Assembly (NCBI GenBank): GCA_046761065.1 | Contig: JBHIFL010000040.1 | Location: forward strand, 1-38,916 | Reading direction: 5' to 3' | DNA: 38,916 nt | Source of the DNA: Candidatus Heimdallarchaeota archaeon | Lineage (GTDB): Archaea; Asgardarchaeota; Wukongarchaeia; Wukongarchaeales; JBHIFL01 | Part shown: piece after piece, positions 1 through 38,916 of the stretch | Layout of the letters: each line of letters opens with the position of its first letter | Position numbering within the stretch: the first letter of the stretch is position 1 | The notes under the pieces: model-generated | What the model saw: only the letters and a program-made list of their open reading frames with translations | Databases searched by the model: none | Told to the model about the DNA's origin: nothing | Position numbers and translations under genes: made by a program

Positions 1-1158
1 AGAAAATGACCCAAATTAATAGCAGATACAGCTGCCGCGGAAATATCAAGACTAGGGATGAAAGGCCTACTACGATCCCACCCCACCTCTTACGTCCACG
101 TGCTGTTTCTAGTGATACTTGGTAATGAAAAGCCACCCAAAGAATAATCAAAGGAACATGTAATGTAAAATAATACTTGTACACCCCCCGAGGGAGGAAA
201 AGATGACTCAGAATAGCAACAAAAATGACTATATCCAATATCCTAACCCAATCTAACACCCCCGCTCGATGCCACCGAATTAACAAGATCACAGAAAATA
301 ATTCGCTTAATAAAAGGCCAAATATCGTGAATGTAAGAAACTCTGCCACATAAATGATCTCAGTTGGGACACGAAGATCGATAAGAAAGCTATACCAGTG
401 TAGAGGCCACGTCAGGTGTCGTGGTTGAAGATCTGGGGTTAAAGTGGGCGCCTGGCCCATAAAAACTGCTGAGAAATAATTTGTAGGAGTCAATAAAAGC
501 CATGGGAGGGATCCGATGCCAAGAGTGCCACTCAAAATGACTCCTAATATGGCGAATTGCTTCAAATACGATTTTTTCGAACCAGTTGATGATTTCAAGA
601 CAGCATAACAAAACAGCGGCGGGATAAAGAACAAAATCACCTGCTTGATTAAAAAAGCTAGTGCCAGTGTAAATACCGCGGTTTTATACTTCTCACCATA
701 GAAGCAATACAAGCTAACAATCAAGGCAAATAAGACCAAGGAAGTATTGAGAAACAAGCCTCCATTATAAAAAATGAGAAATGGGTTACAAAAAGTTACA
801 ATGTACCCCCAGCTTGCCAACTTCTCAGATTTTTCTCTTAAAAACAAATAAATTAAGATTGGTAAGCCGACATCCGCTAAAAATGGAGGAAGAAAGACCA
901 ACTCTGGGCTGATTAGGGTAGGAATGCTGAGTATATACAAAAAAAGTGGGGAATAAAGATAACTGCTCAGCCAAGGGTGTTCGACCACTCCAGAATAAGG
1001 AGTCCACGACCCTGATACGAACGCTCGGGCAAACAACTTATAATAATAATCGTAATCTGAGTACGGTTCAATCAGGGTCATCAGAATTGGACCTAACTTA
1101 GGCTCAAAGGATTCGGGCCAAAAGAACAAGTGGTAAATAGCCAATGGCAGGCGTAATA
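1..1158 (-). pseudogene. GT-C fold polytopic membrane glycosyltransferase (GT87/DUF2029/PIG-M-like), main body; 5' end cut off by IS insertion; runs off the left edge of the window
   Basis: Manual minus-strand translation is stop-free from 1158 to 1: LRLPLAIYHLFFW...EPYSDYDYYYKLFARAFVSGSWTPYSG...YLYSPLFLYIL...FLADVGLP...FCNPFLIFYNG...LALAFLIKQVILFFIPP...PRGVYKYY. It has many TM helices and the D..Y, G..PY, Y.Y.P, NP and KQ motifs typical of GT-C mannosyltransferase-like families. Absent from the ORF track because there is no stop inside the window. Confidence 0.75.
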
Positions 1159-2435
1159 CAGATTTTTAACATTCTTTTTTTGGCCGGTAGCGGGCTTTCC
1201 TAGCCCGCTCCTCGCTCTGCACCCCTCCGTGGGTGGGGCCGATCTTGGCCCTTCGCCTCGACCGCTCTATTGAAAAGTCGCCGACAAAATGCGTCCTTCA
1301 TGACATATACCATCCAAGACGCCGCCGCAACTCTTTTCAACGCGGTTGAGATCCCTGCCTCCGTGCTCGATCCCTGGCTCCTTTATGTAGACATGTTGGG
1401 CGCCTCCCCTAAAAAATCTGTTCTTTATTACTACACCGAAGAGAACGGCCAAATTCCATGGTGGACTCTCCTCCGTTCCCTCCCTTCCCTCGACTCCTAT
1501 GCGTCGGCGCTCTGGGACGCCGTGTGGCAGCGAATTGAGACGCACCTGGATCGCCGCCGCACCACTTGCTGCGTGGTCGATGATTTTGTGGCTCGCCGCT
1601 ACGGGCACACCGCCTATCTGGCCGATTATTTCTATTCCAACGCCCACAACGGCGTCGTTTTGGGTACCGCCCTGGTTGATACTGCCATCCGCCATGGAGA
1701 GTTGAGTTGCCCTGTCGCCTTCAACCTCCATCGGCGAGGCGGCCCCCTCACCCGGTGGGAGCGCGGACTGGCTCAGGTGCACCGCGTGCACGCCCGGCTT
1801 TGCGCCGCCAGGGTGCGGCCGGAACGACTTTGAACGCTGGGGGACTGTACGTATGGGACCGCGGCCATGGCGGCCAAGTTGCGGCCGAAAGAAGGATTCT
1901 ACCTCTTAAGCAGCCCCAAAACGCGCACGGTGGAGCTATTTGGGCGAACTCGCCGGATCGAGCAATACTTCGCCTCCTTGCCCGAACGCCAGCTGACGGT
2001 GGCGGGCAAGCAGTATCGGTACAAACTCTCCACCGCCAACCTCAAAGACTGGGGATGCCAGCGGTTATTGGCGGTCCGCCACTCGGGGGAGAAATGGCGC
2101 TATTTTGCGAGTAATAAGCGGAAGGCCACCGCCAAGACCTTACTGTTACGGATGAGAGAGCGATGGACAGTAGAAGACAGCCACCGGAACCTGAAACAGC
2201 ATCATGGGGGCGAGCATTTCCATGTGTAGAGGAAAGCGACGGTCTTAGGGCATTTCCAATTGGTGTACTGGAGTGGGGCGGTGGCGAGCCTAGAGCGGGC
2301 CCGGCGTCGGCAGCATGGGGAGGAGTGTACCTGGGAGCAGTTGCACCGGGAGGCGATCAGATGGAGTCGGGCGCATGGGCAAGGGGCGGCTTATGCGGGG
2401 GCTGGGGGGTGATTGGTGAGAGTGTTAAAGATCTG
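1159..2435 (+). mobile_element. Insertion sequence, IS701/ISH3-like (IS4 superfamily DDE), 1277 bp
   Basis: Left TIR CAGATTTTTAACATTC (1159-1174); right TIR GAGTGTTAAAGATCTG (2420-2435; reverse complement CAGATCTTTAACACTC, 14/16 match). Direct repeat AATA at 1155-1158 and 2436-2439. Visibly more GC-rich than the flanks. Short hairpins upstream of the transposase (e.g. AGCGGGCT-ttcct-AGCCCGCT, 1189-1209). Confidence 0.92.
1270..2412 (+). pseudogene. DDE transposase pseudogene (~380 codons in one frame, internal TGA at 1831-1833 and TAG at 2227-2229)
   Basis: ORFs 1270-1833 and 1867-2229 share a frame that continues to TGA at 2410-2412. Catalytic-type motifs: VVDD, (stop)TLGDCTYG, and RWTVEDSHRNLKQ (R-W-x-h-E-x5-LK). 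Confidence 0.88.
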
Positions 2436-2512
2436 AATATGAAAGCTCCCATTATCATGAGGAGCATTTTCTGTGTATCCTGCAGTTCTTCATATTTTTG
2501 AGGTAACCACAC
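2436..2512 (-). pseudogene. 5' fragment of the same GT-C gene (GTG-WLPQKYEELQDTQKMLLMIMGAFI)
   Basis: Removing the IS and one AATA copy gives the in-frame join ...ATG GGA GCT TTC ATA TTA CGC CTG CCA TTG GCT (MGAFILRLPLA), which completes the first TM helix. Confidence 0.75.
2466..2511 (+). repeat. 46-bp direct repeat, copy 1
   Basis: ATTTTCTGTGTATCCTGCAGTTCTTCATATTTTTGAGGTAACCACA; 43/46 identical to 4086-4131 (offset 1620 bp). Confidence 0.9.
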
Positions 2513-2737
2513 AACAAGTCAACCCGCGGAGCTTTGACTCCTAGTTCCTCTTTTAGAATCACATTGCCTTCCTGAATTGCATTTGCAAAGCATAAAAAAG
2601 TGGTGATTACTTGGTTTCTGGCCATTAATAGTGTTTATGCCACCATGACTTAGTCATTTGTTGTATTTTGCCCTAAAATTTGGCTATAGTAAAAATTATG
2701 ATAGGTGAGGAGAATGAAGCAGCGAGACAGCAAGAAC

Positions 2738-3301
2738 TCAGTCGATATCAGAAAGGATGGCTACCCGTATCGTCTTGACAATTTTGATGGCTTCGCTCCA
2801 TTGCTGCAGGAACTCATCGGACCATTCAGAATAAGGGATCATGAAGAGATTATTCCCGAGTTTTTCCCCACCGATTTCTTTTAAACATTTATTGAGATAT
2901 CTCGTGAAGAGGGTCTTTTTGGATCGCTTCACGGTTTTATACTCATATTTTATCAATAAGCGGTCTTTATCAAACTTCCTTGGAGGATAAGAATAGATGA
3001 GGACTGATTCCCCAGGTATGGTGCTGAGGTTCTCAAGTGGCGTCACTTGAACTGGGATATTCATCTCCCACTCGATATTAGTAGCAATTCTTGAAATGCG
3101 TCTTTGTTCTTCGACTGAACCCGAAACAAGGAGATCTATATCGGAATCCTGCGTGGAATCGCCTCTAGCCACGCTCCCAAACAAAAATATGTCCCCTTCG
3201 ATTTTTTCTTTGAAAGCAAGGGCGACTACTTGTCCAATCATAGCTGCAAAATCGGGTTGAACTGGTAATTGAGATGAAATCTTCGTTGTATGGTTATTCA
3301 T
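2738..3301 (-). CDS. Minimal nucleotidyltransferase (MNT, PolB superfamily) antitoxin-like protein with an extra C-terminal domain
   Basis: FLFGSVARGDSTQDSDIDLLV is the GSxxRG...SDxD MNT signature. Overlaps the upstream HEPN-like ORF by 8 bp. Confidence 0.85.
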   Translation of the reverse strand: MNNHTTKISSQLPVQPDFAAMIGQVVALAFKEKIEGDIFLFGSVARGDSTQDSDIDLLVSGSVEEQRRISRIATNIEWEMNIPVQVTPLENLSTIPGESVLIYSYPPRKFDKDRLLIKYEYKTVKRSKKTLFTRYLNKCLKEIGGEKLGNNLFMIPYSEWSDEFLQQWSEAIKIVKTIRVAILSDID

Positions 3302-3683
3302 TTCTTTTCCCTTCTAAGATCCCAAAGCACAAGGTTTCAATGGTTTCAAATTCATGTAATACCTCCTTGAGGACTCTCCCGTTCTCCGATGCACCATACA
3401 TTACACCAGGTCTCAAATCACGCTCAATGCGTCTAAAGGAATTGGCTATCGAAAAGGCTGTTCCAGCAAAAATGTCTTCATGAGACTTAATAACTTGAAA
3501 TAGCCGCTTGTGCACATTTGAATGGATATTTTTAGTTGCTAAAACGGTTTCAATCAGATGAAATGCTGCGAGAAAATAGTTTTCTATTTTCGATGGGACA
3601 AACTGTGCTTTGTCTCCTTCTTTTTTGAAGTTTCTGTACTTTTTTAGATGGGTTTCTTCGGTTGTCATTTGTTTACTGTCCAC
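3294..3683 (-). CDS. HEPN-like protein (partner of MNT)
   Basis: 129 aa, all-helical. YFLAAFHLIETVLA...H...RPGVMYG resembles archaeal HEPN (R-x4-Y variant). Translationally coupled to the MNT. Confidence 0.65.
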   Translation of the reverse strand: MDSKQMTTEETHLKKYRNFKKEGDKAQFVPSKIENYFLAAFHLIETVLATKNIHSNVHKRLFQVIKSHEDIFAGTAFSIANSFRRIERDLRPGVMYGASENGRVLKEVLHEFETIETLCFGILEGKRNE

Positions 3684-4007
3684 TCATTTGACACTAAAAA
3701 TATTGCTATTCAACTTTGCTAATGATACCTACAAAATTTCTAGAACCTGCAGAATTGTAGACTATTGAGGGAAATCAGGTGATGATGTACCACCAAAATT
3801 GGCAGCAACACTCCAAAAAACCTTTGATCTAAGGTTATTCTTTTGAATTAAAGCTTGTATTGAATATATCAAGAAAAGTTCTATTATCAACTATTTAAAA
3901 GGCAAAAAATTATTTTTTTATAGAGACATAGAGGATAATGGTATTTGTTAACGGCTCTGCTCAGTGGTACGGCCGTCAAGCTGCCGGTGTTGGTGCGGAA
4001 AAGACTT

Positions 4008-4079
4008 CTTCTAGCAACTGATTGATTCATTTAGTCCCAAATTTATCATCAACATGCTGAAAACAGAGGCGTTGAGATG
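4008..4079 (+). repeat. Degenerate duplicated fragment of the adjacent racemase gene
   Basis: Translates LLATD*FI*SQIYHQHAENRGVEM versus LLATDGTIHSQIYHRRAESKGIEV at 4637-4709 (after correcting one frameshift). Confidence 0.75.
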
Positions 4080-4085
4080 AGTGTT

Positions 4086-4131
4086 ATTTTCTGTGTATAC
4101 TGCGGTTCTTCATATTTTTGAGGTAGCCACA
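4086..4131 (+). repeat. 46-bp direct repeat, copy 2 (second copy of the GT-C 5' end)
   Basis: ATTTTCTGTGTATACTGCGGTTCTTCATATTTTTGAGGTAGCCACA. The minus strand reads ATG TGG CTA CCT CAA AAA TAT GAA GAA from 4132, preceded by an SD-like GAGGGGTGA. Confidence 0.9.
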
Positions 4132-4277
4132 TCCCCATTCACCCCTCAGAGGGTGAGTATCGTTTTGATAGATAATCTTGTCAGTCCGCGCAACACCTTC
4201 ATAGAATGTAGATAGGTCATTGTCAATAGTTTTATTCACTTGGTCACCATCATCAGGCCATGGTCGAATAGAAACGA

Positions 4278-4988
4278 GTGATCGGGATCCTTGGGGGGAT
4301 GGGCCCGGAAGCGACGGTAGACCTGTTCAAGAAGATTTTCAAAGCAATGCCTGCAGAAAAGGATCAAGAGCATCTCCGGATCATTGTCGTGAATGATTCG
4401 CAGGTCCTGAAAGAACAGATGCGATATTGTATGGGGGAGCAAATCCAGTTCCAAAGCTTAAGAAAGATCTTCAAATTCTAAAGTAAGCTGGCGCAGACTT
4501 TACAGTCATGCCTTGCAACACGGCTCATTACTTCATCAAGGATTTCCGAGCGGCAGAGATTCTCCCAGTAGTAGACATGATAGATGAGACGATAAATTTC
4601 ATTAATGAGAAATATCCTTCAGTTCGGAGGATGGGACTTTTAGCGACCGATGGAACTATCCATTCCCAAAATTTATCATCGACGTGCTGAAAGTAAGGGC
4701 ATTGAGGTCATTACATCTGATACTACTGATCAAAACATTTTGATGTCTGCTATCATAGACTATATCAAGAAGGGAAAGCTTGAACCCGCGCGTCCCCTCC
4801 TTCTCAAGATTGCATCCACACTGGGAGATATGGGAGCGGAATTGGTAATTGCTGGGTGTACAGAGATTCCTTTGGTTCTCTTTGAAGGCGACTTAGAGGT
4901 GCCGCTTTTTGATCCAACTTGGGTGCTTGCCTTGAAAGCCGTGGAGGTCGTTATATCGGATGAAAAATACTCTTATAAGCTGATCTAA
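4278..4988 (+). pseudogene. Aspartate/glutamate racemase family pseudogene
   Basis: IGILGGMGPEAT, PCNTAH and AGCTEIP (both catalytic Cys) are split over three ORFs. Lesions: frameshift near 4407, in-frame TAA at 4484-4486, extra base near 4667-4671. Confidence 0.9.
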
Positions 4989-5188
4989 ACGAACTAAGTG
5001 TACCAAACTGATCGGAAAGAACAAAAATAAATCATATGTATAAACCATACTTAATTATTTGTATCTCAAAAAGTTAACAAACTCATCTCTTTAAAGATTT
5101 ATGACTGTAATGCTGAGAAAAATAAATTATAATTAACTATAATATTGAGAAAAAAAGGGAGAGTTGATAGAATGTGTTTTTCTTGTGG

Positions 5189-7336
5189 CTATTGTTTTGT
5201 CACCGAGAACAAGTAGTCGGCAGGTCCTTGGAGGGGACTTATGATTAATCGCACGCTGTCATGTGCCTCTTTGCCAATGAAGCGAGATAATTCTTCCATA
5301 CCAGATTCGGTTAGGTCATCTAGAGTCATATCTTCGACAAGACCATTGCCGATCACTGTAACCATAAAGTCAGCCTCAGGCAGCGGTGGGACGAGTTCGA
5401 ATGTAATGGTTGTGTCTGCATCGTCAATTAATTCTCCGTTGATTGCAATGTTGTCAACCCACCAACCGGGGTATTGCACGGCCCAGTCGGTCATGTAACG
5501 GAAGCCAATAAGCACTGTTTGTCTCGCGTAGGTTGAAAGATCAAAGTCCATTGTAACCCAATCACCGCTCCATCCTGTTAATCCTGGAAGGTTGGCAACT
5601 ATATCTGGGTGTGCGCTTGGGTCATGCTTATATGTGGTGTACGCGTTTGCAAGTGAAGTCCATGTTGCTCCACCGTCTGTGGACACTTGTACGAAACCAA
5701 AATCCCAAAGGGGTTCGATGTCATAGTATGTATCAACTGATAATGAGACTGTTCCTGTTGGTAGGGTGACTTCACCAACAATACTTAGGTCTTTTAAGCT
5801 GCCAGCTGTTGTTGAGTACCATTCGAGGTCTCCGTCTCCATCCATGTCTTCTCTAATCCAACCTGCACCTGCAAAGTCGTCTCCGTCAAACATGAGTATC
5901 GGGTCAAATTTATCAACTGTTTTCATATTCTCAAGGCTGATATAGTCGGATCCGTACGCACCAACTTTGTACACTCCGGTGTCATAACCGAGTATGGTGA
6001 TTGTAGATCCGAAGTCCGTGCCTGTTGTCGGCGAAGCAAAGGGCGTTTCGATGTCATATGTCCTTACTGGAATTATTTCTGGATCGTTTAGATCTATGCT
6101 CTGATAGTTGTATTTTCCATCGCCAGGAAAGTCTGAGCGGATTAGGTTGGCAATTCTCCAATCGTGATAGACATCATCGAAGGTCATCCACTGCCCGGGT
6201 GCTTTCTTGTAATGGAATTTCTTGAGAGCGGCGTTTATCCCTTCGATTCCGGGGGTGCCTGACTGTACGAAATAGCGTATGAAGTCGCTACCGCCGTAAT
6301 GATCACTTAGGTAAGCTGTCCAGAGAGCTGCGACACCATAGTCTGCGAGGATATTTATGTCACCTTGGTCACCCCATACTGTTAACGAGTTATCCGGTGT
6401 TGCGAAGTAGCTGTTAAAGTAGCGTGGGTCAATTCCATAGCCGGACACCAGTTCTGCGTACATGCTGCATCCTTCATTCATGAAGCTGGGATCGGCTGGG
6501 TTCCAGTCGTGATGAATATTGTGCTGAAATTCATGGGCAACAGTTGACTCGTACACGTATGGTCGGGTTACGGTGAGTTTCGGATGTTCTGGGTACCATT
6601 GGTGTCCTTCTGGTCCGAGCCTCTGCCACCATCGCCAGTTGTCGATTTGAATCATGTTTCTCTTGTAGTAGTCTACAGTGTATAGTGAACTGTAAAATCC
6701 AACTACATAGTAGGGATAGTCGGGATCATAGTAGTTTTCGTCTTGTATGTTGAAGATTTTAATTATCACTCTCTGAGGGTTATTGGTTTCAATCCAGTCA
6801 TAGGTGAACGAAGGCCATCCAATTTGTTCGAAAATAGTGTCTGTTCCATATCTATCGAATGGAGCACCGAAGGTAGATGTGACTGCTGGATATATCACCG
6901 AGTTAAATTCTTCTGCCATAAACTGGGCCATTTCGTCTGTTACTTGCCAATTTAGAGGATCATCGTTTCTTGGATCACCGGCTGGAAACATTAAGGCGTC
7001 CTCATTAGCTACCCAAACTTCGACATTACCTACAACTGCTCTAAGCTGTATCCATGGGTTGCCGCTTATTGCACCAACATACCAGTCATATACCCAATCA
7101 CCTACTGAAGCTGTTAATTGTGACTGTGACATGGAAGACTTTGGTCCTTTACCTTTATCTTTGATTTTTGCCATTTCAATGTTGCCTGCTAAGCCACTTT
7201 GCCAGTCTACACCAATGTAATCTGGATCCTCCTCCTGTATCATGCTGCTTGGAAGGGGGGATGCTGTGCCAACGATGCTATAGAGGTTCAGTGCAAACAA
7301 GAGCACTATTGAAGCTGCGACTATCTTCTTGTTCAT
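5189..7336 (-). CDS. Secreted zinc metalloprotease (immune inhibitor A/M6- or M30-like) with C-terminal beta-sandwich domain
   Basis: Signal peptide MNKKIVAASIVLLFALNL (likely start 7336; the ORF extends to 7492). HEFQH zincin motif followed by NEGCS. InhA-like YDIE..WDFGFVQVSTDGGATW and FRYMTD...GWWVDNI. Confidence 0.85.
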   Translation of the reverse strand: MNKKIVAASIVLLFALNLYSIVGTASPLPSSMIQEEDPDYIGVDWQSGLAGNIEMAKIKDKGKGPKSSMSQSQLTASVGDWVYDWYVGAISGNPWIQLRAVVGNVEVWVANEDALMFPAGDPRNDDPLNWQVTDEMAQFMAEEFNSVIYPAVTSTFGAPFDRYGTDTIFEQIGWPSFTYDWIETNNPQRVIIKIFNIQDENYYDPDYPYYVVGFYSSLYTVDYYKRNMIQIDNWRWWQRLGPEGHQWYPEHPKLTVTRPYVYESTVAHEFQHNIHHDWNPADPSFMNEGCSMYAELVSGYGIDPRYFNSYFATPDNSLTVWGDQGDINILADYGVAALWTAYLSDHYGGSDFIRYFVQSGTPGIEGINAALKKFHYKKAPGQWMTFDDVYHDWRIANLIRSDFPGDGKYNYQSIDLNDPEIIPVRTYDIETPFASPTTGTDFGSTITILGYDTGVYKVGAYGSDYISLENMKTVDKFDPILMFDGDDFAGAGWIREDMDGDGDLEWYSTTAGSLKDLSIVGEVTLPTGTVSLSVDTYYDIEPLWDFGFVQVSTDGGATWTSLANAYTTYKHDPSAHPDIVANLPGLTGWSGDWVTMDFDLSTYARQTVLIGFRYMTDWAVQYPGWWVDNIAINGELIDDADTTITFELVPPLPEADFMVTVIGNGLVEDMTLDDLTESGMEELSRFIGKEAHDSVRLIISPLQGPADYLFSVTKQ

Positions 7337-7881
7337 ATTTTTCACTCTCTTAGTTTGAGTTTTCCGCATTTTTTCTGAAGCGCAAAGGGAAAATAGCAAG
7401 CGAACGATAACAAAGTCCTTGTACTGGGACAATCTTGGATCATGATGCGATTTCCTAGCTTTAATGAAGAAACCAGTGGTGTTTACCGTCAAATAGCCCG
7501 CCTACAATAATCCCCAAGCACTACTCTCAAAACATCCCTATGGTTTATAAAATTTTTTCACTCATACAAGGTGTAATTCTTCTATCTAATAGATTGTATT
7601 TTTTACACCTTTTTAACAATTTCTTGGTAGATTTTTTAGGTAGTAAGAATTTTTTTAAAAAGGATTTAGGGTGTAAAACACATTTTTTATCTTCCTAAAA
7701 TTACTAGTAACCCATGTCAGTAACCAATGGAGAGATGAAGAGAAAATTCTTAATAAACACTAATTTGTCAGGTTTTTTGTTTCATTAAAAAATTTGATAT
7801 AAGTTTGAATCTTGACGAAAAGGTTTTTATTCTTTTAGTGAGCGTTTTTCGGTTTGCATTGAACTGGCTGAGGGACGATCT

Positions 7882-8298
7882 ATGCCGCGTGTTGTGGCCA
7901 ATAATGATCTATGCACAGGCTGCCAAACATGCCAGCTGTATTGCTCTGCCTACCATATTGGTGGCTTCAACCCAAAATGGGCTCGGATTTTTGTCCATCG
8001 TGACGACAAAACTGCGAATAATACTGTCGTGGTCTGTCGGCAGTGTGGGAAACCACCCTGCAAAGCAGCGTGTGACCGCGACGCCATCGTTTACAATGAA
8101 TTCCACGTTCTCACGATTGATTATGAAAACTGCGATAACTGTGGTGCTTGCATTACTGCCTGTCCCTTTGATGCGTTACGACTCGATCCAGCGAACACCC
8201 CACTGATGTGTGATTTATGCACGAATCAAGGAACTATAGATCCGCAATGTGTCAAAGCATGTGTGGTAGATGCGTTGGTATTGAAAGGAGTGGACTGA
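7882..8298 (+). CDS. 4Fe-4S dicluster ferredoxin-like subunit (AOR-associated, DmsB-like)
   Basis: CTGCQTCQLYC, CRQCGKPPCKAAC, CDNCGACITACP and CDLC...PQCVKAC; ends 1 bp before the AOR start. Confidence 0.92.
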   Translation: MPRVVANNDLCTGCQTCQLYCSAYHIGGFNPKWARIFVHRDDKTANNTVVVCRQCGKPPCKAACDRDAIVYNEFHVLTIDYENCDNCGACITACPFDALRLDPANTPLMCDLCTNQGTIDPQCVKACVVDALVLKGVD

Positions 8299-8299
8299 G

Positions 8300-10213
8300 A
8301 TGTATGGGTATATGGGGAAGCTTCTGAAGATCGACCTCTCTCGCCAAAAGATCGCCATCGATGACGTTGACGAAGGGTTCGCCCGGACGTATTTAGGGGG
8401 CACAGGGTTTGGGGCTAAACTCCTGTGGGATCTGACTACAGGCGATACAGATCCCCTAGCCCCGGAGAACCCCCTCATTTTTGCCACCGGTCCCACCACG
8501 GGAACTGCTTACCCGTCGTCTGGGCGATATGTGACGATTGCCAAGTCCCCATTAACGGGGTGTTGGGGCGAAGCGCATTGTGGCGGGCGCTGGGGCCCTA
8601 TATTCAAGGCAGCGGGATATGATGCCGCCATCATCTTTGGCCGGGCTCCTAAGCCAGTGTACTTGTCGATCATCGATGATGACATTACGTTCCATAGTGC
8701 CGAGCCCCTTTGGGGGAGGAACGTGGTTGAGACGACCGACCACATTAAAGACAATCTAGGGAAAGAGGTTGAAGTCAACGGGATTGGTCCCGCTGGCGAG
8801 AATTTGGTCAAATTCGCCTGCATCATGTCTGGTTATTGGCGGGCGGCGGGTAGGACGGGGATGGGGGCGGTCATGGGAAGTAAAAACCTTAAGGCGGTCG
8901 CAGTCGATGGATTCAAGACGGTTGAAGCAGCAGATCTTGACCGGTTTCTTGACGCGGCGCGAGCTGCGGTCCAGAAATTGACCACCGGCCGGTGGAGGGA
9001 ATTCCATGAGGAAACCTTGGGCAAATTTGGGACTCCTTCCCTCGTCTCAGCCATCAATGAAATTGGCCGACTTCCTACCAAGAACCATCAGACCGGATTC
9101 TACGGGCAAACGGAGCTGATTGACGAGCATATGCTGCGTGACAACTACCGCATATCTCGCGACTCGTGTTTTGGCTGCGCGATCATGTGTAAGTACCTCT
9201 CCGGGGTCCAAGCAGGCAAGTATCGCTGCACAACGGGAGGGCCCGAGTACGAATCTGTGATGGCGTATGGGTCGAACTGTTATAACTCGAACATCGAATC
9301 GATCATCTACGCCAACTACCTCTGTAACCTGTATGGCCTCGACACCATCAGCGCAGGGTGTGTGGTGGCGTTTGCGATTGAGTGCTACGAGCAGGGGCTT
9401 CTGACACGCGCCCATACGGACCTCGAGCTGAAATGGGGAAACGATGAAGCCATCGTCGAATTAACCCGGCGGATCGCCCATCGCAAGGGCTTAGGGGACC
9501 TATTAGCAGAAGGGTCACGCTTAGCAGCCCAAGAAATTGGAGGCGATGCAAAAAAATACGCGATCCATGTGAAAGGGCTCGAAGTGAGCGGGCAGGACGG
9601 GCGCGCCCAGTTCAGCGTCGCCATCACCCATGGCAGTAACGTCCGAGGCGCAGACCACCTCCGAAGCTTGTCCTGCCTCGAGGAGCTAGGGTTCCCGGAA
9701 GTCTCCGCTGCGCGGTTTGGAGCCGACAAGGTCGAAGCCATTCAAACCCTCCGGAGTTCTGACCACAAGCCCGAGGTCGTGGCCGACATGGAACTGCTCT
9801 ACGCGATTGTCGACTCCCTCCTGACCTGCAAATACGGCTCTATGTGGGCCCCATCGCTATACTTTTCTGATTTTGCCAAAGCGTTGGCTCCCCTAACTGG
9901 TATCGAGGCCTTCGGGGATGTCAGGCATCTCCGGACAACCGCCCATCGGATCTGTGCACTCCGCAAGGCCTACAATGTGCGTATCGGCCAAACGAAAGAA
10001 GATGACAACCTTCCATCGCGGTTTTACAAAGATCCAATGGTCGGAGGCCCCACTGAAGGGGCGGTTCTGCCGGAAGACTTGTACTGGCAAATGATGGCCG
10101 ACTACTATCGCCGGATGGGCTATGATCCAGAGACCAGCCACCCACGAAAAAAGACGCTAGAAGAGCTGGACTTGGATTTTGTGGTGAAAGAATTACAGAA
10201 CTTGCCCCAATAG
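8300..10213 (+). CDS. aor: Tungsten-containing aldehyde:ferredoxin oxidoreductase family protein
   Basis: GYMGKLLKIDLS, KSPLTG, GPAGEN, AAGRTGMGAVMGSKNLKA, CFGCAIMC, GPEYE, GLDTIS, RGADH, DSLLTC; 637 aa. Confidence 0.95.
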   Translation: MYGYMGKLLKIDLSRQKIAIDDVDEGFARTYLGGTGFGAKLLWDLTTGDTDPLAPENPLIFATGPTTGTAYPSSGRYVTIAKSPLTGCWGEAHCGGRWGPIFKAAGYDAAIIFGRAPKPVYLSIIDDDITFHSAEPLWGRNVVETTDHIKDNLGKEVEVNGIGPAGENLVKFACIMSGYWRAAGRTGMGAVMGSKNLKAVAVDGFKTVEAADLDRFLDAARAAVQKLTTGRWREFHEETLGKFGTPSLVSAINEIGRLPTKNHQTGFYGQTELIDEHMLRDNYRISRDSCFGCAIMCKYLSGVQAGKYRCTTGGPEYESVMAYGSNCYNSNIESIIYANYLCNLYGLDTISAGCVVAFAIECYEQGLLTRAHTDLELKWGNDEAIVELTRRIAHRKGLGDLLAEGSRLAAQEIGGDAKKYAIHVKGLEVSGQDGRAQFSVAITHGSNVRGADHLRSLSCLEELGFPEVSAARFGADKVEAIQTLRSSDHKPEVVADMELLYAIVDSLLTCKYGSMWAPSLYFSDFAKALAPLTGIEAFGDVRHLRTTAHRICALRKAYNVRIGQTKEDDNLPSRFYKDPMVGGPTEGAVLPEDLYWQMMADYYRRMGYDPETSHPRKKTLEELDLDFVVKELQNLPQ

Positions 10214-10807
10214 AACGGAGCTCTCTTTTGGAGGCGAACCGCTATCATTGGGATTAGAGTATCTTAAGCAGGCTCTGTTCTCGTTTAAAACTAAAATATT
10301 TCTCACTAGTAAAGTTGTTTTCAAATAATATTCTTTGGGGGTGAAAATCTCCTTTAAACAAATTCAAGTGAAATGTATACGATCTGGGAGATGGAATTTT
10401 TCGATGTATGATTCAGGCACGTCTGGAACCCACAAGCGGTCAAGTTAAGGTAAGCTAATTTCCGCCTTGATCTATGGCGCTATCCACATCAAAGCGGATT
10501 TTCTAGGTCCTAGTATGACCTGGGCTACAAGAGGTGGGGTTCTAACTGCATTCTCGTTTCTTGTCTATCAAATATATTCTGGGGCATTATGGGGTGTTGC
10601 ATATGTAAAAAACAAGAAGACTCATCCCCCTTTTTGTAGGCCACCACCTCCACAACTATTTGGCGAACAGGCTGGCAACCATAGTACTCTAACTTGGAAA
10701 GTCGAAATAGAGGCGCAAAACATTTATGGAAAGAACATTCCCCTGTACAATGATGGGAAACCGATTGTGAATCCATGAGCTGCATCCCCTGTTGAGGTTT
10801 ATCAGGC

Positions 10808-11644
10808 ATGAAAGACCGGGGATCTAAGAACGTGAGAGGCCTTGACATGTGGTTCAAAAAGCTAAGAAAAGACAAGAAAGAGCCACCCACGAAACCCGAA
10901 GAGGAAGAAAAAATAGCAGAAGGAATGCCCAAGCAAGAGGTCAAAAAACCGGAAGATGAGGCGAAACCGCGGAGAGAACCTACGAAGACGGAACAAGAAC
11001 CCTTAGAGCAAGTCAACGCGGAAGAAATGGCGCCCCCTACAACACCGGAGTTGGAAGTTAAGGACTTCTTACAGAGCCGAGCAAGCCCGTTTACTATTAG
11101 AGAACTAACCAAAGGCACTAATATTCCTCTCAAAACCGCAAAAACCGCGTTGCAAACGCTGATTTCAACGGGAGCAGTTGATACCCGCACCTTTGGAAAA
11201 ACTGTAGTATACTGGAGAACTGGCCGCTTTAAAGCAGGGATTGAAGCCGTGCCATTGGGAGAAGGTGTAAAGGAATCCAGTCAAGAGGAAATTCGGCGCC
11301 TTAAAGAAACGATATCGCGGTTAGAGCAAGAACGCGTCGCTCAAACGAGGGATTATGAAAAACTCAAAAATCAACTTCAGGAGATGGAAACAAAAGAGCG
11401 AGAACGCCAAGCAGAACGACTCCCAAACCTCCAAGAACATATTGCAAAATTGGAAGAAGAGAAGAAGACCCTGTTACAGCAGGTTAAAAAGTTAAGAACG
11501 GAATTAGTTGGATTTCAAACAAAATACGCAGGGAAGGAAACCGAATGGAAAGCCGTGGCGGAACGAATGGCCGAGGAAATGGCCGCTCGGGCGGGGACCT
11601 CAATCGAGGAAGTCCTGGAATTTTTTGAGGCCCCGGGCTACTAG
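10808..11644 (+). CDS. Winged-helix + coiled-coil protein resembling Hop2/Mnd1
   Basis: Charged low-complexity N-terminus, wHTH aa ~81-136 ending in LQTLISTGAVDTRTFGKTVVYW, two coiled coils (~158-200, ~205-240) and a C-terminal W-x15-G-x9-F-x2-P cap. The start may be ATG 10847. Confidence 0.75.
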   Translation: MKDRGSKNVRGLDMWFKKLRKDKKEPPTKPEEEEKIAEGMPKQEVKKPEDEAKPRREPTKTEQEPLEQVNAEEMAPPTTPELEVKDFLQSRASPFTIRELTKGTNIPLKTAKTALQTLISTGAVDTRTFGKTVVYWRTGRFKAGIEAVPLGEGVKESSQEEIRRLKETISRLEQERVAQTRDYEKLKNQLQEMETKERERQAERLPNLQEHIAKLEEEKKTLLQQVKKLRTELVGFQTKYAGKETEWKAVAERMAEEMAARAGTSIEEVLEFFEAPGY

Positions 11645-11720
11645 GACAAGCTACAGTATTTTTGAAAATGTATCATGTTTTGTTTTAGGTTCGATCAATG
11701 AGATTGGGCTGTGAATCGTT

Positions 11721-12971
11721 ATGAGCTTTATTGAACGGATGATTTGCGCAAAATGCCGGACCGAGTATGAGCCGACCTCTGCTCCGGAAAACGATGGTTG
11801 TGGAGGGCGAATTGACATCTATTTGAATATCGAAGCATTAAAAGAGAACCTCTCCAAGCAAGAGCTCATTGCGCGCGGAAACAGCCCGTGGAAATACTTT
11901 GAATTGCTCCCAATTTTTGAAAAGGTGAATTTTATCACTTTGGGCGAAGGAAATACCCCCCTCTTGAAATCAGATCGATTTGCGAGAACATTAGGTCTGA
12001 AACACTTGTATTGGAAGGTTGAAACCCAAAACCCGAGCGGCAGCTTCAAAGACAGACCGATATCAGTTGGGGTCAGTAAAGCCGTTGAAAACGGTTCTAA
12101 GACGGTGGTCTCCGCATCCAGTGGGAATGCTGCCGCGGCGATGGCCACTTATGGGGCAAAAGCAGGCCTCGAAGTGGTGGTCTTTGTACCCGAACATGCG
12201 CCCGCCGATAAAATCACTCAACTGCTCTTTTTAGGGGCTCAAGTATTCCGAATTGCCCGAGATGCCGAACCCGGGGATCCGGCTTTTACACTCCTAACAA
12301 AAGCGTATCAAGCATACGGGTGGACGCCGATCCCGAGTATGGGGCCGTTTAACTGCTGGCAATTTGAAGGGAACAAAACGATCGGCTACGAGGTAGCAGA
12401 ACAGATGGGTTGGAAAGTTCCAGATTGGATGCTGTTCCCTACCGGGAGCGGAGGGCACCTCGCAGGGACCATGAAAGGGTTCAAGGAATTCAACGACATG
12501 GGCTTTATCGAGGGCTTGCCACGGGCGGTTGCGGTCCAACCCACGGGATGCGCGCCCGTTGTTCAAGCCATCCAAGAAAGAAGGGATCCCTTCGAAATTG
12601 TTGCGTGGGGCCCCCCCCAAACGATCGCGGGAGGCCTTGCCGATCTGTTCCCTTGGGATGGAGATGCGGCGGTAACGATGATCCGAGAATCGCAGGGAAC
12701 CGCAGTCGCGGTAACCGATGAAGAGATCTTGAGGGTGCAACGCGAGTTAGCCCGACTGGAAGGCGTTTTCGGAGAGCCCTCGGGGGTAGCGGGGATTGCC
12801 GGCTTAAAGAGCCTCATAGAAGCAGGGGTTATTGATCCCACCGATACGGTGGTTGTCACCATCACAGGCATTGGGTTTAAGGACACGCGAATCCTAGAAC
12901 AGCAGACAGGTAAAGCGCCAGTGATTGCTCCCTCTCTAGAAGCACTCGAAAAAGTGCTGCAGAAATCATAA
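11721..12971 (+). CDS. Threonine synthase-like fold-type II PLP enzyme
   Basis: N-terminal Zn-ribbon-like Cys pattern, TLGEGNTPL, NPSGSFKDR (PLP Lys), ASSGN, EGNKT, PTGSGG, EPSG, TGIGFK. Confidence 0.88.
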   Translation: MSFIERMICAKCRTEYEPTSAPENDGCGGRIDIYLNIEALKENLSKQELIARGNSPWKYFELLPIFEKVNFITLGEGNTPLLKSDRFARTLGLKHLYWKVETQNPSGSFKDRPISVGVSKAVENGSKTVVSASSGNAAAAMATYGAKAGLEVVVFVPEHAPADKITQLLFLGAQVFRIARDAEPGDPAFTLLTKAYQAYGWTPIPSMGPFNCWQFEGNKTIGYEVAEQMGWKVPDWMLFPTGSGGHLAGTMKGFKEFNDMGFIEGLPRAVAVQPTGCAPVVQAIQERRDPFEIVAWGPPQTIAGGLADLFPWDGDAAVTMIRESQGTAVAVTDEEILRVQRELARLEGVFGEPSGVAGIAGLKSLIEAGVIDPTDTVVVTITGIGFKDTRILEQQTGKAPVIAPSLEALEKVLQKS

Positions 12972-13003
12972 GAAAGACTGGGTTCAAGATAGGAGGGTGG
13001 CAA

Positions 13004-13771
13004 ATGGTTGACAGAGAGCCCCTTGATGTATTCGTAAGGAAAGTTCCTGATCTCAGGAAGCGCTGGAAGGCCGTCCTTACTGTGGTCTATATTCTAGTCT
13101 TGGCTTTTGTATGCGCTGTGTTTTTCTTCTCCTTTGACCGCCTTTTCCCATATGCGCCAATCATCAGTCAGCTTGGAATGGCGGTAGTTGTTGCTGCCAT
13201 TAGTTACATTCATTTCAAAAAGGCCAGCCAGTACCGTGAGAAGTATGGGGCGCTGGCCTATCGCTATTTCTTCTACCACCTGATGGTCCCCTATCTGGTG
13301 ACATGGTATGCCTGCTTCTTCCATCCGTTGTTTGTGAGCGGCCCGCCACTGCTTCATTCTTGGTTGGCAACGAGTATCGGGATCCTCTTCCTCGTCCTCT
13401 TCTTGCTCACGAGCTTACATATTGAAAGATCTGGGTTCCACAACACCACCCATGGGATGGATATTTATACCGTTTTCCCAGAAGAAGCGACCGTAGTGTA
13501 TGGAGAGATCTATGCCTACATCCGGCACCCATTGTACTTTTCGCTCCTATGTGGCACAATCGGCTTAGCATTCTTTCGGAACAATTCCACGGCTCTGATC
13601 ACATCCCTGATGATCTTGATCCCATCTCTCGTGGCGGCTCATATGGAGGACAGAGAACTCGTAGAGAGGGTTGGAGCAGCCCATGAGGAGTACATCAAGA
13701 ACACTTCTTTGTTAGTCCCGATAAAACACCTTAAGGGATTCCTTAAATTCCTGATCTTCCTCGATAAGTGA
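13004..13771 (+). CDS. Isoprenylcysteine carboxyl methyltransferase/PEMT-family membrane methyltransferase
   Basis: About 6 TM helices; IYAYIRHPLY and EDRELVERVG..HEEY....LVP motifs. Confidence 0.8.
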   Translation: MVDREPLDVFVRKVPDLRKRWKAVLTVVYILVLAFVCAVFFFSFDRLFPYAPIISQLGMAVVVAAISYIHFKKASQYREKYGALAYRYFFYHLMVPYLVTWYACFFHPLFVSGPPLLHSWLATSIGILFLVLFLLTSLHIERSGFHNTTHGMDIYTVFPEEATVVYGEIYAYIRHPLYFSLLCGTIGLAFFRNNSTALITSLMILIPSLVAAHMEDRELVERVGAAHEEYIKNTSLLVPIKHLKGFLKFLIFLDK

Positions 13772-13977
13772 GCATTGCAGTTACTAGGAGTATATATGGG
13801 ATTTACCCGGAGTCTTCACCGGTGATCACCATCTCCCTCAATGAGCTGGTTGGATACTGACTTGTATTTTCCAAAAAAGGGGTGCCCTGTCACTATCCCT
13901 AATCCTTATGTACAGTAGCTATCTGAACATCATCACCCTTCACAACCCAATTATGTGACCAACAAGGAGTTGAGAAC

Positions 13978-15027
13978 ATGAAGACCGACTCATTTCGTGG
14001 AAAAGATTTTCTGACACTGTTGGACTTCAGCCGGGAAGAAATTGAGACGATGTTAGACATCGCGTTAGATTTGAAACGGAAATATGCGATTTGGGATCTT
14101 TCGACTCATGAACTCCTCCGCGGAAAAACGTTGTTTATGATCTTCTATAATCAGAGTTTGCGAACCCGAAACTCTTTTGAGGCCGGCATGACCCAGCTCG
14201 GGGGGCATGCGCACTTCCTCGATCCTGCCAAGATATATACGCCCGCACTGGAAGGCGATGAACGGGCGTATGAAACTGAACGTGTCTCAGACGTTGCCCG
14301 AGTTCTGAGTCGAATGGGCCATGGAATTGCCATTCGGTGCTATGGCGATCCCGTGGGGTGGGTCTATGGCCGAGCGCATGAGCTCGAGAGGAATTTCGCA
14401 TATTGGTCTGACATCCCAATCATCAACATGGAATGCGACAAATATCACCCGTGTCAAGCCCTTGCGGATCTATTAACTGTCAAAGAGAAGTTTGGCACCT
14501 TTAAGGGCGTTAAATTCGTCATGAGTTGGGCTTACTCCCCGAGTGTTCATAAACCCCTCGCGGTGCCCCAATCAGCGGTTATCGCGAGTACCATGATGGG
14601 TATGGATGTCGTCCTTGCATACCCCAAAGGCCTTGAACTGGATGACGCAGTCATTGACGCCTGTAAGAAGTTTTCCGAAGTTGAGGGAGGGTCTTTTGAG
14701 ATTTCCAATGACATGGAAGAGGCGTTTCAGGGGGCAGATGTCGTCTATCCGAAAGCATGGACGAGTAAATTCAACATTCCTCCTATAAATAGTGCGGTCG
14801 AATTGGATAAGACGCAGGAACTCTTCGATGCCAATAAACACTGGATCTGCGACGATGACAAAATGAAACTTATTGCTGATCGTGGCGTCTATATGCATTG
14901 CCTCCCGTGCGACCGAGGGTTTGAAGTTGCGAATTCGGTCATCGATGGCCCCAAATCGGTGGTATTTGATCAAGCAGAAAACCGACTTCATTGCCAAAAT
15001 GCTGTAATGGCTTTGATAATGCGGTAA
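13978..15027 (+). CDS. Carbamoyltransferase of the knotted AOTCase/YgeW-like group
   Basis: SLRTRNSFE, HPCQALAD and HCLP motifs; proline-rich WAYSPSVHKPLAVPQS loop and YPKAW; lacks the OTCase DxxxSMG motif. Confidence 0.85.
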   Translation: MKTDSFRGKDFLTLLDFSREEIETMLDIALDLKRKYAIWDLSTHELLRGKTLFMIFYNQSLRTRNSFEAGMTQLGGHAHFLDPAKIYTPALEGDERAYETERVSDVARVLSRMGHGIAIRCYGDPVGWVYGRAHELERNFAYWSDIPIINMECDKYHPCQALADLLTVKEKFGTFKGVKFVMSWAYSPSVHKPLAVPQSAVIASTMMGMDVVLAYPKGLELDDAVIDACKKFSEVEGGSFEISNDMEEAFQGADVVYPKAWTSKFNIPPINSAVELDKTQELFDANKHWICDDDKMKLIADRGVYMHCLPCDRGFEVANSVIDGPKSVVFDQAENRLHCQNAVMALIMR

Positions 15028-15189
15028 AGAGGACATTCATCCCATCATCAATTCAACCCCTTATTCGTATGAACGAGAGAAATGGTAAACGGAATTTAGG
15101 AAAAAACGAGTTCAAACAAGTCATCTTAATGGATCAAAAATAGGCGATAGATTTATAGACCCCGTTTCAATTAGCAAGTTGGTGATCCC

Positions 15190-16248
15190 ATGCCTCAGTG
15201 TTCGAATTGTGGAAAAGAAATCGATCCCGACTCATTTTTTTGCCCGTACTGTGGTGAAACAACCAAGCGGCCAGTTGTCCCTGAACGGCCGGTCCGCCCC
15301 CCCCACTATCCCTATCCTCCTCCAAGGATGGCATACGGACCCGAACGAGTGAATATGGGGGACGTCCTCTCGACTTCTTGGAGAGTAATCGCCCAACGAC
15401 CGATTATTATTCTTCCGCATGTGATTAGTATAATTGTAGGAACGCTTGTGGGTGGAGCAGCCATTACAACGTTCCTTTTTTATCTTTTTGGGTTAACTCC
15501 GGAGGAGTACACTCCGTTAGCGCTAGGATGGTTGATAGTAGGATTTATTGTAACGATAGTAGTCCACACCACAATAGGGGGAATGTATCCCGATCTCACC
15601 AAGCATATCCTCGAGGGGGAAGAGGTGGATCTTGGAGGGGTTGCAAGCAAGGCATTAGGAAGATTTTTCTCGCTTCTAGGAGCGGCGATTCTAGTTGCTC
15701 TAATCACATTCGCAGGAATCATACCTTTGATTATTGGAATTATATTGCTCATTTTGACGCTTGAGGTTCCCATAATGGGGCTCGTCGGGTTAGTTTTTCT
15801 TATCCTTGGGATAGTTCTTGTGCTATACATTCTGTGTTGGTACTATTGTGTGATACCTGCCTTAATGTTGGAGGATCGCGGAATTCTCGACGCATTATCT
15901 ACTTCAAAGGAATTTTCGAAAGGTCGAAAGTGGGCTATTTTCGGGTTAATACTGATTGTGGCGATAATTTCATTGATCTTAAGTTTAATTGCAGGAATTT
16001 TTCCCGGCCATATCGGAACCGCACTTGGATACCTTGTTTCCCTCATTATTACTGTATATGAATCTGTTATCCCGAGTTATTTGTATATTCGATACAAAGG
16101 CCTACTTGTTACTCCACCACCATCTGCACCCGTCTACCCAGCCCCAGTTACTCCTATACCCGAAACAAAACAGATTTGTCCCACGTGTGGATCGGAAATC
16201 GAGCCAGGTCAGGTATATTGCGGTTGGTGTGGCTCGAAATTACCCTAA
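15190..16248 (+). CDS. Zinc-ribbon-flanked polytopic membrane protein
   Basis: CSNCG..FCPYCG at the N-terminus and CPTCG..YCGWCG at the C-terminus; about 6 TM helices; Pro-rich linkers. Confidence 0.85.
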   Translation: MPQCSNCGKEIDPDSFFCPYCGETTKRPVVPERPVRPPHYPYPPPRMAYGPERVNMGDVLSTSWRVIAQRPIIILPHVISIIVGTLVGGAAITTFLFYLFGLTPEEYTPLALGWLIVGFIVTIVVHTTIGGMYPDLTKHILEGEEVDLGGVASKALGRFFSLLGAAILVALITFAGIIPLIIGIILLILTLEVPIMGLVGLVFLILGIVLVLYILCWYYCVIPALMLEDRGILDALSTSKEFSKGRKWAIFGLILIVAIISLILSLIAGIFPGHIGTALGYLVSLIITVYESVIPSYLYIRYKGLLVTPPPSAPVYPAPVTPIPETKQICPTCGSEIEPGQVYCGWCGSKLP

Positions 16249-16309
16249 TTGCTTACGAAATCTCCAGCGAATATTGATCCCAAGAGAAATTATTTCATAA
16301 CAAAGAGAA

Positions 16310-17545
16310 TTACCTTTTAAAATCCTGATTCTTGGTGATAGATCGGGCTTGTTGTTCTTCTCGTTTTAATAGTGGCATCAGAGTCACATTTGTAAAGGCT
16401 AAAGCGATTCCAAGCACAAAGATCTGAGTCATTGATTGAGTTTCGGCAAGAAATCCATCAATGGTTGGTGCAATCGACCTAAACGTAGCAGGGAGAACAC
16501 CTGTCATCGCATAAGCCATTCCTCGCCGATATGTTGAAGTATATCGAGCCAATAAACTGAGGATTGCAGGAAAAGTGGTACTTGTAGCGATACCAAAGAT
16601 AAAAGCTGACAAGAAAATCATGTTGGTCCCACTTGTGACTACGAGAATGGTGGTTGCCACTCCTTGAAATGCATAAGCAAGCATCAAAAACCGAAGTGGT
16701 CCAATTCTATCTGCAAAGTACCCCCCGAAAAGAACCCCTAGGACGCCACTTATTGCCATCCAACCAAACAGAAAGGCGGCTGTTGCTTGACTATAACCTT
16801 GCGTAGTGAGATATGTTGGTAGGATAAAAGAAATCATCTCAATTAGGATGGTACCAATTGCTCGAACTGCTGTGAGGAGGAAAAGAGCTCTGAAGAGCAT
16901 TGTTGTTGCAAAATTTAGTGGTGGACTCTTATAATTGTTGGTTTGATTTGAATTGGCTCTAGATTGTTCAATACTTTTCCCGACTCTCTTTAGAAAAAGA
17001 AGGAGCGAGATGCCAAGGACAGGGATTGAAAGAACCAAGTAGACATCTGTCCATGGCCGTCTAGCTACGAAGGTGACACCCACAAGGATTGGCCCTATTG
17101 CAGAACCGATACGAGCCCCAGAACTGTGGATGCTCTGCGCTTTCCCTCTGCTTCTCTCGTCAAATAGATCTAAAATTAAAGAAATTGCGGCTGTGTGGTA
17201 AAATCCTGCTAAAATTCCAATAAATGTAAGGGCTGCAATGAAGATGTAGAAACTTCTCCTCCCTAATATACCGATTAAACTCAGCAAAAATCCATATAAT
17301 AAGAGACTTATGGGAATAGAAAATGATCTGCTCCATCGATCTGAAACATGGCCGCTAATTGGCATCGAAATGGCTTCGACCGCCTGAATCAGAGTTATTA
17401 TTCCTCCTAGCTGGAATAAAGATAGAAAAAAATCACTTGAAAGTTCAGTAAGAATAGTAGGGAGGATATAGGTTCTTCCCATATGAATGGTAGAATTAGC
17501 GAGGAAAAGTATCCCGAGATCTGTCCTTTGGCTGTTTTTCATCAT
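16310..17545 (-). CDS. MFS transporter
   Basis: About 12 TM helices; motif A copies GHVSDRWSR and GYFADRIGP; RGKAQSI and RRGMAYA. Confidence 0.93.
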   Translation of the reverse strand: MMKNSQRTDLGILFLANSTIHMGRTYILPTILTELSSDFFLSLFQLGGIITLIQAVEAISMPISGHVSDRWSRSFSIPISLLLYGFLLSLIGILGRRSFYIFIAALTFIGILAGFYHTAAISLILDLFDERSRGKAQSIHSSGARIGSAIGPILVGVTFVARRPWTDVYLVLSIPVLGISLLLFLKRVGKSIEQSRANSNQTNNYKSPPLNFATTMLFRALFLLTAVRAIGTILIEMISFILPTYLTTQGYSQATAAFLFGWMAISGVLGVLFGGYFADRIGPLRFLMLAYAFQGVATTILVVTSGTNMIFLSAFIFGIATSTTFPAILSLLARYTSTYRRGMAYAMTGVLPATFRSIAPTIDGFLAETQSMTQIFVLGIALAFTNVTLMPLLKREEQQARSITKNQDFKR

Positions 17546-17939
17546 TTTTGCCGTATTTGGTAAGAATTTTTATAAAGATTCTTCTCAACTTATTCCTTCG
17601 AAGCGGTCTCATATCAGGCGTTTAAGACGGTCTTTTACAGATATTTAAAGGGTTGAGGTGCAGCAATGATATTTTAGAGATTATGTCAGAAAACGTGAGG
17701 AGAACTTCATATTAACGGATTTAACTGTCACTTGGAATAAGAGAGAAAGCATGTCACAAAGATCGACGTCCCATAGCTTCGAAAACTGGAGGTTCTCTTC
17801 AAGTGATGACTTTCAAAAGATTAAAATCAAAAAATCAAGAAAATGACAAATTGTTTGGTATCTTGAATTCGGACAGGATGGAGAACACTTTTTTCAAATA
17901 CTGAAAATCTAGATATTTCCGTTAAGCGTGAAATGGGTT

Positions 17940-18146
17940 TTAGACTATATGACGAGCCATAATGATCTTTTGGATCTTCTTTAAATTCGCTATCGCCGCG
18001 TCCAATGTCACCGCTATAGAGTCATCCTTGATGTTTTTTAGTTTTTTCCGCACCATTCTCAACTGTTTCTCGGTTTCCGTTACGAGCGGGGTGATTTCCT
18101 TCAACTTTTTGTTTGCTGTAGTATATCGCGATTGCCAGGTGGACAT
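17940..18146 (-). CDS. Small basic helical/coiled-coil hypothetical protein (68 aa)
   Basis: SD-like GAGAGG upstream of the ATG; heptad pattern; fills an otherwise empty gap. Confidence 0.55.
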   Translation of the reverse strand: MSTWQSRYTTANKKLKEITPLVTETEKQLRMVRKKLKNIKDDSIAVTLDAAIANLKKIQKIIMARHIV

Positions 18147-18481
18147 GCTGTGTTCCTCTCATCTCACTCTGGGTTTGAGCCAGTTACTGGTTACCTCGAG
18201 GAGGTGTTCCAGCTGGTTATCTTTTTCAAGGTATTCGTTCATCATTTCATCACTGTTTGTTAAATCCGTTATATAGATTGAATTATACTAGTAAAAGGCA
18301 TTCTTTAAAAAGGTGTTTAGTTTCAGATATGTTCTTTTTGAAAGGGCATTAAATATGAACCGACTTCTTATATGGTTTGTAATGCCCCAATCTATAGAAC
18401 CATATGGAATTTTACTCAAATGAAAGCTGTCCTGTAAGAACTCGGTTATTTAATTGCTCTATTACTAGATAATCTTAAACT

Positions 18482-19933
18482 ATGAAGGGACATATTGTGA
18501 GTAGTGAACAGAACTATGACACCATAATTGGGGGAGCAGGACCTGCAGGTATCTTCGCGGCATACGAATTGGTTCAATTGGATCCTACTCTTCAAGTCGC
18601 TCTGTTTGAGAAAGGGCGGGTTCTTTCAGAACGCAATTGCCCAGCTTTCAAGACCCAGAAATGTGTCTTCTGTAAACCGTGCGCGATGCTGTCTGGTTGG
18701 GGAGGAGCTGGAGCATTTTCGGATGGTAAGTTAGTGTTAGTTCCCCATGTCGGTGGTTGGTTAGGGGACTATATTGATGAAGAAGAGCTTATTGACCTTA
18801 TCAATTATGTAGAAGGAATTTTTCTAGAATTTGGCGTCCCTGATGAGAAAATATTCAATATAAGCAGTAGTCAATATGAGCAAATTCAAAGAAAGGCTAC
18901 ACCGGCTGGGTTGGAACTGATCCCGTCCCGTGTACGCCATATAGGAACGGATCGGTGTCATCTAGTTTTAAAAGCGCTGGAGAATTATCTTTCCACAAAG
19001 ATAGAGATCTATTTTGAGAAGCCCATCAATGATCTCCTCCTTCAAAATGGGGCAGTTCAAGGCGTAGTTCTTGAAAACGGAGAAGCCATTCATGGGAATA
19101 CTGTAATCCTTGCGACAGGACGAGAAGGGGCGGAATGGCTTCAAACGATAGCTAAAAAGCTCAAATTAAAGACTCAAAGTAACCCCGTGGATATTGGTGT
19201 CAGGGTGGAAGTGCCTGCAGCTATAACTAACTCGTTAACAGATATCTTATATGATTTCAAGTTTAAGTACTACTCAAAGACGTATGATGACATGATCCGC
19301 ACGTTTTGCGTGTGTCCAAATGGCGAAGTCGTAATAGAGAGTTATAGAGACGTTGTGACGGTCAATGGACAAAGTTATGCCCACAAGAAGACGGACAATA
19401 CAAATTTTGCGCTATTGGTTAGTACACGCTTCACGTATCCGTTTCGTGACCCAATTGGCTATGGAGAGTACATCGCAAGACTTGCCAATACTTTATCGGG
19501 AGGGCAAGTCATAGTCCAACGCTTAGCTGACTTAAGACGGGGACGAAGATCCACTCCAGAGCGAATCAAGCGAAGCAGTGTCAAACCCACCTTGAAAACG
19601 GCAGTTCCAGGAGATTTAAGTTTCGTCTTTCCTCATCGCTATCTAGTGGACATCCTAGAGATGCTAGATGCGTTAGATCAAGTCCTACCTGGCATAGCTA
19701 GTGAGCATACACTGTTGTATGGTGCCGAAGTGAAGTTCTATTCGGCGCGCTACCACGTGGACAAAAACCTTGAAACGGAGATACCCAATCTTTATACTAT
19801 TGGAGATGGAGCCGGCATAACCCGTTCGCTAGTTCAAGCCGCCACGAGCGGGGTAAGAGCTGCACGCGCCATAATTGATAAGACAAGATACACTGCTCAG
19901 CGCAAAAAAATAGTTGATAGCCAAGGCCATTGA
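18482..19933 (+). CDS. NAD(P)/FAD-dependent oxidoreductase (COG2509-like)
   Basis: GAGPAG Rossmann motif, CP...C..C.PC, GWGGAGAFSDGK, RHIGTD, RTFCVCPNG, NTNFALLV, LYGAEVKFYS, IGDGAGITR. Confidence 0.9.
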   Translation: MKGHIVSSEQNYDTIIGGAGPAGIFAAYELVQLDPTLQVALFEKGRVLSERNCPAFKTQKCVFCKPCAMLSGWGGAGAFSDGKLVLVPHVGGWLGDYIDEEELIDLINYVEGIFLEFGVPDEKIFNISSSQYEQIQRKATPAGLELIPSRVRHIGTDRCHLVLKALENYLSTKIEIYFEKPINDLLLQNGAVQGVVLENGEAIHGNTVILATGREGAEWLQTIAKKLKLKTQSNPVDIGVRVEVPAAITNSLTDILYDFKFKYYSKTYDDMIRTFCVCPNGEVVIESYRDVVTVNGQSYAHKKTDNTNFALLVSTRFTYPFRDPIGYGEYIARLANTLSGGQVIVQRLADLRRGRRSTPERIKRSSVKPTLKTAVPGDLSFVFPHRYLVDILEMLDALDQVLPGIASEHTLLYGAEVKFYSARYHVDKNLETEIPNLYTIGDGAGITRSLVQAATSGVRAARAIIDKTRYTAQRKKIVDSQGH

Positions 19934-19991
19934 AGAAAGTAATTCCTATGCGAGCTGGATTTGGAAGTTCTAAGGTCGAAATGCGGTGAAG

Positions 19992-20684
19992 TTAACTTGG
20001 GATGAGAGGATCAATCGAGGTGAGGGCCTTATCCCGGTTGGTTTCTGCTTGAAGTTCTTTTTTCTTCAAGAACAGTCGTAGTTTGTAGAACTCCTCCCGT
20101 TCCTTTTCTTCTAAGGTGGATTCAATTTCTTGGATTTGTTGTTTCAATTCAGGAAGTAAAATTTCATCTAAGGCATTATATCGTGTTCGGATTTTTTGAA
20201 TCTCATGTCCTATGCGCATTATAATGCTTTCTTTTGTAGCTAAGTCAATAATCAGTTCAATAAGACGATCAAATGCTTCAATCATTTTATTAACGCGCAT
20301 GGAGGAAATACTAAAAGGGAAGCGTTCGACGGGGTTCGAATACGGTTGTAGGATGGGGACGTTCACGCCCCCAATATTCTCTGTACGAACAAGTAGCTGG
20401 CGCTTGGTTGATAATAGGAGGATAAGCCGCTCAAGTAGCTGTTTATCAAATGTTTTGGCTAGAATAAGGCGACGAGTTGCTTCATGGGTAAGGGTTGCCA
20501 GGTCTTGGCGAATAGCCAGAAGGTCACGCGCATGCCTGTTGAAGGCGGTAAGGAGAGTGCCCAAACGATCTTCGAGTAAATCACGCCCCTTCTCAGCCAA
20601 CTCGAATAAATTCCTTATTTTCTGCAATTCCACTTTTGTCTTTTTGAGGAGGGACAATTCAATCACCGGGATAATATTTCTCAA
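19992..20684 (-). CDS. atpD: A/V-type ATP synthase subunit D
   Basis: KGRDLLEDR, ENIGGVNVP, EIQKIRTRYNALDEILLP, LEEKEREEFYKL; last gene of the operon. Confidence 0.92.
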   Translation of the reverse strand: MRNIIPVIELSLLKKTKVELQKIRNLFELAEKGRDLLEDRLGTLLTAFNRHARDLLAIRQDLATLTHEATRRLILAKTFDKQLLERLILLLSTKRQLLVRTENIGGVNVPILQPYSNPVERFPFSISSMRVNKMIEAFDRLIELIIDLATKESIIMRIGHEIQKIRTRYNALDEILLPELKQQIQEIESTLEEKEREEFYKLRLFLKKKELQAETNRDKALTSIDPLIPS

Positions 20685-22041
20685 TATAGCGCTGAGGGAT
20701 TCGGTTGAGGTCTGCTTTAGGCAGAAGGGTTAACATGTTCCACCCTTGCTTCAGAGTTGTCTCTATTGATCGAACGGCCTCACCTTGATGAATAAATTTG
20801 CGTTCAAACTGGTCTGCAAATTCAAGATATTGTTGCTCGCGTGCAGAAAGGGATTCTTTACCTGTGATGGAAGCCAACTGCCTGAATTGGGTTCCTTTTG
20901 CATAAGCGGCATATAACTGATTGGCTAAACTCGCATGGTCTTCTTTGGTCTTTTCTTTCCCAATTCCAGCATGCATTAATCGACTCAGACTAGGTAACGG
21001 GTTCAGAGGCGGAAAAATTAGTCGGTTGAATAAATCACGGGATAAAACCAGTTGGCCTTCAGTGATAAAGCCCGTGAGGTCTGGGACAGGATGAGTGATG
21101 TCATCATTTGGCATGGTCACAATGGGGACAAGAGTAATACTCCCCTCACTTCCTTTCAGTTTCCCAGCTCGTTCATAAATCGAAGCCAAATCCGTATAAA
21201 GGTATCCAGGGTATCCACGGCGTCCAGGAAATTCTTCACGAGTCGCGGAGATTTCTCGTAAGGCTTCGGAATAATTAAGCATATCCGTGAGAATCACCAA
21301 GACGGGAAAATCAAGTTCAAAAGCAAGGTATTCAGCAAAAGTCAAAGCGACTCGGGGAGTTAAAAGGCGTTCTACAATGCTATCTTGAGCGAAATTGGAA
21401 AAGAACGCGATATTAGCCGTAGAAGCCGCCTCAAACGTCTTCCGGAAATAGGCCCCTTCACGTTCAGTAATTCCCATGGCTGCAAAGATCACAGTTAATT
21501 CGGTTTTGGAACCCCGTAATCGCGACTGGACGGCAATACGAGCTGCCAACTCACTTGTTGGGAGGCCAGACCCCGCAAAAATCGGTAGTTTCTGACCTTG
21601 TACAAGCGAGTTTAGCCCATCAATTACAGAAATCCCGGTTTCAATGAAATTTTCGGAGGGTTCACGTCTGACCGGATTAAGAGGACTCCCAGAAACTGGA
21701 ACGAGCTTTTCCGGGATGAGTGGTCCAAGATCATCGATCGGAACCCCAAGTCCGTTCATTGAGCGTGCAATCATTTGTTTGGCGATACCGACTTTAAACA
21801 CATCTTGAGTAAATTCTACTTTCGTGTTAACGGTTTCCATTCCCTCGGTTCCTTCGAAGACCTGGATTATCGTCGCGGTTTTGTCTGCTTGAAGGACCTG
21901 TCCCATCCTGACTGTTCCATCATCGAGGTGGATTGTAACAACTTCTTCATAAGCAACCTCCTCGATATTTCGCAAAAAGATAATTGATCCTTGAATTTGA
22001 TATGTCGTTTGGTACTGAAATGTCCCTATTGGTTTTCTCAT
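20659..22041 (-). CDS. atpB: A/V-type ATP synthase subunit B
   Basis: GQKLPIFAGSGLP, PGRRGYPGYLYTDLASIYERAG, DDITHPVPDLTGFITEGQ. Confidence 0.97.
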   Translation of the reverse strand: MRKPIGTFQYQTTYQIQGSIIFLRNIEEVAYEEVVTIHLDDGTVRMGQVLQADKTATIIQVFEGTEGMETVNTKVEFTQDVFKVGIAKQMIARSMNGLGVPIDDLGPLIPEKLVPVSGSPLNPVRREPSENFIETGISVIDGLNSLVQGQKLPIFAGSGLPTSELAARIAVQSRLRGSKTELTVIFAAMGITEREGAYFRKTFEAASTANIAFFSNFAQDSIVERLLTPRVALTFAEYLAFELDFPVLVILTDMLNYSEALREISATREEFPGRRGYPGYLYTDLASIYERAGKLKGSEGSITLVPIVTMPNDDITHPVPDLTGFITEGQLVLSRDLFNRLIFPPLNPLPSLSRLMHAGIGKEKTKEDHASLANQLYAAYAKGTQFRQLASITGKESLSAREQQYLEFADQFERKFIHQGEAVRSIETTLKQGWNMLTLLPKADLNRIPQRYIEKYYPGD

Positions 22042-22065
22042 TGCTCGAAGGCCTCCCCATCCTTT

Positions 22066-23784
22066 TCAGAATTGTGAGAAAAGTTGATTTCTTAAGTGAA
22101 GGATTCCTTCAAGATCCCGTTCTTTCATCCGTTTAATCTCTGCAACCCAAGGAGTTTGTTGAAGATCCTCTACGATGTAATTCTGATTAGATACTTTCTG
22201 TTGAATTAGGTCATGAGCTGTTAAGATGGTTTTTGCCATATGGTACGTTTTTTCAGACGAACAAAAGGCATCAAACTCGGAAAAGGCATTTTGTTGTAGA
22301 AATCCTTCCTTTATCAATTCAGCCGTTAATAGTAATCCTTTTTGGCTTTCTGAAAGCGTATCTTTACCCAACAATCGTACAATGCGCTCTAATTCTTCTT
22401 CGGTTTGCATAACTTCCTGTAATTGTTGTTGGATCTCCCCCCAATCGTTTGCAATGCGATCTTTCATGAAGAGAATGACTTCCCGGGTATATCTTGTAAA
22501 GCTGAGATGCCAATTCACTGCGGGATAGTGTCGACTGCGAGCTAGCTCGGTATCTAAAGCCCACAACGCATTAGCCACCCGCAAACTATACTGAGTAACG
22601 GGCTCGGAAAAATCTCCAGCTTGAGGAGATACAGCCCCTACGATGGTGAGGCTGCCTTCAGACCCACCTAGCGTCTCTACACTGCCTCCACGTTCATAAA
22701 ATTGGCCGATCAATTTGGGGAGATAGGAGGGATATCCTTCTTCACCAGGGATTTCTTCAAGGCGTCCTGAAATTTCTCGTAATGCCTCAGCCCAGCGGGA
22801 TGTGGAATCAGCTAACATTGAGACACGATAGCCCATATCTCGGTAAAATTCGGCAATCGTGACCCCAGAGTAAATGGATGCTTCTCTGGCTGCCACGGGC
22901 ATATTGGACGTATTTGCAATGATGCAAGTCCGTTCACTCATTGGATGTCCAGTCTTCGGATCTTCTAAAGTACGGAAACTTTCTAACGTTTCAATTGTTT
23001 CATTGCCACGTTCTCCACAGAGAGTTAATACCATGATATCTGTAGAGGAGTGCTTAGCAAGAGTTCTCTCAAGTATAGTTTTCCCTGTCCCAAATCCACC
23101 CGGGATGATTGCGGTTCCCCCTTCAATGACTGGGAAGAAGAAATCTAAAATCCGCTGTCCCGTTATGAACGGTCGTAATGTGGAGATACGACGACGGTAT
23201 GGGCGTGGGACTCGGACAGGCCAGTCATGATATAAATAAAGCTGCTCCCCAGATACTAATTTAGCAATAACATCATCAATTGAATAGTCTCCTTCTGATA
23301 CGATTTCCTTGACTCGGCCAGAGGTTTGAGGAGGCACTAGGACATGGTGGTCAATTAATGGAGTTTCCTTTAGGACTCCTAAGGATTCTCCACCATGTAA
23401 TTTATCACCAGGCTTTATTTGTGGAATAAAGTGCCATTGTTTAGAACGTGGCAAAACGGCCTCTTTCATTCCAGGCTCTAAGGCATTCGCTTTAATTCGT
23501 TCGAGTGGGCGTTGAATCCCATCAAAAACCCCACTTAGCAACCCAGGACCCAATCTAACGGTTAACGGGTGTTTTAAATCAATCACAGGTTCGTTTATTG
23601 ACAATGAAGAGGTTTCCTCATAGACTTGAATGATTATAGTTCCTCCTTTAATTTGAACAATTTCTCCAAGGAGTTCCTTCTCTCCCACAAGCACAAGATG
23701 ATTCTTTTTTCCCCCTCGCAAGCCTTCTGCAAAAACAACCGGCCCAATGATGCGTGTGATCCGCCCTATACTCATTTGAGTCAC
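22066..23784 (-). CDS. atpA: A/V-type ATP synthase catalytic subunit A
   Basis: Walker A GGFGTGKT, CGERGNE, NTSNMPVAAREAS, ADSTSRWAEALREIS; no intein. Confidence 0.97.
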   Translation of the reverse strand: MTQMSIGRITRIIGPVVFAEGLRGGKKNHLVLVGEKELLGEIVQIKGGTIIIQVYEETSSLSINEPVIDLKHPLTVRLGPGLLSGVFDGIQRPLERIKANALEPGMKEAVLPRSKQWHFIPQIKPGDKLHGGESLGVLKETPLIDHHVLVPPQTSGRVKEIVSEGDYSIDDVIAKLVSGEQLYLYHDWPVRVPRPYRRRISTLRPFITGQRILDFFFPVIEGGTAIIPGGFGTGKTILERTLAKHSSTDIMVLTLCGERGNETIETLESFRTLEDPKTGHPMSERTCIIANTSNMPVAAREASIYSGVTIAEFYRDMGYRVSMLADSTSRWAEALREISGRLEEIPGEEGYPSYLPKLIGQFYERGGSVETLGGSEGSLTIVGAVSPQAGDFSEPVTQYSLRVANALWALDTELARSRHYPAVNWHLSFTRYTREVILFMKDRIANDWGEIQQQLQEVMQTEEELERIVRLLGKDTLSESQKGLLLTAELIKEGFLQQNAFSEFDAFCSSEKTYHMAKTILTAHDLIQQKVSNQNYIVEDLQQTPWVAEIKRMKERDLEGILHLRNQLFSQF

Positions 23785-24116
23785 TCCATGCTAACTTTAA
23801 GATAATAGCCTATCGCGCGTTTGATCGCTTCGCGCACATAAAGTGCAGCATCAATTGGCTCGACTAGATGTCTGACCAGTGGTACCCGAATTATTACGGG
23901 TTTCATTTTTGTTTCAAGTCTTTTCAAAAAGGATACATCGAGGGCTTTATAGAAATGATCAGGTATTGCAATCAGACCTACATTAGGATCTGATGCAAGT
24001 TGAGTGATCAATTTTGCCGCCTCTTGTGGATTGTTTTCCTGATAAACTTCAGCCCCAGCCAATTCATATCCGATTGCATGATTTGGGGGGAATACAAAGA
24101 TAAGCCGGTCAGCCAA
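23781..24116 (-). CDS. atpF: A/V-type ATP synthase subunit F
   Basis: GYELAG...VGLIAI...PVIIRVP...IKRAIG; position between C and A. Confidence 0.9.
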   Translation of the reverse strand: MADRLIFVFPPNHAIGYELAGAEVYQENNPQEAAKLITQLASDPNVGLIAIPDHFYKALDVSFLKRLETKMKPVIIRVPLVRHLVEPIDAALYVREAIKRAIGYYLKVSME

Positions 24117-25194
24117 TTATCAAGAACCTCCTCGCTTCGGATCGGGGATAGTCTGAGGAAATAACTTGACTTAAAAACCGGAGATTGCGAACTTCGGCAA
24201 CAAGTTGCCAACAGAAGGCCAAGCCCAACCCAATTCCCTGAGGTTTCTGTTTTGTTCTCCGAATTTGACGTTGAATGAACTTATTTTCTAATACAAGACC
24301 AATTGTGTCTAATTGAGTTCTAATCGTTTCCTTCGAAAAAATAGGAGGTAAGAATTTACCGTAACTGCTTTTACGACAAATTGCATAGGTTTCATCTAAC
24401 TTCTTTGATTGAAGAGTGGCAATCAACATCTCAATTTGTTTATCAATTCCATCATGAATAAAATAATCATGCAAACTGAGTTCTGGAGGGATTTTTTCAC
24501 TCATCGTTAATGCTAGAAGTCTCAACGCCATCTGGAGCGTTTTAAACTCGATTTCGGCAGAAATCATCGCTTGAAAGATCCGCACCGATTTTGTAACCTT
24601 TACGGAATTCAAAGTGTGTGCAATAAGCTTAAAATAATAGTTGTCAAAAGCCGTTTCGATCCTTTCTGCCTGCAACTTATCGGAATCAAATTGATTCAGT
24701 TCGCGTACAACACCTACTAGGGGAGATCTCCGTGTAGCTAACCAATCTTGAAGGGCATTTAAAGTATTTATTGAATCTAAAACTCTATAAGCCTCAGTTT
24801 CATATCCTTTTAGTGGAATTAACTTGTCCTTCCAACTTATTTGAATTGGCTTGTTTGTGATAATGCGATAAACCAACAATTTCACATTATCAAATTCCCA
24901 ACGCTGCAAAAATAACTGAAAAAGCAGGTGGGCTTCCCCTCGAGTGAATTCTAAAATTTTTTGGCATTGAGCTGCGAAATAGCGCGTTATGGTGTGGTCG
25001 ATTGCGGCAACTCGGTCTCCAAAAAGCAATTCTTCCTCAAGGATCGCCCCATATGGGGTTTTCCGCAGATAATCTACCATTTCATTAATAGATCCTAGTG
25101 ATAAGAGTTTTTTATATGTAGCTTTTTCAAGTAAATAGCTTCTCATTCCATGGATTCGCGCATTAACATATACATAACCTGTGGAATTTCCCAA
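24109..25194 (-). CDS. atpC: A/V-type ATP synthase subunit C (d-like)
   Basis: YVYVNARIHGMRSYLL, RWEFDNVK, EVRNLR; 361 aa; operon position. Confidence 0.9.
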   Translation of the reverse strand: MGNSTGYVYVNARIHGMRSYLLEKATYKKLLSLGSINEMVDYLRKTPYGAILEEELLFGDRVAAIDHTITRYFAAQCQKILEFTRGEAHLLFQLFLQRWEFDNVKLLVYRIITNKPIQISWKDKLIPLKGYETEAYRVLDSINTLNALQDWLATRRSPLVGVVRELNQFDSDKLQAERIETAFDNYYFKLIAHTLNSVKVTKSVRIFQAMISAEIEFKTLQMALRLLALTMSEKIPPELSLHDYFIHDGIDKQIEMLIATLQSKKLDETYAICRKSSYGKFLPPIFSKETIRTQLDTIGLVLENKFIQRQIRRTKQKPQGIGLGLAFCWQLVAEVRNLRFLSQVISSDYPRSEARRFLIIG

Positions 25195-25784
25195 GGGTCA
25201 ACCTCCATCCTCTCAAATAGTATCGCAGCAATTTCAACAGCTAATTCCAATTGATGGTGTCTCAAGCGCGATTCCAGAGTATTTTCGATGGTTATCCCGC
25301 GATCAGGTAGTTCAAGCCGGACCCCTGTTTCCTCAAGATCCGTGAAGACCTCATAGGATCCTGGCAAGCTCAAGTCATTTAATAGTTCTTCATCGCTGGG
25401 TTTAACATGAATTCGGTAGTGTGTCTGAAGATATTTTTTATTCTCCGTTATTAAAGCTTGAAAGATCCTCTTGTAATTGGGATGTTGGTTTAGCTCTTGA
25501 ATTCTTTGTGAAATTGCAGTGATAACTGCATTCACAAGAGTAAATCGTTTCTCATTATATTTCTTATACCATATTTGTCGCCGTTGCATGAGTTGACGCT
25601 TAAAGTTCTCAATCATACGATTAATCCGCGCTTCATAATGTTGTTTCCCATCACGTTCGGCCCGGTCGGCTGCATCCCGATAGATTTGCTCAACCATATC
25701 CTTGCTTTCTTGCATTATTGCCTCGATTTCCATTTGTTTCCTTTTTTCTAAAGCTTTGAAGATCGTTTCAAGTTGGTTAGACAT
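25143..25784 (-). CDS. atpE: A/V-type ATP synthase subunit E
   Basis: N-terminal coiled coil; GVRLE...IENTLESRL near the C-terminus; position after K. Confidence 0.85.
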   Translation of the reverse strand: MSNQLETIFKALEKRKQMEIEAIMQESKDMVEQIYRDAADRAERDGKQHYEARINRMIENFKRQLMQRRQIWYKKYNEKRFTLVNAVITAISQRIQELNQHPNYKRIFQALITENKKYLQTHYRIHVKPSDEELLNDLSLPGSYEVFTDLEETGVRLELPDRGITIENTLESRLRHHQLELAVEIAAILFERMEVDPWEIPQVMYMLMRESME

Positions 25785-25792
25785 CGCTTTAT

Positions 25793-26011
25793 CTACACCA
25801 CGAATAAAAGGATGATAGCAATCACAAAGGATAAGACAAGACCAGTTTCCGGAAGTACGGTTAAGATGAGCCCGATTCCAACATTTTCAGGCCGTTCAGC
25901 AAGCATTCCAGCAACAGCTTCTCCAATCCGACCTTGTGACCAAGCTGTGCTTACAGCTCCAGCTGCGATGGTGATCGCAGCGGAAAAGATTCCTATATCT
26001 GAAACCATCAT
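25793..26011 (-). CDS. atpK: A-type ATP synthase proteolipid subunit K (c), single hairpin
   Basis: 72 aa, two TM helices; AWSQGRIG...AERPE...LTVLPET with the essential Glu. Confidence 0.93.
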   Translation of the reverse strand: MMVSDIGIFSAAITIAAGAVSTAWSQGRIGEAVAGMLAERPENVGIGLILTVLPETGLVLSFVIAIILLFVV

Positions 26012-26017
26012 TTCACC

Positions 26018-27895
26018 TCAATTTATCCCAAACGGCCTATAAGGAATTCCTCCAGGTTTCTCAAATTGCGTAAAGAACTCGTAGAGGTTTAACCTTAAGG
26101 CATGAACACTAGGCGAAAGCACTGCGATTATAATATTTATTAGATGGAGGATTACGGCAAATGGGATTCCAGCAAACGGATTTATTGTTATAGCTATGAG
26201 GTTCGCAACATACGTCATCATTACACTGATCATCCCTATCGCCATCAATCGGGCGTAGGAAAGAATATTTGAAAATCGGCTGTACAACGAAAGGATTCCA
26301 AGGGGTCCCTGCGCCCAGATAAGGACACCAATTGCGACTAAGTCAACAGCCAAACTTGGCCACAGGAGACGAGAGTTTTCTAAGAAAACGAGTGAACCCA
26401 AGCCCGCTGCGATAACCACCCATATCATGAGGATACTCCCATCTGCAATAGCGTCTTTATTGTGTTTCAGCTGGAAATTATTGTAAATGCCTAAACCCAA
26501 GCCAAAACTGACAATAATGAAACCGATAATAATAGAAACTTGAAGGTAGAGCAAGACATCTGCCAAGCGATCAAACCAAATAGGACGTAAAAGATTTGCC
26601 CTTATTGCGAGATCCCCAAAAAATTCCCCAAATAAGAAGCCAAAAAAAATAGCCCACACAGCAGCAACCATAAAAATCTTCCCTATGGCGTTCACGGCAT
26701 CAGTCTTCACTCTTGTTCGAAGATAATATGCACCAAGCAAAATAATAATTCCATAAGCTATATCGCCGACCATTAACCCCCAAAACAAGGGGAATAGGAC
26801 AAATATGAAGGGGGTGGGATCAAGTGTCTTGTATTTAGGTAGCGCACCGAGATTTGTTAGGGTTTCAAATGCCTTTATTGGAGGTGGGTTTGTTCTGAGA
26901 ATAGGGGCATTTGTAGTTGCTTTTTCCTTGTGAATTGTGATTATTGCTCCAAATGCCTCCTGTAGTTGGATTTCGAACTTCTTGATGAATTTTTCTGGCA
27001 CAAATCCCTCCAATCGAAAAATAGTATCCGTAGAGAACGAATTCATTAATAATTTTAGCCCTGTAATGCGGAATCGTATTTCATTCCGTAACTGGATTAA
27101 TTGGTGAGTAAATTGTGATTTCAAGTCGTTTTTCCGTTCTTCACCAGCTCTTATTTGTGTTCGATATTGTTCTTGGATCTGGTGGGCTCTTTCAGGCAAT
27201 TCTTGATATGGTAGGCCTTGTAACTCTTCCGGTAACCAAAGTTGACTGATCCGATACCCGTATAATAGGGTTTCTATGTCTGTACAGCAGTCTTTGGGAA
27301 AAATAACTAGCACAGCGTTATGATTTTCATCAAGAGAGCGAAATTGCAGCTGATATTGATCTTCTGTGATTTGAGCGACTTTTCGTTCAAACTCCGCAAG
27401 AGAAATGTCCCCTCTTCGATCAAGAATCAGTATTAGGACTTCTGTGTTTTCCGTTTGCTTTAGTCGTTCAACTAACTCCTGAGCCTTCTGAAACGTTTCC
27501 GTAAATCCAGCAAGCTGTTCTTGGCGGGCATCAAGTATCCTTTGCGTTCGTTCGATTTCTAATAATTCTGGATTGAGCTGGTCGATTATTTCATCACATT
27601 TTACAATCAATTCTTTGACAGACAGGTGCTCATGTTCTTCTGCGGCTATTATCAAAGCGTCTTCCGGTTTTTCTCCCCCGATTAAGTGAGAGATTAAGCT
27701 GGTTAGTCGAGTTTCTCTCTCTTTAAGTTTATCATGGTCTCTCTTTAATGGGAGATCCGAAAACTCGACTTCAGGGGGAACAGACCCGCTTTCTTGCATT
27801 AGATGTAATACGCCAAGGTATCGAATAAATCGAAGAATCTTGAAATAGTCTTCTTTTAATCCAATGATCTGAACCGAATACATTGTTTCTATCAT
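26018..27895 (-). CDS. atpI: A/V-type ATP synthase subunit I (a)
   Basis: DPTP...FPLFWGLMVGDIAYG, GEFFG, LSYARLMA (essential Arg), HALRLNLYEFF. Confidence 0.95.
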   Translation of the reverse strand: MIETMYSVQIIGLKEDYFKILRFIRYLGVLHLMQESGSVPPEVEFSDLPLKRDHDKLKERETRLTSLISHLIGGEKPEDALIIAAEEHEHLSVKELIVKCDEIIDQLNPELLEIERTQRILDARQEQLAGFTETFQKAQELVERLKQTENTEVLILILDRRGDISLAEFERKVAQITEDQYQLQFRSLDENHNAVLVIFPKDCCTDIETLLYGYRISQLWLPEELQGLPYQELPERAHQIQEQYRTQIRAGEERKNDLKSQFTHQLIQLRNEIRFRITGLKLLMNSFSTDTIFRLEGFVPEKFIKKFEIQLQEAFGAIITIHKEKATTNAPILRTNPPPIKAFETLTNLGALPKYKTLDPTPFIFVLFPLFWGLMVGDIAYGIIILLGAYYLRTRVKTDAVNAIGKIFMVAAVWAIFFGFLFGEFFGDLAIRANLLRPIWFDRLADVLLYLQVSIIIGFIIVSFGLGLGIYNNFQLKHNKDAIADGSILMIWVVIAAGLGSLVFLENSRLLWPSLAVDLVAIGVLIWAQGPLGILSLYSRFSNILSYARLMAIGMISVMMTYVANLIAITINPFAGIPFAVILHLINIIIAVLSPSVHALRLNLYEFFTQFEKPGGIPYRPFGIN

Positions 27896-27899
27896 AGAA

Positions 27900-28244
27900 T
27901 CACGGTAAGATGCGTTTTAAGCCCATATTTAGCACTTTCTCTTTACGTTGCTTCCAAAATTCCTCCATTTGCTCTAAATATTCATGTTCCCTCTGTTCTA
28001 ACATTTCCATTATTTCATTCATTCGAGTCTGAAGTTTTTCTTCTTCCGCTTTAATTTTTTCTTCGATCGCTTCTAATTTTTCCTGATATAGGAGTTCAGC
28101 TTCTTTCTTGGCTTTTTTAATCATTTGTGTGCGTTTTCTTTTGGCATCTAAAATTTCAGTAAGGATTTCAGCCTCTTTTTCTTGAACAACTTCCCGTAAC
28201 TGATCTGAAGGGATTGATTCGGGAAGGGAGGGTTTTTCTGTCAT
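27900..28244 (-). CDS. atpH: A-type ATP synthase peripheral stalk subunit H (G-like)
   Basis: 114-aa highly charged helix, first gene of the operon, 4 bp upstream of atpI. Confidence 0.75.
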   Translation of the reverse strand: MTEKPSLPESIPSDQLREVVQEKEAEILTEILDAKRKRTQMIKKAKKEAELLYQEKLEAIEEKIKAEEEKLQTRMNEIMEMLEQREHEYLEQMEEFWKQRKEKVLNMGLKRILP

Positions 28245-28373
28245 TGTAACTCAGTGTTTCTAATTTCTAGAAGTTCGTTAAAAACTTTCATATGAATATC
28301 AAGCACATCACATTGGGCAACAATAGTTACTAAAAATGTGGTCTAGAGAAATATACAACCAATTCCTAAATCT

Positions 28374-29870
28374 TTAGAGATCATGAGGCAAGGAGGTAAC
28401 TCCAACTCGTTTTGCGGCGCTCTTCATGATTTGTTTGAGTTTTTTGTCACATTCGTCAGGCAAGGGTTCATGAACATGAGCAGAGAGGAATTTAGTGACC
28501 TGCTTTTTTGCTCGGTCAGCTATAGTCAGAGCACCCTCTTGAGTCCATTGTTGTAGGTCCTTTCGGTCAATGATCTCTGAAGGAAGGAACTGATCTCTTC
28601 TAAACCATTTCAACGTGTGAGCTGTTGTAAGAAAATTACCGTGTGGGCCGACCTGCTTGAAGAGGGACACTGCCAAGGATTCCTCTGTTACTTCTACTCC
28701 TTTAACAAAGCGTTGTGCCATACCACAAATCTCATTATCAATCACAAGTTTTTCCAAACTCTGGCAACTCTCAAAGTTTAGCATCCCAGGACCTGCAACG
28801 GCATTTATACCCGCAAGTGTCGCCAGGAGAATTCCTAGACCGGTCTCAAGGCCAGTTTGTGCATCAATCGTCTTCGCATCGGAAAGCCCCATATATGCGT
28901 GTGTTGGGAATCCAGATCCAAGCGATTTCCCGATCTCAGCATAAGCACAATCGATCATCATTGTTTCAAGAGCGCCCATAGGTGTTGTGCCTTCTCGTTG
29001 GTCGAAGACTGCAGGTGAGCCGCCCCAAATCACGGGGGCACCAGCTTTGGTCAGTTGACTAAGGACCACTCCTGACAGTGTTTCAGCAGTGTGTTGGACG
29101 AGCGCACCTGCGAGACTGGCCGGTCCCGTAGCCCCGGCAAGGGGCATAGAGACGTACTCGGCAGGAATATCAAAGTGCGCACAATCTATAAGATGTTGAG
29201 CGGTCTGTTCACTCCACATCAGTGGAGGGGAGGGGCAGACATCAAACACCGCCAATGGCTTTTTGGAGAGGTCTTCTCCATAAGATTCCCGGACTGCTAC
29301 TAACATATCTTTCATGTCTTTCACCCCATGGGTGGTAAATGCCCCTGTGTCAACTGGTTTTTTGGCATACTTCAGGACGAGATAGAGTCGGTATCTATCC
29401 GCAAGTCGTTCATCAATGTCGGAAGGGACAATTGACGTGCTTTGGGCATGCATGTAGGGAAGTTCATCAGTTAATTGAATGAAACGTATTAAATCGTCAG
29501 TCATCGGTTCGCGAATAGTCCCATCCGAGTCTAAGAATTTCATTGCTGTCGATCCTGGCCAGTAATGGACATTATCTCCTTCCATGGTCATAGCAAGGTT
29601 TCCATGACGGTCGTAAAGCTTAATCGAGTTCGGGACCTTACGTAGACATTCTTTCACCCGTTCTTCTGTGAAATGGGCAATTTGCGTGTCCTGTTTGAAT
29701 TCTACTCCTCCATCTTTCAAAATATTCCTAGCATTTTCATTTTTGATCAGAATACCCGTTTCCCAGAGAACTTGAAGTGCTCCGGTATAGATTTGTTCCC
29801 GTTCTTCTTTTGAAAGGATTTGAAATCGTGTTCTCATTTTTACATCCCTTTTCCTAAGTATCTCAAGCAT
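28374..29870 (-). CDS. mttB: Trimethylamine methyltransferase (MttB) superfamily protein, non-pyrrolysine
   Basis: SPPLMW, MPLAGATGPASLAGALVQHTAETLSG, GLSDAKTIDAQTGLE, GPGML, EKLVIDNE, VGPHGNFL...HT; no in-frame TAG. Start may be ATG 29837. Confidence 0.92.
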   Translation of the reverse strand: MLEILRKRDVKMRTRFQILSKEEREQIYTGALQVLWETGILIKNENARNILKDGGVEFKQDTQIAHFTEERVKECLRKVPNSIKLYDRHGNLAMTMEGDNVHYWPGSTAMKFLDSDGTIREPMTDDLIRFIQLTDELPYMHAQSTSIVPSDIDERLADRYRLYLVLKYAKKPVDTGAFTTHGVKDMKDMLVAVRESYGEDLSKKPLAVFDVCPSPPLMWSEQTAQHLIDCAHFDIPAEYVSMPLAGATGPASLAGALVQHTAETLSGVVLSQLTKAGAPVIWGGSPAVFDQREGTTPMGALETMMIDCAYAEIGKSLGSGFPTHAYMGLSDAKTIDAQTGLETGLGILLATLAGINAVAGPGMLNFESCQSLEKLVIDNEICGMAQRFVKGVEVTEESLAVSLFKQVGPHGNFLTTAHTLKWFRRDQFLPSEIIDRKDLQQWTQEGALTIADRAKKQVTKFLSAHVHEPLPDECDKKLKQIMKSAAKRVGVTSLPHDL

Positions 29871-29968
29871 TCAATCAGCATTAACTAGCTTTAAAAACAA
29901 CATTTATTTGCATTTTTTCCTTGGAAATTCTCTGAAGCTTTTGTCTCATAGTGTGAGGGGATCTTCTT

Positions 29969-30829
29969 ATGACTTCCGAAATCTCCAAGCTTGAAGCATA
30001 TTATTATGCAACAAAAGATGTGATCGTCGGTGTTGATGATTTGACGATTGAGCAAGCAACGTCCATGATAAACGATAAAGGTTTTCGACGGCTTCCGATC
30101 GTTGCGGATACCAAATTGATAGGGATGGTAACTGTTACAGACATCTTAAAATTTTTTGTGGCGAATAGAAGAAAACGACCATTGAATGAACTCTTTCGGG
30201 AACAAATTGCGTATATTATGACAAAAAACGTTCTGACGCTACCCTGTGATGCTCCTCTTATCAAAGCCACCGAGATAATGTTTCACAAACGGATTGGGAG
30301 CTTACCACTGATGTCCAATGACAATCTCGTAGGAATAATTACCGAACGAGATCTATTAGCACATATTCCTAAAATCTCCACGGAAGTAGCTGTTCGTGAC
30401 ATCATGACAACGCAAGTTCACACCGCTTCCCCTCAGCAGACTGTTTTTGAAGCAATGGAACTAATGGAAAAAGTTGGATTTCGTCGATTACCAATAATAA
30501 CTGATGACAAAGGGCTTGTGGGGATCGTCTGTGCCTCTGATTTGTTGCGCCATCTGGTCGATCCTAGCTTGAAGCAAGGACAGGAAGAAGAGATATTTGA
30601 CGCTCCACTTGAAGAAATTATGACGACTTCCATTATTTATACTGAACCAGACACATCCCTCTCCGAAGCCGCATCAACAATGGCTTGGAAGCGATTAGGA
30701 GCACTGCCTGTGATCGATGTTACAGTTACAAGGACACAATGCCGCTACGGGTGCTTAGTTGGTATAGTAACAGAACGAGACATCCTCTATAAAGTTACCC
30801 ATCCCTTTCATGAAACCTTAAAATCCTAA
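29969..30829 (+). CDS. Tandem CBS-domain protein (4 CBS)
   Basis: Repeated FRRLPI/IGSLP/LGALPV, GIITERDL and IMT motifs. Confidence 0.93.
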   Translation: MTSEISKLEAYYYATKDVIVGVDDLTIEQATSMINDKGFRRLPIVADTKLIGMVTVTDILKFFVANRRKRPLNELFREQIAYIMTKNVLTLPCDAPLIKATEIMFHKRIGSLPLMSNDNLVGIITERDLLAHIPKISTEVAVRDIMTTQVHTASPQQTVFEAMELMEKVGFRRLPIITDDKGLVGIVCASDLLRHLVDPSLKQGQEEEIFDAPLEEIMTTSIIYTEPDTSLSEAASTMAWKRLGALPVIDVTVTRTQCRYGCLVGIVTERDILYKVTHPFHETLKS

Positions 30830-30830
30830 T

Positions 30831-31085
30831 ATGGAGGGATATTCATTGACAGATGAAACGACTATGATTAAAGAGACGGTTTTATGCGAAATTTGTGAGA
30901 AAACCCGAGTTCCTAAAAAACCGCATTTTCGTTGCTCCTCCTGTGGCAAATACACTTGCTCGGATTGTGCACGTTACGAAGCCGTCTTTGTGAGAGAATC
31001 CACACCCCTAAGTCTACATGTGCGAAGCAGACGCGTCTGTCCAAACTGTAAAATTAAAACACGGGCTACTAGGGGAAGGATTTGA
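30831..31085 (+). CDS. Small 8-Cys zinc-finger protein with FYVE-like spacing
   Basis: CEIC-x12-CSSC-x4-CSDC-x23-CPNC; starts 1 bp after the CBS stop. Confidence 0.75.
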   Translation: MEGYSLTDETTMIKETVLCEICEKTRVPKKPHFRCSSCGKYTCSDCARYEAVFVRESTPLSLHVRSRRVCPNCKIKTRATRGRI

Positions 31086-31355
31086 CCTTCTGACTTCTTT
31101 CTTTCAACTTTTTTAATCCTAATTATAACCTGGATTTAAGCTATTTATCCAAAGTGAATCCAAAGAATATTATCTATACTGATTAATAGCTGTTTGTTAG
31201 TTCAATAACCTCTTACTAGGACTCTACGCTAATAAAATTTAAGAAAATCTTGTAAAATCTGCTTGTCTTCGCACATAATTTTTCGAACAGTTTCTGAAGA
31301 GTCGAAACTTGCAGAATTAGGACAAAAAGGATAAGATGCTTCATATCACTCTTTT

Positions 31356-32021
31356 TTATGAGAACCAAGTTTTTACAAGTCTCACTGCATCTGTTGCGTT
31401 TTCCCCATATCCATCGGCGCCGATCTCTTTCGCCCATTTTTCAGTCACCGGCGCCCCCCCAATCAATACCTTTACACGATCTCGTAATCCATTACGCTCC
31501 AACTCTCGGATTACCTTGTGTTGATTCAACATCGTTGTGGTCATCAGCGCAGAGAGCGAAACAACCACGGGGTTCAATTCTTTCACCTTTTCCATAAACT
31601 CTTGAGGCGATACATCAGTTCCCAAATCAATTACTTCAAACCCAGCCGTTATAAGCATTGTGCGAACAAGATTCTTTCCCAAACTATGGATGTCTCCCTC
31701 AACAGTTCCAATGAGGATCCGCGGCCTAGTAGTGCTTCTTGTTTCTTCCTGTTTGAGGATCTCTGGCTCCAATATTGCCATTGCATCTTCCATAGCCGCG
31801 GCAGCATATGCAAGCTCAGCGATATAAAGCTCTCGTTTTTCAAACAGCTCACCTAGAATCTCCATACCCTTTGCAAACCCATTCTCTATTGCTTCAACTG
31901 GATCGATTTTTTGAGCAAGAATTTGTTTTGTAAGTTCCAGGACTCGTTCCCTATCTAAAGCAAGCAAGGCATTAGAAATCTCATCAAAGAGGTCCGTTTT
32001 CTCTGTCAATTTACACACCAA
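31356..32021 (-). CDS. Methyltransferase cognate corrinoid protein (MttC/MtbC-like)
   Basis: B12 cap domain (GMEILGELFE..ELYIAEL), DIHSLGKNLV (DxHxxG), SALMTTT, GGAPV, IGADGYGENA. Confidence 0.93.
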   Translation of the reverse strand: MVCKLTEKTDLFDEISNALLALDRERVLELTKQILAQKIDPVEAIENGFAKGMEILGELFEKRELYIAELAYAAAAMEDAMAILEPEILKQEETRSTTRPRILIGTVEGDIHSLGKNLVRTMLITAGFEVIDLGTDVSPQEFMEKVKELNPVVVSLSALMTTTMLNQHKVIRELERNGLRDRVKVLIGGAPVTEKWAKEIGADGYGENATDAVRLVKTWFS

Positions 32022-32216
32022 TTCCTATTAAATTACGCATTTACAAATTTCATCATAATTTTATGCGTTATTATCTTCTCATAGACACAATCTGAGTACA
32101 TATGAAACAGAGTATATTTTTTAGATGCATATTAAACATTCAATTCCTGATGACTAGGATAGGATTTAAGAGGATTCCGTTTTCATTCACATATAGAAAG
32201 TCTACAACTTGTCAAA

Positions 32217-32999
32217 TCAATTAGATGGGGATTTAACCATAGAACATAATTGTTCCATAAGTTTGTTGATAGGTTCCTTGATTTTTGAAAGATGTTCAGA
32301 ATACGGCTTCTGCGAATGATTTACATGCGCTAATTCCTTTTTAATCAGTTCTTTCAGTATATTCTTTGCTGTATGAGTGCTGATGGGTATGATATTTGTT
32401 GCTGCATCAGCAAAAATCGCTTCGGCTCCAGGTCCTATTTCGTGGAGCAGGGCTGGGATTTCTTCTATACGTATTCGAAGCTCAGGAGAGATGTCTACCT
32501 TGTTTAACAGAATTTGATAGGGAAGTTCTTTTAGTAAGATGCGTTTTCCAATGCCTGAATTAGAGGCTTCATCCTTAATTTTGAGTAATTCTTTCAGGCT
32601 GTTTTTATTCTCTGTCCATTTGACTCGTTCGGCATCAAGCATCAGGATCAAGCCATCAACACCTTGTACAACAATTCTTCGCTGAGCACCTAGATGACCA
32701 AGACCAGGCACCGTATATACTTGATACCGGATATCCACTTCGGTTTCTGTCTGTTCTCGCCAAAGGAACGTTGTTTGATCAAATAAGAGGGTCCTGTTGG
32801 TCGGAGCTTGGATCTTGGTCAATTTGGCAAGAACACATTTAGGGTCTTCAAATTGTTTAAGTGACCAATAAATCGTTAGCGCAGTCGTTTTTCCCACATA
32901 TGCAGGCCCCCAGAACACTAATTTGGCAGTAAATGATCCATCCGTACCTCGACGTATTTTAGGCGCCCCCCAAAAAGATCCAAGAATTCGATGCACCAA
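32217..32999 (-). CDS. MglA-type small GTPase (Ras-like superfamily)
   Basis: KLVFWGPAYVGKTT (G1), RTLLFD, YTVPG (MglA-type G3), GVDGLILMLD, NKVD (G4). Confidence 0.85.
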   Translation of the reverse strand: MVHRILGSFWGAPKIRRGTDGSFTAKLVFWGPAYVGKTTALTIYWSLKQFEDPKCVLAKLTKIQAPTNRTLLFDQTTFLWREQTETEVDIRYQVYTVPGLGHLGAQRRIVVQGVDGLILMLDAERVKWTENKNSLKELLKIKDEASNSGIGKRILLKELPYQILLNKVDISPELRIRIEEIPALLHEIGPGAEAIFADAATNIIPISTHTAKNILKELIKKELAHVNHSQKPYSEHLSKIKEPINKLMEQLCSMVKSPSN

Positions 33000-33355
33000 C
33001 TATTGTAACGTACAATATTAAGTGTTCCAAGTAATTAAGAATTCCTGAAAACACAGGGCATCATCTGGGGTGCTCAAACACCCAATAGACGAATCAAGTA
33101 ATACTAACAGTGTCCTAGTCATGTAACAAGGGTGTAGATATGTGCTTGATGTGAACTTCATCCAAGAGTATATCTGCATATGCTGTTATTTCTTGCAAAT
33201 CAGTAGGATAAATAGCTTATAATCCACTCAAATATGATTGTTTAAGAACTGAAAGAGACAAAAACCTGAAGCAAAAAGAAGGAACCTTTGAAAATTCTAC
33301 CGTTACACCTTTCATTGTTTAGAACGAGATAGGTCTTAAGTGGAGGCGTTGATTA

Positions 33356-34108
33356 ATGATTGTTGAAGAGATTTTTAAATCACTTAAAGGTCAGTTGAAG
33401 ACGCATGTGGTCAAAGAAATCCGAATTGGGGTTTATTATACTGGAGTTCTGCTTGATGACACAGGACTCGGGTTAGCCTATTCTTTCAGAGACGAACCTT
33501 TGGAGTGTTGTATGACTTTTAAACGAGCAGGGGCATTAGAAGGCCCTGCATGGGATCTGGCAGCTCTTGCAATGTCATCTAAAAGTTTAGAGGCTTCGGT
33601 AGGAGTAGCAACTATAAATGCACTGGTCAATCGAGAAATCATAGGAGAAGAGGGTGACATACTCGAGTTTTTAGAACTCGAGGGAACAGAGAAGATTGCA
33701 ATTGTTGGAAATATTAGACCCATTGCAAGAAAATTAATGCAGGCGGGTCATGAAGTCCTAGTATTTGAACGAAGGCCTCAAAATCTAGAAGTACATCCAG
33801 ACTGGGCAGCCGAATACTTATTACCTACTGCTGACATTGCTATTATCACTGCTGTCACCTTCATTAATAAGACACTCGACCATCTCCTAGATCTAGCTAA
33901 GAATGCGAGAACCATTGCAATTGTAGGTCCATCAACACCTCTTGCTGTAAAGATTTTAAGAGAACATGAGGTCACATACCTTGGAGGAATGGTTGTTGAA
34001 GACACCGAAAAAGCCCTGAAAATCATTAGTCAGGGAGGTGGAGCCCAAGAACTAAAAACTGCCACTAGAAAAGTTACTGTGAATCTTAAGAAATCTGCTG
34101 GACAATAG
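33356..34108 (+). CDS. DUF364/Rossmann-like putative heavy-metal chelation protein
   Basis: IGVYYTGV, ASVGVATINAL, VFERRP, TFINKTLDHLL, VGPSTP, ISQGGG. Confidence 0.85.
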   Translation: MIVEEIFKSLKGQLKTHVVKEIRIGVYYTGVLLDDTGLGLAYSFRDEPLECCMTFKRAGALEGPAWDLAALAMSSKSLEASVGVATINALVNREIIGEEGDILEFLELEGTEKIAIVGNIRPIARKLMQAGHEVLVFERRPQNLEVHPDWAAEYLLPTADIAIITAVTFINKTLDHLLDLAKNARTIAIVGPSTPLAVKILREHEVTYLGGMVVEDTEKALKIISQGGGAQELKTATRKVTVNLKKSAGQ

Positions 34109-34149
34109 AACTACCGTATTTGAATCTTTGGTTTAAACGGAGTAAAATC

Positions 34150-34671
34150 TCATTTTTGGGATTCTAATTCACGATAAGTCCTGGATAGTTGATAATAGAT
34201 TTTAGATCGCTGCAAAGTGTCTTCTAAGGTGCTTTCTGGTAATGTTTTTATAATTTTACCAGGAACGCCTAAAACCAAGCTACGTTTGGGGATTTTAACC
34301 CTTTGTGGAACTACAGCACCCGCACCAATGATTGTACCCTGCCCTATAACTGCTTGATCCAGTACCACGCTGGAAATACCTACGAGCACCAGATCTTCTA
34401 TGATGGCTGAATGTACCATCGCATTATGCCCGATCAGGACATGATTCCCAATCTTTACAGGCCTATTGGGCTTCGCATGTATTGTGACATTATCCTCAAC
34501 AGCACAACAACGCCCGATCTCAATCTGTTCCAAGTCTCCACGAATAACAGCTGATTCCCAGATGGAGGAGTCCTCTCCAATTATTACATTACCAATGACA
34601 CTTGCTCGTGGCGATACATAGGCAGAAGCTTCAATTTGGGGCTTCATGCCACAAAATTCTAAGATGGGCAT
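34150..34671 (-). CDS. Gamma carbonic anhydrase-like (YrdA/CaiE) left-handed beta-helix protein
   Basis: Hexapeptide repeats, IRGD, three His (TIH, IGHNAMVH), GVPGK. Confidence 0.92.
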   Translation of the reverse strand: MPILEFCGMKPQIEASAYVSPRASVIGNVIIGEDSSIWESAVIRGDLEQIEIGRCCAVEDNVTIHAKPNRPVKIGNHVLIGHNAMVHSAIIEDLVLVGISSVVLDQAVIGQGTIIGAGAVVPQRVKIPKRSLVLGVPGKIIKTLPESTLEDTLQRSKIYYQLSRTYRELESQK

Positions 34672-34726
34672 TTCTTGAACAACCCTTTATGGTTTCTTTT
34701 GTGAGGAAGAAATTGGAAATATTTGT

Positions 34727-35881
34727 TCATAGGTTATTGACTAACTTAGTAGAATACGCCACTACTGTTGTGATATTAACTACGGGTGTATCTCGCATAA
34801 TCCCCGCACTTTTGATGTTATGGTAACAAGTGGGGCAAGTAGTGACGACCATATCTGCGCCAACTTCCTGAGCTTGATTAATGATGGTATCACTAAGATG
34901 ATCTCGTAATGCAATATATGGTCTCCTAATAGTCCCTCCACAACAAGATGCCTGTTCTTTTGAGCGAGGGAGCTCAACTAGTTCTACTCCCGGAATAGAT
35001 TCGAGAATTTTACGGGGAGGTTCGTAAAGATTGCTGTAACGACCGAGATGACACCCATCATGGACTGCTATCTTCGCATCAATAGATCTTTCAAACTGAA
35101 GGCTGGCATTGTCTGTAACTTCTTCAAGCACTTGAACCAGATGTTGGGCAATAGGCATATTGTTCGAGATGTGGGGGTATTCTTGGTGAAATGTTGTATA
35201 ACACATGGGACATGGGGAAATAATGCGTTCTATTCCTTTTTCTTCAAACATTATAATATTCTTCTGACCGATTGTTTCAAACTCAGTAGTAAGTCCCACT
35301 ACCTTTAAAAACCCACTACAGCAGGTCTCACCTGCTTTGAGCATCGTGAAGTCTACATTGGCATATTGAAGTAGCTGGATTGTATTAAAAGTGATGGCAG
35401 TAGGATAATTAAAAGTCCCAACACACCCGGAGAAAAGCAAATTGGGAGAATCATCAGGCAATTTAATTACTAAATCACTAAACGGTTTTTCAAGCAGACT
35501 AGGGGCTTTTCCAGCGATGTTACCATGCGTTAGAATATTTTCTTTGAGTTCGACATGGTCTTTCAAGGGACCAAAGCCTTGTTGAACAAGGGCCTTGCGG
35601 ACATATTCTTGGATGGGAACAACCTGAATCTTAGCGGGACAGTTGGTTTCACAGATTTTGCACATCGAGCAGGTATACAGGCGGTCGAGGACGTCTTCCG
35701 TAACCTCTAATGCGCCTTGGATCAATGCCTTTTCGATGATGATTCGGCCGCGACAGTTCCAAGACTCAATGCCTTTTGCGTCAAAGATGGGGCAATACGG
35801 GGTACAAAACCCACACCGCACACACCTGTAGATTTCAGTTTCATAATCTGGGGGGAGAGTAACCTTTGCCATCTCGATCAT
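34727..35881 (-). CDS. (Fe-S)-binding protein, GlcF/HdrD-like, with two CCG domains
   Basis: CVRCGFCTPYCP, CSMCKICETNCP, ETCCSG, CPMC, HDGCHLGR, CCGG, CPTC. Confidence 0.9.
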   Translation of the reverse strand: MIEMAKVTLPPDYETEIYRCVRCGFCTPYCPIFDAKGIESWNCRGRIIIEKALIQGALEVTEDVLDRLYTCSMCKICETNCPAKIQVVPIQEYVRKALVQQGFGPLKDHVELKENILTHGNIAGKAPSLLEKPFSDLVIKLPDDSPNLLFSGCVGTFNYPTAITFNTIQLLQYANVDFTMLKAGETCCSGFLKVVGLTTEFETIGQKNIIMFEEKGIERIISPCPMCYTTFHQEYPHISNNMPIAQHLVQVLEEVTDNASLQFERSIDAKIAVHDGCHLGRYSNLYEPPRKILESIPGVELVELPRSKEQASCCGGTIRRPYIALRDHLSDTIINQAQEVGADMVVTTCPTCYHNIKSAGIMRDTPVVNITTVVAYSTKLVNNL

Positions 35882-35882
35882 C

Positions 35883-37268
35883 TCACAAGGGGATCACTTT
35901 ACCAGGATTCATGATCCCTTTTGGATCCAAGGCGTGTTTTATGGCACGCATCACGTCCAGAGCATCCTTTCCAAATTCTTTTTCCATCATTTTGAGCTTG
36001 GATAACCCTATCCCGTGCTCGCCCGAAACAGTCCCACCCAAGGTCAATGCCGTAGACCACACATCATTGATCGCGTTCAAGGCATTCTCATGTTCTTTGG
36101 GAATTCGTTCATCCCACAACACGATAGGATGGAGATTTCCATCGCCAGAGTGGCCAAACGTAGCAATTTCAACATTGAATTGTTTTGAGATACGTTCGAG
36201 CTCTTCGAACATCCTTGGTAGTTGACTAATTGGTATGGAAATATCTTCCATTCGAGCGGTAGGACGACGCACTGTCAACGCCGGAAATGCCGCTTTTCTT
36301 GCCCGCCAAACATGTTCATATTGACTGGGGTTCCGCGCGATCTCGATTTTAATTGCTCCTTCTTCTCGGAAGATTTGTTCCAGTGTGTCAAGTCTCAACT
36401 CGACATCTTGCTTGTTACCATCTAATTCCACGATTACTATTGCCCCACATTCAGGGAAACTACGTCCTGAAAATTCACTAACCGCCTGAAGAGTGGTGCT
36501 GTCTAATATTTCTGCGCCGGATGGGTCAAGTCTCTTCCGCATAATCGTGTAAACGCAGTGTCCTGCTTCAGTAGGAGTGTTAAAATACCCACTCGCTAGA
36601 AGTCGGATTTCTGGAAGGGGTGTGAGCCGAAGCCAGGCCTTAGTGACAATCCCCAAAGTCCCTTCCGAGCCAATAAAAAGACGGGTTAAATCATAACCTG
36701 CAACTGCTTTTCTTGCCTTGTTGCCCGTCCAAATCACTCTACCATCCGGAAGGACCACTTGCAGTTGAACGATCCATTCCCGAGTAACGCCGTAGCGTAC
36801 GGCACGGATACCGCCCGAATTTTCGTTAATCATCCCCCCGATGGTCGCGGTCTTATCGCTTGCAGGATCTGGGGGAAAGTACAGCCCGTATGTGTTCAGG
36901 TATTCATTTAATTGCAAACAAATGACCCCTGGCTCAACTAATACTTGAAAGTTCGCGGCATCAAGCTCAAGGATCTTGTTCATTCTGGTCAAACAGACGA
37001 CGATTCCGCCCCGTTCGGTCGCTATCGCGCCTCCACTGACGTTCGATCCAGCACCCCGGGGGATAACAGGAACTGCCTCCACATAAGCAAGGTTGACGAT
37101 TTCGACGACTTCGTGGGGTGTTTCCGGAAAAACAATTACATTAGGTGTTCCTGTCTCTATGGAGGCATCTTTCGAGTAGCAAAGCAGATCCAGGGGATCA
37201 TCCGTGACCCGTTCCTCACCAAGAATCGCCTTGAGTTTTTGTACGATCAGTGCCCAATTAGGTTCCAT
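35883..37268 (-). CDS. glcD: FAD-linked 2-hydroxyacid oxidoreductase (GlcD/D-lactate dehydrogenase family)
   Basis: PRGAGSNVSGG, FPPDPAS, GSEGTLG, GHSGDGNLHP, SGEHGIG, DPKGIMNPGK. Confidence 0.9.
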   Translation of the reverse strand: MEPNWALIVQKLKAILGEERVTDDPLDLLCYSKDASIETGTPNVIVFPETPHEVVEIVNLAYVEAVPVIPRGAGSNVSGGAIATERGGIVVCLTRMNKILELDAANFQVLVEPGVICLQLNEYLNTYGLYFPPDPASDKTATIGGMINENSGGIRAVRYGVTREWIVQLQVVLPDGRVIWTGNKARKAVAGYDLTRLFIGSEGTLGIVTKAWLRLTPLPEIRLLASGYFNTPTEAGHCVYTIMRKRLDPSGAEILDSTTLQAVSEFSGRSFPECGAIVIVELDGNKQDVELRLDTLEQIFREEGAIKIEIARNPSQYEHVWRARKAAFPALTVRRPTARMEDISIPISQLPRMFEELERISKQFNVEIATFGHSGDGNLHPIVLWDERIPKEHENALNAINDVWSTALTLGGTVSGEHGIGLSKLKMMEKEFGKDALDVMRAIKHALDPKGIMNPGKVIPL

Positions 37269-37626
37269 TTCTATTCCCAGTTTATATGATTCTTATTGGT
37301 GAATTAGTAGCTTTGTTGAATTTCTTATAAAACAACCGCGGCCTCGGTAAAGGTTTAAAAAAAAGAGTAGACATTTTAAAAAAATGAAAATAATCAAATA
37401 GTAATATCAATTTGAACATGTTCATAATTTTAGATGAAATTTTCTAGAGTATAAATTCGAAAGAATGATTCGATCTCGTCTCCCACAAGAGTCTTATTGA
37501 GTATATCAATTGCTGTAAAAAGCTTAGAGAAGAAGTATAGGGTGATTTCACTTGTTTCGTGGGAGTGGCATTCTATAGGATATTTTCCTGCTTTGGTCAT
37601 GGTTACATTAATAAAATTACGGGGAT

Positions 37627-38535
37627 TCACTCGTCCTCATTGCTGGGAACATCAGAATTTATATCAACGTGCCTTGAGTTTCCATTAGACGACTGATTTT
37701 GTTCTAAATTGAGCGACATGGCATTTTTGGAGAGCTGAACATTTTTCCCATGGATTATTACTAAATCAGAACTAGTAAGTCTAGATAAGCGCATCTTAAG
37801 CATCAATTTCGTCTGCCCTACGGTAGTTGCAAGCTCATCAATATCCATTGACTCCTTTTTCGAGAGAAGGACAAGGATGCGCATGGTGGGGTCTCTTTCG
37901 GCATATTTCAGTAAGATATTATGAAGTAAAGCTTTTTTTAGCTGTTCACGTTGCAACGCCTCAACACGTTGTTTCAATTGATTTTGTTGGGCGCGTAACC
38001 GGTTCATATGTTGCATATATTGGATTAACACCTGTTGTTTTTCATCGATTTGTAATACCTGCGTATCTGGCTGCTGCTGAAAGATGGAAGCGGCTGATAG
38101 TTGGCTGTAGAGAGTAGCTAGGCGAGCTACAGATAAGGGTCCTTGGGTTTCCCATTCCTTGATTTGGGAAAAGAGAAGTTCTCGATAAAATGGAACTAAA
38201 TCGATGCTTGTTTTTGCACGATCTGGAGCATAAAGCACAAAGAAAATGTTATGTAATCCCGGATCTACGTTGTTCAACCCAATTTCAGAAGTTACCGGAG
38301 ATAACACAGATACATAGAAGAGGACATGCACATTGGGGCGATTCGCAACTGGAATTGGACCGTAAATTTCATTTCTTCGGGGCATTGTTTCTTGGATCAA
38401 TCTTGCGCCTTGTTCCCCAAGATATGTTGCCTCGGTTTCTGTCAATACAGATTGGTTGAATAGGACGCGTGATCCCATCCAATCAAGAGTGACCCATATT
38501 AGACCTTTAAATAAACTGGGTGGGGAGACCTCCAA
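37627..38535 (-). CDS. Hypothetical protein: longin/uDENN-like N-domain, coiled coil, C-terminal winged helix
   Basis: N-terminal beta/alpha domain with YGPIPV; coiled coil ~aa 165-210; wHTH DPTMRILVLLS...IDELATTVG....LKMRLSRL...DLVII. Confidence 0.6.
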   Translation of the reverse strand: MEVSPPSLFKGLIWVTLDWMGSRVLFNQSVLTETEATYLGEQGARLIQETMPRRNEIYGPIPVANRPNVHVLFYVSVLSPVTSEIGLNNVDPGLHNIFFVLYAPDRAKTSIDLVPFYRELLFSQIKEWETQGPLSVARLATLYSQLSAASIFQQQPDTQVLQIDEKQQVLIQYMQHMNRLRAQQNQLKQRVEALQREQLKKALLHNILLKYAERDPTMRILVLLSKKESMDIDELATTVGQTKLMLKMRLSRLTSSDLVIIHGKNVQLSKNAMSLNLEQNQSSNGNSRHVDINSDVPSNEDE

Positions 38536-38916
38536 TTTGGGAGCCCTCTTCGGTTATTTCTCGTGGGAATCCTATAGATGCTTAAATGCCTGATCTGGAC
38601 AATATCTATCTAGTTGCATATTTTTTGCCGTACTTATCTTAATAATATTCGTATTCCAAAGTCAATCGCATCGAAGATCCATCAGAGGATGAAAAGATAC
38701 TAGCACTAAGATGGGAGAGAAATAATTGTGTAAATCAGAGATTAATATGCTTAATATTAATTAAGTCGATTTTAAGAAAATATTGGCGATATGTCGTAAA
38801 AATCGATAAACCCTATACTATAAAGAAATACGTTTTCATTAAAAATAATTATTAATATATTTAGGGTGCTCGAATTGTGTTGGTAGAGGGGAATCAATTC
38901 ACTCTTTTTTTGGGTC

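What the first reader, a model, noticed from the sequence alone, without database searches (positions are those of the whole stretch)
10808..11644. Candidate archaeal homologue of the meiotic recombination cofactors Hop2/Mnd1, with features of both paralogues
Seen: wHTH (aa 81-136), coiled coil, short break, second coiled coil, then a short helical cap. Known: this is the architecture of Hop2 (PSMC3IP) and Mnd1, the paralogous heterodimer that stimulates Dmc1/Rad51 strand invasion. Comparisons below use human sequences recalled from memory. FTIRELTK matches Mnd1 FQLKDLEK. LQTLISTGAVDTRTFGKTVVYW matches Mnd1 LQSLVDDGMVDCERIGTSNYYW ungapped. FLQSRASPFT and TFGKTVVYW match Hop2 YLQEQNRPYS and MYGKQKIYF. 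LPNLQEHIAKLEEE matches Hop2 TPEMQKEIQELKKE. The cap W247-x15-G263-x9-F273-x2-P276 has the same register as Mnd1 [30 protein letters not shown]. Inference: a pre-duplication, probably homodimeric Hop2/Mnd1 relative that may act on archaeal RadA, i.e. part of the meiotic pairing machinery in a prokaryote. No radA or second paralogue lies in this window, and I cannot confirm that it is unreported.
Basis: partly seen in the sequence, partly recalled or inferred. Interest (0 to 1): 0.92.

Follow-up and report, generated by a model that had tools for sequence, protein, structure and literature searches.

The report
Asgard archaeal Mnd1/Hop2/Swi5-like protein
A gene in a hydrothermal-vent Heimdall-type Asgard archaeon encodes a distant relative of Mnd1, Hop2 and Swi5, the eukaryotic helpers of the DNA strand-exchange enzymes used in repair and meiosis, so this part of the recombination toolkit probably predates eukaryotes, although its function has not been tested.

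Summary
The ORF at 10808-11644 (+) is real and under purifying selection (dN/dS 0.17 against a syntenic orthologue). Homology to eukaryotic Mnd1 is well supported. The family profile aligns end to end with an Mnd1 profile (hhalign 98%, E 1e-13). Giardia Mnd1 (4y66) is the best PDB hit by sequence, by profile and by Foldseek. The nearest ESM Atlas clusters are all Hop2 or Mnd1. The C-terminal cap has the same W-x15-G-x9-F-x2-P spacing as Mnd1. In shorter family members the cap passes Pfam's Swi5 threshold. The target's own cap does not, and cap-only tests are weak. The family was found only in Asgard archaea, in 14-15 of 400 species genomes. The target is a lineage-specific long form with a charged N-terminal tail and an extra coiled-coil segment. 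A 151-aa short paralogue lies on another contig, and the genome has four full-length RadA genes. Dimerisation, DNA binding and any effect on RadA are inferred, not shown. Gene neighbourhoods give no functional link. This scan has already noted compact members of the family in four other Asgard genomes. An October 2026 preprint lists an Asgard Swi5/Sae3 structural cluster. No paper in the library reports an Asgard Hop2/Mnd1 homologue.

The parts
10808..11644 (+). Whole ORF, 278 aa plus stop. An alternative start at M14 (nt 10847) gives 265 aa.
   Evidence: The orthologue is syntenic and dN/dS is 0.17.
10808..11047 (+). N-terminal Lys/Glu/Pro-rich low-complexity tail (aa 1-80), likely disordered. 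It is found only in the long Heimdall subfamily.
   Evidence: Alignment A1. It is absent from the short paralogue and the compact members. dN/dS is 0.16.
11048..11218 (+). Winged-helix domain of the Mnd1/Hop2 type (aa 81-137). The wing motif TFGKTVVYW ends in W136, which aligns with Trp70 of Giardia Mnd1, a residue in the WHD-WHD interface.
   Evidence: Pfam Mnd1 HTH 20.2-21.4 bits against a GA of 23.5. hhalign against the Mnd1 WHD gives 97.6%, E 3e-12. AF2 model. Foldseek rank 2 is 2mh2. Alignment and interface residues from PMC4402518.
11219..11275 (+). Flexible linker (aa 138-156).
   Evidence: pLDDT is below 50 in the AF2 model.
11276..11377 (+). First coiled-coil segment (about aa 157-190). 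It is absent from the short paralogue.
   Evidence: Heptad register 5. It appears as a 46-residue insertion relative to P0022.
11378..11422 (+). Register break or junction (about aa 191-205), a charged stretch ending at Pro205.
   Evidence: Heptad register shift and weak a/d positions. pLDDT dips here. The boundaries are approximate.
11423..11524 (+). Second coiled coil, a leucine zipper (about aa 206-239). It is shared by all family members and is equivalent to LZ3 of Mnd1 and the zipper of Swi5.
   Evidence: 7 of 8 a/d positions are L/I/V/M. Alignments A4 and A5. hhalign.
11525..11641 (+). C-terminal cap (aa 240-278): two short helices with W247-x15-G263-x9-F273-x2-P276. This is the most conserved part of the protein.
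   Evidence: No non-synonymous change in 33 codons. Same spacing as Mnd1. Cap-only hhalign E about 1e-3, in register, score 17.5 against a shuffled maximum of 14.9. Paralogue and family caps reach Pfam's Swi5 GA. 3viq Swi5 is the top or second structural neighbour but is not significant.

Best explanation
The gene encodes a member of an Asgard-only protein family that is homologous to the eukaryotic recombinase cofactors Mnd1 and Hop2 and, through the C-terminal module, to Swi5. The domain order is the same: an N-terminal winged-helix domain, a coiled-coil rod, and a C-terminal leucine zipper capped by two short helices. The target is a long paralogue, with an added charged disordered tail and one extra coiled-coil segment. 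Inferred mechanism, not shown: two chains zip into a parallel coiled-coil dimer, most likely a homodimer. This places two winged-helix domains side by side at one end, where they bind duplex DNA without sequence specificity. The capped helical bundle at the other end docks on the RadA-ssDNA filament, stabilising it and helping it capture duplex DNA for strand invasion, as Hop2-Mnd1 and Swi5-Sfr1 do for Dmc1 and Rad51. My confidence in the homology is about 0.85. My confidence that it acts as a RadA cofactor is about 0.45.
For: Sequence:
- phmmer of the single protein against 1.8 billion representatives finds only 16 proteins. One is Trypanosoma vivax Mnd1, E 7.8e-4, covering aa 83-229.
- The best PDB hit is Giardia Mnd1 4y66_A by single sequence (E 0.014) and by family profile (E 7.6e-5). 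Hop2 WHD 2mh2 (E 0.0077) and Swi5 3viq_B (E 0.066) also appear.

Profile-profile:
- The Asgard family against ten eukaryotic Mnd1 proteins gives 97.6%, E 3.4e-12 for the WHD.
- An end-to-end collinear alignment of 176 columns gives 98.1%, E 9.8e-14, with W, G and P of the cap in register.
- Control: the family WHD scores 58.5 against Mnd1 but 40.5 against an unrelated archaeal-type wHTH repeat family, and Mnd1 scores 37.6 against that control.

Pfam tally over 15 family members: Mnd1 HTH in 9, Swi5 in 8, TBPIP in 3, LZ3wCH in 1. Swi5 exceeds its gathering score in P0014 (28.3 bits), P0016 (23.9), P0024 (22.3), the G079 member (24.5) and the C-terminus of this genome's short paralogue (22.3).

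Structure: in Foldseek on the AF2 model, rank 1 is 4y66_C Hop2-Mnd1 over 211 columns (E 3.7e-4) and rank 2 is Hop2 WHD.

ESM Atlas features: every nearest named cluster is eukaryotic Hop2 or Mnd1 (score 0.88, 199 of 256 features shared).

Selection: strong purifying selection, strongest on the cap.

Partners: the genome holds RadA genes.

Literature: Hop2 and Mnd1 themselves match Swi5 by HHpred, and LZ3wCH superposes on Swi5-Sfr1C and is sufficient to bind the Dmc1 filament (PMC4402518).
Against: - The target alone stays below Pfam's thresholds: Mnd1 20.2 bits against 23.5, TBPIP 15.9 against 22.8.
- The target's own cap gives no Swi5 or LZ3wCH hit. The link runs through its paralogue and family.
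- Cap-only tests are weak. The profile against PDB is not significant. Foldseek of the 64-aa model puts Swi5 first but at E 4.6. VIA puts Swi5 second at Z 5.2, within noise.
- By fold alone the WHD cannot be told from MarR/ArsR/AspA-type regulators (Z about 10).
- Close orthologues also hit the archaeal wHTH family DUF7342 at a similar sub-threshold level.
- No recombination gene is a conserved neighbour in 13 loci.
- The family is patchy: 14-15 of 400 Asgard species genomes.
- No dimer model, no expression data and no biochemistry are available.
Confidence: 0.6

Rival explanations
1. It is a winged-helix plus coiled-coil DNA-binding protein with a role unrelated to recombination, such as a transcription regulator or a nucleoid or segregation factor. 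It would share only an old winged-helix ancestry with Mnd1/Hop2, and the cap resemblance would be convergent or functionally irrelevant.
For: The WHD fold matches many MarR/ArsR/AspA regulators at Z about 10. Orthologues reach 21-24 bits on DUF7342. The same genome has ArsR-like wHTH plus coiled-coil proteins. No recombination genes lie nearby. The cap-only statistics are weak.
Against: The wHTH/coiled-coil proteins of this genome that best match DUF7342 lack the W...G...F..P cap. DUF7342 proper was not found in 121 Asgard genomes. The family WHD scores clearly higher against Mnd1 than against the control wHTH family. The full-length alignment to Mnd1 is collinear. The cap is the most strongly constrained part, and it crosses Pfam's Swi5 threshold in several members.
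Confidence: 0.27
2. The long protein (this gene) and the short paralogue (contig C3) form a heterodimer, an archaeal counterpart of the Hop2-Mnd1 or Swi5-Sfr1 two-subunit design.
For: Two paralogues sit in one genome and share the WHD, the last zipper and the cap (BLASTP E 1e-20). In the tree they form separate clades and are not supported as sisters. The eukaryotic complexes are heterodimers of paralogues (PMC4402518).
Against: The rods differ in length by about 46 residues, so a parallel heterodimer could not pair both the winged helices and the caps. This is my inference. Every other positive genome among the 400 species genomes searched has a single copy. The two genes are unlinked.
Confidence: 0.1
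3. The gene is eukaryotic contamination or a recent transfer from a eukaryote.
For: The only homologues outside Asgard archaea are eukaryotic. The distribution within Asgard archaea is patchy. The bin has 8.2% estimated contamination.
Against: The gene is intronless and sits among tightly packed prokaryotic genes (ferredoxin-AOR, PLP enzyme, OTCase, MFS). The same synteny occurs in an independent NCBI Heimdallarchaeota MAG. Relatives occur on long contigs of Hod-, Prometh- and Thorarchaeota MAGs. Identity to Mnd1 is only about 20%, and eukaryotic Mnd1 is separated by a very long branch.
Confidence: 0.03

Closest known systems
Mnd1 and Hop2 (PSMC3IP/TBPIP): Pfam PF03962, PF07106, PF18517; structures 4y66 and 2mh2
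   Same: The domain order is the same: N-terminal winged helix, coiled-coil rod with a break, and a last leucine zipper capped by C-terminal helices. The WHD sequence profile matches (hhalign 97.6%). The wing ends in the conserved aromatic-Trp motif. The cap spacing W-x15-G-x9-F-x2-P is the same as in Mnd1. The length of the core, about 200 aa, is similar.
   Different: About 20% identity, and the target is below Pfam thresholds. It is archaeal. Only two coiled-coil segments can be discerned instead of three zippers with two kinks. There is an extra 80-aa charged N-terminal tail. No equal-length partner paralogue exists, so a homodimer is more likely than the obligate heterodimer. It is about equally distant from Hop2 and Mnd1.
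Swi5 (Sae3) of the Swi5-Sfr1 / Mei5-Sae3 complexes: Pfam PF07061; structure 3viq
   Same: The last zipper plus cap of family members, including this genome's short paralogue, reaches Pfam's Swi5 gathering score. Swi5 is the top or second structural neighbour of the 64-aa C-terminal model. Swi5 is also a Rad51/Dmc1 cofactor whose capped zipper resembles LZ3wCH.
   Different: Swi5 has no winged helix and is about 85 aa long. It pairs with Sfr1, which supplies the DNA binding. The target's own cap does not reach any Swi5 score.
Compact Asgard Mnd1/Hop2/Swi5-like proteins (130-180 aa)
   Same: This is the same family (alignment A4). These proteins have the WHD, one zipper and the cap. They have been noted four times before by this scan in Baldr- and Hodarchaeales-type genomes. 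They are probably the 'Swi5/Sae3' Asgard-eukaryote structural cluster listed in bioRxiv 10.64898/2026.10.28.762692.
   Different: The target is the long form, with an N-terminal disordered tail and an additional coiled-coil segment. It coexists with a compact paralogue in the same genome.
DUF7342 (PF24033) and ArsR/MarR-type archaeal wHTH plus coiled-coil regulators
   Same: They have a winged helix followed by a helical segment. The target's orthologues give sub-threshold Pfam hits of 21-24 bits.
   Different: They have no W...G...F..P cap. DUF7342 was not found in 121 Asgard genomes. The profile score of the family WHD is lower against this type than against Mnd1.

Membership tests
Mnd1 (PF03962 + PF18517) | Mnd1-type winged-helix domain at the N-terminus of the core | tested here: met
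   hhalign of family against Mnd1 gives 97.6%, E 3.4e-12, a higher score than against a control wHTH family. The target alone scores 20.2-21.4 bits, below Pfam's GA of 23.5. Family member P0019 scores 28 bits, above GA.
Mnd1 (PF03962 + PF18517) | Last leucine zipper with capping helices (LZ3wCH) | tested here: inconclusive
   The W-x15-G-x9-F-x2-P spacing is in register. Cap-only hhalign gives E about 1e-3. PF18517 reaches only E 0.0038, and only in one member. The target itself has no hit. AF2 shows two cap helices after the rod.
Mnd1 (PF03962 + PF18517) | Three leucine zippers separated by two kinked junctions | tested here: inconclusive
   The heptad register shift and Pro205 indicate two segments. 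The monomer AF2 model draws one 83-residue helix.
Mnd1 (PF03962 + PF18517) | Parallel coiled-coil heterodimer with Hop2 and juxtaposed WHDs | not testable with these tools
   No multimer prediction was available. A second paralogue exists, but its rod is about 46 residues shorter.
Mnd1 (PF03962 + PF18517) | Binds dsDNA and stimulates Dmc1/Rad51 (here RadA) strand invasion | not testable with these tools
   This needs biochemistry. RadA genes are present in the genome.
Hop2/TBPIP (PF07106 + PF18517) | TBPIP-type winged helix reaching the family threshold | tested here: not met
   15.9-16.8 bits against a GA of 22.8. Supporting leads are the profile hit to 2mh2 at E 0.0077, Foldseek rank 2 with TM 0.76 on the target and Hop2 clusters as the nearest ESM neighbours. 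The TBPIP model also cross-hits unrelated wHTH repeat proteins above GA.
Swi5/Sae3 (PF07061) | Swi5 domain (zipper plus C-terminal cap) reaching Pfam's gathering score | tested here: not met
   The target has no hit. The feature is met in relatives: P0014 28.3 bits, P0016 23.9, P0024 22.3, the G079 member 24.5, and the short paralogue's C-terminus 22.3, all against a GA of 22.1. It is matched at E<=0.01 in 8 of 15 members.
Swi5/Sae3 (PF07061) | Small protein without its own DNA-binding domain, partnered with Sfr1/Mei5 | tested here: not met
   The target and all family members carry an N-terminal winged helix. No Sfr1-like partner was looked for.
DUF7342 / ArsR-type wHTH regulators | Family profile match at threshold | tested here: not met
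   19.3 bits for the target and 21-24 bits for its orthologues, against a GA of 31.6. DUF7342 was not found in 121 Asgard genomes. The wHTH/coiled-coil proteins of this genome that best match DUF7342 lack the cap.

The most novel reading that the evidence does not exclude
The Asgard family is the common ancestor, or sister, of both eukaryotic recombinase-cofactor lineages, Hop2-Mnd1 and Swi5(-Sfr1). In one chain it still combines the Mnd1/Hop2 winged helix with the Swi5-like capped zipper. In this Heimdall lineage it has already duplicated into a long and a short form that serve different RadA paralogues. If so, specialisation of the strand-invasion machinery began before eukaryotes and before the Rad51/Dmc1 split.
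Probability: 0.25. Interest if true: 0.9.

Novelty: new variant of a known kind. Interest (0 to 1): 0.7.

Why it matters
Hop2 and Mnd1 are core 'meiotic toolkit' genes. Surveys of that toolkit list them among the few meiotic genes without prokaryotic homologues (PMC2488364). Recent work on the origin of sex has traced only the recombinase itself, and it states that the other components remain to be followed along the Asgard lineage (PMC12722695). A real Asgard relative carries the DNA-binding head of Mnd1/Hop2 and the filament-binding tail shared with Swi5. That would move the origin of recombinase cofactors before eukaryogenesis. It would also suggest a single origin for the two eukaryotic cofactor complexes. 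The idea is directly testable with cognate RadA paralogues: does an archaeal RadA filament already use a rod-shaped dsDNA-capturing helper? If the protein proves to be an ordinary regulator, it would still show where the Mnd1/Hop2 winged helix came from.

Tried and rejected
- Gene context. I compared 13 loci from 12 genomes. The only conserved neighbours are an unknown protein of about 300 aa on the opposite strand and archaeosine tRNA-guanine transglycosylase, and these only within two related families. There are no recombination genes.
- Cap-only profile against PDB: nothing significant, Swi5 at E 1.4.
- Structure of the C-terminal 64 aa. Foldseek puts Swi5 first at E 4.6. VIA wide puts Swi5 second at Z 5.2. 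Both are within noise.
- VIA re-ranking of the full model aligned only the winged helix, to generic regulators.
- Viral contigs: the alignment was too diverse to search with, and the short paralogue found no viral relative.
- Rfam on the whole window: no match.
- Sequencing runs: four DNA runs from one hydrothermal-vent study hold the stretch, and no RNA holder is listed.
- PF27605, the precomputed Pfam label on the window's own protein cluster, is not in the local Pfam copy or in any paper searched. I could not learn its name.
- The NCBI MAG holding the orthologue could not be searched for a short paralogue.
There is therefore no joint phylogeny with them. The tree with Mnd1 alone only shows a long branch between the eukaryotic and Asgard proteins.
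- Four RadA copies are not special to this genome. Other Asgard genomes have 1-4, with or without the family.
Full report
**What is there.** The window carries an ATG-to-stop ORF of 278 aa at 10808-11644 on the + strand.
- It lies between a ferredoxin-aldehyde:ferredoxin oxidoreductase pair and a PLP-dependent threonine-synthase-like gene. An ornithine/aspartate carbamoyltransferase, a zinc-ribbon membrane protein and an MFS transporter follow. All are closely packed and intronless.
- The closest homologues, at 75-80% identity, come from Asgard metagenome bins. One is an NCBI 'Candidatus Heimdallarchaeota archaeon' MAG, where the gene sits in the same gene order.
- The DNA occurs in four runs of one hydrothermal-vent metagenome study.
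- A eukaryotic origin of the contig can be excluded.

**The gene is real and constrained.** I compared it with the syntenic orthologue by Nei-Gojobori counting.
- dN/dS is 0.17 overall, 0.085 in the winged helix and 0.16 in the N-terminal tail.
- The last 33 codons have no amino-acid change although pS is 0.31.
- The neighbouring AOR gene gives 0.083.
- The 13 residues between M1 and M14 are conserved in homologues of about 40% identity (RGLDMWF), and a stop codon lies just upstream. The 10808 start is therefore plausible. Some gene callers use M14.

**Anatomy.** AF2 with a 15-sequence family alignment (pLDDT 85.5) gives these parts:
- a winged helix at aa 82-137;
- a disordered linker;
- one long helix at aa 157-239;
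- two cap helices at aa 244-262 and 266-272.

Aa 1-80 form a Lys/Glu/Pro-rich low-complexity tail. Heptad analysis shows the register shifting between about aa 159-185 and about aa 190-235, around a charged stretch ending in Pro205. The second segment is a strong leucine zipper.

**Homology to Mnd1/Hop2.** Five kinds of evidence agree.
1. phmmer of the single protein against 1.8 billion cluster representatives finds only 16 proteins. One is a Trypanosoma vivax protein (E 7.8e-4, aa 83-229) that sources name Mnd1 and that carries PF03962 and PF18517.
2. Giardia Mnd1 (4y66_A) is the best PDB sequence hit for the single protein (E 0.014). It is also the best hit for the family profile (E 7.6e-5). 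Hop2 WHD 2mh2 follows at 0.0077 and Swi5 3viq_B at 0.066.
3. Profile-profile comparison of 15 Asgard sequences with 10 eukaryotic Mnd1 proteins fetched here gives 97.6%, E 3.4e-12 over the winged helix.
   - With first-sequence match states it gives one collinear alignment over 176 columns, from the first WHD helix to the last cap residue (98.1%, E 9.8e-14). W, G and P of the cap fall on the Mnd1 W, G and P.
   - As a specificity control, the family WHD scores 58.5 against Mnd1 and 40.5 against an unrelated wHTH repeat family of the DUF7342/TrmB type. Mnd1 scores 37.6 against that control.
4. Foldseek of the model against the PDB ranks the Giardia Hop2-Mnd1 chain 4y66_C first. It is the only hit at E<=0.001 and spans 211 columns. 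Mouse Hop2 WHD is second.
5. In the ESM Atlas feature search, all the nearest named clusters are eukaryotic Hop2 or Mnd1 (score 0.88, 199 of 256 features shared). By the tool's own calibration this is a lead rather than proof.

**The cap and Swi5.** Taken alone, the cap is the weak point.
- Cut at W-5 in both families, the two caps align in exactly the same register. E is about 1e-3 and the score is 17.5, against a maximum of 14.9 in 50 column shuffles.
- The cap profile finds nothing significant in the PDB.
- The target's own C-terminus gives no Pfam Swi5 or LZ3wCH hit.
- The target's cap is clearly homologous to those of its relatives (BLASTP to the short paralogue E 1e-20, including the cap).
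- Several of those relatives cross Pfam's Swi5 gathering score of 22.1 bits: P0014 28.3 over the whole 80-position model, P0016 23.9, P0024 22.3, the G079 member 24.5, and the short paralogue's C-terminus 22.3.
- Across the 15 aligned members, Mnd1 HTH is matched by 9 and Swi5 by 8.
- A separate AF2 model of the last 64 residues (pLDDT 88) is a three-helix hairpin. Its best Foldseek neighbour is Swi5 in 3viq (TM 0.51, E 4.6), and Swi5 is second of 48,161 chains by VIA-align (Z 5.2). Both are suggestive, but neither rises above noise.
- This pattern is what the literature predicts for a true relative. Kang et al. reported that Hop2 and Mnd1 both match Swi5 by HHpred, that LZ3wCH superposes on Swi5-Sfr1C, and that LZ3wCH suffices to bind the Dmc1 filament (PMC4402518).

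**The family.**
- Names given by sources place members in Heimdall-, Hod-, Prometh- (Loki) and Thorarchaeota.
- A scan of 400 Asgard species genomes finds the family in 15. One of these is a coiled-coil-only hit and probably spurious. The hits are concentrated in five GTDB families, for example 8 of 22 in one and 2 of 2 in another.
- No viral relative was found.
- Most members are compact, at 130-180 aa, with a WHD, one zipper and the cap.
- The target belongs to a long subfamily known only from its own Heimdall lineage (P0001, P0003-P0007, P0009). This subfamily adds the charged tail and a first coiled-coil segment of about 46 residues.
- The same genome also encodes a compact paralogue of 151 aa on contig C3. 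No other positive genome in the scan has two copies.
- In a maximum-likelihood tree the long clade, the Heimdall short clade and all other Asgard members form an unresolved trichotomy. Eukaryotic Mnd1 sits on a very long branch outside them. The duplication is therefore not recent, and nothing suggests transfer from eukaryotes.

**Function.** This part is inference. The parts that Hop2-Mnd1 uses are all present.
- The wing motif ends in the family-invariant Trp (W136). It aligns with Trp70 of Giardia Mnd1, one of the conserved hydrophobic residues that hold the two WHDs side by side. F129 and V134 align with Ile63 and Tyr68.
- Basic residues flank the wing glycine. These are R127 and K131 in the target, and [RK][RK]IG[RK] in the family. 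In Mnd1 and Hop2, wing lysines contact the DNA backbone.
- The cap is the most constrained segment.
- The genome has four full-length RadA paralogues at 42-64% identity, two of them on one contig, plus a fragment.
- My best reading is a parallel coiled-coil homodimer that binds duplex DNA with paired winged helices and binds the RadA filament with its capped end.
- A long-short heterodimer is less likely, because the rods differ by about 46 residues.
- Against a recombination role: no conserved neighbour is a recombination gene, no expression data exist, and by fold alone the WHD looks like any MarR/ArsR regulator.
- The target's orthologues also touch the haloarchaeal wHTH family DUF7342 at 21-24 bits. 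However, that family was not found in 121 Asgard genomes searched, and the genome's own closest matches to it lack the cap.

**Novelty.**
- Toolkit surveys list Hop2 and Mnd1 among the meiotic genes without prokaryotic homologues (PMC2488364).
- Full-text searches pairing Asgard with Mnd1 or Hop2 found no paper reporting a homologue.
- A study of Asgard RadA and the origin of sex does not mention them, and says other components remain to be traced (PMC12722695).
[quoted passage not shown] It is probably this family.
- The window's own protein cluster carries a precomputed Pfam label, PF27605, that I could not resolve. The family may therefore already be catalogued under some name.
- This scan itself has already flagged compact members in four other Asgard genomes. 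Those notes agree with what I found independently, but they are not independent evidence.
- New here are the long paralogue, whose length and two-segment rod make it the most Mnd1/Hop2-like member, the coexistence of long and short forms in one genome, the selection data, and the WHD specificity control.

**Verdict.** Homology to the Mnd1/Hop2/Swi5 superfamily is well supported (about 0.85). The recombination-cofactor mechanism is plausible but untested (about 0.45). I class it as a new variant of a known kind, with high interest for eukaryogenesis and recombination research.

Noticed in passing
G000 contig C3:24714-25163 (+); L002:1489-1941: A second, compact paralogue of 151 aa (P0022) with a WHD, one leucine zipper and the same cap. 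Its C-terminus alone reaches Pfam's Swi5 gathering score (22.3 bits). Its neighbours include a GNAT-like gene and no recombination genes.
   Followed up: yes
G000 C1:29946-30665, C1:141308-142024, C4:59840-60580, C138:4585-5286, C140:6152-6652: Four full-length RadA paralogues of 315-327 aa, each with an N-terminal HhH domain, at 42-64% mutual identity. One has an altered Walker A context (GAYGSGKT). A contig-end fragment is 87% identical to the C4 copy. Five other Asgard genomes carry 1-4 copies, so this is common in the phylum. Two RadA clades were reported in PMC12722695.
   Followed up: partly
window 10214-10807: The 594-bp gap upstream of the gene is unusually long. It has no Rfam match, and its one 103-aa ORF (10467-10778) has no Pfam hit. 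In the orthologous MAG the corresponding gap is about 260 bp.
   Followed up: partly
L037:9198-10088 (-), L035:6045-6998 (+) and equivalents in 8 loci: A protein of about 300 aa with no Pfam match lies tail-to-tail next to the family gene in two different GTDB families of Asgard archaea (f11 and f12). Archaeosine tRNA-guanine transglycosylase lies on the other side in f11.
   Followed up: partly
P0011 and P0017 (from; origin unknown): These proteins are made of four tandem winged helices with the same PF[TS]..E motif. They hit DUF7342 at 62 bits and also exceed the gathering score of the TBPIP/Hop2 WHD model (30 bits). That Pfam model is therefore not specific for Hop2.
   Followed up: partly
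L042:7418-7873 (+) (genome G005): A 151-aa protein next to that genome's family member combines Ribosomal_L13e with a helix-hairpin-helix (HHH_5) domain.
   Followed up: no
G000 C14:52617-52973 and C81:4230-4442 (L054, L056): Two ArsR-like winged-helix plus coiled-coil proteins of about 157 aa, visibly very similar to each other, on different contigs. They are the genome's best matches to DUF7342 and lack the Mnd1/Swi5-type cap.
   Followed up: partly
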